From contig CAWJKZ010000021.1 in NCBI GenBank assembly GCA_963843575.1, forward strand, positions 256,001 through 320,000: DNA of 64,000 nucleotides, in the 5' to 3' direction. The notes below the pieces were generated by a model, which made no database searches, was not told the origin of the DNA, and saw only the letters and a program-made list of their open reading frames with translations. Source of the DNA: an uncultured Acidobacteriota bacterium. Its GTDB lineage: Bacteria > Acidobacteriota > UBA6911. The position numbers and the translations under genes were made by a program. Shown here piece after piece: positions 1-64,000 of the stretch (position 1 is its first letter; every line of letters begins with the position of its first letter).

Positions 1-1323
1 GGCCTTGTGGCCCAGGGTGAACGCGCTGAACACCATCGTCAGCACGCAGCAGATCACCATCGCGATGAATACCCCGTTCCAGCCCCATCCGTCGGCGATC
101 CAACCCACGCCCGTGCCGGAGATCGCGGAGCCGAACACGTAGCCGAAGAAGCCGGTGAAGCCCGCCGCGGTTCCCGCGGCCTTCTTGGGTGCAAGGTCGA
201 GCGCGTGCAGCCCGATGATCATGATCGGGCCGTAGATCAGGAAACCGATCGCGATCAGGGCCGCGTAATCGATCCATAGCGGGCCTTTCAGGTTGAACCA
301 ATAGACCACCACGGCCACCAGGGTCAGGCCCATGAACAGGATCGTGGCGGGGGCGCGCCTCCCCTTGAACCACTTGTCCGAAGTCCAGCCGCAGAAGATG
401 GTACCCGGGATGGCGGCGTACTCGTACAGGGACCAGGCGACGCTGGATTCCCGGAAGGAGAAGCCCTTGGCCGTTTCCAGGTAGGTCGGGATCCAGTTCA
501 CGACGCCGTAGCGGACGAAGTAAACGAATGCGTTGGCCACAGCGATCGCCCACAGGTACCGGTTGTTCAGAACGTGGCGGAAGAAGATCTCCCGGAACGA
601 CAGGATGCGCTCGTGGTCGGCCGAGTAGCCGGTGGGGAAATCGTCACGGTATTGCTCGACCGGAGGCAACCCGCACGACTGCGGGGTGTCCTTCATGAGG
701 AAAAATACGAGCACCGCGACGACCGCCGCGACCAGTGCGTTAAAATAAAACTTCGCACCCCAATCGTGGAAAATAGCGACGCCGGCCAGCGCCAGGTTGG
801 CCACCACGGCGCCTCCGACGTTGTGGGCCACGTTCCACACCGACACGGTCACGCCGCGCTCCTTCGTGCTGAACCAGTGCACCATCGACTTCCCGCAGGG
901 CGGCCAGCCCATTCCCTGGACCCACCCGTTGAGGGTCTGCAGCAGCACGAGGACGAAAAGGGACGTGTAGATGGCCTTGACGAACCCGCACGCAAAGACG
1001 ATTCCGCACGACAGCAGCAGCCCCAGCGGCAGGAAGTACTTCGGGTTGCTCTTGTCCGACACCGAGCCCATCAGGAACTTCGAAATGCCGTAGGCGATCG
1101 AAAGCCCCGTCAGGGCCATTCCCAACATGGCCTTCGAGTATTCCGGGTGCTCCCTGAGAATGTCCGGGATCGCCAGCGCGAGGTTGTTGCGGACCAGGTA
1201 GTACGCGGCATAGCCGAGGAATATGCCGGCGAAGACCTGCCGGCGCAGCCGCTTGTACTCCGGATCGATCCTGGACGCCGGAAGCGGTTCGGTGGCAGGT
1301 GCGGGCTTAAGCGGGCCAATCAT
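1..1323 (-). CDS. MFS organophosphate:Pi antiporter, GlpT/PgtP/UhpC family (3' end runs off window)
   Basis: Manual translation from ATG at 1323: MIGPLKPAPATEPLPASRIDPEYKRLRRQVFAGIFLGYAAYYLVRNNLALAIP...SKFLMGSVSDKSNPKYFLPLGL, typical of GlpT/PgtP. GGAGG RBS upstream. Not listed in the ORF track because the stop lies outside the window. Confidence 0.88.
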   Translation of the reverse strand, partial: MIGPLKPAPATEPLPASRIDPEYKRLRRQVFAGIFLGYAAYYLVRNNLALAIPDILREHPEYSKAMLGMALTGLSIAYGISKFLMGSVSDKSNPKYFLPLGLLLSCGIVFACGFVKAIYTSLFVLVLLQTLNGWVQGMGWPPCGKSMVHWFSTKERGVTVSVWNVAHNVGGAVVANLALAGVAIFHDWGAKFYFNALVAAVVAVLVFFLMKDTPQSCGLPPVEQYRDDFPTGYSADHERILSFREIFFRHVLNNRYLWAIAVANAFVYFVRYGVVNWIPTYLETAKGFSFRESSVAWSLYEYAAIPGTIFCGWTSDKWFKGRRAPATILFMGLTLVAVVVYWFNLKGPLWIDYAALIAIGFLIYGPIMIIGLHALDLAPKKAAGTAAGFTGFFGYVFGSAISGTGVGWIADGWGWNGVFIAMVICCVLTMVFSAFTLGHKA

Positions 1324-1490
1324 CGATTCCTCCACGTCTCTGCGCAGTGGCCGCGATCTTAACTCCAACGGGGCGCCGGGACCATGCGGATAATCGCCGG
1401 ATTGACCCCGGATGTCACTGCCCGCCGGCAGGATATAGCCGGCAGGCCGCACGGTGCGGCCTCAATCCGAAGCGGAGAATTGAACACGGC

Positions 1491-1778
1491 ATGAAAACCA
1501 TCACGGACACACTCGCAGGTGCCCGCATCGGGGAGCCGGCCTCGTTTCGCAGCCTGACCCGGCGGCCACCGTCGGTCGCCGACGCGGCCAGGTTCCTGGT
1601 GCGGATCAACCGGGCCAGGTCGAGGCAAACCGCGGCGCTGGGCGAGGGAGAGGACGTCCGGTTGTCCGGACGCGCCCTTCACGGCGCCGCCCTGGTGAAA
1701 GATACGTCCGTCGTCCACCTCGCCGTCTTCGCCGCGGGTAAGCCCCGGCAGGCGTGGCGCCCTTCGAGCGCCTCATGA
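1491..1778 (+). pseudogene. Internally deleted ARPP-1/DUF6569-like remnant (95 aa)
   Basis: N-terminus MKTITDTLAGARIGEPASFRSLT is joined directly to a C-terminal-type segment ALGEGEDVRLSGRALHGAALVKDTSVVHLAVF. Both resemble the two ends of ~300-aa ARPP-1 family proteins, as recalled. Confidence 0.5.
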
Positions 1779-1932
1779 CGGTTCTTCCGCCCCGCGCGCG
1801 ACGGTGTTAGACTGCCCCCTGTTGCGCAACCAGAGATTTGCCCCCGGGCGCAGGTCTCAAGGCGGACTTCAGCCCGCGTCACCGGCACGCCTCGCGCCCT
1901 TTCCTGTACTCTCGAATCAACGGAGGGCCGTC

Positions 1933-2880
1933 ATGCATACGAACAATGACCCGGTGTCGCGCCGGAATTTCCTGATATCGGCAGCCGGCGCGGGGGCCGG
2001 GCTGGCCCTGGCCGGCGCGGCGCACCCGCAGGGTGAAGCGTCGCCGGCCCTGCCTCGCGTGAGCTTCGGCAAGACGCAGATCACACGCCTCCTCGTCGGC
2101 TCGAACCCGTTCTACGGGTATTCGCATTTCAACACCCTGCTCGACAGCCACATGCGCGAGTGGATGACCCAGGACCACAAGATGGACGTGCTGCACCGGT
2201 GCCAGAGTGCTGGCATCAACACCTGGCAACTCCACTTCAACGACCAGCCCGTCGAGGATTTCAAACGCTACCGCCGCGAGGGGGGGACGATGAACCTGGT
2301 CCTGCTCGCGGATTTCGCCCTGATGCAAAATCCGGGGCTGATGCCCACGGTGGTCAAAGAAATGGCCCCGCTCGGGATCGGGCACCACGGCAACCGCACC
2401 GACGAGCGGTTTCGCAGCGGCGAGACGGGGAAGGTGCGCGATTTTCTCAAGGCCGTGCGGGACAGCGGCGTGATGGTCGGCCTGTCCACCCACAACCCTC
2501 ACGTCATCGAGGAGGTGGAGAGCCAGGACTGGGACATCGACTACTACATGACCTGTCTCTACCGGGTGTCGAGGACCCGCGACGAGATGCGCAAGGAGCT
2601 TGGGGGAGAGGCGCCGCTGGGAGAAGCTTTTTTCGAGAAGGACCCGGAGCGCATGTGCAAGGTCGTCCGCCAGACCCGGCGCCCATGCCTGGCGTTCAAG
2701 GTGCTCGGGGCCGGGCGCAACATCGGCTCGAGCGGTGCGCTCGAGGCTGCTTTCCGTTTCGCGCTCACGCACATCAAGCCCACGGACGCCGTCATCGTGG
2801 GGATGTTCCCCCGGTTCAAAGACGAGGTGCGGGAAAATGTTGCGCTTGTGAGCCGCATCCTCTCGGAGCCGCAGGTCTGA
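1933..2880 (+). CDS. Tat-exported aldo/keto-reductase-like TIM-barrel protein
   Basis: SRRNFL twin-arginine signal; LPRVSFGKTQITRLLVGSNPF N-terminus; CLAFKVLGAGR motif; GGAGG RBS before ATG 1933. Confidence 0.7.
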   Translation: MHTNNDPVSRRNFLISAAGAGAGLALAGAAHPQGEASPALPRVSFGKTQITRLLVGSNPFYGYSHFNTLLDSHMREWMTQDHKMDVLHRCQSAGINTWQLHFNDQPVEDFKRYRREGGTMNLVLLADFALMQNPGLMPTVVKEMAPLGIGHHGNRTDERFRSGETGKVRDFLKAVRDSGVMVGLSTHNPHVIEEVESQDWDIDYYMTCLYRVSRTRDEMRKELGGEAPLGEAFFEKDPERMCKVVRQTRRPCLAFKVLGAGRNIGSSGALEAAFRFALTHIKPTDAVIVGMFPRFKDEVRENVALVSRILSEPQV

Positions 2881-2920
2881 GTTCCGTCGCCTCGGGGCGG
2901 CCTTTTTTCGGGAGGAACCG

Positions 2921-3334
2921 ATGCACAGGGTCATGACGGTCGAAACCGTTTCGGGGCGCCAGGTGGTCTCCACGGGGACGCGCTGGGAACCCGTTATCGG
3001 ATACAGCCGCGCGGTCCGGGCCGGTGACTGGATTGCCGTGACCGGGACAATCGGACTGAGGCCCGATGGGACGTGTCCGCCGACCGCCGAAGAGCAGATG
3101 CGCCACGCCATGGAAACCATCGTCGCGGCCGTCGAGGCGCTCGGGGGGAAACGGACCGACATCCTGCGCACCCGGATCTTCGTGACCGACATCGGCATGT
3201 GGCAGGAGATCGGGCGGGTGCACGCCCAGTTCCTTGGAGACGTCAGGCCGGCGACGACAATGGTGCAGATCGGGGCCCTGGCGGACCCTGCTGCCGTGCT
3301 GGAAGTCGAAGCGGACGCGGTCGTCCCCCGCTAA
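2921..3334 (+). CDS. RidA/YjgF/UK114 family protein
   Basis: WEPVIGYSRAVRAG, RPATTMV and EVEADA motifs. Confidence 0.9.
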   Translation: MHRVMTVETVSGRQVVSTGTRWEPVIGYSRAVRAGDWIAVTGTIGLRPDGTCPPTAEEQMRHAMETIVAAVEALGGKRTDILRTRIFVTDIGMWQEIGRVHAQFLGDVRPATTMVQIGALADPAAVLEVEADAVVPR

Positions 3335-3355
3335 CCCCTCCGCCTTGGGATTCAC

Positions 3356-4441
3356 ATGAGAAATCTGCGCTGTGTCCTGCTCCTTTCCGCGGTACTGGTA
3401 TGCACGGCCGCCGCCGTCGGCGGATCGCGCCCGGTTCACACCTTCTCGATCGTCGCCCGTGACGCCGCCACCGGCCAGCTCGGGGTCGCCGTGCAGTCGC
3501 ACTGGTTCGCGGTAGGCTCGGCTGTCCCGTGGGCCGAGCCGGGCGTCGGGGCGGTCGCCACGCAATCGTTCGTGGACCCGAGCTATGGCCCGCTGGGGCT
3601 GGACTTGATGAGGGCGGGGAAGAGCGCGCCCGAGGCGCTGAAGGCCCTGCTGAACTCCGATCCCGGCAGCGACGTGCGCCAGGTCGCCATGATCGATGCG
3701 CAGGGTCGCGTGGCCGTCTGGACGGGCGGAAGGGACATCCAGGCCGCAGGGCACATCGCCGGCGCTCCTTCCTCCGACCTGCCGGCCAGCGGCGTCAGCG
3801 CCTCGAACCCGAACGCGACCGGCACCCTGAGCGTCGGCGCCGGTTTTTCGGTGCAGGCCAACCTGATGCTGAACGACAAGGTGTGGCCGGCGATGGCGAA
3901 CGTTTTCCGGTCGACCCGGGGCGACCTCGCCGATCGGATGTTGGCAGCGCTCGACGCCGCTCAGTCGGCGGGCGGGGATGCCCGCGGCAGGCAATCGGCG
4001 GCCCTGATCGTCGTCGACGGCAACCGCAAGGCAAGGGCGTCGGAACGCATCTTCGACGTTCGCGTGGACGATCACGCCGAGCCGCTCCTCGAACTGCGGC
4101 GCCTCGTGGCGCTGCAGCGCGCCTACAACCACATGAATGCAGGGGACGCCGCGGTCGAACGCAAGGACAACGCAGCCGCCCTGATCGCCTACGGCGAAGC
4201 CGAGCGGATCGCGTCGGCGACCCCCGGGGTGCCCCCGAGCCGGCTCGCCGAGATGGTCTACTGGCACGCCGTCGCGCTGGTGAATATGAAACGTGTGGAC
4301 GAGGCGCTCCCCCTGTTTCGCAAGGCGTTCGCGCTGGAGAGGAACTGGGCGGAGTTAACCCGACGGCTGCCGGGGGCCAGCCTCCTGCCCGACGATCCGG
4401 AACTCATCGAGCGCATCACCGGGCAGGCAAATCCCCGCTGA
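3356..4441 (+). CDS. DUF1028 (Ntn-hydrolase-like) protein with C-terminal TPR-like helices, secreted
   Basis: Signal peptide followed by HTFSIVARD, GAVATQS and GGDARGRQSAAL motifs. Confidence 0.85.
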   Translation: MRNLRCVLLLSAVLVCTAAAVGGSRPVHTFSIVARDAATGQLGVAVQSHWFAVGSAVPWAEPGVGAVATQSFVDPSYGPLGLDLMRAGKSAPEALKALLNSDPGSDVRQVAMIDAQGRVAVWTGGRDIQAAGHIAGAPSSDLPASGVSASNPNATGTLSVGAGFSVQANLMLNDKVWPAMANVFRSTRGDLADRMLAALDAAQSAGGDARGRQSAALIVVDGNRKARASERIFDVRVDDHAEPLLELRRLVALQRAYNHMNAGDAAVERKDNAAALIAYGEAERIASATPGVPPSRLAEMVYWHAVALVNMKRVDEALPLFRKAFALERNWAELTRRLPGASLLPDDPELIERITGQANPR

Positions 4442-4504
4442 GCGGAAGGCGTTCGCCCGCCCCAAAACCACGTGAAGCCGGCCCCCGCTTGATTATCGGG
4501 CCCG

Positions 4505-4825
4505 CTACTTGTCCGTTCTGAAATCCACCCGGCGCGCGACCAAGTTGTCCTTCTGGGCTGCGTCGACGAGACAGATGACCCTTCGGCCCTCTTTCAGGTC
4601 CTGCGCCGAAGCACCCGGCTTGTTGCGGGTCGTGAACACCGTCTGAGCGTCGAAGGACATAGGGATCTTGAGATTGTCCTTCTGGATGGTGAACGTGGAC
4701 TTGTCGTGGCTTACCAGGATTATGGTTCCGCTGTAGCGGATCCTCTTCTCCCCCTGGGCAAAGACCGGCGCGGCCAATGTCACCACCAGCGCCATTACAA
4801 GGCACAATCCGATCAAGCGTCGCAT
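4505..4825 (-). CDS. Small secreted OB-fold/DUF5666-like protein
   Basis: ATG 4825 after AAGGAG RBS; signal peptide MRRLIGLCLVMALVVTLAAPVFA; DLKEGRRVIC...LVARRV pattern. Confidence 0.6.
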   Translation of the reverse strand: MRRLIGLCLVMALVVTLAAPVFAQGEKRIRYSGTIILVSHDKSTFTIQKDNLKIPMSFDAQTVFTTRNKPGASAQDLKEGRRVICLVDAAQKDNLVARRVDFRTDK

Positions 4826-5118
4826 TCCGTGTCTCCTTTCGATTTCAATCCAGATCGTTGGTTGCCGAGGCAACTCGATGGTGCTCGACGAATCCTCTTT
4901 CGTCGGAACGGACCGCCCGGGAAGACCGACCACCCCGATCGGCGCCCCGGGAATTTGGTACCGTTTATACAACAAAATACGCATCTTTGTTCGGGAATGT
5001 TGCACTCGGCGCGCCGACAGGGGTCGGGTATCATAATGTCAGCGGTTCCTAACGGCCCCCCCGCCGGGCGCTCGTCTGCCGGCATCGTTGTCTGTCTGGA
5101 TTCACTCAACTAGGGAGG

Positions 5119-5505
5119 ATGCAAATGAAAACAGTGTATTGCCTTTGCCTCGCAGTCTGTCTGCTGTTCACGCTTTCCGTGTTCGCTCAGGGCGGCGACC
5201 CGCTGAGCGGCACCTGGGCCGGTGATTGGGGGCCGAGCGCGAACGACCGCAACCAGGTCACCGTCGAGCTGAAATGGGACGGCAGTACCTTGAAGGGAAC
5301 GGTCAATCCCGGAGCGAACGCGGTCGAGCTCAAGAACGCGACCTTCGACGCCAAAACCGGGGCGGTCCACTTCGAAGCCGACGCCAAGAACCGCAGGGGT
5401 GACCCGATCCACTACGTCATCGACGGCAAGGTCGCTCAGGGCACCATGAGCGGCAGCTGGGGCCACGACAACCGGAAGGGAGATTTCAAGATCACCAAGC
5501 AGTAG
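5119..5505 (+). CDS. Secreted beta-rich hypothetical protein
   Basis: GGGAGG RBS, signal peptide, LSGTWAGDW...MSGSW...GDFKITKQ. Confidence 0.7.
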   Translation: MQMKTVYCLCLAVCLLFTLSVFAQGGDPLSGTWAGDWGPSANDRNQVTVELKWDGSTLKGTVNPGANAVELKNATFDAKTGAVHFEADAKNRRGDPIHYVIDGKVAQGTMSGSWGHDNRKGDFKITKQ

Positions 5506-5674
5506 TTCGAGCCGCACGGGTTCGGGTTTGATGCCCCATCTTCGTGCCGCACGAGGTTTCACCAGTTGGTGTGGTTTCCGGCGCCGCATTTTCCGCCCGG
5601 CATGGCGGAGTGCCGTGAAACGTGGGATCGCGCTCCGGAACGCGCCTTGCAGGAGGTGCGCTGCGGAGGTAACC

Positions 5675-6145
5675 ATGAAAACCCGAACGATCGTCGGTGG
5701 AGTGCTCTTGCTGATCCTGACGGGGACGGCGCCCGCGTTTACACAGGCGGCGCCGCAGCCGAGGGAGCCATATAAGTATCGCGTGATATTGTCGGCGGCC
5801 GGGGCGGGCGGCGGCTTCGCCTTGGGGGTCTGTGCGGGCCTGGCCGCGTTCGACGACGCGCCCTACGCCAACAGGAAGGTGTGGACGGCCGCCCTGGTTT
5901 CGGCCGCGGCCGGGGCCGTGGGAGGCTATTTCATCGGCCGCGCCGTGGACAAGTCCGCGGGCAAAACGAGCGTCCCGCCAAATGCCGCTCCGTGGAGGGC
6001 GGACTCGCTCGAGCGCAGCCTCGCGCGTGCGAGACTGCGGCTGCTGGCGGGTCAGGGGGCAAGCGACGGCGTTTTCCGCGCCGGGACCCGTTCGGCTGCG
6101 GGTACGGTCGACATTCGGATGAACGGCGGGGGCGCGATATGGTAG
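5675..6145 (+). CDS. Hypothetical exported/membrane protein with glycine-zipper segments
   Basis: GGAGG RBS before ATG 5675; hydrophobic N-terminus; AAGAGGGFALG and AAAGAVGGY segments. Confidence 0.6.
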   Translation: MKTRTIVGGVLLLILTGTAPAFTQAAPQPREPYKYRVILSAAGAGGGFALGVCAGLAAFDDAPYANRKVWTAALVSAAAGAVGGYFIGRAVDKSAGKTSVPPNAAPWRADSLERSLARARLRLLAGQGASDGVFRAGTRSAAGTVDIRMNGGGAIW

Positions 6146-6184
6146 GTTTCCGATAGACGAGACACGAGGGGAAGGGAGCTGACA

Positions 6185-7084
6185 ATGTATCACCTGTCAC
6201 GACGCGATTTTCTCAAGGGGACGGTGGCGGCGGGCGTCGCCGCCGGCACGGGCCGCCTGACGCCGCCGGTCTGCGCCGCCAGGCGTTCTGCCGTCGACTG
6301 GGTCACGCTCGGCAACTCGGGCGTGAAGGTCACCCGGCTCGCCTTCGGCACCGGGACGTTCGGCGGTCGCGTGCAACGCGAGCTGGGTCAGGAGCAGTTC
6401 ACCCGGCTCGTCCGACACGCCTACGACCGTGGCATCCGCTTTTTCGAGTCCGCCGAAGCGTACACCGGCATGCACGGCATGCTGGCGCAGGCTCTCAAGG
6501 GTATACCGCGCGATTCTTACCGTCTCATGACCAAGTACCGCCTGCGCGAAACGGAAGACCCGAAGGCCACCATCGACCGGTTCCGCAAGGAGCTCGACTC
6601 CGAATACCTGGACATCCTGCTGATGCACTGTGTGCGCACCCCGGACTGGCCCGAGCAGTTCAAGCGGTTGCGCGACGAGTTCTCCGAAGCCAAGCAGAAG
6701 AAGATCGTGCTCGCGCACGGTGCGTCCTGCCACGGGCTTCTGCCGCTCCGGGCTTTCCCGCGCAATACGGGCTGGCTGGACGTGGCCCTCCTGAGGATCA
6801 ACCACCAGGGCGCCCGGATGGACACGCTCAAGCAGGTCGACACCAATGACCTGGGCGACGTGGGCGAGGTGACCACGCACCTCAAGTCCATTCACGCCAA
6901 GGGGACCGGCATCATCGGGATGAAGATCATGGGCGAAAGCCAGTTCAAGACGCCGGAGCAGCGCGACGCGTCCGTCAAGTTCGTCGTGGGACTGGGGACG
7001 GTGGACGCCGTCACGATCGGTTACAAAAGCACCGCCGAGGTCGACGAGGCGATCGAGCGCATCGACGCGCACCTGAACGCCTGA
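6185..7084 (+). CDS. Tat-signal aldo/keto reductase family protein
   Basis: SRRDFLK signal; LGNSGVKVTRLAFGTG; LDSEYLDILLMH; GIIGMK. Confidence 0.85.
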   Translation: MYHLSRRDFLKGTVAAGVAAGTGRLTPPVCAARRSAVDWVTLGNSGVKVTRLAFGTGTFGGRVQRELGQEQFTRLVRHAYDRGIRFFESAEAYTGMHGMLAQALKGIPRDSYRLMTKYRLRETEDPKATIDRFRKELDSEYLDILLMHCVRTPDWPEQFKRLRDEFSEAKQKKIVLAHGASCHGLLPLRAFPRNTGWLDVALLRINHQGARMDTLKQVDTNDLGDVGEVTTHLKSIHAKGTGIIGMKIMGESQFKTPEQRDASVKFVVGLGTVDAVTIGYKSTAEVDEAIERIDAHLNA

Positions 7085-7169
7085 GCCCGCGGGGCGATGG
7101 TCCCGCGCGGGTCGCTGCGACGGGCGCCGGGGGCACAAATACTGCAGAGACGACTACCGCACCCGGGTT

Positions 7170-7436
7170 TCAGGCGCGTAGGTGGACGTCTGTGACTGCG
7201 GAGCGTATCTCGGCGCGCAGGCCATATTGGATGGTGAAATCGTACGTCGACCGGATGAGCTGCAGCTCGTCGAATGCCATGACTTCCGTCGAGCAGTCAC
7301 CGGCTTTGAGCAGGAGTGAGAGCTTGCCCACGTCCGCCGCACCCCACTCGATGCTCCCGTCCATGCCGAGCTCTCGGGCGACGGCCTCAGCGGTGCGGTG
7401 CGCCCACTCTTTTCCGTTCTCCAGTTCCGTGGCCAT
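7170..7436 (-). CDS. Hypothetical protein (88 aa)
   Basis: ATG 7436 with GGAGG RBS; sequence MATELENGKEWAHRTAEAVARELG is not low-complexity. Confidence 0.5.
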   Translation of the reverse strand: MATELENGKEWAHRTAEAVARELGMDGSIEWGAADVGKLSLLLKAGDCSTEVMAFDELQLIRSTYDFTIQYGLRAEIRSAVTDVHLRA

Positions 7437-7608
7437 ACATCCTCCAAAGACCATTTCGGAATGGTGTGATTCTACTGCAAAACTGTCCAACCCGGGCACA
7501 TTTTTCCACGGTTAAACGAAGAGTGGGGGCTGCGGCTCGGGCAGCTGACGGACGCGGTTTGACTTGAGCTCCGCCCGGGCCTATCATCCGCCCATCGGGA
7601 GGAGGCGT

Positions 7609-8094
7609 ATGACCAACCTCGGATTCTGTGTTGAACGCAGGAAGGCCGAGCAACCCGCTTTCCTGCGAGTGCTCAAGGCGGTCCCCCAAGATCGATCCGG
7701 CTATCGCCCGGATCCCAAGGCGCGGACGGCGGCGGAACTGGCGTGGGTACTGGCCATGGAAGAGGCGGCCCTGCTCCGCCTGATCGATCAGGGAGTCGTC
7801 GAGTGGAAGGATCCCGGGCCGCCGGAGCGCTTGGAAACGACCGTCGCCGGTTTCGAGCGCGATTCGGCCGAGGTCAACTCGCGGCTGGAGCGCCTGGACG
7901 CGGCCTCGTGGGAGAAGAAGGTGCGTCTCCTCACGGGCGACGGCGGCACCTGGGAGGACTCACTCTCCAACATGGTTTGGGGTTTCCTCTTCGACGCCAT
8001 CCACCATCGCGGACAACTCAGCACTTATCTGCGGCCCATGGGGGGAAAGGTGCCGTCGATCTACGGCCCGTCGGCCGACGATCCTGGCCATTAG
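7609..8094 (+). CDS. DinB/YfiT family protein
   Basis: YRPDPKARTAAELAW and HHRGQLSTYLRPMGGKVPSIYGP motifs; GGAGG RBS. Confidence 0.9.
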   Translation: MTNLGFCVERRKAEQPAFLRVLKAVPQDRSGYRPDPKARTAAELAWVLAMEEAALLRLIDQGVVEWKDPGPPERLETTVAGFERDSAEVNSRLERLDAASWEKKVRLLTGDGGTWEDSLSNMVWGFLFDAIHHRGQLSTYLRPMGGKVPSIYGPSADDPGH

Positions 8095-8131
8095 TCCCGC
8101 AGAGCCGGCCCGGTAGGAAAAATGGTCGCGG

Positions 8132-8908
8132 TCACGTGCGCCGCCCGCGGGTGGCCTTAAGCAGTGCCGCGCGGTCCACCTCGCCGAAGCGCTCGATCGC
8201 GTAGCGCACCGCCGTGCGCGGAATGGCGGGGCCGTGTGCGAGCAGGAACCGTTTCAGCCGGGGCGCGTCCGTCTTGCCGGCTTCCCGCAACAGCCAGCCC
8301 GTTGCCTTGTGCATCAGGTCCTCACCGTCGCCGAAGTGATCGCGTGCGAGGCGATATGCCAAGTCGAGGCGCAAGCCGCGCCGGGCGATAGGGACAAGGG
8401 AGACCAGGGCCGCCCGCCTGTGCCACAGGGACGCGGAGGCGGACCAGTCGACAAGCCTCGGCTCCGATTCGGGGCTTGATTCCAGGAGCGGGCTGAGCAC
8501 GGCGCCGCAAAGGAGGTCGACCAGGGCCCAGTTGTCCAGACGGCGCCCGAGCCAGCGGTCCGCGTGGCCCAGCACCTCCGGCGCCAGTTTCTTCCGAAAC
8601 GCAGCCAGGGCGAGGATCCCGGCGCTGCGCGACTCCAGTTCCGGCTCCCGCAGCAGCAGGTCGCAGAGCTTGATCGCTTCACGGAGGTTCCACGCGCTCC
8701 GGACGCCCTGGACACGCTGCCGCACGAAGGCGCGGAGCGCCGCGGATCTGATCCCCAGGGCCGTAATCTCATTTTTAAAGTATTGTTGTGCGCCCCGAGC
8801 GCGTACAGGATCCCCCATGAGCCGCAAACCGGCGATGATCCCGGAGGCCATCGCCTCTGGTGCCGGGTCCAAAGCCCTCCCCCGTCCCTTGCCCGCCGCC
8901 TTGTGCAT
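8132..8908 (-). CDS. DNA alkylation repair protein, AlkD-like HEAT repeat
   Basis: LDNWALVD, WHRRAALV, DLMHKATGWLLREAGK and RTAVRYAIE motifs. The true start is likely ATG 8908, inside the longer listed ORF. Confidence 0.88.
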   Translation of the reverse strand: MHKAAGKGRGRALDPAPEAMASGIIAGLRLMGDPVRARGAQQYFKNEITALGIRSAALRAFVRQRVQGVRSAWNLREAIKLCDLLLREPELESRSAGILALAAFRKKLAPEVLGHADRWLGRRLDNWALVDLLCGAVLSPLLESSPESEPRLVDWSASASLWHRRAALVSLVPIARRGLRLDLAYRLARDHFGDGEDLMHKATGWLLREAGKTDAPRLKRFLLAHGPAIPRTAVRYAIERFGEVDRAALLKATRGRRT

Positions 8909-9004
8909 GGCCCCTCCCGATTGAAATAGACCGTGCCGTCGATCCCGCGTTATATACTTGTGCGGATTATAGGATCTCCGTCCAACACAATGCAGGAGGA
9001 AGTC

Positions 9005-9685
9005 ATGATCAGCTTTGCCGCGCGTTTCGCGTGCCTGGTGTTCGCTCTGGTGACCCAAGCGACTCCGCAGATCCCGCCCGGCTTTGTCACGCTGTTCAAC
9101 GGGGTCGACCTGAAAGGCTGGCACATCAGCGAAGTGAATCACCACGGCAACAGCCACGGCTGGACGGTGGAAAACGGCGTCCTGCTGGCCACGCAGGACA
9201 AGGCCGGCAACGGCGGGATCCTGCTCACCGACCGGAAGTACGGGAACTTCGAGATATACCTCGAGGTCAAACCCGACTGGGGCTGCGACGGCGGGCTCTT
9301 CCTCCGTTCCAATGAAAAAGGCGAAGCCTACCAGGTGATGATCGATTACCTCGATCGGGGCACGGTGGGCGGCATCTACGGGGAGGGGCTGGCCGACCTG
9401 TCGAAAACCGGCACCGGGGAGATGTCGGGTGCCGGGTGGGAGAAGGCGTGGCGCAAAGGGGAGTGGAACACCCTGCGCGCCCGCATCGAGGGGAATGTCC
9501 CGCACATCCAGGTCTGGATCAACGACACCAAGCTCGTCGACTGGACCGACAGCACCAACCACGCGGTGGGGGGCGCCGTCGACGGCATGATCGCGCTCCA
9601 GATGCACTTCTCCAACACTCTGACCCCCCGGTGGAAACCCGGTGGATTCCACCGTTTCCGCAACATCGCCATCCGGGAATTCTGA
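9005..9685 (+). CDS. DUF1080 / 3-keto-disaccharide hydrolase family, secreted
   Basis: LFNGVDLKGW, YGNFEIYLEVK, GEWNTL, IALQMH and FRNIAIRE motifs; AGGAGG RBS. Confidence 0.9.
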   Translation: MISFAARFACLVFALVTQATPQIPPGFVTLFNGVDLKGWHISEVNHHGNSHGWTVENGVLLATQDKAGNGGILLTDRKYGNFEIYLEVKPDWGCDGGLFLRSNEKGEAYQVMIDYLDRGTVGGIYGEGLADLSKTGTGEMSGAGWEKAWRKGEWNTLRARIEGNVPHIQVWINDTKLVDWTDSTNHAVGGAVDGMIALQMHFSNTLTPRWKPGGFHRFRNIAIREF

Positions 9686-9726
9686 CCTCAGGCGGGTCCG
9701 GGCTGAAGAGGCTGGAACTGAAGTAA

Positions 9727-9890
9727 TTTGGAGTGCGGCGCCTCGGCGGCCTCGGCGCCGCTTTCACTCGTCCTACGGCAGAAATGCTCGGCGCCTCGGC
9801 GCCACGCCGAATTGCGAGATGCGACCCGGCGACCTCGGCCATTGGTGGCGCCGAGGCGCCGCCACCAAAGCGGCGTCGAGCCGCCGCACT
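9727..9890. repeat. GC-rich intergenic palindromic element (REP/MITE-like family B)
   Basis: Termini AGTGCGGCG...CGCCGCACT with internal GGCGCCTCGGCGCC/GGCGCCGAGGCGCC arms; related copy at ~49012-49107. Confidence 0.6.
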
Positions 9891-9972
9891 TCACAATCAA
9901 CCGTTGGAATAAGTAGCGCGAAGTTTTTCGTTTTGCCGTATTCTTGCCGCGAACGATCTGGAGGGTAAGTCC

Positions 9973-11547
9973 ATGCACTGCCACAATCGCACCAAGGCAC
10001 GTTGGATGAAGTGGGTATTTCCGGTTTCGGGGCTGATGGCGCTCGTCTGGTTCCTGATTCGCGTCATACCGAAACCGACGCGCGCCGCCTACCCGTGCCA
10101 GCGCATGGCCGCACCTCTGGCCAGCAGTTTTGTGTTGTGGGCGCTTGGCGTGGTGGGGTCCATGGCGGCGTTTCGCAGGAGCCGCCTGCTGCTCCGGCAG
10201 TCTCGCGTCTGGCTGGCCTGCGCCTGCGGCCTGCTCGCCCTCGCGGTCGGAATTGGAACGTTTCTGCTACTTCCCCCGGGGCCGGCGCTCGCCGACAACC
10301 CGGAGCCCAATGCCCCAGTCGGTGTGGCCCGCGGAGTCCACCCGGGGCGCGTCGTATGGACCCACAACCCGGATGCCACGGACTGGGCCGGTCCGGGGCA
10401 GGGGCACTGGTGGGAGCCGGACCACACGGATCAGGCGAAGGTCGACGGTATGATGTCGGGCTCCCTGCAGGCGCTCACGGGGGCCGGGACCGACGCCGAG
10501 GCCTGGCAGGCGATCTTTCGCTACTTCAACAAAACCCTTTCCGGGAACGAGACCGGGTACCAGGTGGGGGAGAAGATAGCCATAAAGGTAAACCTGGTCG
10601 GCTGCATCGTCTCCAGGGGCGGGAGCGTCGACCCGGACTCCTACCAGATGACCAAGGATCTGGATTACATGAACACGTCGCCCCAGATGATGGCGGCGCT
10701 TCTGAAGCAGCTGGTGGGGTCCGCGGGAGTGAGGCCGTCGGACATATCGATCGGCGATCCGCTCTCCCGATTCCCGGGCCAGTACTACGAAATCCTGCAC
10801 CGCGAGTTTCCCGAGGTGCGCTTCATGGACTACGACGGGGGGACCGTTTCTCAGCCCCGTCGCGGCGTGCACCCGTCCTCGGTCGCCTTCTACTGGAGTT
10901 TGCGCCCGACGGGCACCACCCAGGATTACATCCCCGACGCCTACGCCGAGGCGACCTACTTCATCAACCTGGCGAACCTGAAGAGCCACACGATGGCAGG
11001 GGTGACCCTGTGCGCGAAGAACCACTTCGGCTCGCTGGCGCGGCGACCCCCGGAGAAGGGCTACTTCGACATGCACCAGAGCCTCCCGCGCAACACTCCC
11101 GGATACGGGCACTACAGGGACCTCGTCGACCTCACCGGCCACGCCCAGATCGGGGGCAAGGCGGTGCTGTACCTGATCGACGGCCTGTATGCGGGCGTAC
11201 ACCCGGTAGAGACTTCGCCGAAGAAGTGGAACCGCCCGCCTTTCGGGAGTGACTGGAGTTCGAGCCTGCTCGTGTCGCAGGACCCCATCGCAATCGATTC
11301 GGTGGCCTTCGACATGCTCCGGGCCGAGTGGAGCGATCACCCTCGCATGCCGGGCGCGGACGACTACCTGCACGAGGCTGCCCTGGCGGACAATCCTCCA
11401 TCGGGCACGTTCTACGATCCGGACCACGCGACGCCGACCAAGCGGCTGGCCAGCCTGGGGGTGCACGAGCATTGGAATAATCCGGAGTCGATGCAGTACA
11501 CCCGCAACCTCGGCACCGGCGCCGGCATAGAGCTCGTCCGGAAGTAA
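9973..11547 (+). CDS. DUF362 domain protein with N-terminal membrane segments
   Basis: RVIPKPTRAAYPCQ, GVHPGRVVW, IAIKVNL, INLANLKSH..GVTLCAKNHFG and DPIAIDSV motifs. Confidence 0.85.
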   Translation: MHCHNRTKARWMKWVFPVSGLMALVWFLIRVIPKPTRAAYPCQRMAAPLASSFVLWALGVVGSMAAFRRSRLLLRQSRVWLACACGLLALAVGIGTFLLLPPGPALADNPEPNAPVGVARGVHPGRVVWTHNPDATDWAGPGQGHWWEPDHTDQAKVDGMMSGSLQALTGAGTDAEAWQAIFRYFNKTLSGNETGYQVGEKIAIKVNLVGCIVSRGGSVDPDSYQMTKDLDYMNTSPQMMAALLKQLVGSAGVRPSDISIGDPLSRFPGQYYEILHREFPEVRFMDYDGGTVSQPRRGVHPSSVAFYWSLRPTGTTQDYIPDAYAEATYFINLANLKSHTMAGVTLCAKNHFGSLARRPPEKGYFDMHQSLPRNTPGYGHYRDLVDLTGHAQIGGKAVLYLIDGLYAGVHPVETSPKKWNRPPFGSDWSSSLLVSQDPIAIDSVAFDMLRAEWSDHPRMPGADDYLHEAALADNPPSGTFYDPDHATPTKRLASLGVHEHWNNPESMQYTRNLGTGAGIELVRK

Positions 11548-11659
11548 ACCAAAAAGTGGGCCGCGGCGGCTCGACGCGGCTCCTGATGAGGCGTGGACCG
11601 TTCGATTGCCGGAGCACTCCGTGGAGTGTCCGGCCGCCGTCATTCCCTGGAGGTGAGGC

Positions 11660-12664
11660 ATGCGATGTGCGGTTCTGGTTCTCTTGATGGCGGTCGGCGG
11701 GCAGGCGCAGACGGTCAAAATACTCGTGGGCAACGACGACCCTGTGCTCCTGCAGGAGTTTCGGACCGCCACCCCGGCGGTGCGGATCGTGCCGGTCACG
11801 GCGGAAAACGTCATGCGGGAAATCATCGACGCCGACGCCTTCATCGGAGACATCACGCCCGAGCAGGTCCGCGCCGGCAAGAAACTCCGCTGGGTGCAAA
11901 CCATGAGTGCGGGGGTCGAGCGGGTCCTGCACCGTTCAGGCGGCAACGACCTGCGCGACAGCGCCATCGTCCTCACAAACAACCAGATCGTGCAGGGGCC
12001 GGAGATCGCCGATCACGCCATGGCGCTGCTGCTCACGCTCTCGCGCGGCATCCCCGAGTTCCTGGCCGACAAGCAGCGTGAAGACTGGAGGCCCCGGCCC
12101 TATTCCGGCATCGAGCTCAACGGCCGCACGGCGCTCGTGATAGGGGTCGGCGGGATAGGGACGCAGATCGCCTTCCGGGCTTGGGCGCACGGCATGACCG
12201 TGATCGGCGTAGACCCGGAGGACGTCCCCTACATGCCCGTGATCTCGCAGGTGGTCAAGCCGGATCAGCTCGACGCGTTCCTTCCCCAGGCCGACGTGGT
12301 CTTCGTGTCGGCCCCGCACACCCCGTCGAGCGAAAAGATGCTTGGCCCGAGGCAATTCGAGGCCATGAAGAAGGGTGCCTACTTCATTGCGGTGAGCCGC
12401 GGCTCGCTTTACGACCTCGACGCGCTGGCGACGGCCCTCCAGACCCAGCGGCTGGCGGGCGCCGGAGTCGATGTGACCAATCCCGAGCCGCTGCCGAAGG
12501 GCCACCCCCTCTGGAAGTGCGACAACGCCATCATCACGCCGCACATCGCCGGGAGATCCGACAAGGACCGCGCGCGCATGGTCAACACCATCCGGGAAAA
12601 CATCCGCCGCTTTGTCGAGGGGAAGCCGCTCATCAACGTAGTCGACAAGCAGAAAGGGTACTGA
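11660..12664 (+). CDS. D-isomer-specific 2-hydroxyacid dehydrogenase with N-terminal signal-like peptide
   Basis: GVGGIG Rossmann motif; SRG; GAGVDVTNPEPLP; IITPHIAG. Confidence 0.9.
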   Translation: MRCAVLVLLMAVGGQAQTVKILVGNDDPVLLQEFRTATPAVRIVPVTAENVMREIIDADAFIGDITPEQVRAGKKLRWVQTMSAGVERVLHRSGGNDLRDSAIVLTNNQIVQGPEIADHAMALLLTLSRGIPEFLADKQREDWRPRPYSGIELNGRTALVIGVGGIGTQIAFRAWAHGMTVIGVDPEDVPYMPVISQVVKPDQLDAFLPQADVVFVSAPHTPSSEKMLGPRQFEAMKKGAYFIAVSRGSLYDLDALATALQTQRLAGAGVDVTNPEPLPKGHPLWKCDNAIITPHIAGRSDKDRARMVNTIRENIRRFVEGKPLINVVDKQKGY

Positions 12665-12740
12665 AGCAGGGGCGGGCTGCAGACCGCCCCCGCCTTGTAC
12701 CTCCCGATCAGAGTTCCTACAAACCCGCGCCGGCCAGGGC

Positions 12741-15038
12741 TCAGAACCTGTACGTCAGGTTCGCGAACACATTGCGCCCGGGCTCGAAAACCCGCACGCC
12801 CGAACGGAATGGATCCCGCTGATACGACAGGTGCTCCCGGAAGAGCCTGTCGAACACATTGTTCAGCCCGACCGTGAGGCGAAACGCCTTCAGGGAGGTC
12901 CCGACCCGGATATTGGCCAGCCCGTACCCTGCGGTGGCTTCCTCCCGCATGTCCGTGTCGATGTTGCGCTGGGCGCCGGCCAGGACGCCCTCGACCTCGG
13001 CGGAAAAGCGTCCGTTGTCGAACCGCAGCCCGGAGCGTGTGGTCAGGGGCGGCATCTCGGCGAGGTTTTTGGAGAAGATGTTCCGCCCGGGTACCGGGTC
13101 CTGGATGCCACGCGTATAGGAAAGCGAGTTCGAGAAAAACACCCGGGACGTGATCGAATAAACCGCCTGCACCTCGGTCCCGTAAATCGTGGCATCGACG
13201 TTTTCGTATGACCGGGCGTTGGAGTTCATAATCCCGGCCACGGAATTCACCTTGACCGCCCGACGGACGGTGACGAAGTTGTCGATCCGGTTCAGATAGA
13301 ACGTCGAGCTGAGGAACAGCGCCTGCCGCCGCAGGGAAACGGACCCGTCCGTGCCGGTGTTGCGGCTGGGCAGCAGCCCAGGGTTGCCGACCCAATCCGA
13401 ACCGGCCCTGCGCAGCCCGAAGTACCGTTCCGTGGCGTCGGGCACCCGGACCGTGCTCCCCACCCCTCCGGAGAACTCGAGACCCCCCGGGGCCGAGTAC
13501 GTCAGCCGCGCCGCGCCCGAAGGGTAGACGTCGCTGGTAGACGTGGCACGCGTCGAGTTGTAGGCGTAGTAAAGATTCGTGTTGGCCTTGAGCGGATCCG
13601 CCTCGTGCTGGGTCCGATCCACGCGGCCGCCGAACTCCAGCTTGAGGCGGTCGGTCAGGGGCCTGTGGTACTCGGCATAAGCGCCGAACGACACGGCGGT
13701 GACGTCGGGGATGGAGGACTGCGACATGTATCCCATCCCCGCCATCTGGGTGGAGGCATCCCAGTACCGGCTGAAGGCTTCGAAGCCGAGCGTCAGGTTG
13801 TTCATCCCGGCCTCGAGCTTGCCGCCGAAGGTCCTGGTGACGGCAAACGTCCCCATACTGTAGTCCCGCGCCATTTTGTAGGAAGACGTCCTGTACGCGT
13901 CGGTCATCCAGTGACGCACGCCGGTGAAGTATCCGTGGACCCTGACGGAGTCGACCGGGCCTGCCATACGGTCGACCTGGTACCCGAAGCTGACCCGGTC
14001 GGTGTTGTCGTAGAGGGCGTCCATCTGCAGATAGGGGTACAGGACGCCGTCGGCCTCCTGGCGGGTGTACGCCAGTTGCAGCAGTTGATTGGCCGCCGGG
14101 GAGAACGAAATGCCGGCCCACGCGGTACCGATCTGGAATGCGGGGTTCTCCTGGGCTTCGGGCCGGTAGTTGCCATAGCGCGTGAAGAGATTCCCCGAGC
14201 CGTCGCTATACGGGTCGGAGCGGCGATACGAGTAGCCACCCAGGACCGAAAACCGGTCTCCGGCAAAGGAGGCGGTCGCCGAGGGATTCACGAAACCGTA
14301 GGCGCCGGCCGCGAGGTTGCCGGTGGCCCGGAAACCCTTCTCGGGCCTCCGGGTCACGATATTGACCACGCCGCCGAGGCTGCCGCTGTTTTTCACGTCG
14401 AACGGCCCCTTGCCCACCTCGATTCGATCCACCTCGGCGAAGTCGACGTGAAAGGCGGGGGGATCCATGTGATTGGGGCAGGCGCCGTAGACGCGCTGGC
14501 CGTCGATCAGCACATTCAGGTCCTTGCTCTGGAAGCCGCGCAAGACCACGTCGTTGGCGATCCCGCCCTTGCGGATTTTCGAGATGCCGTTGGTTTCCGC
14601 CAGCGCCTCCCCGACGTCGCGCGCCGGGCTCTCGCGTGTCTTCGATGCCTCGAGGCTGTCGCGCGGCGCGGTTCCCACGACCGTGACCATCTCCCTGATG
14701 GTGGCGATCTCGAGCCTCACGTCAAAGGTCCGGGCCTCCCCGGCCGAGACGCGGACGCGGCCGGCCTGGGCAGGCTCGAATCCCTCCAGCTCTGCGGCGA
14801 CTTCGTATTCCCCCGCAGGAACGCCCGGCACGCGATAGAGTCCGCGCGTGCCCGAGACGGCCAGCCACACCTTCCCCGTGTCCAGGTTGCGCAGGCTGAC
14901 ACGGGCCCCGGGCAGCCCCGTCTGGTTTGGCCCGAGCACGAGGCCTGCTATTTCGGCCGGGGGTGGCAGCGCCCCGGCGGGTTCCTGCAATCCGAACGTC
15001 ACGATGAGAACGAACAAGATACAGCATCGAATAACCAT
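12741..15038 (-). CDS. TonB-dependent copper receptor, OprC/NosA-like, with N-terminal CarboxypepD-like domain
   Basis: Plug motif GACPNHMDP (CxxxM), HWM (HxM) motif, Met-rich loops, C-terminal EPGRNVFANLTYRF. Confidence 0.85.
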   Translation of the reverse strand: MVIRCCILFVLIVTFGLQEPAGALPPPAEIAGLVLGPNQTGLPGARVSLRNLDTGKVWLAVSGTRGLYRVPGVPAGEYEVAAELEGFEPAQAGRVRVSAGEARTFDVRLEIATIREMVTVVGTAPRDSLEASKTRESPARDVGEALAETNGISKIRKGGIANDVVLRGFQSKDLNVLIDGQRVYGACPNHMDPPAFHVDFAEVDRIEVGKGPFDVKNSGSLGGVVNIVTRRPEKGFRATGNLAAGAYGFVNPSATASFAGDRFSVLGGYSYRRSDPYSDGSGNLFTRYGNYRPEAQENPAFQIGTAWAGISFSPAANQLLQLAYTRQEADGVLYPYLQMDALYDNTDRVSFGYQVDRMAGPVDSVRVHGYFTGVRHWMTDAYRTSSYKMARDYSMGTFAVTRTFGGKLEAGMNNLTLGFEAFSRYWDASTQMAGMGYMSQSSIPDVTAVSFGAYAEYHRPLTDRLKLEFGGRVDRTQHEADPLKANTNLYYAYNSTRATSTSDVYPSGAARLTYSAPGGLEFSGGVGSTVRVPDATERYFGLRRAGSDWVGNPGLLPSRNTGTDGSVSLRRQALFLSSTFYLNRIDNFVTVRRAVKVNSVAGIMNSNARSYENVDATIYGTEVQAVYSITSRVFFSNSLSYTRGIQDPVPGRNIFSKNLAEMPPLTTRSGLRFDNGRFSAEVEGVLAGAQRNIDTDMREEATAGYGLANIRVGTSLKAFRLTVGLNNVFDRLFREHLSYQRDPFRSGVRVFEPGRNVFANLTYRF

Positions 15039-15125
15039 GGCGGTCCCCTCGCGTTCCTCGGGCGCGCGCCTGGGAGAGCCTGCGCGAGGCTCCGGGGCGG
15101 CAACCGATCAAGCGCATTTGCGGAT

Positions 15126-15563
15126 TCAGCTCGCTGAACTGCGGGGACCGCCTTTCGGCGGCGGACTCGGGACCGAGAGATCGACGGTCAGGCAGGAACA
15201 TGCCAGCGGATGTAAATTGGCCACGGGGCGGAGACTGATGGACAACTCGTCTGGCCGGGGGAGGGTCGCAACCTCCAGCGCCGGGACGGACCGCGAGGCC
15301 GCCTCCTTCGAGGAGAGGCCGCAGTCGCAGGAGGCGCCTTCGTTCGGGACGCAATGATGCACGCCGTTTTCATCCAGGTAGCACCTGGCGGTGCAGCAGC
15401 TCGCTTCCGCACATCCGACAGTCATTGCGTGCGGGTCCGCGGCGCGCGACGGTTTGAGCGCTCCCAGGAGCGGGAAGCCGACCCAGCCCGCTGCGTACAG
15501 GACGAGCGCCGTGAGCGCCAGGGGGCCTGGGGTCGTGCCCGATTGTCGGCGGAAGACCATCAT
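15126..15563 (-). CDS. Cys/His-rich exported protein with C-terminal Pro-rich motif (DUF2946/CruR/CutF-like leader)
   Basis: TM/signal segment; CAEASCCTARC...HHC...CDC cluster; VPSPPPK near the C-terminus; lies 87 nt upstream of the OprC-like gene on the same strand. Confidence 0.6.
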   Translation of the reverse strand: MMVFRRQSGTTPGPLALTALVLYAAGWVGFPLLGALKPSRAADPHAMTVGCAEASCCTARCYLDENGVHHCVPNEGASCDCGLSSKEAASRSVPALEVATLPRPDELSISLRPVANLHPLACSCLTVDLSVPSPPPKGGPRSSAS

Positions 15564-15674
15564 CGTTGGTTCCTTAACCTCACTTCGAATCTAGCCGCAT
15601 TGTCGATGAAAAGCAATCGGAGGGAATACCCAAATCGTATATGGGTAAAAACACCCAAATTAAACAAGGTGGAC

Positions 15675-15782
15675 AAGTGGGTCCGGGCTTCAGCCCGGAC
15701 GTCTTTTGAGCTGATCTATATAGCGACGGGCGCACGTTATAGCGACCGCAAACAGCGTCCGGGTTGAAGCCCGGACCCACTT
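15675..15782. repeat. REP doublet / REPIN-like element (family A)
   Basis: AAGTGGGTCCGGGCTTCAGCCCGGAC at 15675 and inverted GTCCGGGTTGAAGCCCGGACCCACTT ending at 15782. Confidence 0.8.
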
Positions 15783-15887
15783 CTTTCTTATATCTGGCTT
15801 AGGTAGTTAAAAATAACGACAAACGCTCGCATTTGCTGTGGCGATGTCATACAGTCGGTCCAAGAACCGGAGGAATGAAAGCTCATC

Positions 15888-16976
15888 ATGCGCAGACGAC
15901 ATTTCATCTCCACCTCACTGATCGCGCCCGCGGTGGTGCGGGCGGGTATCGCCTCGCGGCGCAGCGCACCGGGGGCCACCCGTATGAAACTCGGCTGCCA
16001 AAGCGGCCCGCAAACAGACGAGCGGCTGGAGTTTTTCGCGCGCCACGGAGTCGATGCGATCTGCGGAAGCCCGCCGGCCCGGGCGGATGGGCTCATCTGG
16101 ACTGCCGATGATCTGGCCCAGCTGCGGGAGCGGGTCGAAAAGCACGGCATGACGCTCGACATGATCGCGCCGCCGTTTCTGGAGTCCACCCACGTCGACC
16201 GGACGCAGCGCCCGGCGATCATGCTGGGCCGGAGCCCGGACCGCGACCGGGACGTCGAGAATATCCAGGCGCTCATCCGCAACTGTGCGAAGGCCGGAAT
16301 CCCCGCGATCAAGTACAATCTGAACCTGCTCGGGGTGCCGCGCACCAAGCCGACGCGGGGCAGAGGAGGATCGTCGCTGAGCACCTGGCGGCTCGCGGAG
16401 GCGGGCGATCGTGCCACCCGGACGACCAGCGCAGGCCGGGTCACGGAAGACGTCTACTGGGAACGAATCACCTGGTTTCTGCAACGCGTCGTCCCCGTTG
16501 CCGCCGAGTACCGGGTCCGGATGGCCTGTCACCCGCACGACCCGGGGCTGCCGCCGGGATTCGAAGGAGTGGACTGCGTGCTCGGGACCGTGGACGGCCT
16601 GAAGAAGTTCGTGGACATCGAGGCGAGCCCATACCACGGCCTGAACTTCTGCCAGGGAACGGTCAGCGAGATGCTGCAGGAGCCGTCGCGCGAGATTAAC
16701 GACGTGATCCGCTATTTCGGGGAGCGCCGGAAGATCTTCAATGTCCACTTCCGGAACATCCGCGGCCACCGCGACAGTTTCCAGGAGACGTTCCCCGACG
16801 AGGGGGATGTGGACATGCTCAAGGCGCTCCTCGCGTACCGGGATACCGGTTATGAATTCATGCTGATGCCCGATCACGTGCCCCGCCACGACGGCGACCG
16901 GGACGGCCTCCAGGCATTTGCGTTCTGCTACGGCTATATCCGCGCCTTGCTCCAGGCTGTTTCCGAGATGGGTTGA
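15888..16976 (+). CDS. Mannonate dehydratase (UxuA) family protein with RR-type leader
   Basis: FLQRVVPVAAEYRVRMACHPHDP, GLNFCQG, VHFRNIRG, ETFPDEGDVDM and MPDHVP motifs. Confidence 0.88.
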   Translation: MRRRHFISTSLIAPAVVRAGIASRRSAPGATRMKLGCQSGPQTDERLEFFARHGVDAICGSPPARADGLIWTADDLAQLRERVEKHGMTLDMIAPPFLESTHVDRTQRPAIMLGRSPDRDRDVENIQALIRNCAKAGIPAIKYNLNLLGVPRTKPTRGRGGSSLSTWRLAEAGDRATRTTSAGRVTEDVYWERITWFLQRVVPVAAEYRVRMACHPHDPGLPPGFEGVDCVLGTVDGLKKFVDIEASPYHGLNFCQGTVSEMLQEPSREINDVIRYFGERRKIFNVHFRNIRGHRDSFQETFPDEGDVDMLKALLAYRDTGYEFMLMPDHVPRHDGDRDGLQAFAFCYGYIRALLQAVSEMG

Positions 16977-17156
16977 GCGGCACCCACGGGGCGGGCGGGC
17001 ACGGAACCGGCGGCCTGCGCTCCGCGGCGCGGCAGAAACCGTCACCAGCTGTCCGGAATTCGGGCACGCTACGGGACGTCTGAACGACAAAAAGCACGAT
17101 TTTGCGGGCCCTGCGGCTGGCGCCCGTTTTGCGGTCATGGTTCCGGAGGCGGAACC

Positions 17157-17645
17157 ATGACGACATTGGTTAGACGGACGCTCGCAGCCTTCGGGTGCCT
17201 GCTGTGTGCCGCGACGCTGGACGCCGAAGTGCCCCCGGGGCGCTGGGCCAAGATGGATCTGCAGCCGCCGGGGCTGGAAATAGCCGTCATGATGCGGGAC
17301 GGGGAGAAGATCGCCGGGTTACTGAAAAGCTGCGCCGCCGAAACCCTCACGCTCGCCGAGATCGATGGAACCGAGCGCGTGCTCCGGAAGGCCGACATCC
17401 GCAAGGTCGTTACCAGGGACCGGCGTCCGGACGAACTGGGAAACGGTGCTCTGATCGGGCTGGGAGCGGGGGCCGTTTTCGGCGCGCTGGTCGGCGCCCT
17501 CTACTGCGCCGATTGCGATTGTTCGCCGGCGGCCGGGAGCGCCATCTACGGCCTGATCTTCGGCGGCATCGGCGCCGGCCTCGGGGTGGGAATCGACGCG
17601 GCCATCACAAGCCGGCAGGTCCTGTACGTCGCCGCGAAACCCTGA
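17157..17645 (+). CDS. Hypothetical exported protein with glycine zipper
   Basis: Signal peptide; NGALIGLGAGA...GAGLGVGIDA. Confidence 0.7.
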   Translation: MTTLVRRTLAAFGCLLCAATLDAEVPPGRWAKMDLQPPGLEIAVMMRDGEKIAGLLKSCAAETLTLAEIDGTERVLRKADIRKVVTRDRRPDELGNGALIGLGAGAVFGALVGALYCADCDCSPAAGSAIYGLIFGGIGAGLGVGIDAAITSRQVLYVAAKP

Positions 17646-17771
17646 GGAGTCCGGGTCCGCCCAGTCCTGATATCTCCTCGCGGCCGACGGCGGTTTGGTG
17701 TATATAGGCAGAACACCGCTTTTCATGGATTGCGCCCTGTCGGGGACGTGTCAGTACGAGGGGAGACACCC

Positions 17772-19280
17772 GTGGCCAGCCCAACACCCGAACGCCCGAG
17801 CCGCCGGGAGTTCCTGCGATGTGCGGGAACCGGCGGAGCGGCCCTGCTGCTCTCGAGCCCGGGGCTCGCCTCCGGGCAACCCCCCGCTGCCCGCAAGCCG
17901 AACTTCGTCGTGATATACATGGACGACATGGGCTACGCGGACCCCAGCTGTTTCGGCGCGCCTGCCGGACTTACGCCGAACGTCGATCGCCTCGCGCGCG
18001 ACGGTATGCGTTTCACCAGCTTCTATGCCGCGCAGGCGGTTTGCAGCGCCTCGCGCGCCGCCCTGCTGACCGGCTGCTACTCCAACCGCGTGGGCATCCT
18101 CGGAGCCCTGGGCCCGAATGCCCAGACGGGCCTCGACCCCGACGAGGATACGATTGCGGACGTGCTCAAGCAGAGCGGCTATGCCTGTGCCGCCATCGGC
18201 AAGTGGCACCTCGGGGATCATCGCCCCTACCTCCCCCTGCAGCAGGGATTCGACGAGTACTTCGGGCTGCCCTACTCGAACGACATGTGGCCCGTGGACT
18301 ACGACGGGACGCCGATCAAGCCGGGGCAGAAGTCCGGGGAGGAGGACGGCAAGCCCCACCGTCCCTATTACCCGCCGCTCTTCCTGATGGACAACAACGA
18401 GAAGGTGAGGGAGGTCAGGGACTTTTCCGACCAGGACCGGCTGACGACGCTGTACACGGAACGCGCGGTGCGTTTCGTGGCCTCACACAAGGACCGCCCC
18501 TTCTTTCTTTACCTCGCACACTCCATGGTGCACGTGCCGCTTGGAGTGTCCGACAAGTTCCGCGGGAAGAGCGGACACGGAGTGTTCGCGGACGTCATGA
18601 TGGAAATCGACTGGTCGATTGGCCGCGTTCTCGCGGAACTGCGCAGTCAGGGACTGGAGAACGACACCGTGGTGCTGTTCGCCTCCGACAACGGCCCGTG
18701 GCTTAACTTCGGGAACCACGCGGGCAGCGCCGGGCCCCTGCGGGAGGGGAAGGGAACCATGTGGGAAGGAGGCTGCCGCGTGCCGGGGATAATCCGCTGG
18801 CCCGGCCACGTCGCCGCCGGAGCCGTCTGCGACAGGATCGCGGCCACGATCGACATTCTGCCCACGTTTGCCGAGATCGCAGGCGCGCCTCGGCCGCGGC
18901 GCAAGATCGACGGGGTCAGCATCCTTCCGCTGCTGCGAGGAGACCGCGGTGCGGATCCCCGCACCACCTACTGGCTGTATTATGGCCAGACGCTCACTGG
19001 CGTGCGGGAAGGGAAATGGAAGCTCCAACTTCCGCACGAATCACGCACCTACGAAGGCTACACGCCGGGCCGCGACGGCATCCCGGGCAAGACCGGAACG
19101 CGGAAACTCGAGCTGGCGCTCTATGACCTCGAATCCGATGTCGGCGAACAGACAAACCTCGCCGCCCGGTTTCCTGAGGTGGTCGCGCGGCTCCAGCAAA
19201 TCGCAGCGTCAGCCAGGGCGGACTTGGGCGACACCGGGAAGCCCGGCCCGGGTGTGCGCCCGCCGCGCAGGCTGCCTTGA
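17772..19280 (+). CDS. Arylsulfatase (formylglycine-dependent), Tat-exported
   Basis: SRREFL signal; KPNFVVIYMDDMG; CSASRAALLTG; GKWHLG; SDNGP. Confidence 0.93.
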   Translation: MASPTPERPSRREFLRCAGTGGAALLLSSPGLASGQPPAARKPNFVVIYMDDMGYADPSCFGAPAGLTPNVDRLARDGMRFTSFYAAQAVCSASRAALLTGCYSNRVGILGALGPNAQTGLDPDEDTIADVLKQSGYACAAIGKWHLGDHRPYLPLQQGFDEYFGLPYSNDMWPVDYDGTPIKPGQKSGEEDGKPHRPYYPPLFLMDNNEKVREVRDFSDQDRLTTLYTERAVRFVASHKDRPFFLYLAHSMVHVPLGVSDKFRGKSGHGVFADVMMEIDWSIGRVLAELRSQGLENDTVVLFASDNGPWLNFGNHAGSAGPLREGKGTMWEGGCRVPGIIRWPGHVAAGAVCDRIAATIDILPTFAEIAGAPRPRRKIDGVSILPLLRGDRGADPRTTYWLYYGQTLTGVREGKWKLQLPHESRTYEGYTPGRDGIPGKTGTRKLELALYDLESDVGEQTNLAARFPEVVARLQQIAASARADLGDTGKPGPGVRPPRRLP

Positions 19281-19543
19281 TAGCGGCAGCGCGGTGAAAC
19301 GAATCCGCGTATGGTTCGGATAGAGCAGGTTGGCGATTAGCACAGCAGAACGCGGATCTCCGCGGATTTGAACGATTCACGCAGATCGGTGGCGGAAAGT
19401 TCCGGCGTGTCGTCCGCGATTCGGCGAATGCGCATGCCGGAACCCTGGAGGTGAGCCTGGCGGAGGTGCCGCACACGCAAAGACTAGCGGTCGGGAGTGG
19501 CCGATGGTCCCGCCCGCCTTGCGGAGTGGAATCCCGCGGCCGG

Positions 19544-20362
19544 CTAGACGCGGCCGATTCCTATGGCTGCTTCTGCGGTCAGGATCGGAACCCCGTCGCC
19601 GGCGCGATCCTTGAGCAGCTCGATGAAAGCCCTGCCGACGGCCTCCTTGCCTTGGGGACCGAGGCGTTCGAAGAGATAGGCCAGCGGCGGCGCCGAGCTG
19701 GTGAATCGGGACCAGAACTCCCCCGGCGCGTCGATCCTGATCAGGGCGCCGGAAGTGGTGACGCTCAGGTCCCGGAATCCGGCACGGTGCATCTCACGGT
19801 TCAGCGCTTCCAGCCCGTCCAGTCGCGCCCACACCGGCGGGGTGGGCGGCGGCTGAAAGCCGGGTACAGCCTTCGCGATCGCTTCCATCATCAGGGTGTG
19901 TGGCTGGAGTTTTTGGGGATCTCCCCAGCAAACGATGCCGACGCGTCCACCCGGGCGAACGACCCGGCGCAATTCCGCCATACCCGCACCCAAGTCGGGG
20001 AAGAACATCAGCCCCAGGACCGAAACTCCGGCGTCGAAGGTGGCGTCGGCAACTGACAGGGCCTGACCGTCCATGACCTCGGCGCGGATTCGATCGAGTG
20101 CAGCCGCCGATGCGCGTTCGCGGAGGCGCGCGATCATCGCGGGAGCGAAATCCGTGGCAAGAACCTCGCAGCCCGCGGCTGCCGCCAGCAGGCTAAATGC
20201 TCCGGTCCCCGCCGCGACGTCGATGACGCGTTCGCCGGGGCGCAGTGCCATCAATCCAAAGAGCTGCGAGGCGAACTGGCGCGAGAGCGGCTCGAACGCT
20301 TGCTCATACTGCGGGGCGATTTCGCTCCACTTTGCGGGCATCTGGTCGGGGCTGACGATCAT
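19544..20362 (-). CDS. Class I SAM-dependent methyltransferase
   Basis: VIDVAAGTG motif I; TDFAPAMI; ELRRVVRPGG. Confidence 0.88.
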   Translation of the reverse strand: MIVSPDQMPAKWSEIAPQYEQAFEPLSRQFASQLFGLMALRPGERVIDVAAGTGAFSLLAAAAGCEVLATDFAPAMIARLRERASAAALDRIRAEVMDGQALSVADATFDAGVSVLGLMFFPDLGAGMAELRRVVRPGGRVGIVCWGDPQKLQPHTLMMEAIAKAVPGFQPPPTPPVWARLDGLEALNREMHRAGFRDLSVTTSGALIRIDAPGEFWSRFTSSAPPLAYLFERLGPQGKEAVGRAFIELLKDRAGDGVPILTAEAAIGIGRV

Positions 20363-20643
20363 GGTTTTCGAAAACCGCTCGAGCAGGCTCCCAGGGTAGC
20401 CAGGGCCACCGCGAAGACAATCCCGCTCACCATCGATGAGATAGTCCGGGTGAGCAGGAGTGCGGCGAGAACGACACAAACCAACAGAAACAAAAGCCCG
20501 GCAGTCTTACGAGACATAACCCACCCGATTGCGGTTGAATGTACACCCGACGAAACGGGTATTCAAGCCACACGGTCCGAATGCCGGGGTTTCCGAGTGC
20601 GGCCGGACCACAGCCACACTGCGACTCCGAACGTCGACCGGAA

Positions 20644-20737
20644 ACGTATTTTTCAGGAGGCGGATGCGCGCGGATACCCACGGATCGACTTAGCCACAGG
20701 ACGCGGCCGTCCGCGTGAATCCGTCGGATCCGCGGAA
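20644..20737. repeat. CGCGGAT/CACGGAT-rich palindromic repeat (family C), left copy
   Basis: Imperfect reverse complement of 22280-22377 (ACGTATTTTTCAGGA...GGATCCGCGGAA). Confidence 0.75.
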
Positions 20738-20744
20738 TCTGCGT

Positions 20745-22067
20745 TCAGTTTTCGGAGGACCGGCCCCTTCCGAGATATCTTCGGCCGAGGCCACGCCCGA
20801 TGCCGCGGAAACGGTTCGGGAGCGATGCGGCGCACTGCGTGATAAAGGCGAAGCCCAGCGGGGAATACGCTTCCATGCGGCGGAGGTACGGCCGCGAATA
20901 GAATCTCGGACTCTGTGCCACGGACTGGAGAACGAGGTTCAGCGAGTTTCGGCGCAAGAGGTCCCGGAGCAGTGCCTGGCGGGAGTCGAAGGGCAGGGCC
21001 CGCGGTGGAGTGAGAACCTCATCCACAAACCGCATCAACCGGTTCGTCGTGGCATCGAGCGGACCTCTCCCCGCATTCAGGGTAAACAGAGTACGGCGGC
21101 CGGCCCGGATGTCCTCACGCAGGTCCTGGATGTCGTCGGCAAGTTGCAGGACCACGCCGAGGCCGAAGCAGAAGTCAACCTCGGATGGGTCGAGCCTCCC
21201 TGCCACCAGGTAGCCGTTGGCCAGCACCGAAGCGCCTCCCTTGGTCACGCTGATGTTCAGGAGGTCGCGCCGCTCCTGGTGTCGTCGCTGGTCCTGCTGC
21301 ATCAGGCTCAATATCTGGCCCTTGTGGATCGCGAGCAGCCCGAGATACGCCTCAGGGAACTCAGGGCGCGGGAACTCGTTCTCGATCATCGCAATCAGCC
21401 GGTGTATCCGCTCCTCACGCGGGCTCTCCGGCGCGAGGCGGACGCCCTGGAGACGGAGGCCAAGCCTGCGATTGAAGGAGTCCTTCGCAGAGCCCGGCAC
21501 GGAAGCCTGGTCGAGGTAATTGTCCGTGTACGGGTAGAGGAGGCTGTAGGCGAAGACCGACGGCGTGATCGAGGGCTCCCTGCCCAGAAAGACCTGGAGG
21601 GCGTTCATGACCCACACGTTGCGCAGGGCCTGGGAAAGCTCGGCCGGCTCCAGGGTGTCGTCGAACGATGCCGCGCGAGACAGGAAAGAGTCGGATGCGT
21701 CGAAGCTTTCCTGCGTAAAAATGAGGTCGATCCCACGTTGCGGGACGAGCAGACTCTCCCTGGCGAAATCCCTGACGGCGTCCCGAAACTTCGCCCGCCA
21801 TCGTTCTCTCTCCTCGTCCGCCTCTGGAATCCCGGGGAGTTCGCGTTCCAGCCAGCAGAGGAATTCGGCGGCCTTCGCCTCGTGGACGCGCTGTTCGGAC
21901 GGGACGAATTCCCGGTCGAGGCGAACGGTGGCGGTCTCCGCGGCCTGCCACGCCTTCGCGTAGCGGTCCGCCAATTCAACCAGTGTGCGCTGGAATTCCC
22001 TTACCGCGCGGCGGCCGCAATCATTGGCAACCGCCCCTGCCGCGTGACCGAAGGATGCCATGCCCAT
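20745..22067 (-). CDS. Class 1 isoprenoid-synthase-like (terpenoid synthase fold) hypothetical protein
   Basis: Asp-rich motifs SLLYPYTDNYLD and LQLADDIQDLRED; TKGGASV. Confidence 0.6.
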   Translation of the reverse strand: MGMASFGHAAGAVANDCGRRAVREFQRTLVELADRYAKAWQAAETATVRLDREFVPSEQRVHEAKAAEFLCWLERELPGIPEADEERERWRAKFRDAVRDFARESLLVPQRGIDLIFTQESFDASDSFLSRAASFDDTLEPAELSQALRNVWVMNALQVFLGREPSITPSVFAYSLLYPYTDNYLDQASVPGSAKDSFNRRLGLRLQGVRLAPESPREERIHRLIAMIENEFPRPEFPEAYLGLLAIHKGQILSLMQQDQRRHQERRDLLNISVTKGGASVLANGYLVAGRLDPSEVDFCFGLGVVLQLADDIQDLREDIRAGRRTLFTLNAGRGPLDATTNRLMRFVDEVLTPPRALPFDSRQALLRDLLRRNSLNLVLQSVAQSPRFYSRPYLRRMEAYSPLGFAFITQCAASLPNRFRGIGRGLGRRYLGRGRSSEN

Positions 22068-22279
22068 AAACAGGATTACAGCCCTGCGGGAAAAATATTC
22101 CCCTCACCGAGTCAAAAAACGGCCAGCTCCCGGTTTTGGACGTCTTCCAGATGTAACTGTACAAGGAAGTAGGACAGGCCAGTCGACCCAACCGAGACCG
22201 TCTGCTCGCCACCACCGGTCGGAGCGCCGGAGCCGCAGGCAACCGGCGTCGATTTTGGGTAGCCCGGGGCCAGGACGTT

Positions 22280-22377
22280 TTCCGCGGATCCAACGGATTC
22301 ACGCGGAATGCCGAACCCGGCCTATCGCTAGGTCGATCCGTGTGGATCCGCGCAAATCCGCGTCCTGAAAAATACGT
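22280..22377. repeat. Family C palindromic repeat, right copy (inverted)
   Basis: TTCCGCGGATCC...CCTGAAAAATACGT; inverted relative to 20644-20737. Confidence 0.75.
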
Positions 22378-22477
22378 CAGTGTATTTGTGAACATCAGTA
22401 CCGTGCTAGGCTGCTGCCGAAACAGGACCGGCCGCATTTCACACGATCAACGACCCGCCGTGGAGTCGACTGTCTCT

Positions 22478-23470
22478 ATGCTCTATCGAAAACTAGGAAG
22501 GTCCGACTTGGAGGTCAGCGAGATCAGCCTGGGAACCTGGCTGTCGTGCGACAACCTGAATGACAAAGCTGACTCCATCGGAATCATCGACACTGCGTAT
22601 GCCCACGGGATCAATTTCTTTGATACGGCCAATGTCTATTCGAGCGGTCGCGCCGAGGTGATACTGGGCGAGGCCTTACGGAGGTATCCCCGAGCATCGT
22701 ACGTTGTGGCGACCAAGGTGTACTGGCCTCTGGGGGAAGGACCCGACAACGGTGGACTGTCCAGGAGGCAGATCTTTAAACAAGTCCATGACAGCCTGAA
22801 GCGCCTCGGCTTGGACTATGTAGATTGTTACTACTGTCATTGGTTCGACATCAAGACGCCCATCGAAGAGACGATGCGGGCCATGGACGACCTCGTGCAC
22901 CAAGGCAAGATCCTGTACATCGGCGTGAGCAACTGGACAGCGGCCCAGATTTCGAGGTCCCTCAGGATTGCCGACAGTCTCGGCCTGAACCGGATCGTTG
23001 TGAATCAACCGAGCTACAACATGTTCGATCGATACATCGAGCAGGAAACCATGCCCCTGTGCGAGGTCAATGGAATCGGGCAGGTTGTGTATTCGCCCTT
23101 GGCCCAAGGGCTGCTGACAGGAAAATACCGCCGCGGTGTGAAGCCTCCTCGGGAAAGCCGGGCGGCAAACCCTAATGCCGGGGCAGCGGTGACGGTATGG
23201 GACTATATGAATGACGACCTGCTGGAAAAAGTCGAAAGACTTGAAGTGCTCGCCAAGGAGATGGGGATCACGCTCCCGCAACTTGCCCTGGCATGGGTGC
23301 TGGCTCATTCGAATGTAACAAGTGCACTGACCGGTGCGAGCAAGCCGCACCATGTTGTGGAGAACGTCGAGGCGTCCGGGCTGAAACTCCCCCTCGAGAT
23401 AATTCACCGAATCGATGCTCTGAGCGTCCCCGGATACACGGTAAAGCACAACGTTGTGCAGGAACGATGA
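22478..23470 (+). CDS. Aldo/keto reductase (Kv-beta/Tas-like), cytoplasmic
   Basis: MLYRKLGRSDLEVSEISLGTW, FFDTANVY, YIGVSNW and YSPLAQGLLTGKY motifs. Visibly less GC-rich than its neighbours. Confidence 0.93.
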   Translation: MLYRKLGRSDLEVSEISLGTWLSCDNLNDKADSIGIIDTAYAHGINFFDTANVYSSGRAEVILGEALRRYPRASYVVATKVYWPLGEGPDNGGLSRRQIFKQVHDSLKRLGLDYVDCYYCHWFDIKTPIEETMRAMDDLVHQGKILYIGVSNWTAAQISRSLRIADSLGLNRIVVNQPSYNMFDRYIEQETMPLCEVNGIGQVVYSPLAQGLLTGKYRRGVKPPRESRAANPNAGAAVTVWDYMNDDLLEKVERLEVLAKEMGITLPQLALAWVLAHSNVTSALTGASKPHHVVENVEASGLKLPLEIIHRIDALSVPGYTVKHNVVQER

Positions 23471-23475
23471 CTCGC

Positions 23476-23520
23476 AAGTGGGTCCGGGCTTCAGCCCGGA
23501 CGCTGTTTGCGGGCGCTATA
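23476..23520. repeat. Single family A REP copy between convergent genes
   Basis: AAGTGGGTCCGGGCTTCAGCCCGGACGCTGTTTGCGGGCGCTATA matches the reverse complement of 15738-15782 with 2 mismatches. Confidence 0.8.
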
Positions 23521-23541
23521 TAGTTCTTAAGTCTTGAAACT

Positions 23542-25209
23542 TTACGGCTCTTCGATTTTCAGGACGCGATCCGGCGGGACTCCGGCCAGCTTCTGCACCG
23601 CGCCGCCGGGCCAGCGTATCTCGATCTCCTTGATGACCCTTTCCTGCCCGAGGCCGAAGTGGATGCGCTTGTCGCTGGAGGACATGAATCCCACGCTGGG
23701 GTTCACATGGCCATAGAGCTTTCGCCCGGATTCCGTCACCGCCGTGACGCTCGCCCCGATGCCGTCGCGGTTGGCCTTCCTGCCGCGGGTTTCCACCAGC
23801 AGCCAGTGGTTTTTTCCCTCGCCCGAGTTCATGAGGATCCTCGGCCTGGCGTTGAGGGACGTGACGACTAGGTCCGGAGAGCCGTCGTCGTTCAGGTCCC
23901 CCGTGGCCGATCCCCGCTGGAACCCGGGACGCAGAAAATCCTTGCCCACGGCCTCTGAGACGTCGACGAAGCTCCTCCCGTTTTCGTTGCGCCACAGTGT
24001 GTCGTGCTGGGCCGCGTTGTCCCCGAAGTAGTCCACGTCGCCGTTGGCGGAATAGATGTCCTTCCAGCCGTCGTTGTCGTAGTCGACGAACGCGTTGCTC
24101 CAGCCGGAAAAGTTGTGGCTCAGCTTCTCGATGTTGGCGGGCGCGCTCAGGTACTCGAAATACCTGCCGGCCTGGTTGCGGAACAGGCCGAACGTCTGGT
24201 GCTGGAGGTTGTTGTAGAACACGTCGACCCAGCCGTCGTTGTCGTAGTCCTTCACGTCGCACCCCATCCCTGAAACGATGGCGGCCTGATCGTTGTAGGC
24301 CACGCCGTAGACCATGGCCGATTCCTCGAACTTCCCGTCTCCCTTGTTGAGATAGAGGAAGTTCGGTTCGGTGTCGTTGCTGACGAAGACGTCCATCAGG
24401 CCGTCGCGGTTGAAGTCGGCGATCCCGATGCCCATCCCTTTCCCGAGGGATTTCCCGAACCCGGAATCGGCGGTGACGTTGCGGAACCTGCCGTTCCCCT
24501 CGTTGTGGTAGAGCGAGTGCGGGACGGGTGTCACGGTTCGGGGACTGCAGTAATAGTCGACGGCATCGGGCCGCACGCAGCGGCGGTCCGTGAGCGGGTT
24601 CCAGTTCGTGTACTGGGATACGACCAGGTCGAGCCGGCCGTCGTTGTCGTAGTCGAACCAGGCGGCGCACACGCTGAGCAGATCCGGGGGCTTGTCGGCG
24701 AGTCCGGCCTCCGACGCGACGTTCGTGAACGTACCGTCCCCGTTGTTGTGGTAGAGGGCGTTCGGTCCGGTGTCGCAAATGAACAGATCGGCAAACCCGT
24801 CGTTGTCGTAGTCGCCGGCAGCCACCCCGTAGCAGAAATCGAGCTCGGCACCGGTCAGCCGGGCGGCGGACGTCACGTCACGGAAAACGCCACCGCCCGC
24901 ATTCTCGAGCAGGCAATTGTAGAAGGAAGGATCGGTTTTTTTCAGTTCCGGCAACCTCGCCCCGTTGGTAAAAAAAATGTCGAGGCGCCCGTCGTTGTTG
25001 TAGTCGAGCAGCGCGACCCCCCCGCACATCGGCTGCGGGAAGTATTTCCTGCCCGTGTAGTTGTTGTTCGAGGTGTAGGCGAACTGCGCGCGTGCGGCGG
25101 CATCCAAGAAACGAGGGCGTTCGGCGCCCTGCGGCGCGGCGTGCTCTTGGCCGCGCCAAGCCAACAACAGGATGCCCAAGAGACAGAAACGGACGGATAG
25201 TGATGCGAT
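23542..25209 (-). CDS. CRTAC1 family protein (FG-GAP/VCBS repeats plus ASPIC/UnbV)
   Basis: Repeated DYDNDG motifs; NRDGIGA; SSSDKRIHFGLG; IRWPGG. Start is uncertain (TTG 25179 or ATC 25209). Confidence 0.9.
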   Translation of the reverse strand: MASLSVRFCLLGILLLAWRGQEHAAPQGAERPRFLDAAARAQFAYTSNNNYTGRKYFPQPMCGGVALLDYNNDGRLDIFFTNGARLPELKKTDPSFYNCLLENAGGGVFRDVTSAARLTGAELDFCYGVAAGDYDNDGFADLFICDTGPNALYHNNGDGTFTNVASEAGLADKPPDLLSVCAAWFDYDNDGRLDLVVSQYTNWNPLTDRRCVRPDAVDYYCSPRTVTPVPHSLYHNEGNGRFRNVTADSGFGKSLGKGMGIGIADFNRDGLMDVFVSNDTEPNFLYLNKGDGKFEESAMVYGVAYNDQAAIVSGMGCDVKDYDNDGWVDVFYNNLQHQTFGLFRNQAGRYFEYLSAPANIEKLSHNFSGWSNAFVDYDNDGWKDIYSANGDVDYFGDNAAQHDTLWRNENGRSFVDVSEAVGKDFLRPGFQRGSATGDLNDDGSPDLVVTSLNARPRILMNSGEGKNHWLLVETRGRKANRDGIGASVTAVTESGRKLYGHVNPSVGFMSSSDKRIHFGLGQERVIKEIEIRWPGGAVQKLAGVPPDRVLKIEEP

Positions 25210-25475
25210 TTCCGGCCTCCTTTGGACAGAGCGATTATACAGAGGCAGGCGGCCGGTTCCGAGGGATCTTCGAGCGTCTTTGCTCCTTCGGGTCCTGATC
25301 CACCCGGCAGCCTGCAGTCAAGATTGTAGAATCCTAATGAGCGTGTATTTCCCCGTGCGCTTTTCGCGTTTTTTTGGCTGAAACAGGGCTAAGATGGGCC
25401 AACTTCAAACTCACAGGAGTTTCTTCAGTCTGCCCGAATTGGCGTTTTGCCTTTTGTTTTAGCCAGGAGGATGTC

Positions 25476-28400
25476 ATGCAGATCGGGACGCGAAGAACCC
25501 CTCGGACACCGCTATTGCTCCTGTTTCTGATTGCTTCATGCGGCATGCTCTGGGGGCAGGTATTCACAGGTTCGCTTACGGGGGTGATCACCGACCAATC
25601 GGGCGGGGTGATCCCTGGGGCGAAGGTCACACTGACGGATGTGGCCAAGCAGGTCGATTACACGACCGTCACCGACGTCGTGGGGCGCTATCTCATCCGC
25701 GCGCTCCCGCCGAGCACATACAAGCTTACGGTGGAGGTGAGCGGCTTCAACACTGCCACTCAGGACGGCGTCGTGCTCGCCGTCAACCAGAGTGCGAACA
25801 TCGACGTGTCGCTGCAGGTGGGGGCGAGCGCGCAGACCATCGAGGTCGCTGCGACCGGGGTGGCTCTACTGGCGACCCAGGATGCGTCGACCGGTCAGGA
25901 ACTCGATCGGAACATGATCAACGACCTCCCTCTCTTGGGAAGGGGAGTGCTCGACCTGGCCAACCTGGCGCCCGGGGTTACGGCGGCGCCCGGCGGAGTC
26001 GGGGGGACCCTCAATTTTGTTTCCAACGGCAGCCGCAATTCTACCGCCGACATTCTTATGGACGGCGTAAGCGCCACCAGCTTTGAGCAGAATAGCGGCA
26101 TCCTGAACGCGCTCTATGTTCCTTCGGTCGACTCGGTGCAGGAGTTCAAAATCCAGCAGTCGAACTTCAGCGCGGAAATCGGCTTCAGCGGCGCCACCAT
26201 CATTAACATGGTGACGCGTTCGGGCACCAACGAATTCCACGGCAGCGCCTGGGAATTCCTGCGCAACAACGTCCTGACGGCCAACGACTGGTTCAACAAC
26301 GCCAACGGCGTGAAGCTGGCGCCCCGCCGCTACAACCTGTTCGGCGCGACCATCGGGGGCCCGATCCGCAAACAGAAGACGTTCTTCTTCTTCTCCTATG
26401 AAGGGCTGCGCGACGTCAATGCCCGCACCTTCCGTGCAGGCGTGCCCAGTGCTGCCATGCGCGCCGGCAATTTCGGGGAGATCTGCCCCGAAGGCTTCGA
26501 TGGCGACGGCCTGTGCCAGGGGGAAGGCCAACTCTGGGATCCTTACTCGGGCGTATACGACGAGGAGGTGGGCGGCGCCGTGCGCTCCCGCTTCGTACCG
26601 TTCAACCGGCTCGATCTCTTTCAGAGCCCGGGCAGCCCCGACCTCCCCGCCGGCTATCAGCCGGCGGCCCGTCCCGGCAACCTGATCGATCCGGCGGCGC
26701 AGAAGATGATGAGCTATTTCCCGTTGCCCAACGTCGCGGTGGGTACGGCCGACTATAACCGCTTCAACAACTGGATCAACTCCGGTTCCAGCAGGGGCCG
26801 GAACGACCAGTGGGACATCAAGATCGACCACAGCTTCAACGAAAAAAACCGGATCAGCAGCCGATTCGCCCGCGGTGTGGACTCCAGCAAGAACGCGAAT
26901 GCGTTTGGCAACGCCTATGACCCGGCGTCGATCGGGTCGGGTGGGAGCAAGACGCACGCCTTCAATTTAAACTACACCCGGACCGTCAATCCCAGCACCC
27001 TGATGAGTGTCACGCTGGGGTTCACGCGGAATTTCTACGACGGCAAGGACATCATGACCGCGTATCCCGACGTGGACCCGATCAAGGACCTGGGACTCCC
27101 GTCGTACCTGGCTGATTCCGGGTTCAAAGCCTCGCCGGCCATCGTCATCCACAACTACAACGCGGCGAGCGGCAACAACATCGGCTCCCAGGCCTGGGGT
27201 ATCCTGCGGCAGTCTCCCGAACAGTACCATCTGGCCGCGAGCTGGAGCCACTTGCGAGGCCGTCACGACCTGAAGATCGGCGGCGAAGCGCGCATGCACC
27301 GGATCAATTTCGTGCAGCCCTGCTGCGGCGCCGGGTACTACGAGTATGACCAGAACGGCACCTCGCAGAGCCCGTACTTCCAGGGCGACGAGATGGCCAG
27401 CTTCCTCACCGGGTTCACCGGGCCGAGCGGGTGGTACGGCGAGTACGAAATCCCGGCGTGGGCCAGCACCCAGAGCTTCCGCTATGCCGGTTACCTCCAG
27501 GATAACTGGAAGGTCACCGAAAAGCTGACTCTGAACCTCGGGCTGCGCTACGACCTGGAGACGCCGCGCACCGAGCGGTACAACCGGATGAGCTACATCG
27601 ACACGAACGCCGCTTCGCCGGTGAAGGTGCCGGGCTATCCCAACCTGAAGGGCGTGCTCAAGTTCACGGACAAGAACAACCGCCACAACTACGGCTGGGA
27701 TAAAAACAACTGGGCGCCCCGCTTCGGTTTCGCGTACCGGATGAACAACAAGACCGTCCTGCGGGGCGGCTACGGCCTGTTCTACACCATCACCACCCGC
27801 GGCGCGGCGGGGACCGGAGGTTACGGATTCCAGGGATTCGATTCGATACCCGACTGGATGACGAGTCTGCATTACGACAGCGTCACCCCGTGGGGACGCC
27901 TGAGCGATCCCTTCCCGTCTTACACCGGGGGCATCCCACCCGTGAGGGGAGGGGCACTCGGCGACTGGTCCTACGTCGGCCAGGGGATCCGGGGCCCGAT
28001 CCAGGGCGAAAATGCCACACCGTACGAGCAAACCTGGACCCTGGGATTTCAGCATGAGCTGCCGGGAGGAGTGATCCTGGAAGCCAACTATGTCGGCAAG
28101 AAAGGAACCAAGCTCTATTTCGGCGGCGCATCGTCACACAACTACCTCGGTCCCGAAATCGAGAAGTACAGCCTCAGCCAGATTGCGGACCTGCAGACGT
28201 ATGTGCCCAACCCCTTCTATGGCGTGATCGATCCGAACACGGGCGTGGGGGGAGAGTACATCCAGCAGTCCCAGCTGTTGGTTCCTTACCCGCAATTCAC
28301 AGGCGTGGACGATATTGCCCCCCCGGTGGCTAACTCCATCTACCACGCTTTCCAGTTGAGGGTCGAGAAACGCTTCTCGAAAGGGCTCCAGTTCCTGGTG

Positions 28401-29093
28401 ACCTACACCAACAGCAAGTCGATCGACGACGCCTCGGTCACGCACGACGGCGTGACGTGGCTCGGAGGGTCGACAAGCCTGCAGAACCCGAACAACCGTG
28501 AGCTCGAACGCGGCCTGTCGCAATTCGACGTCCCGCAGGTCCTGGGCATCAGCTACATCTGGGAACTGCCGTTCGGGCGCGGAAAGGCGTTTGGCAAGAA
28601 CATGCATCCTCTCGTCGACGCCGTCCTCGGCGGCTGGAAAACGAACGGGATCTGGCGGTTCAGTTCGGGTCAGCCGATCGGGCTCAGTTACAACGACAGC
28701 ATCAGCCTGCCGACTTACGGGTCCCAGAGGCCCAACCTGACCGGAGCCCTCGTGCGCAACACCGGTTCCGACTGGCGCGATCAGTACTTCGCCAACCCGG
28801 AGGTCGTGGCTAGACCCGCCCCGTACACACTCGGTAACGCTTCGCGGACGATCGGAAGCGTCCGCAATCCGGGCACGAACGTGGCGAATATGTCGCTGTT
28901 GAAGGAATTCAACCAGTTCGGCAGAATCAGGGAGGGCATGCACCTCGAGTTCCGGGCGGAGTTCTTCAACGCATTCAACCATCCGCGTTTCTGCGGACCG
29001 AACACCAACTTTGAAGGCGGCAATTTCGGCGTGGTTGACGGCATGTGCGGGGATCCGCGCGAAGTGCAGATGGCCCTGAAGTTCTATTGGTAA
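25476..29093 (+). CDS. TonB-dependent receptor, Oar-like with CarboxypepD_reg N-domain
   Basis: GVITDQSGGVIPGA, PSVDSVQEF, TRSGTNEFHG and LNLGLRYD motifs; ends PREVQMALKFYW; AGGAGG RBS. Confidence 0.92.
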   Translation: MQIGTRRTPRTPLLLLFLIASCGMLWGQVFTGSLTGVITDQSGGVIPGAKVTLTDVAKQVDYTTVTDVVGRYLIRALPPSTYKLTVEVSGFNTATQDGVVLAVNQSANIDVSLQVGASAQTIEVAATGVALLATQDASTGQELDRNMINDLPLLGRGVLDLANLAPGVTAAPGGVGGTLNFVSNGSRNSTADILMDGVSATSFEQNSGILNALYVPSVDSVQEFKIQQSNFSAEIGFSGATIINMVTRSGTNEFHGSAWEFLRNNVLTANDWFNNANGVKLAPRRYNLFGATIGGPIRKQKTFFFFSYEGLRDVNARTFRAGVPSAAMRAGNFGEICPEGFDGDGLCQGEGQLWDPYSGVYDEEVGGAVRSRFVPFNRLDLFQSPGSPDLPAGYQPAARPGNLIDPAAQKMMSYFPLPNVAVGTADYNRFNNWINSGSSRGRNDQWDIKIDHSFNEKNRISSRFARGVDSSKNANAFGNAYDPASIGSGGSKTHAFNLNYTRTVNPSTLMSVTLGFTRNFYDGKDIMTAYPDVDPIKDLGLPSYLADSGFKASPAIVIHNYNAASGNNIGSQAWGILRQSPEQYHLAASWSHLRGRHDLKIGGEARMHRINFVQPCCGAGYYEYDQNGTSQSPYFQGDEMASFLTGFTGPSGWYGEYEIPAWASTQSFRYAGYLQDNWKVTEKLTLNLGLRYDLETPRTERYNRMSYIDTNAASPVKVPGYPNLKGVLKFTDKNNRHNYGWDKNNWAPRFGFAYRMNNKTVLRGGYGLFYTITTRGAAGTGGYGFQGFDSIPDWMTSLHYDSVTPWGRLSDPFPSYTGGIPPVRGGALGDWSYVGQGIRGPIQGENATPYEQTWTLGFQHELPGGVILEANYVGKKGTKLYFGGASSHNYLGPEIEKYSLSQIADLQTYVPNPFYGVIDPNTGVGGEYIQQSQLLVPYPQFTGVDDIAPPVANSIYHAFQLRVEKRFSKGLQFLVTYTNSKSIDDASVTHDGVTWLGGSTSLQNPNNRELERGLSQFDVPQVLGISYIWELPFGRGKAFGKNMHPLVDAVLGGWKTNGIWRFSSGQPIGLSYNDSISLPTYGSQRPNLTGALVRNTGSDWRDQYFANPEVVARPAPYTLGNASRTIGSVRNPGTNVANMSLLKEFNQFGRIREGMHLEFRAEFFNAFNHPRFCGPNTNFEGGNFGVVDGMCGDPREVQMALKFYW

Positions 29094-29105
29094 ACCTCAC
29101 TTTCC

Positions 29106-29156
29106 ACGAGCGGGCGGGGGCCGGCTGCCCCGCGTTCCCGCCCGCTCGTCCTTTTC
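29106..29156 (+). terminator. Intrinsic terminator/attenuator hairpin after the TBDR
   Basis: 13-bp stem ACGAGCGGGCGGG/CCCGCCCGCTCGT followed by CCTTTT. Confidence 0.6.
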
Positions 29157-29170
29157 GTGCAGCTGCACCG

Positions 29171-31895
29171 ATGAGAGTTCTCGCCGCCGGCCTGATTTCG
29201 TTGCTCTGGGCCGGCTTTCTGACTCCGCAGGAGGCGAATCTCCAGCCTGCCTACGCCCGGATTACAGCGGCGTATCGGGCAGGGGCAACTCGACGATGCG
29301 GAGAGGCAACTCCGGGAATTGCTCGCGGCACACCCCTCCGAGGTGCGCGCCCTGAGCCTCCTGGGAGTCGTCCTCGACGGGCAGAAACGCTACCCGGAGG
29401 CCGAACCATACTACCTGAAGGCGATCGGGCTGGCCCCCGGCTCGGCCGCGCTGTACAACAATCTCGGCAACCACTACGCCGCGCAGCAGGAACTGGCCAA
29501 GGCCCAGGAAGCATTCCTGCGGGCCGTGGCGATCGAGCCGCGCCATCCCAACGCGAACCTGCAACTCGCCCAGATCAACCTGCAGAACAAGAACTATGCC
29601 GGCGCGTTGCGCCGTCTCGACCTCCTGCCGGCGTCGGATCGGGACTCGCCGGGAGGCCAGGTCTTGCGGGTCCGGGCCCTCGTGGGCGCGGGCCTGAAGG
29701 AGCGGGCCCAGGCGGCGGTGCGACAGCTCGAGGGTGCCGCGAGCAGCGACCAGGGCGCCCTGTTCGCGCTCGGCATGGCCTACGTCGAGGTCGGGCGTTT
29801 TGCAGATGCGGAAAAGACGTTTACGCAGGTCCTGAAAACGGACCCCGCGAATTTCGACGTGCTCTACAACCTGGGCACCGCTGCCTTGCGTGCGGGCAAC
29901 CTGGACCGGGCGCGCGCCGTCTATGAGCAGGCTTTGCAGCAGAGACCGGACGATGCCGATTCTCTTGTGGGGCTCGCGCGCGCCCTGATCGGCGCCGGGC
30001 AGGAGATGCAGGCCTTGCCGCTGCTCGTTCAAGCCAACAAGCTGGCCCCTGCCCGCGGGGATGTCCTCCTGCTCACCGCACAAGCCGCATCCGCCGCGGG
30101 GCTTTACGGTGACTCCGCGGCCGCCTACGACAGGTACCTGAAACTGGCGCTCGGCGACGACGACGCTCGCCGCGAGCGAGGGTACGCGCTGGCGCGCAGC
30201 TCCCGTTTCAAGGAAGCGCTTCCCGATCTCCAGTGGTACACGAAGAAACATCCCCGCGACCCGTGGGGACATTTCCAGCTGGCCGTGGCGCTGTCGTTCG
30301 AGGACAAAGAGAAGGCGCTCGAGGAGGTCGGCCGCGCCCTGCAGCTCGACCCGCAATTCTGGGAGGCGCGGTACGCCCGTGGAGTCCTGTCGCAGCGGCT
30401 GGGCAGGAATCAGGATGCCATAAAGGACCTCGCGGCCTGCAGCGGCCGTGACCCGGCAAACGTCCCGATGCAGGAAGAACTGGCCCGGGCGCTGCTCGGC
30501 GCCGGTCAGGCGGAGCGGGCGGCCGCGATCCTGAAGAAGGCTATTGCCGCCGCCCCTGGCAACAGGACCCTTTACTTTCACTACAGCCGCGCCCTGCGCG
30601 CGCTCGGCCGCGTCGATGAGATGACGGAGGCCATAGCGAAGTTCGAGCAGCTCGGCGGTGGAAAGGAAAACGTCTCGCCCCGTCCGGGCGTGCTCGATTT
30701 CCTCAGCCTCTCGCCCGCGGATCAGCAGGCGCGGTACCTGGACAACCTCAGGAACGCCGTCCAGCAGCGCCCCACCGACGACGAGCTCAAACTGAGGCTC
30801 ATCGAGGCGCTCCTCGCCCGGGACGACACACGGGAAGCCGCGCCGCTGCTGGATGGGCTGCGCAAATCGTCGCGGGACTCCCGGGTCCTGGCGAGGTGCG
30901 CGCGGCTCCTGGTCGATGCGGAACGTTACGAAGAGGCCGTTCCCTTCATCGACCGGGCGCTCGAACTGGGCTCGGCGCCCTCGGCCGTTCACCTCGACCG
31001 GGCCATGGCCTATCTGCAGACGGCAGGCGCCGCGAAGGCCCTCGCGGCCTTGGATGCGATCCCGCGGGAAGGGCGGAGCGGCGATTACTATCTGCTGCGG
31101 GCCCAGATCCTCGACGCGCTGGGAGACTTCGACCGAGCCGTCGAGTCGTTGAATCAGGCTTTGGGCTCGGCGCCGTCGCGCGCCGACCTTTACCTGCAGG
31201 CGTGTGCGTTTTTGATGAAGCACAAGAACTATCCGGAGGGACTCGAACTCCTGAAGCAGGCCGAGCGGCACGTCCCGGGGTCGCCCGAGCTGCAGCTGGC
31301 GCGCGCGATCATCCTCGAGATGAGCAATCGGACTGCGGAAGCGACCCGGCAACTCGACGTCATCCAGTCCCAGTGGCCCGAATGGGCTGCCCCATACGTG
31401 ATCCACGGCGTCGTCCTGCAGAGCCAGCACCAAGCCGCCGAGGCAAAACAGCTGCTCGAAACCGCGATCGCGCTGGGTTCGAAGGATCCCTCGGCCTATT
31501 ACCATCTCTGCCTCGCGATAAAAGACCTGACGCCCGGCGATAATGCCGCAGCCTACAAGATTGTCTCGCGCGGGCTGGAACTCGACCCCGAGGACCCCTA
31601 TATGGCCGCACAGGCGGGGAGGGTCGCGCTGGACATGAAAGATTATGAGGCGGCGTCGGTTCACCTGAAACAGGCGGTCCGGCTCTATCCGGAAATGGCC
31701 GATGCCCACTGGCTCCTGGCCAACCTCTACCGGATCACCGGCCAGGACGAGAAGCAGCGGGTCGAACTCGCCGAAGTCAAGAGACTCAACGCTCTTTTCC
31801 CTCCGGGCACCCAGACGCCGCCGTCGACGCAGAACCTGCTGTTTTCCGTGCGCAGGCCGAGGCAAACGGCCGTGCGGCCTGCCGGCGCGAGGTGA
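29171..31895 (+). CDS. Large TPR-repeat protein, apparent +1 frameshift at ~29283
   Basis: Signal peptide MRVLAAGLISLLWAG in one frame; continues QLDDAERQLRELLAAHP in another frame after GCAGGGGCAA; many TPR repeats. Confidence 0.85.
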
Positions 31896-31898
31896 CCG

Positions 31899-33596
31899 TT
31901 GACTGCGAACAGAGTGATCTCCTTCGTCGCCGCGGGGCTGGCGCTCTCGCTGGCCGCGTTCGCGCTGCACGTTCGGTCCGCGGCACAGGTGTCTCCGAAG
32001 TCCAGGGTCCTGTTTGAAAATGTCATCGCGAAATCCGGCATCAGGTGCGTCCTGCGAAACAGCATTTCGCCGGAGCGCTACTACTACGAGACGATGATCG
32101 GGGGCGCGGCCGTATTCGATTTCAACAACGACGGCCTGCTCGACCTGTTTTTCCAGAACGGGGCGACCATCCCGGCGCTGGAGAAATCGGACCCCGGCTA
32201 CTACAACCGTCTCTACCGCAACAACGGGGACGGCACCTTCACGGACGTCACCGAGGTCGCGGGCGTGGCGGGGCGCGGGTACTGCATGGGAGTCGCAACC
32301 GGAGACTACGACAACGACGGCTTTGTCGATCTGTATGTGTGCGGCGTCAACTACAACCAGCTGCTCCGCAACAATGGCGACGGGACGTTTGCCGACATGA
32401 CCGCCAAGGCCGGCGTGACCGGAATCCACCCCAGGTTCGGCAAGACGTGGGCGATCACCGCGGGTTGGTTCGACTACAACAATGACGGGCGTCTCGACCT
32501 GTTCGTCAACAGTTATCTGACTTACAGCATCGCGAAAGCCCCCCACTGCAAGATCCAGGAACTCCCTGCCTACTGCTCGCCCAACAATTTCGACCCGCTG
32601 CCCAATTTTCTCTACCGCAACAACGGCGACGGGACGTTCACGGACGTCTCCGGGGAATCCGGCATCGACGCGCTGCCGGGGAAGGGGATGGGGATGGCCT
32701 TTGCGGACTACGACGTCGACGGGTTCGCCGACATTTTCGTCTCCAACGACACGTTCCCGAATTTCCTGCTGAAGAACAACGGCAACGGCACCTTCCGGGA
32801 CATGGCCATGCTCGCCGGGGTGGCGTACAACGAAAACGGCAGAACCGTGGCCGGGATGGGCGCCGATTTCCGGGACCTCGACAACGACGGCAAACCCGAG
32901 ATCTTCCACACCGCGATGTTTGCGGACACCTTCCCCCTGTATAAAAACCTTGGCGACCAGTTCGAGGACGCGACGAGGGCAGCCGGCATAACGATACCCA
33001 GCAGCTCCCTGACCGCGTGGGGCACCGGGATATTCGATTTCGACAACGACGGCTACAAGGACATCTTCGCAGCGTGCTCGGCCATCCTGGACAACGCCAT
33101 GGAAATCCAGCAGCGGCCGTTTCTTCTCCCGAACGCGCTGTTCCGCAACAACGGCAACTTCACCTTCACGAACGTCGCGCCGCAGGCGGGGCCCTCCTTC
33201 ACCGTGCCCGCGGCGCATCGCGGGGCGGCGTTCGGCGACTTCAACAACGACGGCAAGGTCGATGCTGCCGTAGTCGTCTTAAATGCCTTGCCCCAGCTTT
33301 TCCTCAATCGGTCGGAGAACGGCAATCACTGGCTCCTGGTCAGCCTGGTGGGGAGCAAGAGCAACCGGGACGGGCTGGGAGCGCGCGTGAAGATTACGAC
33401 GGCCAAAGGCGTCCAATACAATCAGGCCACGACCACGGTCGGGTATAATTCGGCCAGCGACAAGCGCGTCCATTTCGGGCTGGGAGATTCGGCGACCATA
33501 GAGAAGGTCGAGGTGACCTGGCCGGGCGGCCGCCGACAGGAACTCACCGGCGTGAAGGCGAACCAGATCCTGACGATCCGGGAACCTGCCCCTTGA
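31899..33596 (+). CDS. CRTAC1 family protein (FG-GAP plus ASPIC/UnbV)
   Basis: DFNNDG/DYDNDG repeats; SNRDGLGA; SASDKRVHFGLG. Confidence 0.92.
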   Translation: MTANRVISFVAAGLALSLAAFALHVRSAAQVSPKSRVLFENVIAKSGIRCVLRNSISPERYYYETMIGGAAVFDFNNDGLLDLFFQNGATIPALEKSDPGYYNRLYRNNGDGTFTDVTEVAGVAGRGYCMGVATGDYDNDGFVDLYVCGVNYNQLLRNNGDGTFADMTAKAGVTGIHPRFGKTWAITAGWFDYNNDGRLDLFVNSYLTYSIAKAPHCKIQELPAYCSPNNFDPLPNFLYRNNGDGTFTDVSGESGIDALPGKGMGMAFADYDVDGFADIFVSNDTFPNFLLKNNGNGTFRDMAMLAGVAYNENGRTVAGMGADFRDLDNDGKPEIFHTAMFADTFPLYKNLGDQFEDATRAAGITIPSSSLTAWGTGIFDFDNDGYKDIFAACSAILDNAMEIQQRPFLLPNALFRNNGNFTFTNVAPQAGPSFTVPAAHRGAAFGDFNNDGKVDAAVVVLNALPQLFLNRSENGNHWLLVSLVGSKSNRDGLGARVKITTAKGVQYNQATTTVGYNSASDKRVHFGLGDSATIEKVEVTWPGGRRQELTGVKANQILTIREPAP

Positions 33597-33935
33597 GCTT
33601 CCACGCCATGGGTTCTGCCGCTGAGGGCTCGCGAGCCAACAGATCATGCGGCAACCAAAGATGGGAGGTTGCTATTGACGGAGCCGTCAGCCCTCCGGGG
33701 CGCGGCGGCGGGCGGGCATCTGCGGCGTTGCCGCTCCTCGACGATGTCCCCACATCGCCTGCGTCGCGGCGCCTTGCATCGGCCCGCCAGGCGCTCGCGC
33801 CAAAATGTGCACTCATTCTTGCGCGAACCCTAACCTACATTGCAGACTTCCCGAAAAAAGGCAAGAAGGTGCGCGGTTACGGCGACTCTATCGGTAGCCT
33901 GTTGTCGGGAGTTCAAGGCGCCGCGCAGTATGGCG

Positions 33936-34889
33936 TCACGCTTTTTGGAATACTGTTTTCGCCAGAACGGCCTGCGTCAACCGCACACCCTTCAGATCGT
34001 CCTGCCAGAGCTGTTCTTCGCTGACGCCGGGCGGCAGCGGCAGCGGTACGGTCTGTCCCGGTGCAAACCGCGGCATGACCTTCATCGAGGGCCCGAAGGA
34101 GGATTCGATGCCCCAGTAGCCGCGGAAGCCTGCCTCTTTGCAGATGCTGAGGGCTCGCTCGAGCGCGAAGCCCGGATTGGATCCTTCCCGGGCCCAGACG
34201 GGATGCACCGAAATTCCCTTGGCAAAAGGCAACAACTGGCGCAGTCCCTGTTCGTAATCGACTTCCCGGCTTATGTTGATCAAATCGACGAGCACTCCGA
34301 AGGCCGGGTCGTTGACCTCTTTCATCAGAGAAGCCAGGATGCCGGGGTCTGAAGAGGCGCCTCCGTGGGTTTCGACCACGACCTCAACGTTGGCGGTGTG
34401 CGCGTATTCGAGAAGGTGACGGAAGCTTTCGGCGCCGCGTTTCACCAAGTCCGGGTCCTTCTTCCAGTCGGGAAGGCCACCGCGCATGTTCGCACGGATA
34501 TCGGTGCAGCCGAGGTAGTGGGCCGCATCGATCCAGCGGCGATGGGCCAGCGAGGCCTGCATCCGCTCGGCTCTGTCCACGGCGGACATATTGCCCTCGT
34601 CGTCAACCATGATGCGTACCAGCCGCACACCGTACTTCTCCGCGTTTTGCTTCAACTGCCGCAGGTAGACGAGGGTCGGGTTTTCAAAGAACAAACCCAC
34701 CAGTTCCAGCGCGCCGATGCCGAACTCCTCGCGCGTGATGCGCGGCAGGTCGAGATTCGCCCAGCGCCGAGAGAAAGCGTAGCTCTTGACGAGCGACCAG
34801 GCGGCGAGGGAAACCTCGCCTTGGGTGGGCACTGCCGCTACAACAGGCGCAACCGCCATACCGATCAGGAAATCTCTGCGGGACACCAT
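33936..34889 (-). CDS. Sugar phosphate isomerase/epimerase (xylose-isomerase-like TIM barrel), Tat signal
   Basis: SRRDFL; AHRRWIDAAHYLGC; VVVETHGG; GYWGIE. Confidence 0.85.
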   Translation of the reverse strand: MVSRRDFLIGMAVAPVVAAVPTQGEVSLAAWSLVKSYAFSRRWANLDLPRITREEFGIGALELVGLFFENPTLVYLRQLKQNAEKYGVRLVRIMVDDEGNMSAVDRAERMQASLAHRRWIDAAHYLGCTDIRANMRGGLPDWKKDPDLVKRGAESFRHLLEYAHTANVEVVVETHGGASSDPGILASLMKEVNDPAFGVLVDLINISREVDYEQGLRQLLPFAKGISVHPVWAREGSNPGFALERALSICKEAGFRGYWGIESSFGPSMKVMPRFAPGQTVPLPLPPGVSEEQLWQDDLKGVRLTQAVLAKTVFQKA

Positions 34890-35183
34890 AGCTCTCTCAT
34901 ACCTCGCTGGGCTTCATCAAAGCCACGCACCTGCCGCGGTTCTCACAACGTGTGACGTTTCAGAGCACACCAGTTCCGGCACAGTCTCAGGTCTTATAGG
35001 ACATCCTATCCAGGGCGCGCAAGGGGAAAGCAGGTGGGGCGGGCCGTACGAGCTTGTCGCGCCCTGCACCGATCGTGCGGCTCGCGGCGAATTCACCAGA
35101 GCGGCTACTGCGTTTCCCCGGTGACGGTCGAACGGGCGCGGCCCCATGTGCTACGATGCATTCCTTCATTCGGGAGGGCCATC

Positions 35184-35852
35184 GTGAGACTGCGCAAAAG
35201 CTGGAGCGTGATTCTGTGGGGCACGGTGATCTTCGCGCTGGCCGGCTGCGCCTCGCACCGCATTGCGATAGCGGAAAAATTCGGGTACGCCAAGCGCGAG
35301 CAGCTGGTGAATCGGGTGCAGGACGCCCGCGACGGCCAGGTGGCCGCCAAGCAGCAGTTCGAGTCGGCGCTCAAGGAGTTTCTGGCAGTCACGAACGTCT
35401 CGAACCCGGAACTGGGCGATCTGGAGTCGCGGTACGACAGGTTGAACCGGGAGTATGAACGCAGCGAAAGCCGTGCCCGGGACGTTCACGACCGCATCAC
35501 CAGCGTGCAGCAGGTCGCCGATGCGCTTTTCAGGGAATGGCGCGATGAGCTCAAACAGTACTCGAACGATAACCTCCGCCGTCGCAGCGAGCAGCAGCTC
35601 GACGAAACCCGCGGTCAGTACGAGCGACTGATCGACGCCATGAAGGCGGCTGAGTCCAGCATGACGCCCGTCCTCGGCGCATTCAAAGACCAGGTGCTCT
35701 TTCTGAAGCACAACCTAAATGCGCGGGCGATTTCGTCTTTGCAGCAGAATGCCCGGCAGATTCAGACTGACGTCAGGAAACTGGTGCGCGAGATGGAGGC
35801 CTCGATCACGCGGGCGAACTCGTTCATTGAGCAGATGAAGGCAACCAAGTGA
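35184..35852 (+). CDS. DUF2959 family lipoprotein
   Basis: Lipobox LAGC; EKFGYAKREQLVNRV; FKDQVLFLKHNLNARAI. Confidence 0.88.
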   Translation: MRLRKSWSVILWGTVIFALAGCASHRIAIAEKFGYAKREQLVNRVQDARDGQVAAKQQFESALKEFLAVTNVSNPELGDLESRYDRLNREYERSESRARDVHDRITSVQQVADALFREWRDELKQYSNDNLRRRSEQQLDETRGQYERLIDAMKAAESSMTPVLGAFKDQVLFLKHNLNARAISSLQQNARQIQTDVRKLVREMEASITRANSFIEQMKATK

Positions 35853-36029
35853 TCGCGTGACGGAAATACTGCGACGGCACCCGTGTGCCCGGACAACGCC
35901 GCACACTCGTTTCCCGAGCTCACAACCTGGGCGGGGAAACGGATCGGTTTGCTTCCACGGACGGGCTGCGGGTATGACTGTGCGGCTTTCAGGGAGCCGC
36001 GACCCTGCGGCACAACACGGCTGATCGTT

Positions 36030-36156
36030 CGAGAACCCTGTCCTCAAGCGTCCTGATGGTGTCATCCCTTTTCGCAAGCTCTCGCGACTGCTGCACCGTG
36101 TAGAGTGTCAGTTCCTCAATCTTCTCCAGCAGCCGGGCCTGAAACTGGCCAAGGTT
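36030..36156 (-). pseudogene. C-terminal fragment of a paralog of the 36332-38446 gene
   Basis: Minus strand reads NLGQFQARLLEKIEELTLYTVQQSRE...TLEDRV, versus NLVQFQARLLEKIEELTLYAVQQGRE...TLESRV in the intact gene. Confidence 0.8.
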
Positions 36157-36331
36157 GCGGCACCGGACTCCGATCCAGTCTTGACTCCATGCCCCAACAG
36201 GACCACAATCCGGGCAAATAGTCCTGCAGTTGCTCCTGCCCCAGAAAGGGTGGGAAGGTGCAGGCGACTCGTCTCGGGATCAGCGAATCACCCTCGGTTC
36301 ATCAAGATGTTCACCTGGAAGGAGTATTCAC

Positions 36332-38446
36332 ATGACTGCCAGAGCATTGCTCCGCGGCCTTGGGCTGCTTGTTCTCACTGCGTCTGTCACGGTTGCCCAG
36401 GATACTGTCTCACCCGGGTGGGGTCAGAAGAGGATTATCACCTACAGCGGCACTCTCAGGGACGCTACAGGCACACCGCGTTTCGGGACCATCGGGATGA
36501 CGCTGTCACTCTATCCTGTGCAGGAAGGTGGAGAGCCGCTGTGGCGGGAGAGCCAAACCATCCAGACGGACGACCAGGGCCGCTACACGGTGCTTCTCGG
36601 TGAGACCGAACAGGATGGGTTGCCCTTGGAGGTATTCACCGACCGAAAAGCTCAATGGCTTGGGGTACAACCACAGGGTGAGGCAGAGCAACCACGCATT
36701 CTCCTTCTTTCTGTGCCTTATGCCCTGAAGGCAGCGGATGCGGACACGGTCGGGGGAAAGCCGCTGTCCTCCTTCGTGCTCTACGAGGACTTGGCGAAGG
36801 TGGAGGAGAAAGCGCGCTCTGCGGCGGTGATCGTCGCGCAGGCGTCGGGATCGGGCGCATCGGGCGGCGGAGCGCGCCAGGCTGTGGCAGGTTCTTCGGG
36901 CACGGCCCCGGCGGTCCCGGCGACGACCGGCTCGACCGGGCGGGTGCTGTCCAGCGAAGTGGGCACCAACACCTGGTTCGGGCTAAACGCCGGCGCTGCA
37001 ATCGGCGGGGGAGCCGTCAGCAACTCGCTGTTCGGGTATAACGCCGGGAACAAGACCACTGACGGAGACTACAACTCGTTTCTTGGTGCATACGCGGGTT
37101 TTCAGAATACGACGGGCGCCTACAACACCTTCGTTGGTATTTCCGCAGGCTACTCCAACACGACCGCCAGTGACAACACGATCGTCGGGGCACTGGCCGG
37201 ATACTCCAACACGTCGAGCTACAACTCGTTTTTCGGATCGAATGCAGGTTTCAACAACACGAATGGCGTGAACAATGCTTTCTTTGGCTATGGGGCAGGT
37301 AACGCCAACAGTGTAGGCGGCGGGAACAGTTTCTTCGGCCATCAGTCCGGCTACTCCAATACCGCGTCGAACAATAGTTTCTTCGGGTCAGGTGCCGGAT
37401 TTGCCAATACCACCGGCTCCAGCAACGCGTTCTTCGGGACCGCAGCGGGTTTTGCCAACACCGGCGGCAGCTACAACTCGGCTCTTGGAAGACGCGCCGG
37501 CGAGAAGACTACGTTGGGTCTGTACAACACATTTCTGGGGTACCTGTCCGGCATGAACAACACAACCGGGTGGGACAATCTGTTCGCAGGGTACTCCACG
37601 GGCAGCTCGAACACGACGGAAGACTACAACAGTTTCATCGGCGACTACTCCAACGGCGTTGCCGGGATCACCAACGCCACGGCAGTGGGGTACCGAGCCC
37701 AGGTGAACGCGAGCAACAGCCTGGTGCTGGGGAGCATCAACGGGATCAACGGGGCGACCGCGGACACGAATGTCGGCATCGGGACGACGACGCCCTCGCG
37801 GTTACTTGAGGTGAGGAAAGACCAGGCCGCGTCGACCTACCTGCAGGTGACGAACGCGAATGACACGATCGACGCCAGCCGGTCGAGGTTTTCGCTGGTG
37901 GCGGGGACCGTGACCCAGGAGATGCAGTCGATCGCGAAAGACGGCGGTTACTTCGGGACGACGAGCAATCACCCGTTCCGGATCTACACGAACAGGAACA
38001 CGCGGATGACGATTGATGCATCCGGGAATGTGGGCATCAACACGCTGACTCCCACCGAGCGGCTTCATGTTGTAGGGAATATTCGTTTCACCGGCACCAT
38101 CATCAATAGTGCCCCTGACGAGAATCTGCCAGACTACGTGTTTGAACCTGACTATCCCCTCATGACGGTTGAACAGTTAGCCGCATACGTGGCGAAGGAG
38201 AAGCACCTGCCCAACGTGCCCAGTGCTGCGGAGGTGAAGGAGAACGGCCTCAATCTGGTTCAGTTTCAGGCGAGACTACTCGAAAAGATCGAAGAACTCA
38301 CGCTCTATGCGGTCCAACAGGGCCGGGAGCACAAGACCGCCATGGCGCAGAAGGATGGAGAGATTTCGACGCTGGAGTCTAGGGTCGCAGTGCTGGAGCA
38401 ATTGGTTCAGCGGCTCACCCTACAGGGGTTAACGCCAGAATGGTAG
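36332..38446 (+). CDS. Secreted tail-fibre/adhesin-like protein with ~14-aa NxFFGxxAGxxN repeats and C-terminal chaperone-like coiled coil
   Basis: Signal peptide; SVPYALKA; tandem NSFFG..AG..NTTG repeats; NVGIGTTTP; PDYVFEPDY...KHLPNVPSA...LLEKIEELTLY. Confidence 0.75.
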   Translation: MTARALLRGLGLLVLTASVTVAQDTVSPGWGQKRIITYSGTLRDATGTPRFGTIGMTLSLYPVQEGGEPLWRESQTIQTDDQGRYTVLLGETEQDGLPLEVFTDRKAQWLGVQPQGEAEQPRILLLSVPYALKAADADTVGGKPLSSFVLYEDLAKVEEKARSAAVIVAQASGSGASGGGARQAVAGSSGTAPAVPATTGSTGRVLSSEVGTNTWFGLNAGAAIGGGAVSNSLFGYNAGNKTTDGDYNSFLGAYAGFQNTTGAYNTFVGISAGYSNTTASDNTIVGALAGYSNTSSYNSFFGSNAGFNNTNGVNNAFFGYGAGNANSVGGGNSFFGHQSGYSNTASNNSFFGSGAGFANTTGSSNAFFGTAAGFANTGGSYNSALGRRAGEKTTLGLYNTFLGYLSGMNNTTGWDNLFAGYSTGSSNTTEDYNSFIGDYSNGVAGITNATAVGYRAQVNASNSLVLGSINGINGATADTNVGIGTTTPSRLLEVRKDQAASTYLQVTNANDTIDASRSRFSLVAGTVTQEMQSIAKDGGYFGTTSNHPFRIYTNRNTRMTIDASGNVGINTLTPTERLHVVGNIRFTGTIINSAPDENLPDYVFEPDYPLMTVEQLAAYVAKEKHLPNVPSAAEVKENGLNLVQFQARLLEKIEELTLYAVQQGREHKTAMAQKDGEISTLESRVAVLEQLVQRLTLQGLTPEW

Positions 38447-38502
38447 AACCCAGCGACCTGAGTCTCAGCATCCGTTCCGGAAGGTGCGGGTGATTGTTGT
38501 TA

Positions 38503-38548
<46 letters not shown>

Positions 38549-39047
38549 AAGTACGATAGGCAATATCCTATCTCTGCTACTGAGTGATACGGGTCGCTAC
38601 AAACCTTGACTGGCGCGGGTTGTGGGCCATTCGTCCTTTTAGAATACTGCTACCGAGTACTACTGAAATTGTGGGTAGTTTCACTGAGACTACCCACAAA
38701 AGTCCCCACACCGCTACCCCCGGGGGGTCCCCCCCGACGAGGGTCCCGCCTTGTCCGACTGTTAAGTCGTATTAGCGCACATGCGCCGGCCTCGTTTTCG
38801 GGGTCCTCTTTTCGATACCAACCGGCACCCGAAATTTTCCCCGGGGCTTTCAAAACTCTTTTATCGGGACAGCCGACTGGTAGGAACATCTTCGCGTTGC
38901 CACGAACTTGCGTTAAAACGGCCGCCACGACGTAGTCCGCCCATTTTGTCAGCGCTGGTGGGAAAGGAGGCCATTTTCGCCGGAATAGATGGGTGCCAGC
39001 TTTTAAGGGCCAATCTGCGGGGACGCGCTGTACGCTGTCCGCCGTTG

Positions 39048-40349
39048 TTACGCGGGAAGCTCGATTTTGACGGCTAGGCCGGGGTTTGCATTTTCGGCGG
39101 AGACGCTGCCGTGGTGCAGGGTTATCGCGCGCCGCGCGATCGCAAGCCCCAGACCGACGCCGCCCGTAGCGCTGTCCCGCGCGGAGTCGACGCGGAAAAA
39201 CGGCTGAAATATCTTAGACAGCACTTCGTCCGGCACTCCCGGTCCGTGGTCCCGTATCCTGATCTCAGCCGAGCCCTGCGGCGACCGCACCAGCTTCACT
39301 TCCACGCAGGACCCCTCGGGCGTGTATCGTATCGCGTTGGTCAGGATATTCTCCACCGCGCTCCTCAGCAGTTCGGGCTGTCCCGCGACGGTCACGTCAC
39401 CGTCCGCATCGAACCGGACCGCGCACCTGCGCGCCTCCGCCTCGATGCGGCAGCTCTCAATCATTTCCTGCAGCAGCGCGCCCAGCCGCACTTCCTCCAG
39501 GCTGCGCGCCGCCGGATCCCCCTCGAGGCGCGTCATGTCGAGCAGCGCCGTCACCAGGTGCGTGAGGCGGTCGATCTCCTTCCGCAGCATCGCCACCGCC
39601 GCCTCGCGGTCCCCTGACGTACGCGCCAGCTCCGCCGCGAAACTCAGGCGCGCCAGCGGCGAACGCAGTTCGTGCGAAATATCCTGGAGCAGCCGCCGTT
39701 CCGACGTCAGAAGCGTCTCGATGCGCTCCGCCATCGTGTCAAAGGTCGCGCTCAGCGCGCCGATCTCGTCCCGCCTCCGCGACCGCACCCGCACCTGTAG
39801 TTCACCGCGCCCGAAGCGCTCCACCGCGCGCGAAAGCTCGCGCAGGGGCGACGCGATGCTCATGGCCAGAGCCCAGCAGAGGATCCCGACCGCCAGCAGG
39901 ATCAGCAGGTAATACAGAATGTCCCCTCTGAAATCCGCGGGCGGCGGAGGGGCGACGACTACCAGTCGGTAAGGCTTGTCGGGCGAGGCGCTGACGATCA
40001 CCATGTTGCCTTCATGGCGCTGCGGCTGGTCGAAGCGGTCGCCGGCCACGGCCAGAAGGGCCGAAAGGTCTTCGCCGTTGACCAAGTCCTTTCCCGCCGC
40101 GTCTGTCACGCGGTGCTCCCCAGGCAAGTATTGGTTCAGCTTTTCAAGCCGCCGCGCCAGCTGCGCCGCTCCGGCCGCTTCGTACGCCTCCACAGCGTCG
40201 CTGAGCGCCATTGCGTTCAAACGGCTGAACATCGCCCCGCGCCCGCCGGTGCGGAACGAGACGGAACGGGCGACGAACGTGAACGCGGCGAGGGAGAGTA
40301 GCAGGGTGCCGAAAGACCACAGCAGAATGCGGGCATAAACGGATCTCAT
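39048..40349 (-). CDS. HAMP sensor histidine kinase (CpxA-like)
   Basis: DISHELRSPL H-box; ENILTNAIRY N-box; DHGPG; GGVGLGLAI. Confidence 0.93.
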   Translation of the reverse strand: MRSVYARILLWSFGTLLLSLAAFTFVARSVSFRTGGRGAMFSRLNAMALSDAVEAYEAAGAAQLARRLEKLNQYLPGEHRVTDAAGKDLVNGEDLSALLAVAGDRFDQPQRHEGNMVIVSASPDKPYRLVVVAPPPPADFRGDILYYLLILLAVGILCWALAMSIASPLRELSRAVERFGRGELQVRVRSRRRDEIGALSATFDTMAERIETLLTSERRLLQDISHELRSPLARLSFAAELARTSGDREAAVAMLRKEIDRLTHLVTALLDMTRLEGDPAARSLEEVRLGALLQEMIESCRIEAEARRCAVRFDADGDVTVAGQPELLRSAVENILTNAIRYTPEGSCVEVKLVRSPQGSAEIRIRDHGPGVPDEVLSKIFQPFFRVDSARDSATGGVGLGLAIARRAITLHHGSVSAENANPGLAVKIELPA

Positions 40350-41041
40350 GCGTTCTCCCCGCTCAGAGGCGCCATCAGGTATCCGACCCCGCGGATGGTG
40401 CGGATCGCGCCGCCCCCCTCCTCGAGTTTCTTGCGCAGGTGGCTGATGTGGACGTCGAGCGAACGTTCAAAGGGGCTGGAGCGCCTCTGGTACAGCACCG
40501 TCGACAGCTCGTCGCGCGACACAATCCGGCCGGCGGCCCGCACCAGCACTTCCAGGATGTCGAACTCGATCGACGTCAGCTCGACCGGCTCGCCGCCGCT
40601 CCACACCTCGCGGGTCTGCGGGTTCAGCCGGACGCCCGCGGCCTCCAGCACCTGTCCTGTCGGCGGCTCGGCTTTTCCCGCCCGGCGGAGAACGGCGCGG
40701 ATGCGCGCCAGCAGCTCCTCCGGCCCGAACGGCTTCGGCAGGTAGTCGTCCGCGCCTGCGTCGAGCCCCGCGACACGATCGCTCTGCGCCGTGCGCGCGG
40801 TCAGCATGATCACGGGAATCGCGCTCCGTTTCCGGATCTGCCGGAGCAGCTCGACGCCGTCGAGCGCCGGGAGCATCACGTCCAGCAGGATGAGATCGAA
40901 GCCCCCCTCGAGCGCCCGCGCGAGCCCGCGGCTCCCGTCGTGCACCGATTCCACGCGGATCCCATGCCTGGCGAAAAAGTCCGCCATCAGGGCGCACAGC
41001 TCGGCGTCGTCGTCAACGAGAAGGATGGATGTGTCGCTCAT
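40346..41041 (-). CDS. OmpR/CpxR-family response regulator
   Basis: LLVDDD, LLDVMLP, DDYLPKPF and RSLDVHISHLRKKL motifs; overlaps the kinase start (ATGA coupling). Confidence 0.95.
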   Translation of the reverse strand: MSDTSILLVDDDAELCALMADFFARHGIRVESVHDGSRGLARALEGGFDLILLDVMLPALDGVELLRQIRKRSAIPVIMLTARTAQSDRVAGLDAGADDYLPKPFGPEELLARIRAVLRRAGKAEPPTGQVLEAAGVRLNPQTREVWSGGEPVELTSIEFDILEVLVRAAGRIVSRDELSTVLYQRRSSPFERSLDVHISHLRKKLEEGGGAIRTIRGVGYLMAPLSGENA

Positions 41042-41144
41042 ATGAAAGAAGCTTGCCACGGAACGCGCGCACGGGAGGAGGATTTTACAAAACTTAGGAT
41101 ACATCCACACCCCCGCAAACGTTCTTTCCTTACAGGAGGGCAAC

Positions 41145-42278
41145 GTGAACCTTCTTACAGGTGTGCTATTGCTGATGCTGATGCCTCAGCCGCCCAGGCC
41201 GCTGATCGGCACGGTGGCCGCCATCCGGGTGGAGGCCGGCGAGATCGACATCAAACCTGATAGCGGCGAGCAGGTGAAGGTGTCATTCACCCCGGAGACC
41301 CTGTTTCAGAAAGTTGCCCCTGGCGAAAAGAACCTGCAGAACGCGGCGCCGATCAAGTCCGCCAAACTGACCACCGGAGACCGGGTTCTCGTAACCCTCG
41401 ATCCGCTGACACGCAACGCCCGGCGGGTCATCGTCATGTCTGGCAACGAAATCGCACGCCGCAACGAGGCCGACCGGCGCGACTGGATCGCCCGGGGAGT
41501 TTCCGGGACGGTGACGGCCAAAGAGCCCGGCAGGATTACGCTCAAGCTGCGCTCCATGGGCGGCGAGTCCTCCGCGACCGTGACGGTCGACCAGGGGGCC
41601 AGCTTCAAGAGCTACGCCCCCGACTCCGTGCTGTTCGCCGACGCGAAACCGAGCTCCCTGGCCGAGGTGAGCGTCGGCGACCAGCTCCGGGCGCGGGGTC
41701 AGAAGAGCGAAGACGGGCTCAGCGTGGCTGCCGACGAAATCGTTTTCGGAACGTTCGTCACCAGGGCCGGGACGATCGCCTCCGTCAACGCGGCCGCCGG
41801 CGAAGTCACCCTGAAGGAACTCGGCAGCGAGAAGCCGCTCCTGGTGAAGATTTCCTCACAGTCGCAGCTCCGCAGGATGCCCTCGTTCTCCGGTACGGGC
41901 GGCGGATTCCCCGGCGCAGGCGGCGGGGCGCCCGGCGGCGGGATGCCTGCAGGCGGCCCTCCGGGCGGCATGCCGGGCGGAGGCCCTCCGGACATCGCCC
42001 AGATGCTGGAACGCATGCCGGCGGCGAAAATTGAGGAGCTGAAGCCGGGCGAGACCGTCGTCATTTCCAGCACGAAAGGCGCCCGGAACGATCAGATCAC
42101 CGCCATAACCTTCCTGTCCAACGCCGACACGCTCCTGCGCATGGTTTCGGCCCGGTCGGGCAACCGCCAGGGCGGAAACGAGGATGGCGTGAGCATGAAC
42201 GGCGGCATGATGGGCGGCTCCGGCATGTCGGGCGCATCCGGCCTCGGGGGATTCGAGCTCCCCTCCATGATCCCATAG
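41145..42278 (+). CDS. Exported protein with repeated OB-fold/DUF5666-like domains and Gly/Pro/Met-rich loops
   Basis: Three repeats of the GTV..I...L.VGD.V pattern; GGMPAGGPPGGMPGGGPP; AGGAGG RBS. Confidence 0.75.
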   Translation: MNLLTGVLLLMLMPQPPRPLIGTVAAIRVEAGEIDIKPDSGEQVKVSFTPETLFQKVAPGEKNLQNAAPIKSAKLTTGDRVLVTLDPLTRNARRVIVMSGNEIARRNEADRRDWIARGVSGTVTAKEPGRITLKLRSMGGESSATVTVDQGASFKSYAPDSVLFADAKPSSLAEVSVGDQLRARGQKSEDGLSVAADEIVFGTFVTRAGTIASVNAAAGEVTLKELGSEKPLLVKISSQSQLRRMPSFSGTGGGFPGAGGGAPGGGMPAGGPPGGMPGGGPPDIAQMLERMPAAKIEELKPGETVVISSTKGARNDQITAITFLSNADTLLRMVSARSGNRQGGNEDGVSMNGGMMGGSGMSGASGLGGFELPSMIP

Positions 42279-42346
42279 TCAGACCGCTCGAACATCTGCA
42301 TTCCCTGACAGCTGACTGCTGACAGCTGAAAACGCGAGGATAGGAA

Positions 42347-45313
42347 ATGAGAAGCGTGAAGCTTTGGATGGGGATTTGCTGTCTCCTGGCCTGCGCGGCC
42401 GCGTCGTACGCGCAGGATTCCACCCCGCCCGCGCTGCGCGGGACCGTCACGGACCCGTCCGGGGCCCGCATCCCGGGAGCGGTGGTTCAATGGAGCAGTC
42501 CCGGCGTGCAGCTCCAGGCCACTACCGATGCGCGCGGCCAGTATGCCTTCGCCACCCTGAAGCCCGGCAAATACTCGGTCTGGGCCGTCGCCGCCGGTTT
42601 CAAGTCCTCGGAAAAGACGGACGTGGAAATCGCGGCCGAGCCGGTCACGGTCGACTTCAAGCTCGACATCAGTGTGAAGGGCGAGGTCCTCAACGTCGAG
42701 GCCGAGGCGAAGCGCGTCAGCTCGGACCCCGAGTCCAACGGCAGCGCCCTCGTGCTCAAGGACAAGGAGCTGGAAGCCCTCTCCGACGATCCCGATGAAC
42801 TGGCCCAGCAGCTGCAGGCAATGGCCGGCCCCGGCTCGGGGCCGAACGGCGGCCAGATCGACATCGACGGCTTCAGCAACGGCCAGCTTCCGACCAAGTC
42901 CTCCATACGCGAGATCCGGATCAACACGAACCCGTACTCCCCCGAGTACGACCGTCCGGGATTCGGCCGGATCGAGATATTCACCAAGCCCGGCAGCGAC
43001 ACGATCCGCGGGCAGGCCTATTTCCAGTTCAACGACGAGTCCCTGAATTCGCGCAGCCCGCTTCTGGCGCAGTCCACGCGCCCGGCGTACCAGCAGAAGT
43101 CCTACGGCTTCTCGCTCAGCGGCCCGCTGAAGAAGGAGAGAGCGTCCTACGGATTCGATTTCGAACGCCGCAACGTCACGGAAAATGCGTTCATCCTCGC
43201 GACCACGCTCGACGACAATTTCAATTTCGTAAACGTCAACCAGGCCGTGCTGTCGCCTCAGGTGCGCACCAGCTTCGCGCCGCGGGTGGATTTCACCATC
43301 AACCCGCGCAACACCCTTGCGGTGCGCTACCAGAACGTCAAGTCCGACTTCATCAACGAGGGGGTCGGGAACTTCAACCTGGCCTCGCAGGCGTACGACG
43401 AGACCAGCGCCAACCACACCCTCCAGATCACGGAAACTGCGGTGCTGAGCCCGAAGGCCATCAACGAGACGCGGTTCCAGTTCGCCCGCTCCAGGATGAG
43501 CAACAGCGGCGACGTCACGGTTCCGGCCATCACGGTCCAGGGGGCGTTCAGCGGCGGCGGGGCACAGATCGGCGAGTCCGGAAGCAAGACCAGCAGGCTG
43601 GAATTGTCCAACATCTCGACGTACACGCACCGGACTCACACGCTGAAGTGGGGCGCGCGCGGGCGCCGGTCGTACGACGACGACACCTCCGAGAACAATT
43701 TCGGCGGCAGTTTCACGTTCTTCGGCGGCACTGGCCCGGAACTCGACGCCGCCTACAATCCCATCGCGGGGACCGCGATTCATCTGTCCGCCATCGAGCG
43801 CTACCGGCGCACGCTCCTGTTCCAGTCCATGGGCCTGTCCACCGCGGAAATCCGGCTGCTCGGCGGCGGTGCGTCGCAGTTCAGCATCCGGGCAGGCACC
43901 CGGACCATGTCGGTGTCTCAGTTTGACGTCGGCCTCTTCGGGAGCGACGACTGGCGGCTGCGGCCCAATTTCACCCTAAGCTACGGGCTGCGGTACGAAA
44001 CCCAAAACAACATTTCCGATCACGCCAACTGGTCGCCCCGGCTCGGCGTCGCCTGGGGCGTCGACGGCGGCCGGAACAAGACGGCCAAAACCGTGCTGCG
44101 CACCGGTTTCGGGACGTTCTTCGACCGCGTTTCGGATTCGGTGACGCTGCAGGCGCTGCGGTTCAACGGCATGAACCAGCTGTCGTACCTGATCCTGAAT
44201 CCGGACTTCTACCCGAACATCCCGGACCTGGCATCCCTGGAAACCGGCAAGCAGCCGCAGCAGCTGCAGCTGAAGGCAAGCGACATCCAGGCGCCGCGTT
44301 CCTACCAGGCGATGATCGGGATCGACCGTCAGGTCAACAAATCCTTCCGGCTGAGCTTCAATTACGTAAACAGCCGAGGCGTGCACCTGCTGCGGGCACG
44401 CAACCTCAACGCACCGATCGACGGAGTGTATCCGTACGGCGACGCGCAGGTCCGGATGTTGACCGAGACCACGGGCTTCAGCCGCACCAACCAGTTCATG
44501 ATCAGCCCTAATCTCAACTACAAGCAGATCTTCCTGTTCGGTTTCTACTCGCTTTCGTACGGAAAGTCCGACGCCGAGGGGCAGGCGGCCGATCCGTACA
44601 ACCTGCGGGCCGAGTGGGGGCCGTCCGGTTTCGCGGATGTCCGCCACCGTTTCGTGATCGGGACGAACGTCCCGCTCCCCATGAAGCTCAACGTGAGTCC
44701 GTTCATTACCGCCAACAGCGGCGCCCCATACAACATCACCACGGGACGCGACACCAATGGCGACGGTTTCACCAACGAGCGGCCGCAGCTCCTGGCCAAC
44801 GTGAGCGCGGCCAGTTGCACCGGAGGAAACATGTTCTTCGCGGACGGGTTCGGGTGCTTCAACCTCAGCCCGGCAAGCGGCACCGCGATCGAGCGGAATT
44901 ATGGGCGCGGCCCGGCCAATTTCATGGTGAACCTGAGATTCGGGCGGACCTGGTCGTTCGGGAGCAAGGGCGAGTCCGGCCCGGCCGACAGCGGCGGCCC
45001 GCCGCCGGGCGGGGGCGGGATGCGCGGCGGCGGCCCTCCGGGAGGCGGCCCCGGCGGTGGCGGACCACCTCCGGGCGGCGGCCCGGGCGGTCCCGGCGGG
45101 GTGTTCGGCGGCAGCAGCGGCAAGAAATACAACCTAACCCTGAACGTCATGGTGCGCAATCTGCTGAATCACCCGAACTTCGGCAGCCCGAGCGGCGACC
45201 TGTCTTCCCCGTACTTCGGTGTGTACCGCAGCCTGGCGGGTTTCGGCCCCATGGGTGGCGGCAACACCACCTACAACCGGAAGATCGACATCCAACTCCG
45301 CTTCACGTTCTGA
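42347..45313 (+). CDS. TonB-dependent receptor-like OM barrel with CarboxypepD N-domain
   Basis: GTVTDPSGARIPGA; LSDDPDEL...IREIRINTNPYSPEYD plug; LSYGLRYE; ends IQLRFTF. Confidence 0.9.
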   Translation: MRSVKLWMGICCLLACAAASYAQDSTPPALRGTVTDPSGARIPGAVVQWSSPGVQLQATTDARGQYAFATLKPGKYSVWAVAAGFKSSEKTDVEIAAEPVTVDFKLDISVKGEVLNVEAEAKRVSSDPESNGSALVLKDKELEALSDDPDELAQQLQAMAGPGSGPNGGQIDIDGFSNGQLPTKSSIREIRINTNPYSPEYDRPGFGRIEIFTKPGSDTIRGQAYFQFNDESLNSRSPLLAQSTRPAYQQKSYGFSLSGPLKKERASYGFDFERRNVTENAFILATTLDDNFNFVNVNQAVLSPQVRTSFAPRVDFTINPRNTLAVRYQNVKSDFINEGVGNFNLASQAYDETSANHTLQITETAVLSPKAINETRFQFARSRMSNSGDVTVPAITVQGAFSGGGAQIGESGSKTSRLELSNISTYTHRTHTLKWGARGRRSYDDDTSENNFGGSFTFFGGTGPELDAAYNPIAGTAIHLSAIERYRRTLLFQSMGLSTAEIRLLGGGASQFSIRAGTRTMSVSQFDVGLFGSDDWRLRPNFTLSYGLRYETQNNISDHANWSPRLGVAWGVDGGRNKTAKTVLRTGFGTFFDRVSDSVTLQALRFNGMNQLSYLILNPDFYPNIPDLASLETGKQPQQLQLKASDIQAPRSYQAMIGIDRQVNKSFRLSFNYVNSRGVHLLRARNLNAPIDGVYPYGDAQVRMLTETTGFSRTNQFMISPNLNYKQIFLFGFYSLSYGKSDAEGQAADPYNLRAEWGPSGFADVRHRFVIGTNVPLPMKLNVSPFITANSGAPYNITTGRDTNGDGFTNERPQLLANVSAASCTGGNMFFADGFGCFNLSPASGTAIERNYGRGPANFMVNLRFGRTWSFGSKGESGPADSGGPPPGGGGMRGGGPPGGGPGGGGPPPGGGPGGPGGVFGGSSGKKYNLTLNVMVRNLLNHPNFGSPSGDLSSPYFGVYRSLAGFGPMGGGNTTYNRKIDIQLRFTF

Positions 45314-45367
45314 AAACCGTGGTCTACCGGGGTCAGGCCACGATAAGTTATTCAGTTATGTATAATC

Positions 45368-46010
45368 AGCTACCACCCGCATAGCGGGTGGTTTGAGGAA
45401 GGGCCCCCACTGGGGCCCTCCGGCTAACGAAAGGGGCTAAAGCCCCTTTTTCGGAGATGAAGGGGCTGAAGCCCCCCGCGCGGCAACGGTTCCTGCCGTT
45501 TCTCCTCTTCCTCCTGATTGCGGATGTACTCGCGAATCGTCTCCTCATCCAGTCCTACCGTACTCACACAGTACCCTCGCCCCAGAAGCGGTACCCGCTG
45601 AAGTTCCGCTCCTTGCCCAGGCACTCCCTATGGACCCGGATGGCCGACTTCCCTTTCAGGAACCCCACCGTGTTCGCCACGCGGTACTTCGGCGGAATAC
45701 TCAGGCACAGGTGCACGTGGTTCGCCAGCGCGTGCCCTTCCACCAACTAGACTCCTTCCTCCTCGCACAACTGCCTCAGAATCCCGCCGCTCGCCTTCCG
45801 CCGCGTACCGAAAATCACTCGCTTGCGGTATTTCGGAACAAACACTACGTGATATCTGCAGTACCATCTCACATGGGAGAGGCTTTGCCACTCTCTCATG
45901 ACGGTCTCCTTTCTCGTGAACCTGCCTGTTCACGTGATGGAGATCGTCTCGTATCGCACGCCGGGACGGCAGAGCCTTTTCGGGTCTCGCCGCCGCAGGC
46001 GGCGGCTTAC
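45368..46010 (-). mobile_element. tnpA: IS200-family element, tnpA pseudogene (~45424-45899)
   Basis: MREWQSLSHVRWYCRYHVVFVPKYR...HVHL (HUH)...LKGKSA...EYIRNQE. In-frame TAG at ~45749 and a frameshift at ~45580. Subterminal hairpins ACCACCCGC-ATA-GCGGGTGGT (45372-45392) and GCCGCC-GCA-GGCGGC (~45995). Confidence 0.9.
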
Positions 46011-46081
46011 CCAATCGAGTTACCGGGATAGGTACCGGCGCTACGCAGGGAAAAGGAAGGCCCCGGCGGGACACGATAGTG

Positions 46082-46861
46082 TCAGCCGCAGGAGGCGGCG
46101 GGCAGGGGTTCGTCCAGAACGAAGTCCTCACCGAGGTAGAGTTGGCGGACCTCGGGGGCCATGGCCAGGTCCCGTGAAGGGCCGTGCCTAAAGATCTTTC
46201 CCTCCGCGACGACATATACGTCATCCGTGATTCGCAGAGTTTCCCTCGCGTTGTGATCCGAGATCAGGGTACCGATCCCGCTCTCCTTCAGGCGTAGAAT
46301 GATCCGCTGGATGTCCGCGACGGCGATCGGATCGATGCCGGCGAACGGTTCATCGAGAATGAGCAGTTTCGGGGACAGCACGAGGGCGCGGGCGATCTCG
46401 GTGCGCCGCGTTTCTCCTCCTGACAAAGCGCTGGCCGGGGCCTGTGCGAGATGCAGGATGTTCAGGTTGCCCATCGCTTCGATCATCCGGCTGCGTCGCT
46501 CTCCGGCGGTCAGCCCGGCCGATTCGAGCACGGCGAGCAGGTTCTGCTCCACCGTCATTTTCCGGAATATCGAAGATTCTTGCGGAAGGTAGGCGATACC
46601 TGCCCGCGCCCGCTGATACATCGGAAGATCGGTAATATCGGCACCATTGAGAACCATCCGCCCGGCTGTAGGAGGAATGAGACCGATGATCATGTGCAGG
46701 ATCGTCGTCTTTCCCGCGCCGTTCGGTCCGAGCAGCCCCACTATCCTGTCCGACGAAAACTTCAGGTCCACCCCCCTGACCACCTTGCGGCTCCCGTACC
46801 GCTTTACCAGGCCGCGTGCGCTGACCTCGAGTTCGAACGGGACTGCGGCGGGTCGGGTCAT
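46082..46861 (-). CDS. lptB: LPS export ABC transporter ATPase LptB homolog
   Basis: GLLGPNGAGKTT, YLPQESSIFRKMTV, LSGGETRRTEIARAL, LDEPFAGIDP and YLGEDF motifs. Confidence 0.88.
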   Translation of the reverse strand: MTRPAAVPFELEVSARGLVKRYGSRKVVRGVDLKFSSDRIVGLLGPNGAGKTTILHMIIGLIPPTAGRMVLNGADITDLPMYQRARAGIAYLPQESSIFRKMTVEQNLLAVLESAGLTAGERRSRMIEAMGNLNILHLAQAPASALSGGETRRTEIARALVLSPKLLILDEPFAGIDPIAVADIQRIILRLKESGIGTLISDHNARETLRITDDVYVVAEGKIFRHGPSRDLAMAPEVRQLYLGEDFVLDEPLPAASCG

Positions 46862-47399
46862 CGGGCGCCCGTCGCGCCGAAGTAACTGAAGTCCTATGCT
46901 CCACATCCGTCCAACCGTTTCCAGCAATCCCGCTCTCCGTCGGGGAAGAATCTCCTCACCAGTTAGATACGGACGCGGGACCGTGTGATTACCGGCAATC
47001 GTAAAGATTTGCAAAAATCCCTGCTGCACGGCCTCTCGCCTGGAACAAATGTCGTCGGCGCCGTATCAACAGGTGGCTGGAGAAGGGAGAAGCACAGAGC
47101 CACGGTCCAACGCGGTCGCCGGGAACGTCCGCTCCGCGGCTCAGAAGATCGGGAGGACTTGCCAGCCGCCTCCAGACGCACCAGTGGCGGTCCAGGAGTT
47201 GCACAGCTGCAAACGGGATCAGGACGGCCGCCATGCTGAAACTGCAGATCAACCAGCTGGGGAATTGCAGAATCGGTTTGTCCTCCCCTCCCCGCAAAAA
47301 GGAAGGAGGACTCGGCGCACGCGGAGCCTGACAAGCAGAAGTGCTCCGCGTGCCGCCGGTTGACGTACTTTACCTATCATCAGCGAGGATCGAGGACGG

Positions 47400-48296
47400 G
47401 TGGTCGACGGAGACGATGTACTTAGCTCCATTCTCGACAGCATCCACGTGCGGGCCGTCACGGCACAGAGAAGTACCTTCACCGCGCCGCAGGTTCTCGA
47501 CCGTGAGCCGGATGCGGCGACCCTCTACGTGGTTCTCCGCGGCAGCTGCAATCTCCAGGTGGAAGGACAGGCTGCGTCGCACTCTCTTCAGAGCGGCGAT
47601 CTCGCCCTGCTCCCGCTGAAGACGCACCACACACTCTCGATCGAACCGGAATGCCGCGAGGGACGCGAGACTGAGGGTATCCTGCTCCGGGTCACCTTCA
47701 TCTGGGAAGAAGGTGAGAGCGACCCGATCTCGTCGATGATACCGCCCGTCGTCGTGTGCCCGGCAGGTGCCGGCCCCCTGTCGGACTGGCTGCTCCTGAC
47801 GCTCTCTCTTATCGACCGTGAAACCACGGAGCCTCGCCAGGGGATGCAGATCATGCTCAGCCACCTGGCCCGGATCATCTTCGTCCACGCGATCCGAAGC
47901 TGCCTGCCCGTAACAAAGAGGTCGGGCAACACGCTGCTGGACATGATTGCGGACCCGCAGATCGGCCCGGCGCTGGCCCTCATCCACACGCGTCCGGAAG
48001 AGCCCTGGTCGGTAACGTCGCTGGCCAGAACGAGCGCTATGTCCAGATCCGCCTTCGCCTCGAGGTTCGTCGAGGTCACGGGGCAGCCTCCGATGCAATA
48101 CGTGCTGGTACAGCGGATGCGGAAGGCCTGCGCGTTGCTGCGGGAAACGAAGCTGAGCGTGAAGGCGATTTCGGATCAGGCGGGTTACAGCTCGGAGGCC
48201 GCTTTCAGTCACGCCTTTAAAAAGTGGGTAGGGATCTCACCTGTAGGATACCGGGCGTCCAACTGCTCCGAGAAGAGCCAGGGACGCCCGGCATAG
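47400..48296 (+). CDS. AraC family regulator with N-terminal cupin domain
   Basis: DPQIGPALALIH, WSVTSLA...MSRSAFA and GYSSEAAFSHAFKK motifs. Confidence 0.9.
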   Translation: MVDGDDVLSSILDSIHVRAVTAQRSTFTAPQVLDREPDAATLYVVLRGSCNLQVEGQAASHSLQSGDLALLPLKTHHTLSIEPECREGRETEGILLRVTFIWEEGESDPISSMIPPVVVCPAGAGPLSDWLLLTLSLIDRETTEPRQGMQIMLSHLARIIFVHAIRSCLPVTKRSGNTLLDMIADPQIGPALALIHTRPEEPWSVTSLARTSAMSRSAFASRFVEVTGQPPMQYVLVQRMRKACALLRETKLSVKAISDQAGYSSEAAFSHAFKKWVGISPVGYRASNCSEKSQGRPA

Positions 48297-48300
48297 CGGA

Positions 48301-48843
48301 TCAAGCCTGTGTGTTGATGCCGTTCGTTGTGGCCAGGCTGCTGAGTACATTCAGCGAGGAGTCTTCAGACTGCTGCTTCTGCCTCGAGGCCTCCAGCTCA
48401 CTCTCGAACTTCTGCACGTCAAAACCGTTGGCCGCAAGCAGCGATTCGATTTTGGACATGAATTCGTCCTTGCCGCCGGCTCCGCCCGGCCCGACGGGTC
48501 CCTGCCCGCCTCCCTGAGGAGGGGGAGGTGGCGCCTGACCCTGCATTTTGGACTTGTCGACGCCGTTTTGGGCCATCGTCGTGTCGATCGCGGACTTGAT
48601 CGCCTGCATGATTTCGTCGGCACTGCTCGACTTGTCCAGCTTCGCCAGCGCAGTTGAAATCGCCGCATCGATCTTTTCCTTGAGCTTATCGACCCCGTTC
48701 TCATTGCTGCTCGTCTCCGAGACTTCACTGTCCGAACCGACCGACAGCGCAGAGGTGGACGTCTGTGTCTTGCTCGCCACCAGCTCCAATAGAGAGGTGT
48801 ACGAGCTTGACTCCAGCCAATTAATGCTTCCCAAACTAGACAT
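48301..48843 (-). CDS. Hypothetical Ser-rich/poly-Pro protein (180 aa)
   Basis: ATG 48843 with GGAG RBS; MSSLGSINWLESSSY...APPPPPQGGG...GINTQA. Confidence 0.65.
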   Translation of the reverse strand: MSSLGSINWLESSSYTSLLELVASKTQTSTSALSVGSDSEVSETSSNENGVDKLKEKIDAAISTALAKLDKSSSADEIMQAIKSAIDTTMAQNGVDKSKMQGQAPPPPPQGGGQGPVGPGGAGGKDEFMSKIESLLAANGFDVQKFESELEASRQKQQSEDSSLNVLSSLATTNGINTQA

Positions 48844-49011
48844 ATGCACTCCGATGATTGGGTGAGGTGCTCGGCCTGCCGGCGAATTAACGGCCGGCAG
48901 CCTGTCTCCATATCGGAGAGATGTCTTGCGAACAAAATGCGAGGAACTCCAATTGCTTTGCGCAGGCGTATCTGTCGTGCGATGTGATGGCTGCGCCCGA
49001 CGCGCGGCCTT

Positions 49012-49107
49012 GAGTGCGGTGCCTCGGCTCGGCCCGCAACATGTCACCGATCCTGCCCGGCGCCGAGGCGCCGCGTTTACTGCGGCGGCCAGCCGCCGCA
49101 CTCCAAA
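49012..49107. repeat. Family B palindromic element, second copy
   Basis: GAGTGCGG...CGGCGCCGAGGCGCC...GCCGCCGCACTCCAAA. The end is the reverse complement of the 9727 start TTTGGAGTGCGGCG. Confidence 0.55.
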
Positions 49108-49128
49108 GCGCACACGACAGATCGAGAG

Positions 49129-52100
49129 CTAGTCGGGGATGACCATCGGCGGAAGCGCCGCCATGTAGCTGTAACCGTCGTCGTGCATCAGGCCGAAGGC
49201 GTGGAGGGAGCGGTCCGACCGGATCCGGATGTACCCGTCGAGGCGGGCCGGGAGGCCGGGGAAGAACCCGGTCAGGTACTCGGCTGTCCGGGTGCCCGGC
49301 GCCAGCGTCCGGGTCACCGACCGGTCCAGCGTGCCGTCGGGATTCCAGAGCTCGACGGTGTAGCTGGCGGTGTCGGCGTTGACATTCAGCAGTGCGATCG
49401 CTGTTTTGTAGCCGCTCGAATTTGCCGCCGAAGGAATAACGAACTCCCGGAGCGGTTCGCCGGAGAGCTGGAAGCTTGTCAGGAATGTGCTGGCCGTGCC
49501 GGTATCGAGCAGCCGTTCGTTGGTGAACGAGATCGTGCCCCCGAAATGGTCCACGCTGCTTTCGACTTCGAGCCAACCCGTAGCGATCAGCGCCGAAGTC
49601 ACACCGAATATCGCGGCGAGGTCCAGCTTCAGCTGCTCCCCTGGTGCGAGGTACTGGACATAGGGGAGCCCGATGACCGTCCCATCGGGTTCGTGCGGTG
49701 TGATCGTGAAATCGGCCCCTTCGCCATTGGCATTGATCAGGTTCAGGATTGTCACAAAGCCAGGAGCGATGGCGAACTGAGGTGAATACAGGTGCTTTAT
49801 GCCCCACCGTTGCAAATCGATGCCGTTCAGCGCCGCGAGCGCTCCCTTCGGACCGTAAAACTCGGTCATGAGGAGGCCGCCCGTCGAGGACATCCGGTAA
49901 TAACCGCTTTCCGAGGACTCCGCCTGCAGTAGAGTCGCGGTGTGGGAGCTGCGCACGTCAGTCAGTTCCTCGGTTTCGGTGAAGGTTCCGTAATCCGGGT
50001 CGTACACTTCGGCCGTATCCAGGCCATCCTCCTCGTCCTCGTCGAAGCCACCCGCGATCAGCACCTTTCCGTCTTTGAGAAGCGTGGCCGTGTGGCTGGT
50101 GCGGGGAGAGTTCATCGTGCCGGCCGCCTCGAAGGCATTCGTGTCAGGATTGAAGCTCTCGACGGAATCGAGGGAGACGGAACCGTTCGTACCGCCGGTG
50201 ATCAGGACGCGGCCGCTCTCGAGGAGCGTCGCCGTGTGCGACGCGCGCGCATCGATCAGGTTTCCGACAGTGGTGAATGTCCCCTTCATCGGGTCATAGA
50301 GCTCCGCCGACGCCAGGTATTCCCCGTTGTAGCCGCCCACAATCAGGACCTTTCCGTTTTTCAGACGTGTTGCCGTGTGGAGGGACCGGGCGACGTTCAT
50401 TGGACCCGTGAGATTGAAGTTGTCGCGGGACGGGTCGTAAAGTTCCGCGCTATTCGTCACGGTGCTGCCGTCAGTCCCGCCGGCCAGCAGGACTTTGCCA
50501 TTTACTAGCAGGGTCGCAGTGTGCGAATCCCGCCCGGCAGTCATCGGGCCCGAAGTAAGGGTGAACACGTCATTGTCGGGATCGAATATCTCGGCAGTGT
50601 CGTTGATACCATCCGAGCTTTGACCTCCCGCGATCAGCACGCGGCCGTTTGATAGCAGGGTCGCGGTGTGGCGCACCCGTTCGACGTTGAGAGAACCCGG
50701 GGTAGTCGTGAAGAGTTCACTGTCCCCCTCTTTGTCGTCGGGATCATAGGTCTCCGCGCTCGCGAGGATGTCGTTCGCGTCCTTTCCGCCGGCGATCAGT
50801 ACCCTGCCGTCCAGCAGGGAAGTCGCCGTATGCCCTTCTCTCCTCGCATTCGTGGTGTCGGACGCTGCGGAAAACGAGTTCGAACTCGGTGAGAAGATCT
50901 CCGCGGAATCAAGCGTCGCGGACGACCGGCGCCCGCCCACGATAAGCACGTTCCCCGACGCCGATCCGGTCGTCGCCGCCGAAACCGTTTCGGACGCGCG
51001 ATTGGTCGGATAGGAGACAGTGTCGTCGGCAGTCTTTATCGAGACGCCCTGCATCGCTTTGCGAGACGAGTCATAAGCCAGCTGGTTGTAGGCGGGGTTT
51101 ACAAAGTTCAGTTCGGCGGTATAGTCCTTTTCATCCTTGTCGCCATCGCCGTCAAGGTCCTTGCCGTCCCGCGAGACTTCGGGAGCAATCCACTCGTAGA
51201 GCGGCTTCCGGAAGAGCGGAAACCCGTCCATTTCGTCCATGGCGTACCCGAGCCAGGTCGCCCTGACGCGGCCGGTCGAGATGTAGCCGACCACCTTCGG
51301 TTCGTCCGTGTTGACGGCCAGCCAGCCGGTCTTCTCGGTGTAAGGATCGAGTCCGAAAATCTGGTCGACCGTCGATGCGTACTGCCCGCGTGCCGGTATC
51401 GTAATTTCTACCGGGTCCGTGATGTCGTCGCCCTCCAGCTCCGATCCGTAGTTATCGTAGGCATAGATCTTAACTGCAGCTGGCTGGTCAGAGAGGTTGA
51501 TCAGGGTGAGACCCGTGAACCGGTCCGTGGAGCTTATGTACTTCGTTCCGGCGATCCGATTCGTGCTCCTTAATAGCTCGATCTCGCCGGCGACAAAATC
51601 GAGAACGGCGAGCACCTGTCCATTCGGAGCCAGCGCCACCGTGGAGGGCTGATCGACGGCGTAGTTCGGATCGTCACCGACCAGCACTTTGCCGCAGACC
51701 GCGAAGCTCGTCAGACTCTGCTGGTAGGCGCTGTCGTCGTCCGAAGACGCGTAGTACGCGTACGACGAGTCCGGGGAGAATGCGACGTTGGCGGATCCCA
51801 CGGTGTTGGTCCCTGCCGTCGGCGCCTCGAAAGCAGCTCCGGGATCGTAGGTCGGAACGATCGTCAGGGTAGCCTCGTTGTGAATGACCCAGTTCAGCCC
51901 GTTGGGGGCCAAGGCGGTAAAACCGGGCTGTGTTCCTGCGCCACGCACGTCGAGGACTTCGCCTGTCGCCGCCTTGAAGACCATGAATTTGCCGGCAGCT
52001 GAACTGTCGCTGCCGTCCCGGGAAGCGACGATGGCCACTTCGCCATCCTTCGATAGCACGACGCTATTGAAGATCGAGAACGTCGCATAGGAGGTGTTGT

Positions 52101-53829
52101 CGGTCCCGCTGGCCTTCTCCACCTCGTCGCGCACTTTGATGGTGTACTTCTTTGAAAGGCTGCCGGCGTCGATGCACACCATCTCGTTCGCATTCGTATC
52201 CAGGAGGAAAAGAAGTGCGCCGTCAGGAGATGTGGTGATCTGAGCCGGGGCCAGGAACCCGGTCACCCGCGCCAGTTCCTTCCCGGAATCCACGGAGAAT
52301 TTGATCAGCTCACCAGATCCGGTCGAAGAGATGTAGCCCACGGATCCGTCCGGAGAGAGCGTCAACCAGCTGCCGAATCCGAACGTCGCCCCCGTGAAAC
52401 TCCAGGTCGCCTTTACCCGGTAGGTTTCCATGTCGACGACGAAAATGCGGTTTTCCAGCGCCGAAACAATGGCCAGCGTCCTGCCGTCCTTCAGCAGCGT
52501 CATCAGGGCGGGCTTGCCCCCCGTGACGATCCGCTGCAAGGTTGCGCCGGTCTCGGCCGAAAACACCAACACGGCGCCGGAGCCTGTGTAGGGCACAAAC
52601 CCCCGCCGCGAATCGGCTGAGAACAAGATGTTGGGGGAAACGTTGTCCGTCTGGTCCAGGTTGAGATCGAATTCGAGCGGAAGCGCGTTCTGGCCTCCGG
52701 AGAAGAACAACGTGCCGTTACCGAAAACCGTGATCGCATGCCCGATCCGGGCAGAGGTCATGCTTTGGCCCGGTGAAAACGTAGCGGTCGTGGGATCGTA
52801 GATTTCGGTGGTCGCGAGCGCACCGTTGCCGCTGTTACCGCCGGTCACTAGAATACGGCCGTCGGGGAGCGCTACCGCCACGTGCATGTACCGTGCCGTG
52901 CTCATCGACGCGGTCGCGGAGAATTCCCTCGTATTGGGGTCCCATACCTCGGCAGTGCTGAGGAAACCATCCTCGCTGCGCCCCCCCGCGATAAGCACTT
53001 TGCCGCTCGGCAGAAGGGTTGAAGTGTGTCCGAGCCGTTCGATTGTCATGTCGTTGGCGGTCGAGGTAAACGTGCTGTCGTCCTCGTCGTCCGTACGGTC
53101 GCTGTCCGGCTCGAAGGTTTCGGCCAGATCCAGGACCGAGCTGACGTCGCGGCCGCCGGTAATCAGGACCTTACCGTCCTGTAGCAGCGTTGCCGCATGG
53201 TCCTGGCGCCCGACGGCGAGCGATCCGTCGGTGGCGGTGAACTTCCCGGAGACAGGGTCGTAGATTTCAGCGGTGGCCGAATAGTTCGTCCCGTCGTAGC
53301 CCCCGGCGATGAACACGGTGCCGTCCTTCAGCAAAGTCGCGGTGTGCCCGGTCCGGTAGGCGGTCATGTTCGAAGAGGTCTTCTTGAACTCTCCCGTGCC
53401 GGGGTCATAAACCTCGGCGGTGTCGAGCGGTTCCCCGTTTGTCCCGCCGGCAATCAGCACTTTGCCATTGGAGAGCAGCGTGGCCGTGTGCGACCGGCGC
53501 TGCTCGTTCATTTCGCCGGTAGCCGTGAAAGTATTGGACGCGGGATCGTAAAGTTCGGCGGTGTCGAGGTAACTTCCGTTGAAGCCGCCCGCGATGAGCA
53601 CCTTCCCATTCGGCAGAAGCGTTGCCGTATGCCGTTCGCGGCCTTCGGTCATCGTTCCCAGAAACTTGAACGTGCCGGCAGCGGGCGAATAGAGCTCCGC
53701 CGTGGTTCCGGCGATCTCGCGGTTCGGGGCGACGCGGGCGAAGAATCTCTGTTGTGCAAAACCCGTGACATATAAAAGAAGGACGATTACACAAACAATA
53801 AGGACTCTGAGTGCGTTCCTGCTAGACAC
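49129..53829 (-). CDS. 1,566-aa secreted protein: kelch propeller + YVTN-type propeller + second kelch propeller + C-terminal beta domains
   Basis: Two blocks of R..HTATLL.NGKVLIAGG...AE.YDP repeats flank a YVTN-like region. Signal peptide present; GTG 53829 follows GGGAGG. Confidence 0.88.
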   Translation of the reverse strand: MSSRNALRVLIVCVIVLLLYVTGFAQQRFFARVAPNREIAGTTAELYSPAAGTFKFLGTMTEGRERHTATLLPNGKVLIAGGFNGSYLDTAELYDPASNTFTATGEMNEQRRSHTATLLSNGKVLIAGGTNGEPLDTAEVYDPGTGEFKKTSSNMTAYRTGHTATLLKDGTVFIAGGYDGTNYSATAEIYDPVSGKFTATDGSLAVGRQDHAATLLQDGKVLITGGRDVSSVLDLAETFEPDSDRTDDEDDSTFTSTANDMTIERLGHTSTLLPSGKVLIAGGRSEDGFLSTAEVWDPNTREFSATASMSTARYMHVAVALPDGRILVTGGNSGNGALATTEIYDPTTATFSPGQSMTSARIGHAITVFGNGTLFFSGGQNALPLEFDLNLDQTDNVSPNILFSADSRRGFVPYTGSGAVLVFSAETGATLQRIVTGGKPALMTLLKDGRTLAIVSALENRIFVVDMETYRVKATWSFTGATFGFGSWLTLSPDGSVGYISSTGSGELIKFSVDSGKELARVTGFLAPAQITTSPDGALLFLLDTNANEMVCIDAGSLSKKYTIKVRDEVEKASGTDNTSYATFSIFNSVVLSKDGEVAIVASRDGSDSSAAGKFMVFKAATGEVLDVRGAGTQPGFTALAPNGLNWVIHNEATLTIVPTYDPGAAFEAPTAGTNTVGSANVAFSPDSSYAYYASSDDDSAYQQSLTSFAVCGKVLVGDDPNYAVDQPSTVALAPNGQVLAVLDFVAGEIELLRSTNRIAGTKYISSTDRFTGLTLINLSDQPAAVKIYAYDNYGSELEGDDITDPVEITIPARGQYASTVDQIFGLDPYTEKTGWLAVNTDEPKVVGYISTGRVRATWLGYAMDEMDGFPLFRKPLYEWIAPEVSRDGKDLDGDGDKDEKDYTAELNFVNPAYNQLAYDSSRKAMQGVSIKTADDTVSYPTNRASETVSAATTGSASGNVLIVGGRRSSATLDSAEIFSPSSNSFSAASDTTNARREGHTATSLLDGRVLIAGGKDANDILASAETYDPDDKEGDSELFTTTPGSLNVERVRHTATLLSNGRVLIAGGQSSDGINDTAEIFDPDNDVFTLTSGPMTAGRDSHTATLLVNGKVLLAGGTDGSTVTNSAELYDPSRDNFNLTGPMNVARSLHTATRLKNGKVLIVGGYNGEYLASAELYDPMKGTFTTVGNLIDARASHTATLLESGRVLITGGTNGSVSLDSVESFNPDTNAFEAAGTMNSPRTSHTATLLKDGKVLIAGGFDEDEEDGLDTAEVYDPDYGTFTETEELTDVRSSHTATLLQAESSESGYYRMSSTGGLLMTEFYGPKGALAALNGIDLQRWGIKHLYSPQFAIAPGFVTILNLINANGEGADFTITPHEPDGTVIGLPYVQYLAPGEQLKLDLAAIFGVTSALIATGWLEVESSVDHFGGTISFTNERLLDTGTASTFLTSFQLSGEPLREFVIPSAANSSGYKTAIALLNVNADTASYTVELWNPDGTLDRSVTRTLAPGTRTAEYLTGFFPGLPARLDGYIRIRSDRSLHAFGLMHDDGYSYMAALPPMVIPD

Positions 53830-53887
53830 ACATCCCTCCCACAACTGTCAGTCGAAAACACAACCGGACTCTTCAGAACAGCTTGAA

Positions 53888-53911
53888 TACGAGCGCCGGC
53901 GCGTTTGTTAC
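53888..53911 (-). promoter_or_regulatory. Putative ECF promoter for the kelch gene
   Basis: Minus strand GTAAC-AAACGCGCCGGCGCT-CGTA (15-nt spacer). Confidence 0.65.
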
Positions 53912-53919
53912 AGGCACGC

Positions 53920-53943
53920 GTAACAAACGCACCGGCGCGCGTA
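53920..53943 (+). promoter_or_regulatory. Putative ECF promoter for the bamA homolog
   Basis: GTAAC-AAACGCACCGGCGCG-CGTA (15-nt spacer), ending 24 nt before ATG 53968. Confidence 0.65.
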
Positions 53944-53967
53944 GTTAGGGGCGTTTCTGGAGGATCT

Positions 53968-56540
53968 ATGCAATTGCTCTTGCTGTGCATGCTGCTGGTG
54001 CCAATGCCGCCGCTCCAGGCCCGACCTGACGACGTTCTGGTCGAGCGCGTGGACGTCCGGGGGAACCGCCGCATCCCGGAGGACACGATTCGTTTTTACA
54101 TCCAGTCCAGGCCGGGCGAACGGTACGACGAAGGGAGGCTGGAGCTCGACCTGCGCGCCCTGTACAAATCAAACTTCTTCGAATATATCGAGATCGACGA
54201 GAAAGACGGCGACACAGGAAAGGTCGTTACCTTCATCCTCCGGGAAAAACCTCTCATCCGGTCGATCCAGTATGCGGGGGCCAAGTCCTTTACGGAATCC
54301 AACATCCTCGAGCACTTCAAGGATAAGAAGGTCGGATTGACCGTCGACAGCCAGTACGATCCGGCCAAGATCCGCACGGCCGAGAGGTCGCTGCGGGACC
54401 TCATGCAGTTGAACGGAAAGCCGCTGGGCACAGTCCGGACCGAGGTAACCAGCGTTCCCCCGTCCGGCGTGCGCGTCCGTTTCGTCCTGGACGAAGGGCC
54501 GAAGGTGCGCATCGGAGCGATCCGGTTTACCGGAAACACGAAGATGAGCGACGGGGCTTTGAAGGACGCGCTGAAGCTGACGAAAGAGCGCAGCCTGATG
54601 AGCCTGTTCAAGGGCACCGACAAGTTCCACGCCGGGAAGCTCGAGGCGGACGTCGAGATGAACCTGAAGGCCTTCTACAAGGAAAACGGCTACATGCAGG
54701 TCCAGGTCGGGCAGCCGATGACCCGCATCTGCGAAGGCCCCCGCGGATTCATCCCCATGCTCCGCAAAACCCGCCTGCAGTACCTGATCGAGCTTCCCGA
54801 TCGACGCCGGCGACCAGTACCGGCTCGGGGACCTGACCCTCAGGGACTGCGGCGCCTTGAAGTGCGAGCCGCTGACGACTCTTTTCGGACTGCACAAGGG
54901 GGACGTGGTCAATTTCAAGCGCATCAAGGACACGCTGGAAGAAATCAAGAAAATCTACGGCGGCATCGGCTACATCAACTGGTCCTATATCCCGGAGCAG
55001 GAATTCGATCAGGCAAGCAAGACGATGAACCTCACGTTCACGTTCCAGCCTGACAAGATGTTCTACGTGCACCGGATCAACTTCAGCGGCAACACGAAGA
55101 CGCGCGACCGCGTCATGCGCCGCGAGTTCCTGCTCGAGGAGGGGAAACTCTTCAGCAGCCGTTTGCTGGACATTTCCGTTTTGCGGCTGAACCAGCTCGG
55201 GTTTTTCGACAAGATCGAGGAGAAAGACTACGATCTCAAGACGAACGACAAGGATGCGACGGTCGACATCAACCTCAAGGTGAAGGAGAAGAGTCAGCAG
55301 TCCATCGGACTGACGGGCGGCGTCAGCGGAATCTCGGGCAGTTTCCTCGGGGTGAACTACGGCACCAACAACTTCCTGGGCAGGGGAGAAAGCCTGGAAG
55401 TCAGCGTCACAGGCGGAACACGCTCGGCCGGATCTCATGCTTTCGTACAGCATACCCTACTTTCTGAACACCAGGTGGACGATGGGTATTTCCGCCTACA
55501 AGATGCGGTACCGGTACGACACCTACACGATGTACGGTATGACCAGTTACTCGACCGGACATCCCGTGTCCCTGTTCACCCAGCACACGACGGGCGCAAC
55601 CTTGAACGTGGGGCGCCCGCTCGGCAACACCTTCTGGCGCCTGGGAGCGAGCTACACGTACCAGAGCATCGGGATCGGGGGAATTGCATCGGGGTATGAA
55701 TCCTTCGCCCTGGGACAGCTCGGTGGGGAGCACTCCGAACGGCGACACCCAGAAGGCACTAAGCGGGATCATCCGGAGCGAAATAACGCCGAGCCTTTCG
55801 TTCAACACGACGAACAGCTACTTTATGCCGACCCGCGGCAAGAAGTCTGAACATCGCGATGGGAGTCGCCGGCGGAATCCTCTCGGGCGACTACAAGATC
55901 CTGCGCCCCTCGGTCGAATACCGCCACTTCGTCCCGGACCGCTGGATCAGCCACCGTCGAAATACGCTTGGATTCAGGCTGTTGGGTCAATATATCCGCT
56001 CCTACGGCGGCTCGACGATCCCGTTCTATGAACGGTTTTTTGTAGGCGGGGAGACGACGCTGCGCGGTTTCGACCTTCGTTCCATCAGCCCTATCGCGAT
56101 CTCCTCTACATACAAAAACGATCTGTTCAACAACACGTCGATCGACCCGGTCACCGGCTTGCTCAAAATCGACAAGAGCATTATCTCGATCGGAGGCGAT
56201 TCGCTCGGGCATGGGCAGTGCGGAGTACCGGATGCCGATTGCCGGTCCGCTGTCGATGTCGCTGTTCGCGACGTAGGGGTGAACCGTGTCTCGCACGTCA
56301 AAGGGATCGGGAAGTTCGGGGACAACGACGGTCGATCTCGTCGGCGCGACCAACACCGTGCTGCGCAGTTCGACGGGGATCGAATTTCAGTTCGTGCTTC
56401 CGATGGTGAACGCGCCGTTCCGCCTGATCTTCGCGGTGAACCCGAACAGGTGGGACGGAGACATCGCGCTCGGCACGAACGTACTGCATGCGCACGAACC
56501 GAGCCACGACATCAAGTTCACAATCGGCCGCACATTCTGA
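53968..56540 (+). CDS. bamA: BamA/Omp85 outer-membrane assembly factor homolog, interrupted by ~7 single-base frameshifts (error or pseudogene)
   Basis: POTRA motifs VRGNRRI, FTGNTKM and FSGNTKTRDRVMRRE; NNFLGRGE; FFVGGETTLRGF; C-terminal KFTIGRTF. Frame changes at ~54797, 55430, 55722, 55844, 56207, 56268 and 56318. Confidence 0.85.
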
Positions 56541-56542
56541 GC

Positions 56543-56585
56543 CACGGATTCACACGGATCCGCGTGGAATCCGTGTGAATCCGTG
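56543..56585. terminator. 17-bp perfect hairpin between convergent bamA and TBDR genes (family C core)
   Basis: CACGGATTCACACGGAT-N9-ATCCGTGTGAATCCGTG. Confidence 0.7.
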
Positions 56586-56591
56586 TCCCGG

Positions 56592-59500
56592 CTAGAATTC
56601 GAAGCGGAGGCCGGCCTGGAGGTTTCGGGGAGTGCCCTGAATCGTGGAAATCTGGCCGAAGCTTGCCGGTGTCACAAGGTTTGTCTCGGGCAATCCGAAA
56701 TTCGTGTGATTCATGACGTTGTAGGCTTCGGCTCGAAGCGCGAGGTGGCTCGTTTCGCCGAGGCGGATACGCTTTGTGAGGGCCAGGTCGATGTTGAAGT
56801 ACCTGGGCCCGAGAAACGAATTCCTCCCGGAGCTTCCGATCGAGCCTGCCTCGGGGAACGTGAACTCAGCCATCGAATCGGCGGAGAAGTAGTACACTCC
56901 ATCCGAGGTCCTGTAGATCTTCCCCTTGGCGCCGCTGCCGTCGTAGTCCGCATAGGTTGTCGTGTCCGCCCCGGCGGTGCGCCGACCAGAACTGATCGAG
57001 AACGGTTTGCCCGCCTCGTAGACCAGCAGAACACCCGCATCCCAGCCACCAAAGAGGGCGTCCATCCACTTGGGGCCTGAGCTCAGGAGCCAGCGGTTCT
57101 TCCCGAAAGGCAGCGAGTAGACGGCGCTCACATTGAAGGCGTGGGGCCTGTGGAAGTCACTGCGCGCCTTGTTCAGCCCCACGTCGAAGTTGTCGATCGG
57201 GTTCGAGAAACCGTTCCCCTCGGCTGAGGTGTTGTCCATCGACTTGCTCCAGATGTAGTGCGCATCCAGCAGCAGTCCCTCGCGTCGGTGGCGCAGGTTC
57301 ACCTGCAGGGAGTCGTACCAGGACCGGCCGGCGTTCGTGCCGTAGATCAACTGGTTGAACTGCGGGAAGTTCCGGAGATAGAAACTCGACATAGGCCGGC
57401 GCCTCGATAGCGGCTGTAGTAGTTCTTGTCTACGGTGTCGGCGGCCGTGCCGGCCTGTCCCTGGTCGATGATGCTTCCGCCGATCGCATTAATGGCCGCA
57501 TTGGCCGAACCGAACATCTTGACCAGGGTGTTGGTCGAGCTGACCGGCGTGCCAATCGCTCGAAACGACTGCAACTCGCGAAAGGCTTTCAGGAAATCCT
57601 CCTCGATCCTGGGCTGGTTCAGATCGACGTTCATGTAGAGCTTGATTCCCCTGCGTTCCGACGTAGCCGGCTTCGAGAACGGTGTCACTCCGGATCTGGC
57701 GTTGGAGGGTGAGGGCAAATTGATGGACATAGCCGGTGCGCAGCTTCGGATTCAGCACGGCGACCGACTCGGAGCGCGTCACCGACGGCGTCATGTCCGG
57801 CGAAGATCTGGGCGACAGGCTCGGGATTCCGTCGCTCAACCGCACATCCTTTCCCCCGGTGTTCGGATAGGAGGTTACGGTCTGGGAGAATCCCGTCGTG
57901 TAAGCGTCGACGGTATTATTGACTGCCCCTGACAGGTGTTCGTAGTAAAGCCCGTAGCCTCCGCGCAGTACGGTCCGTCCGCTGTTCTTCGGGTTCCAGG
58001 CAAAACCGAACCTCGGGGCGAAGTTGTTGACGTCCCGGGCATACCAGTGCTTCGTCGTCTCGATCTTGAAGTTGGAGATCTGGGAGACAGCGTCGATGCT
58101 GGACGCCTGATCGAGGGTCGCCTGCAGACCGCTGCGCTCGGTGGGCATCGCGCCAAGCTCGTATCTCAGCCCGAGGACGACGGACAGATTCGTGCGAACC
58201 CGCCAGTCGTCCTGAAGGAATGCGCTGTAGGCCCTGCCGTTGTAGGTCCGTTCTCGTTTCGTCCCGGCATCTTTGAATTCCTCGAGATCGCTGTAGAACG
58301 TCTGGGTAACTTTGTCCATACGTCCGAGGAGATCATTGTAAAGACCCTCGAACCGCTGCCTGTCGGCCGAGCTGATCACGGCGGTCCCCACCGGACCGAT
58401 ATTGCCGGTAGGAGTGTTTCCGTTGTCCCGCGCGAACGTCACGTTCGGCCAGGTCCCTTCGTCGGTCGACGAGTTCAGGGTCGTCCACGCGAACTCCACA
58501 CCCGACCGGAAATAGTGGCGGCCCCGCTGTGTCGCGGCGAAGTCGTTTGCCTGGATGACCCGGTTGTCTCTTGCCTTTGCGAATGCCGGGCTCAGCGGAT
58601 CAGTCCAGCTGTTGGACAGGAGCATGGCGCTGTTCTGCCGCCCCGGACGCAGGGAATCGAGCCAGCTTCTCCGTACGCCGAGGCGCAGTGAATTGGTCCA
58701 TTGCGACGAAAAAGTCCAATCCGAACCGACCGCATGCGAGTAGCTGCGCCCATCGTCGGTTCCGCCCTTTTCCCCCGGATACCGAGACTCGTTTCCGTTG
58801 AGCCAGTCTACGGAGGAGTTCTTATCCCAGTTCATCCGGTAGAAGAGCTGGTGCTTCTTCGTAAGAGCGTGATCGATCCGCACCGTCGCCTGATGGTCAT
58901 AGCTGTTTACCGGACTGTTGAATTGATAGCCTGAGGTGTTCAGATCGTCGCCGATGTCGTCGTTGTTGGGTTCCGGCAGTTTCGCCAGGAGCGTCGCAAC
59001 CTGGGAGTTGATCCCGAGCCTGCGCCTGTCGTTCTTGGCAATGTTGTAGCTCTGCAGATTGCCCGTGTTCGGCGTGTACCACCTGAATATTCCGGTCTTC
59101 GCTTCGGAAGTAAGGACCAGCCGGTTGCGGATCACATCCTGTTTGGTCTTCCTTCCCTGGTAATTGATGAAGAAGAATGACTTGTCGGGAATCACGGCTC
59201 CGCCAAGCGAGACGCCGAACAGGTGCTGGTTGAAAGCAGGCTGGTCGACATCGTCCGCGTTGTTGAAGAAGTTGTTCGCGTTGAACGACTTGTTCCGGAA
59301 ATATTCAAACGCGTTGCCCGACCAGCGGTTGGCCCCGGAGCGGGTGACCATCTCAACATGCGCGCCGGTGCCGGGGCCGGAGATGGGGCTTGACACGCCG
59401 TTCACAACCTGAAACGACGCGATCGAGTCCGCATTGAGGGGAATCGCGGAGAGCCCAAAAGCCGGGGTGAGCGGATCGTTTGCGTCGAGTCCGTCGATCC

Positions 59501-60059
59501 GGAGGTTCGAAGTCGCTTCGCGCGTACCATTCACGCGCGAGTGGCTCTCGTCGCCGGCCTCGACCTGAACGCCGGGCACATATGCGGCCAAGCTGGTGGG
59601 GCGTCGCTCAATCTGTGGCAACGCGACCATTTCCTGAGAATCCATACGCCCGCCCATCACAGGCTGCGGGTCGGTCAGGATCGGCCTCACCGTTGTTGCG
59701 ATGGACGCGCCCGGGTTGCCCGGTTCCAGATGGAACCGCTGGAACGAGGTCGTCCCGGCCTCTACCACTACGCCGCTGCGCACTTCCGACCGGAAGTTCG
59801 GGGCTTGCACCGTTATCGTGTATTCACCGGGCGCAAGCGTCGCAAAAAGGAAGACTCCGCCTTTGTCTCCCGTGATCTCGACGGGTTTCTTCATATCCTC
59901 CCGGGCCGCCAGGATGTGGCAATCGGGAATTCCCTCACCCGACGGGTCGAGGACCGCACCCTCCAGGCGTCCGACCGAATGCTGACAATAAACCGGCAAT
60001 GAGAGCAGGGCGATGACCAGGAATGAAATCGCGGCAGCAGACAATAGTCTTGAAAGCAT
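56592..60059 (-). CDS. Oar-like TonB-dependent receptor, frameshifted at ~57652 and ~57392
   Basis: GAVLDPSG, VTRSGANRWSG, LGLRYE and NNFAPRFGFAW motifs. ORF pieces 57489-60197, 57347-57730 and 56592-57392 join into one protein ending QAGLRFEF. AGGAGG RBS before ATG 60059. Confidence 0.85.
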
Positions 60060-60094
60060 GAAAGCTCCTCCTGTTGATACCTGTGCGTTCTGAG

Positions 60095-60118
60095 TACGCA
60101 GGAGCAGGGGGGTGTTAC
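60095..60118 (-). promoter_or_regulatory. Putative ECF promoter for the TBDR
   Basis: Minus strand GTAAC-ACCCCCCTGCTCCTG-CGTA (15-nt spacer). Confidence 0.65.
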
Positions 60119-60169
60119 GGACCGTGAACAAAAACTTCCAATCCCGCCGGCAGGCTGTACCACCTGTCT

Positions 60170-60193
60170 GTAACATCCGCCGCCAATTTCGTA
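60170..60193 (+). promoter_or_regulatory. Putative autoregulatory ECF promoter of the sigma operon
   Basis: GTAAC-ATCCGCCGCCAATTT-CGTA, ending 12 nt before ATG 60206 (near-leaderless; no obvious SD). Confidence 0.65.
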
Positions 60194-60205
60194 CCAATAT
60201 CCGGA

Positions 60206-60805
60206 ATGGATCAGGAGGATGTGACTCTCATCGAGAGGACTCTGCTGGGCGACGAGTCTGGTTTCGCCGAACTGGTGAACCGCTACGAGGCGGCTGTCTG
60301 GAAGACCGTCTACCGGACGCTGGGGCACTGTGCAGATACCGAAGATGCCGTCCAGGAGATCTTCCTTCGTATATTCAAGGCCCTCGCCACGTTCGACCGC
60401 GCTCTCCCCTTCGGCCCCTGGATCGTGCGGATTGCCACCAACTACTGCATTGATCAGTTGCGACGCCGGCAGAGACAGCGGTGCGACTTTCTGCTGGACC
60501 TTTCCGACGCGGAACAGGAACGGGCGCTGGCGGATTTCTCCCGGAACGGCGATTTTCAAGCTCTTCTGGGCAAGGCTCCCGAGACGTACGAGAAGGTCGC
60601 CGAGGCGTTCCTGAACAATCTGGACCCCAAGTACAAAACGGCCTTTGTCCTGAGAGAACTCGAAAAACACAGTTACACGGAAATCGCCGAAGTTCTGGGT
60701 ACGACCCAGGTCACAGCACGTGTGCGGGTTTCCAGGGCGCGAGCTAAAATCCGGCGGAAATTCGAGGGATATCTCTCCGGAGAAGAGTTGGACAGTCAGT
60801 CATGA
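60206..60805 (+). CDS. ECF RNA polymerase sigma-70 factor
   Basis: FAELVNRY, EDAVQEIF, WIVRIATNYCID and SYTEIAEVLG...RVSRAR motifs. Confidence 0.93.
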   Translation: MDQEDVTLIERTLLGDESGFAELVNRYEAAVWKTVYRTLGHCADTEDAVQEIFLRIFKALATFDRALPFGPWIVRIATNYCIDQLRRRQRQRCDFLLDLSDAEQERALADFSRNGDFQALLGKAPETYEKVAEAFLNNLDPKYKTAFVLRELEKHSYTEIAEVLGTTQVTARVRVSRARAKIRRKFEGYLSGEELDSQS

Positions 60806-61242
60806 ACATGTGCAAGTTGCTGGATTCGTATCGGGATGGCGAACTCGCGCCGCGGCAGCGCTCCGAGTTCGAGCTTCACCTGCGATCGTGTCCGCGGTGT
60901 CGGCTCGCGCAGTCGCTCCTCAACAACATCGTCAGTTCCATCAGGGCCGGCGAGCCGGTGCTACCCTGCGGGCTGGCGGAACGCATCGCCAGCCGCGCTT
61001 TCCAGCAAAAATCGACCTGGGAAAGTTACATCATTTCGTGGCTGCGGCCCAAACCGGTATGGGCGGCGGTGGCGCTGTCGGTGCTGATCCTGTCGGGAGT
61101 GCTCGCCTGGCCAGGCAGGACGGAATCAAACGAGATGTACAGTCTCTATGAAAGTCTCTGGAGGAAAAGCACGGAAGGATATTTCCTCCAGACCGAGGAC
61201 GAGTTCATGCGCTGGGTACAGTACGACGGGAGACTGCAATGA
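60802..61242 (+). CDS. Zinc-finger (zf-HC2) membrane anti-sigma factor
   Basis: FELHLRSCPRC (HxxxCxxC); one TM segment; overlaps the sigma stop codon. Confidence 0.88.
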   Translation: MNMCKLLDSYRDGELAPRQRSEFELHLRSCPRCRLAQSLLNNIVSSIRAGEPVLPCGLAERIASRAFQQKSTWESYIISWLRPKPVWAAVALSVLILSGVLAWPGRTESNEMYSLYESLWRKSTEGYFLQTEDEFMRWVQYDGRLQ

Positions 61243-61643
61243 ACGAGCGGTTGCGTGCGTTGACAGTGCTGGCGGCAGTTTTTATTCTCGGGTGCCTCGT
61301 CGGCGGCGGACTTTTTTGTGCGTTGTCGTCCAGATTCCTTGCTCGAGAACCCGGCCCGTTCTTCGGGCCACCGCCTCCGCAGAACTGGACGGCGGCGCTG
61401 AAACTCGCGCCCGATCAGGGGGTGAAATTCCGGGAAGTTATGAAGGAGTCGCGGCTGAAAATCGACGTGGTGATGCAGGGAAACGCACCGAGAATGGAGG
61501 CGATCCGGGCCGAGATGAATCAGAAGTTAAGCGCGATCCTGAATGACGACCAGAAAAAGGAGTTCCAGGCACTGGTGCGCAGATTCGAAGAACGCATCCC
61601 CCCTTGGAAAAAGGACCACCCCAGCAATCCCCCGCCCTTTTAG
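61239..61643 (+). CDS. Spy/CpxP-like (LTxxQ-type) membrane-anchored periplasmic protein
   Basis: VFILGCLVGG anchor; LKLAPDQ and ILNDDQKKEF motifs. Confidence 0.7.
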   Translation: MNERLRALTVLAAVFILGCLVGGGLFCALSSRFLAREPGPFFGPPPPQNWTAALKLAPDQGVKFREVMKESRLKIDVVMQGNAPRMEAIRAEMNQKLSAILNDDQKKEFQALVRRFEERIPPWKKDHPSNPPPF

Positions 61644-61929
61644 GAAAGAAGACCGCCGTCCGTGGAGAGTGATGCAGGCGCAAAAGCCAATTCTCCACGT
61701 TCATCAAGGCCCCCCTTCCCGACAGCAAATCTCTGTGATGTTGAGTCTCGCCGTGCTGTCTGCATTGACATCCTGGACTTTGGGTCACGAGTTGCCGTTA
61801 CCGGGCAATCCGGGTAATGGCCTTATCAGGCCCGCAGCCAAGGGTAGGCCAGGATGGAGGATTGGGCACGGATTCGTAGAGGATTGGGGTGGTCCGGTGC
61901 GGTTTCCGTTGAATCCGATCCGCGAGGGG

Positions 61930-63300
61930 TGACAGAGTGCAGAGTTCATGCTTGGTTCATCGGTTAGCTCGTCATGGACACAGGCGGCAGGCAACCGGCC
62001 TCATAATTGCCGAGAGATCTTTCGGGTCTCCTTTGGGGGCAGACCGCGCAGTAAGTCCGCCGGTTCAGGTCGAGGCGTGCCTTGCGTGCGGCATTGCGCC
62101 CTTGGTCCAGCTCGCGCGGCACATGATCGTCCCTGCCGTAGTACATTTCATCGGGAGTCTGGCCACGGAATGCGGAGTGGGGGAGCCGCACATTGTGCTC
62201 ATCAACGTAGAACGCCACGAGACGCCGGAGCGTGGAGAGGCTGTCGAGCGAGTTCAGATAGAGCCACTGATGCTTCAGCGTCCGCCACCAAGCCTCGATC
62301 ATTGAGTTGGAGAACCTGAGCTCGGTCAGGGCGATGACGCGGCGCAGCACTCCGGATTGGATGAGCTCGTCGACATTTCGGTTGACGTTTTCCACGCCGG
62401 CGTCCGCCACGACTGTCGGAGGCGCATCTGAGCAGGCGCCGCCCTGTCCCGCTTCGAGAAGGACGGAGATCGTGCTGGCAGGATCGAACTTGTCCGCCAG
62501 CCGCCAGGCCAGAATGCGACGGGAGAAGTTGTCGATGACGGCGTGCAGGAAAGCCTTGCTGCCGTCGAGCAGCCTGATGACGGTCGTATCAATGTGCCAT
62601 ACCTGGTTTGGCTGAGTTGTTCGGAGACCGACCTTGGGCTTGGCAGGATGAACACGTAGGCGGGGACGACGCCAACCGAAGCGGTGGATGAGTGTGTACC
62701 AGGTCGAAGGGGAAGCGAAGACCTTTCCGAGCCGTTGCGCGAGGATGGCGAGGGTTCCGGTTGGAACATGGCGGTACTACTCGGACCTGACCATCTCTCG
62801 AAGTCCGGGGACAGGAGGATCGGTCGTCGAGGCGACAGGCTTTCCGCGAGCTTGTCCACGAATGGTAGCGAGCCGGAGAGAGGCGCAAGAAACGCAGCAC
62901 GGCCCGAAGAGGCAGAAACTGACGAGCAAGGTCGATGGATCGCAGCAGTGAAGCCTTGGCTTTTCCCCCCGGCACGCGCTCGTTGGCCAGGCTGAATCCG
63001 GAGATGCGCAGCAAGACGACGAGGTTACGAAGCAGAGCGAGGAGTTTCCGGATACGCCGTCGGAGCATGAGAACCTCGTGCTGGAGTTCCTGCTCCTTCA
63101 TCGAGAGGACATCGAGGGTGGGGAGATTCGTGAAGCCAGCCCATCACGGTAGACGCGGGTATCCCCAGATCTATGGCAAGGGACGGATCTCGGGAAGTGC
63201 GGACGAGCTCTTTGAGACGGTGGTCATAGGAACGCTGGGGTCGGAGTTTGACACTCATGCCCCGATCATGGATAGCCGCGGGAAAAGTTCAACCCTGTCA
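61930..63300 (-). mobile_element. Degraded DDE insertion sequence (rve integrase core), TGACAG...CTGTCA ends, 5-bp TSD AGGGG
   Basis: Transposase pieces 63258->61964: YDHRLKE...GIPASTVMGW; PNQVWHIDTT...VIDNFSR...DAGVEN...NSMIEAWWRTLK...HN...PHSAF..QTP. In-frame TAG at ~62777 plus frameshifts. AGGGG at 61925-61929 and 63301-63305. Confidence 0.85.
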
Positions 63301-63442
63301 AGGGGCAACCGAAGCTGATCAGGCAGGTAGTGCGACAGTACGAGTCGTACGAGTAGAACGTTGTTAGAACGTTTGCCCGAAAAAGCCTCTTCAGAGACAG
63401 TGAATTGAACTGGAAAAGTGTTTTTTGATGAGGCTTTTGAAC

Positions 63443-63517
<75 letters not shown>

Positions 63518-63567
63518 GCAATGGTACGAAACGCAGGCAGCTAACATACAGGCAGTGGGGCGAGTTG

Positions 63568-64000
63568 TCAATCGCCCGGCGCGCGTTTCGGCCGCGAAAT
63601 CGCAGCGGGGCGCGCGCCCGTCGCCCGGACATAGTCCGCCTGGGACAGCACGATCTGCACGCCACGCACACCTGCCGACACCGAAATCGTCCCGAACGCC
63701 TCGGCGCTCAGGTCAAGGTACACCGGGTACTCTTTCCTGCAGGCCAGGGCGGTCACGCCACCCCGGACGTATCCCGTCAACGGCTGAACCTGTTTGAGCG
63801 GCACCGTCTCGACCTTCCGGTCACCCGAGACGTGGGCGAGCGCCTTCAGGTCGAGCTCCGCGTCCCCCGGAACCACCGCCAGGCACACGCCGAACCGGTC
63901 CCCGCGGACTACCAGGGTTTTAAAGACCTGCGCCGGCGGGAACCCGATTTTGCGCGCGACGTCCTCGGCGGTGAATTCGTCACCCTCGATCGCGTATTCC
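63568..64000 (-). CDS. ybaK: Cys-tRNA(Pro) deacylase YbaK (5' end outside window)
   Basis: QVFKTLV, LDLKALA, LTGYVRGGVT and ISVSAGVRG motifs. Confidence 0.9.
   Translation of the reverse strand, partial: EYAIEGDEFTAEDVARKIGFPPAQVFKTLVVRGDRFGVCLAVVPGDAELDLKALAHVSGDRKVETVPLKQVQPLTGYVRGGVTALACRKEYPVYLDLSAEAFGTISVSAGVRGVQIVLSQADYVRATGARPAAISRPKRAPGD

Follow-up and report, generated by a model that had tools for sequence, protein, structure and literature searches.

A candidate autoregulated ECF sigma regulon linking an Oar-type barrel, a giant Kelch propeller protein and a second BamA in a soil acidobacterium

Results

A candidate ECF regulon in a 12.5-kb block

The 64,000-nt stretch analyzed here, referred to as the window (positions 256,001 to 320,000 of contig CAWJKZ010000021.1, assembly GCA_963843575.1), derives from an uncultured soil acidobacterium and carries a 12.5-kb block composed of an ECF sigma factor operon, a duplicate bamA gene (bamA2), an Oar-type barrel gene and a Kelch propeller gene. 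We consider it probable that these genes form part of a small regulon whose ECF sigma factor controls its own operon and is of the ECF281 type by gene context, and a mechanism responding to folding load is proposed for it.

The original prediction had placed the pattern GTAACA-N14-CGTA with identical spacing upstream of all four transcription units, and the search of the window confirmed exactly these four matches, located before the Kelch gene (53888..53911, minus strand; GTAACAAACGCGCCGGCGCTCGTA), bamA2 (53920..53943, plus strand; GTAACAAACGCACCGGCGCGCGTA), the barrel gene (60095..60118, minus strand) and the ECF sigma operon (60170..60193, plus strand), the last suggesting autoregulation. 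The mean over 100 shuffles was 0.03 matches, and none of the 100 gave four or more. All the sites were correctly oriented, 12-58 nt upstream of a start codon. The distance from the end of the motif was 12 nt to the sigma ATG at 60206, 24 nt to the bamA2 ATG at 53968, preceded by GGAGGA, 35 nt to the barrel ATG at 60059, preceded by AGGAGGAG, and 43-58 nt to the Kelch gene, according to whether it starts at TTG 53844 or GTG 53829.

The whole genome (6.68 Mb) contained eight strict matches as compared with six for the reversed-pattern control, and motif counts were also close to that control across the window genome and 50 related genomes; the case therefore rests on the placement and conservation of the sites and not on enrichment. 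The frequency of the motif in the genome had been proposed as a test, and its outcome was divided, as the total count was at background while four of the eight sites fell inside 6.3 kb. Promoter position was assigned by a crude classifier of our own to 5 of the 8 strict sites versus 15 of 82 sites of 30 one-mismatch variants, each variant having 0-3 such sites. A position weight matrix built from 25 family promoters was abandoned for the genome-wide search, as it was dominated by the AT-rich flanks of other genera and ranked unrelated GGAAC-type sites at the top; the strict pattern and the one-mismatch controls were used in its place.

The distance from AAC to CGT in the motif was 15 nt, whereas the sigma-W-type consensus has one base more, a point that we count against the proposed regulon. 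A TGTAAC -35 element has been mapped experimentally in a different ECF group, as stated in a passage of PMC8315932.

Conservation of the motif and a fifth candidate target

Of 28 family loci with the orthologous ECF operon, 25 had the strict motif about 40 nt upstream of the sigma gene, and only TGTAACA and CGTAA were conserved in these promoters, the spacer being free. All four window sites were also found in the congener G001, which had five strict sites in total, each orthologous to one of the five promoter-position sites of the window genome. These results supported the earlier view of the motif as the promoter of an autoregulated ECF sigma factor, and we infer that the adjacent sigma factor reads it.

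The fifth site (C7:10537) was located 37 nt upstream of a gene on another contig, encoding a 151-aa Spy-like putative chaperone with a signal peptide, whose G001 ortholog matched PF13801 (E 1.1e-15) and PF07813 (E 1.1e-14). The window genome additionally harbored a paralogous locus on contig C17, where divergent Kelch and barrel genes are followed by sigma, anti-sigma and Spy-like genes, and where GTCACG, GTCACA and GTTACA, each followed by N14-CGTA, stand upstream of the three units. This genome thus has two paralogous sigma factors with near-identical motifs, which we counted against pairing each site to one sigma factor. A quick tree of the ECF proteins, omitting seven rows that duplicated the same genomic places (L015-L019, L102 and L115), did not discriminate, in its deep branching, between the window and C17 sigma factors as orthologs of those in genus g2, the largest genus.

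The set of targets varied among the genera. In genus g9, the strict motif was located before both the Kelch and the barrel genes, beside anti-sigma, Spy-like and sigma genes, and in the genomes G011 and G019 it stood upstream of the orthologous barrel gene. In genus g2, the barrel ortholog had no strict motif within 400 nt and the motif stood before other small secreted proteins, indicating that the link from sigma to barrel is confined to some genera; a barrel ortholog with a strict motif within 400 nt was found in 3 of 29 family loci.

The barrel and the Kelch propeller protein

The Kelch gene (49129..53829, minus strand) encodes a putatively exported multi-propeller protein of 1566-1571 aa (Kelch_1, E 1.4e-89, among other matches) with an N-terminal hydrophobic stretch. 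It is arranged as a signal peptide, a Kelch propeller, a YVTN/PD40-like propeller, a beta-rich middle region, a second Kelch propeller and a DUF5719-like C-terminus, for which an atlas search returned only unnamed or DUF5719 clusters. The protein was 87% identical to its G001 ortholog and 45-46% identical to the copies on C17 and in the genome G009, and the dN/dS of the gene was 0.089.

The barrel gene (56592..60059, minus strand) encodes an Oar-type protein resembling TonB-dependent transporters, with matches to PF25183 (OMP_b-brl_4) at E 2.7e-95 and 1.2e-67. A signal peptide is followed by a CarboxypepD_reg extension (PF13620, E 2.4e-14), a weak plug and a large barrel. The Plug model (PF07715) gave 23.1 bits against a cut-off of 23.9, with 23.4 bits for the G011 relative, the match to PF00593 was weak, and a phmmer search against solved structures gave no match. 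Identity was 42-52% to the motif-linked barrels of C17, G009 and G011 and 24-30% to the other barrels of the window.

The Kelch ortholog and the barrel subfamily were divergent neighbors in 23-24 of 29 family loci, and four of the five loci without such a pair end at a contig edge. The two appear to be conserved targets of the regulon and an old pair, and most likely they act together at the outer membrane.

A duplicated BamA under the same motif

bamA2 (53968..56540, plus strand) was covered by POTRA and Omp85 pieces in Pfam scans, corresponding to five POTRA domains and an Omp85 barrel. BamA2 aligned collinearly with the housekeeping BamA1 of the same genome at 67% identity (572/852) with a single gap, and retained the five POTRA domains, the RGF loop motif and the C-terminal signal. 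Its intact ortholog in G001 (854 aa) scored 472.9 bits with TIGR03303 against the cut-off of 297.15, and on this basis BamA2 is predicted to be a BamA equivalog. The suggestion that this bamA is an extra copy proved correct, since BamA1 is encoded intact on contig C26 and followed by fabZ-lpxA-lpxI, so that bamA2 is not the sole bamA of the genome. Two-partner secretion of the TpsB/TpsA kind, which would call for an Omp85 with two POTRA domains, was rejected because BamA2 shows five POTRA-type stretches and fits the BamA equivalog model, and because no TPS-type family was found among the Pfam matches of the Kelch protein.

Could BamA2 be a dedicated Omp85, inserting the co-regulated barrel and/or carrying the Kelch propeller to the surface, so that the block would form a self-contained assembly and display machine, as first proposed? 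Consistent with this, a separate copy of the promoter precedes bamA2, which sits between the Kelch and barrel genes and is under purifying selection, and the strict motif was absent at all 11 housekeeping-type bamA loci, BamA1 included, and at all 30 metagenome bamA loci. In the BamA tree, the BamA2 clade lay inside the BamA radiation of the family on a stem of 0.39 as compared to 0.16 for BamA1, suggesting a functional change after duplication; the row L011 of this tree stems from an incorrectly chosen ORF, with 26% identity and a branch length of 10, and is meaningless. Nevertheless, in 24 of 29 family loci as well as on C17, the Kelch-barrel pair had no second BamA beside it, which indicates that the pair needs no private BamA. 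Moreover, BamA2 is a full BamA along its whole alignment with BamA1, with no feature of a translocator for soluble cargo, and was detected only in two genomes of one genus; among 30 loci recovered when metagenomes were scanned for BamA2-type genes, the best had 75% identity, and there was no further BamA2. We therefore regard a dedicated Omp85 as unlikely.

The sigma operon and its Spy-like protein

The first gene of the operon (60206..60805, plus strand) encodes a 199-aa ECF sigma factor, in which Pfam recognized sigma-70 regions 2 (Sigma70_r2, PF04542, E 2.4e-17) and 4 (Sigma70_r4_2, PF08281, E 5.2e-15) only. The top NCBIfam model was SigW with 113 bits, below its cut-off of 209, and the dN/dS was 0.081. 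The second gene (60802..61242, plus strand) encodes a zf-HC2 zinc-finger anti-sigma factor of 146 aa (PF13490, E 1.2e-8) with one membrane helix at approximately residues 84-104 and a periplasmic tail of 42 aa. C4, H26, C30 and C33 were invariant in the alignment of 26 orthologs, and the tail was conserved.

The third gene (61239..61643, plus strand) encodes a membrane-anchored protein of 134 aa with two LTXXQ-like motifs. The match of the window protein to LTXXQ (PF07813, E 0.0046) was weak and below the cut-off; its orthologs matched PF13801/PF07813, the L(T/S)PEQ and LNxxQ motifs were conserved among them, and a profile of 25 orthologs matched E. coli Spy (3oeo) at E 7.5e-8, as well as 3o39 and 5wo1. 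The gene product is thus predicted to be a member of the Spy/CpxP (LTXXQ) family. Complex prediction for the anti-sigma tail with a dimer of the Spy-like domain gave an ipSAE of 0.50 (runs of 0.02, 0.50 and 0.50), with 0.01 for the best control. Of 157 solved complexes, 116 reached the mark applied to ipSAE, versus 2 of 215 mismatched pairs; counted at values of 0.60 or less, those reaching it were only 18 of the 157 and both of the passing mismatches. The contact agreement of the runs was at least 26% and the partner pLDDT at least 41. The model weakly suggests that the tail may bind the Spy-like dimer.

The Spy-like protein might alternatively be a metal sensor like CnrX, the regulon then serving the response to heavy-metal stress through kinship with ECF281/CnrH. 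The orthologs of the third operon gene and of the fifth target match PF13801, named 'Heavy-metal resistance', the soluble Spy-like protein of the fifth target has a Met/Gly-rich N-terminal stretch, and the passages on ECF281 in PMC7826278 tie that group to heavy-metal stress. On the other hand, conserved His, Cys or Met residues were absent from the periplasmic part of the in-operon protein across 25 aligned orthologs, and its profile, which matched Spy, hit no CnrX chain at E values up to 1. No efflux pump or metal transporter carried the motif among the strict sites of the window genome, and the targets are instead a BamA, a barrel and a propeller. A role in metal sensing accordingly appears quite unlikely.

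Integrity and location of the block

The reading frame of bamA2 was broken by seven single-base indels, near 54794, 55426, 55722, 55843, 56210, 56268 and 56309, and that of the barrel gene by two frameshifts, near 57389 (2 nt) and 57652 (1 nt). If real, the nine frameshifts would make both genes pseudogenes in a block decaying in the window genome, and it speaks for such decay that all nine lie between 54794 and 57652, while the neighboring 4.7-kb Kelch gene and the remaining long genes of the window are intact. However, the dN/dS of bamA2 was 0.085 after the first shift, similar to the 0.076 before it (dS approximately 0.8), in-frame stops arose only from the shifts themselves, and there were no larger deletions. 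Similar indels were present elsewhere: seven single-base indels cluster in G001 as well, in another region of the block that is intact in the window, one-base gaps between the two assemblies numbered 35 in 2.5 kb of a flank, and the ClpB gene adjoining bamA1 is likewise split. In addition, a 163-nt soil contig with three other mismatches to the window lacked the extra base at 55719-55722; only three soil sequencing runs contained 5-7% of the sampled words, and among the nine frameshift sites this near-identical contig covers one, with no informative cover at the remaining eight. Decay of the block is thus decidedly unlikely. The nine frameshifts are very probably assembly errors, as judged from the dN/dS of approximately 0.08 and the similar indel patches elsewhere.

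The prediction that the gene cluster would be conserved in other genomes held, since the whole block was found in G001 with an overall DNA identity of 82%, and the core of Kelch, barrel and sigma genes on C17 and in genus g9. The genomic site of the block differed between the window genome and G001. The dN/dS values of all six block genes between the two congeners were 0.065-0.133, demonstrating purifying selection. The supposed location of bamA in a tRNA island was not borne out: ARAGORN detected a single tRNA (Asn, 63443-63517) in the window and no other anywhere on the 405-kb contig. A tRNA island is therefore absent, and integration of the block into one was rejected. A perfect 17-nt hairpin (56543..56585) lies between the convergent bamA2 and barrel genes and is probably a two-way terminator for both.

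The nature of the motif sites

That the sites are operators of a dimeric regulator or chance matches, and not promoters, is extremely improbable. The Kelch and bamA2 sites do make up an inverted repeat of 24 nt, which has arms 8 nt apart and 92% complementarity including the spacer, and this arrangement is kept in G001, but GTAACA and CGTA are all that the barrel and sigma-operon sites have in common with the others. In 25 family loci, one oriented site stands at a fixed distance from the sigma start and its spacer is free to vary, which is the signature of a two-block promoter, and chance is excluded by the shuffle result and by conservation in G001 and the family loci.

Discussion

In the regulon proposed here, the Spy-like protein and the anti-sigma tail would sense a periplasmic condition, for which we prefer a load in protein folding or assembly to metal. 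The anti-sigma factor would be inactivated upon the signal, and the freed sigma factor would guide RNA polymerase to promoters of the bipartite form TGTAACA-N14-CGTA(A), activating its own operon in positive feedback along with the genes for the Oar-type barrel, the giant Kelch propeller protein, BamA2 and the distant soluble Spy-like chaperone. The propeller might serve the barrel as a cargo or surface partner, in the manner of PopC and Oar, or assist uptake as a binding partner. Both BamA2 and the distant Spy-like chaperone are probably genus-specific recruits that would add insertion and chaperone capacity once the module is on. A more far-reaching version, in which the block is a relocatable outer-membrane cassette whose sigma factor switches on a substrate-specialized BamA2 and an Oar-type barrel exporting or anchoring its Kelch partner at the cell surface, would amount to a protein-display route otherwise known only from Oar/PopC, here with its own sensor, chaperone and insertase, and seems to us unlikely.

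The arrangement resembles several known systems. In E. coli, Sigma-E with RseA and RseB comprises an ECF sigma factor, a membrane anti-sigma factor and a periplasmic modulator, is autoregulated, and has bamA and chaperones in its regulon. The candidate regulon has counterparts of these components, with an ECF sigma factor that would be held by a membrane anti-sigma factor, a putative periplasmic modulator, bamA and chaperone targets and apparent autoregulation, although the target of Sigma-E is the housekeeping bamA, and here it is a separate duplicate, BamA1 having no strict motif. The anti-sigma factor is also of the zf-HC2 type, the modulator Spy-like instead of RseB, and the sigma factor similar to SigW only below the threshold. 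In the CpxP/CpxA system, a Spy/CpxP-family periplasmic protein works with a membrane histidine kinase. The window likewise encodes a Spy/CpxP-family protein beside a membrane transducer, with a second, soluble Spy-like protein as a putative output, but the transducer is an anti-sigma factor and not a histidine kinase, and the in-operon Spy-like protein is membrane-anchored.

ECF sigma factors, anti-sigma factors and TonB-dependent-type barrels are also encoded together in FecI/FecR/FecA-type signaling and in the ECF/anti-sigma/SusC loci of Bacteroides. The window shares this co-encoding and apparently the control of the barrel by the sigma factor. FecIRA-type signaling was nonetheless discarded, as Pfam scans detected no STN domain on the barrel and no FecR-type anti-sigma factor, the one present being zf-HC2; furthermore, FecI-like groups reportedly do not autoregulate, according to a passage of PMC3817407, in contrast to the apparent autoregulation of the window sigma factor.

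The idea that no described system has this composition needs to be qualified. In the description of ECF281 in PMC7826278, a zinc-finger anti-sigma factor is encoded at position +1 and a PF13801 protein at +2; the window operon likewise has a zinc-finger anti-sigma gene at +1, followed at +2 by the gene of the Spy-like protein, whose orthologs match PF13801/PF07813 and whose window copy gave only PF07813 below the cut-off, and it shows putative autoregulation through a two-block promoter. The likeness is one of gene context. The target set of a BamA, an Oar-type barrel and a Kelch propeller was, by contrast, not found described in the literature searched, and the ECF281 passages of PMC7826278, which concern heavy-metal stress, mention none of the three.

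Acidobacteriota encode very many Oar-type barrels, and to our knowledge almost nothing has been reported on their cargo or control. As described in the passages of PMC6434023 on Myxococcus xanthus, Oar is a TonB-dependent transporter required for secretion of the protease PopC, which provides a precedent for such a barrel handling an outgoing protein. The window barrel is likened to it by domain order, having a CarboxypepD_reg N-terminal extension, a candidate plug just below the model cut-off and a large barrel in the same succession. It differs in its putative partner, a predicted Sec-exported Kelch propeller protein encoded next door.

The locus offers a testable regulatory handle, consisting of one sigma factor, one motif and five promoters, and the sigma/promoter pair is a candidate orthogonal switch. 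The conserved barrel-propeller pair suggests that one barrel subfamily has a protein partner, and should the propeller be handled by this barrel, TonB-dependent protein export would extend beyond Myxococcus. The locus is also a natural case of a duplicated BamA under a putatively signal-dependent promoter and, if BamA2 is specialized, would be an example of a substrate-dedicated BAM. Even if neither is true, it would still represent a well-delimited envelope regulon of an uncultured soil lineage.

Conservation and placement of the motif

The four GTAACA-N14-CGTA sites of the original prediction were all found in the window, upstream of the Kelch gene (53888-53911, minus strand), bamA2 (53920-53943, plus), the gene for the Oar-type TonB-dependent-transporter-like barrel (60095-60118, minus) and the ECF sigma operon (60170-60193, plus). 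Shuffled sequences held a mean of 0.03 sites, and none of 100 shuffles held four. The source genome (G000; 6.68 Mb, 27 contigs, 88% complete; the window is C21:256001-320000) contained eight strict matches against six for a reversed-pattern control, indicating that the clustering is unusual but the overall number is not. Each window site was oriented toward a gene, at 12 nt from the start codon of the sigma gene, 24 nt from that of bamA2, 35 nt from that of the barrel gene and 43-58 nt from that of the Kelch gene, the last three genes being preceded by a Shine-Dalgarno-like run. A crude classifier placed 5 of the 8 strict sites in promoter position, compared with 15 of 82 sites of 30 one-mismatch variants. 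The fifth of these sites (C7:10537) lay 37 nt upstream of the gene for a Spy/LTXXQ-type protein of 151 aa with a signal peptide.

The congener G001 retained this arrangement. It aligned to the entire block (49128-61636) at 82% identity and carried all four sites, and the C7:10537 site and gene also had orthologs there, the protein matching PF13801 (E 1.1e-15). The strict sites in G001 numbered five, each orthologous to one of the five promoter-position sites of the source genome. In the wider family, exactly one strict site was located about 40 nt upstream of the orthologous sigma gene (52-58% identity) in 25 of 28 loci; the four matches among loci L015-L019 come mostly from identical genomic places and do not count as independent. 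Only TTTcTGTAACAA and CGTAA were conserved in the aligned family promoters. In the 25 loci, the sigma start codon came 6-12 nt after CGTAA and lacked a Shine-Dalgarno run; the sigma mRNA is therefore likely to be leaderless or almost leaderless. For a different ECF group, a -35 element of TGTAAC paired with a CG-rich -10 element is reported as experimentally mapped (PMC8315932). The Kelch and bamA2 sites together formed a 24-nt inverted repeat, and the remaining sites shared only the two blocks, which favoured promoters over an operator. The repeat suggests that the bamA2 promoter arose by inverted duplication of the Kelch promoter. The comparison gave good evidence for the motif as a putative promoter read by the adjacent sigma factor.

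The sigma operon

Pfam analysis confirmed the predicted ECF sigma factor and a zf-HC2 anti-sigma factor, and gave a weak LTXXQ match for the third gene. The close relatives of the sigma factor were labelled as Acidobacteriota MAGs. The zinc-finger anti-sigma factor had one membrane helix and a 42-aa periplasmic tail, and the three genes, the last encoding a membrane-anchored Spy-like protein, recurred together across the family. A profile built from 25 third-gene orthologs matched the Spy protein of E. coli (3oeo, E 7.5e-8) but none of the CnrX chains at E up to 1; the aligned orthologs had no conserved His, Cys or Met in the periplasmic part. The published description of ECF281 places a zinc-finger anti-sigma factor at +1 and a PF13801 protein at +2 (PMC7826278); the window operon resembles this layout in its gene context. 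When the anti-sigma tail was co-folded with the Spy-like domain as a dimer, the score was 0.50 (runs 0.02, 0.50 and 0.50; best control 0.01), with contact agreement between runs of at least 26% and partner pLDDT of at least 41. Of 157 solved complexes, 116 passed the mark used, as did 2 of 215 mismatched pairs; among those that passed, scores of 0.60 or under were given by just 18 solved complexes and by both mismatches. The model thus weakly suggests that the tail pairs with the Spy-like dimer.

The extra BamA gene and its frameshifts

The window bamA2 encoded POTRA and Omp85 pieces (Pfam). That it is an extra copy, as proposed originally, was borne out by the intact housekeeping BamA1 on contig C26 (878 aa, 492.7 bits on TIGR03303), whose gene is followed by a 228-aa gene, fabZ, lpxA and lpxI. 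The intact BamA2 of G001 passed the equivalog cut-off of TIGR03303 (472.9 bits) and aligned with BamA1 across 852 residues at 67% identity, with a single gap. A quick tree placed the two BamA2 sequences in a long-stemmed clade within the family BamA radiation, near BamA1 (support 91, polytomy). Searches of 40 related genomes and 30 metagenome loci detected no gene of the BamA2 type above 75% identity, and the motif was found at 0 of 41 other bamA loci. These results identify bamA2 as a duplicate at genus level that shows accelerated change and has a sigma-type promoter of its own. The bamA2 and barrel genes converge, and an inverted repeat with perfect 17-nt arms and a 9-nt loop (56543-56585) lay between them.

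The reading frame was broken seven times in bamA2 and twice in the barrel gene, all by one- or two-base indels within 54794-57652. The evidence that these nine frameshifts are assembly errors is strong, if not proof. The dN/dS of bamA2 against G001 was 0.076 before the first shift and 0.085 after it (dS about 0.8), and that of all six genes was 0.065-0.133. The G001 bamA2 was intact, and a separate patch of seven one-base indels in G001 fell in the sigma operon and toward the 5' end of the barrel gene, both regions being unbroken in the window. One-base gaps between the two assemblies were also common elsewhere: a 2.5-kb stretch of a flank held 35, and a protease gene intact in the source genome held three. 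Beside bamA1, ClpB was split into ORFs of 628 and 94 aa (5654-5938 and 6208-8094 of L014, G000:C26:9000-19000), probably by a further assembly indel error. A 163-nt soil contig covering one of the nine frameshift sites lacked the extra base at 55719-55722, with three other mismatches to the window. No stops or deletions beyond those caused by the shifts were found in either gene.

The barrel and the Kelch propeller

The Kelch protein was a 1566-aa multi-propeller with a signal peptide, and the barrel combined CarboxypepD_reg with OMP_b-brl_4, its plug falling under the threshold (Pfam). A second module was identified on contig C17 (6808-14943 of L138, G000:C17:236000-254000), in which a 1008-aa Kelch protein gene diverges from a 1178-aa barrel gene, followed by sigma, anti-sigma and Spy-like genes. 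Its sigma factor was 51% identical to that of the window, and its three units were preceded by GTCACG, GTCACA and GTTACA-N14-CGTA. The two paralogous regulons may be separated by the third base of the -35 block. The C17 module contained no BamA, and the Kelch-barrel pair was absent from G001 at the matching locus.

In genus g9, divergent Kelch (1484 aa) and barrel genes each had the strict motif in front, and anti-sigma, Spy-like and sigma genes adjoined them. In G011, another family genome, strict motifs preceded the genes for a 604-aa secreted leucine-rich-repeat protein and the orthologous, convergent barrel of the same subfamily (2649-8296 of L153, G011:C52). A Kelch-like gene was also observed divergently upstream of this barrel. 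The motif-linked barrels shared 42-55% identity with each other versus 24-30% with other barrels in the same window, and the Kelch proteins were 45-51% identical.

The barrel subfamily (E threshold 1e-150, five candidates scored per genome) was present in 38 of 50 family genomes and in the one genome examined of a second family, and in none of 85 genomes from 20 other families of the class; this census and the BamA2 survey include one unpublished genome, G034, on which no claim depends. A Kelch ortholog lay divergently upstream of the barrel in 24 of 29 loci (23 in a second count), contig ends cutting four of the five others, whereas the strict motif preceded the barrel in only three of the 29 (G009, G011 and G019). 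Thus, the pair is old and conserved, and its putative capture by this sigma factor is lineage-specific. In genus g2, the strict motif instead preceded two families of secreted, signal-peptide proteins of about 160 aa, neither with a Pfam match, at sites conserved across three or four genomes each (L140-L142, L146-L148, L154). Some g2 pairs had GGAAC-type two-block sites, possibly read by a paralogous sigma factor.

Location and ends of the block

The tRNA island of the original prediction was not supported, as the single tRNA that ARAGORN detected in the window was also the only one on the entire contig. In G001, the block sat between two stretches adjacent in the source genome (C13:717502 and 717484), together with a 430-bp fragment of the ABC ATPase gene which, in the source genome, is found 2 kb to the left of the block. 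About 18 nt of the empty C13 site were replaced by the insertion, with no clear target duplication. The window flanks were largely missing from G001 (81% complete) except for the last 647 bases (63354-64000; 85% identity to G001:C12); 61644-63353 had no match there.

A GC-rich REP-like element with two hairpins (49050-49115) abutted the left end, just past the Kelch stop codon. It gave 17 short-blast matches in the source genome, and nearly all of the 83 G001 matches listed for the left-flank query fell on it, some in arrays with a 117-nt period. An rve_3 integrase/transposase core fragment (61964-62410, minus strand, E 2.4e-7) lay 320 nt past the right end, and no recombinase was found inside the block. 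Similar GC-rich stretches (GGCCC..GGCGCGC..GACGCC) occurred at both block ends in G001 (L013, G001:C5:627000-646500).

Proposed working and meaning

Beyond the motif conservation before these genes, each step of the following is what we infer. The Spy-like protein and the anti-sigma tail would sense a periplasmic condition, and the released sigma factor would transcribe its own operon and the genes for the barrel, the propeller, BamA2 and the soluble Spy-like chaperone. CpxP and sigma-E serve as the analogy for a signal of folding or assembly load. We favour such a signal by this analogy and because the products are all exported, two being chaperone-like and one an insertase. A joint function of the barrel and the propeller is probable. 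A barrel of this kind is described as able to move protein outward in the Oar/PopC case (PMC6434023); uptake, in which the propeller would be a binding partner, has equal standing.

These genes probably form a real and neatly delimited ECF regulon. The original statement that no described system has this composition stood for the set of targets, of which only the parts were found in literature searches, and not for the operon, whose type is described. The BamA duplicate under putative sigma control is an attractive oddity, and the conserved barrel-propeller pair is a useful lead.
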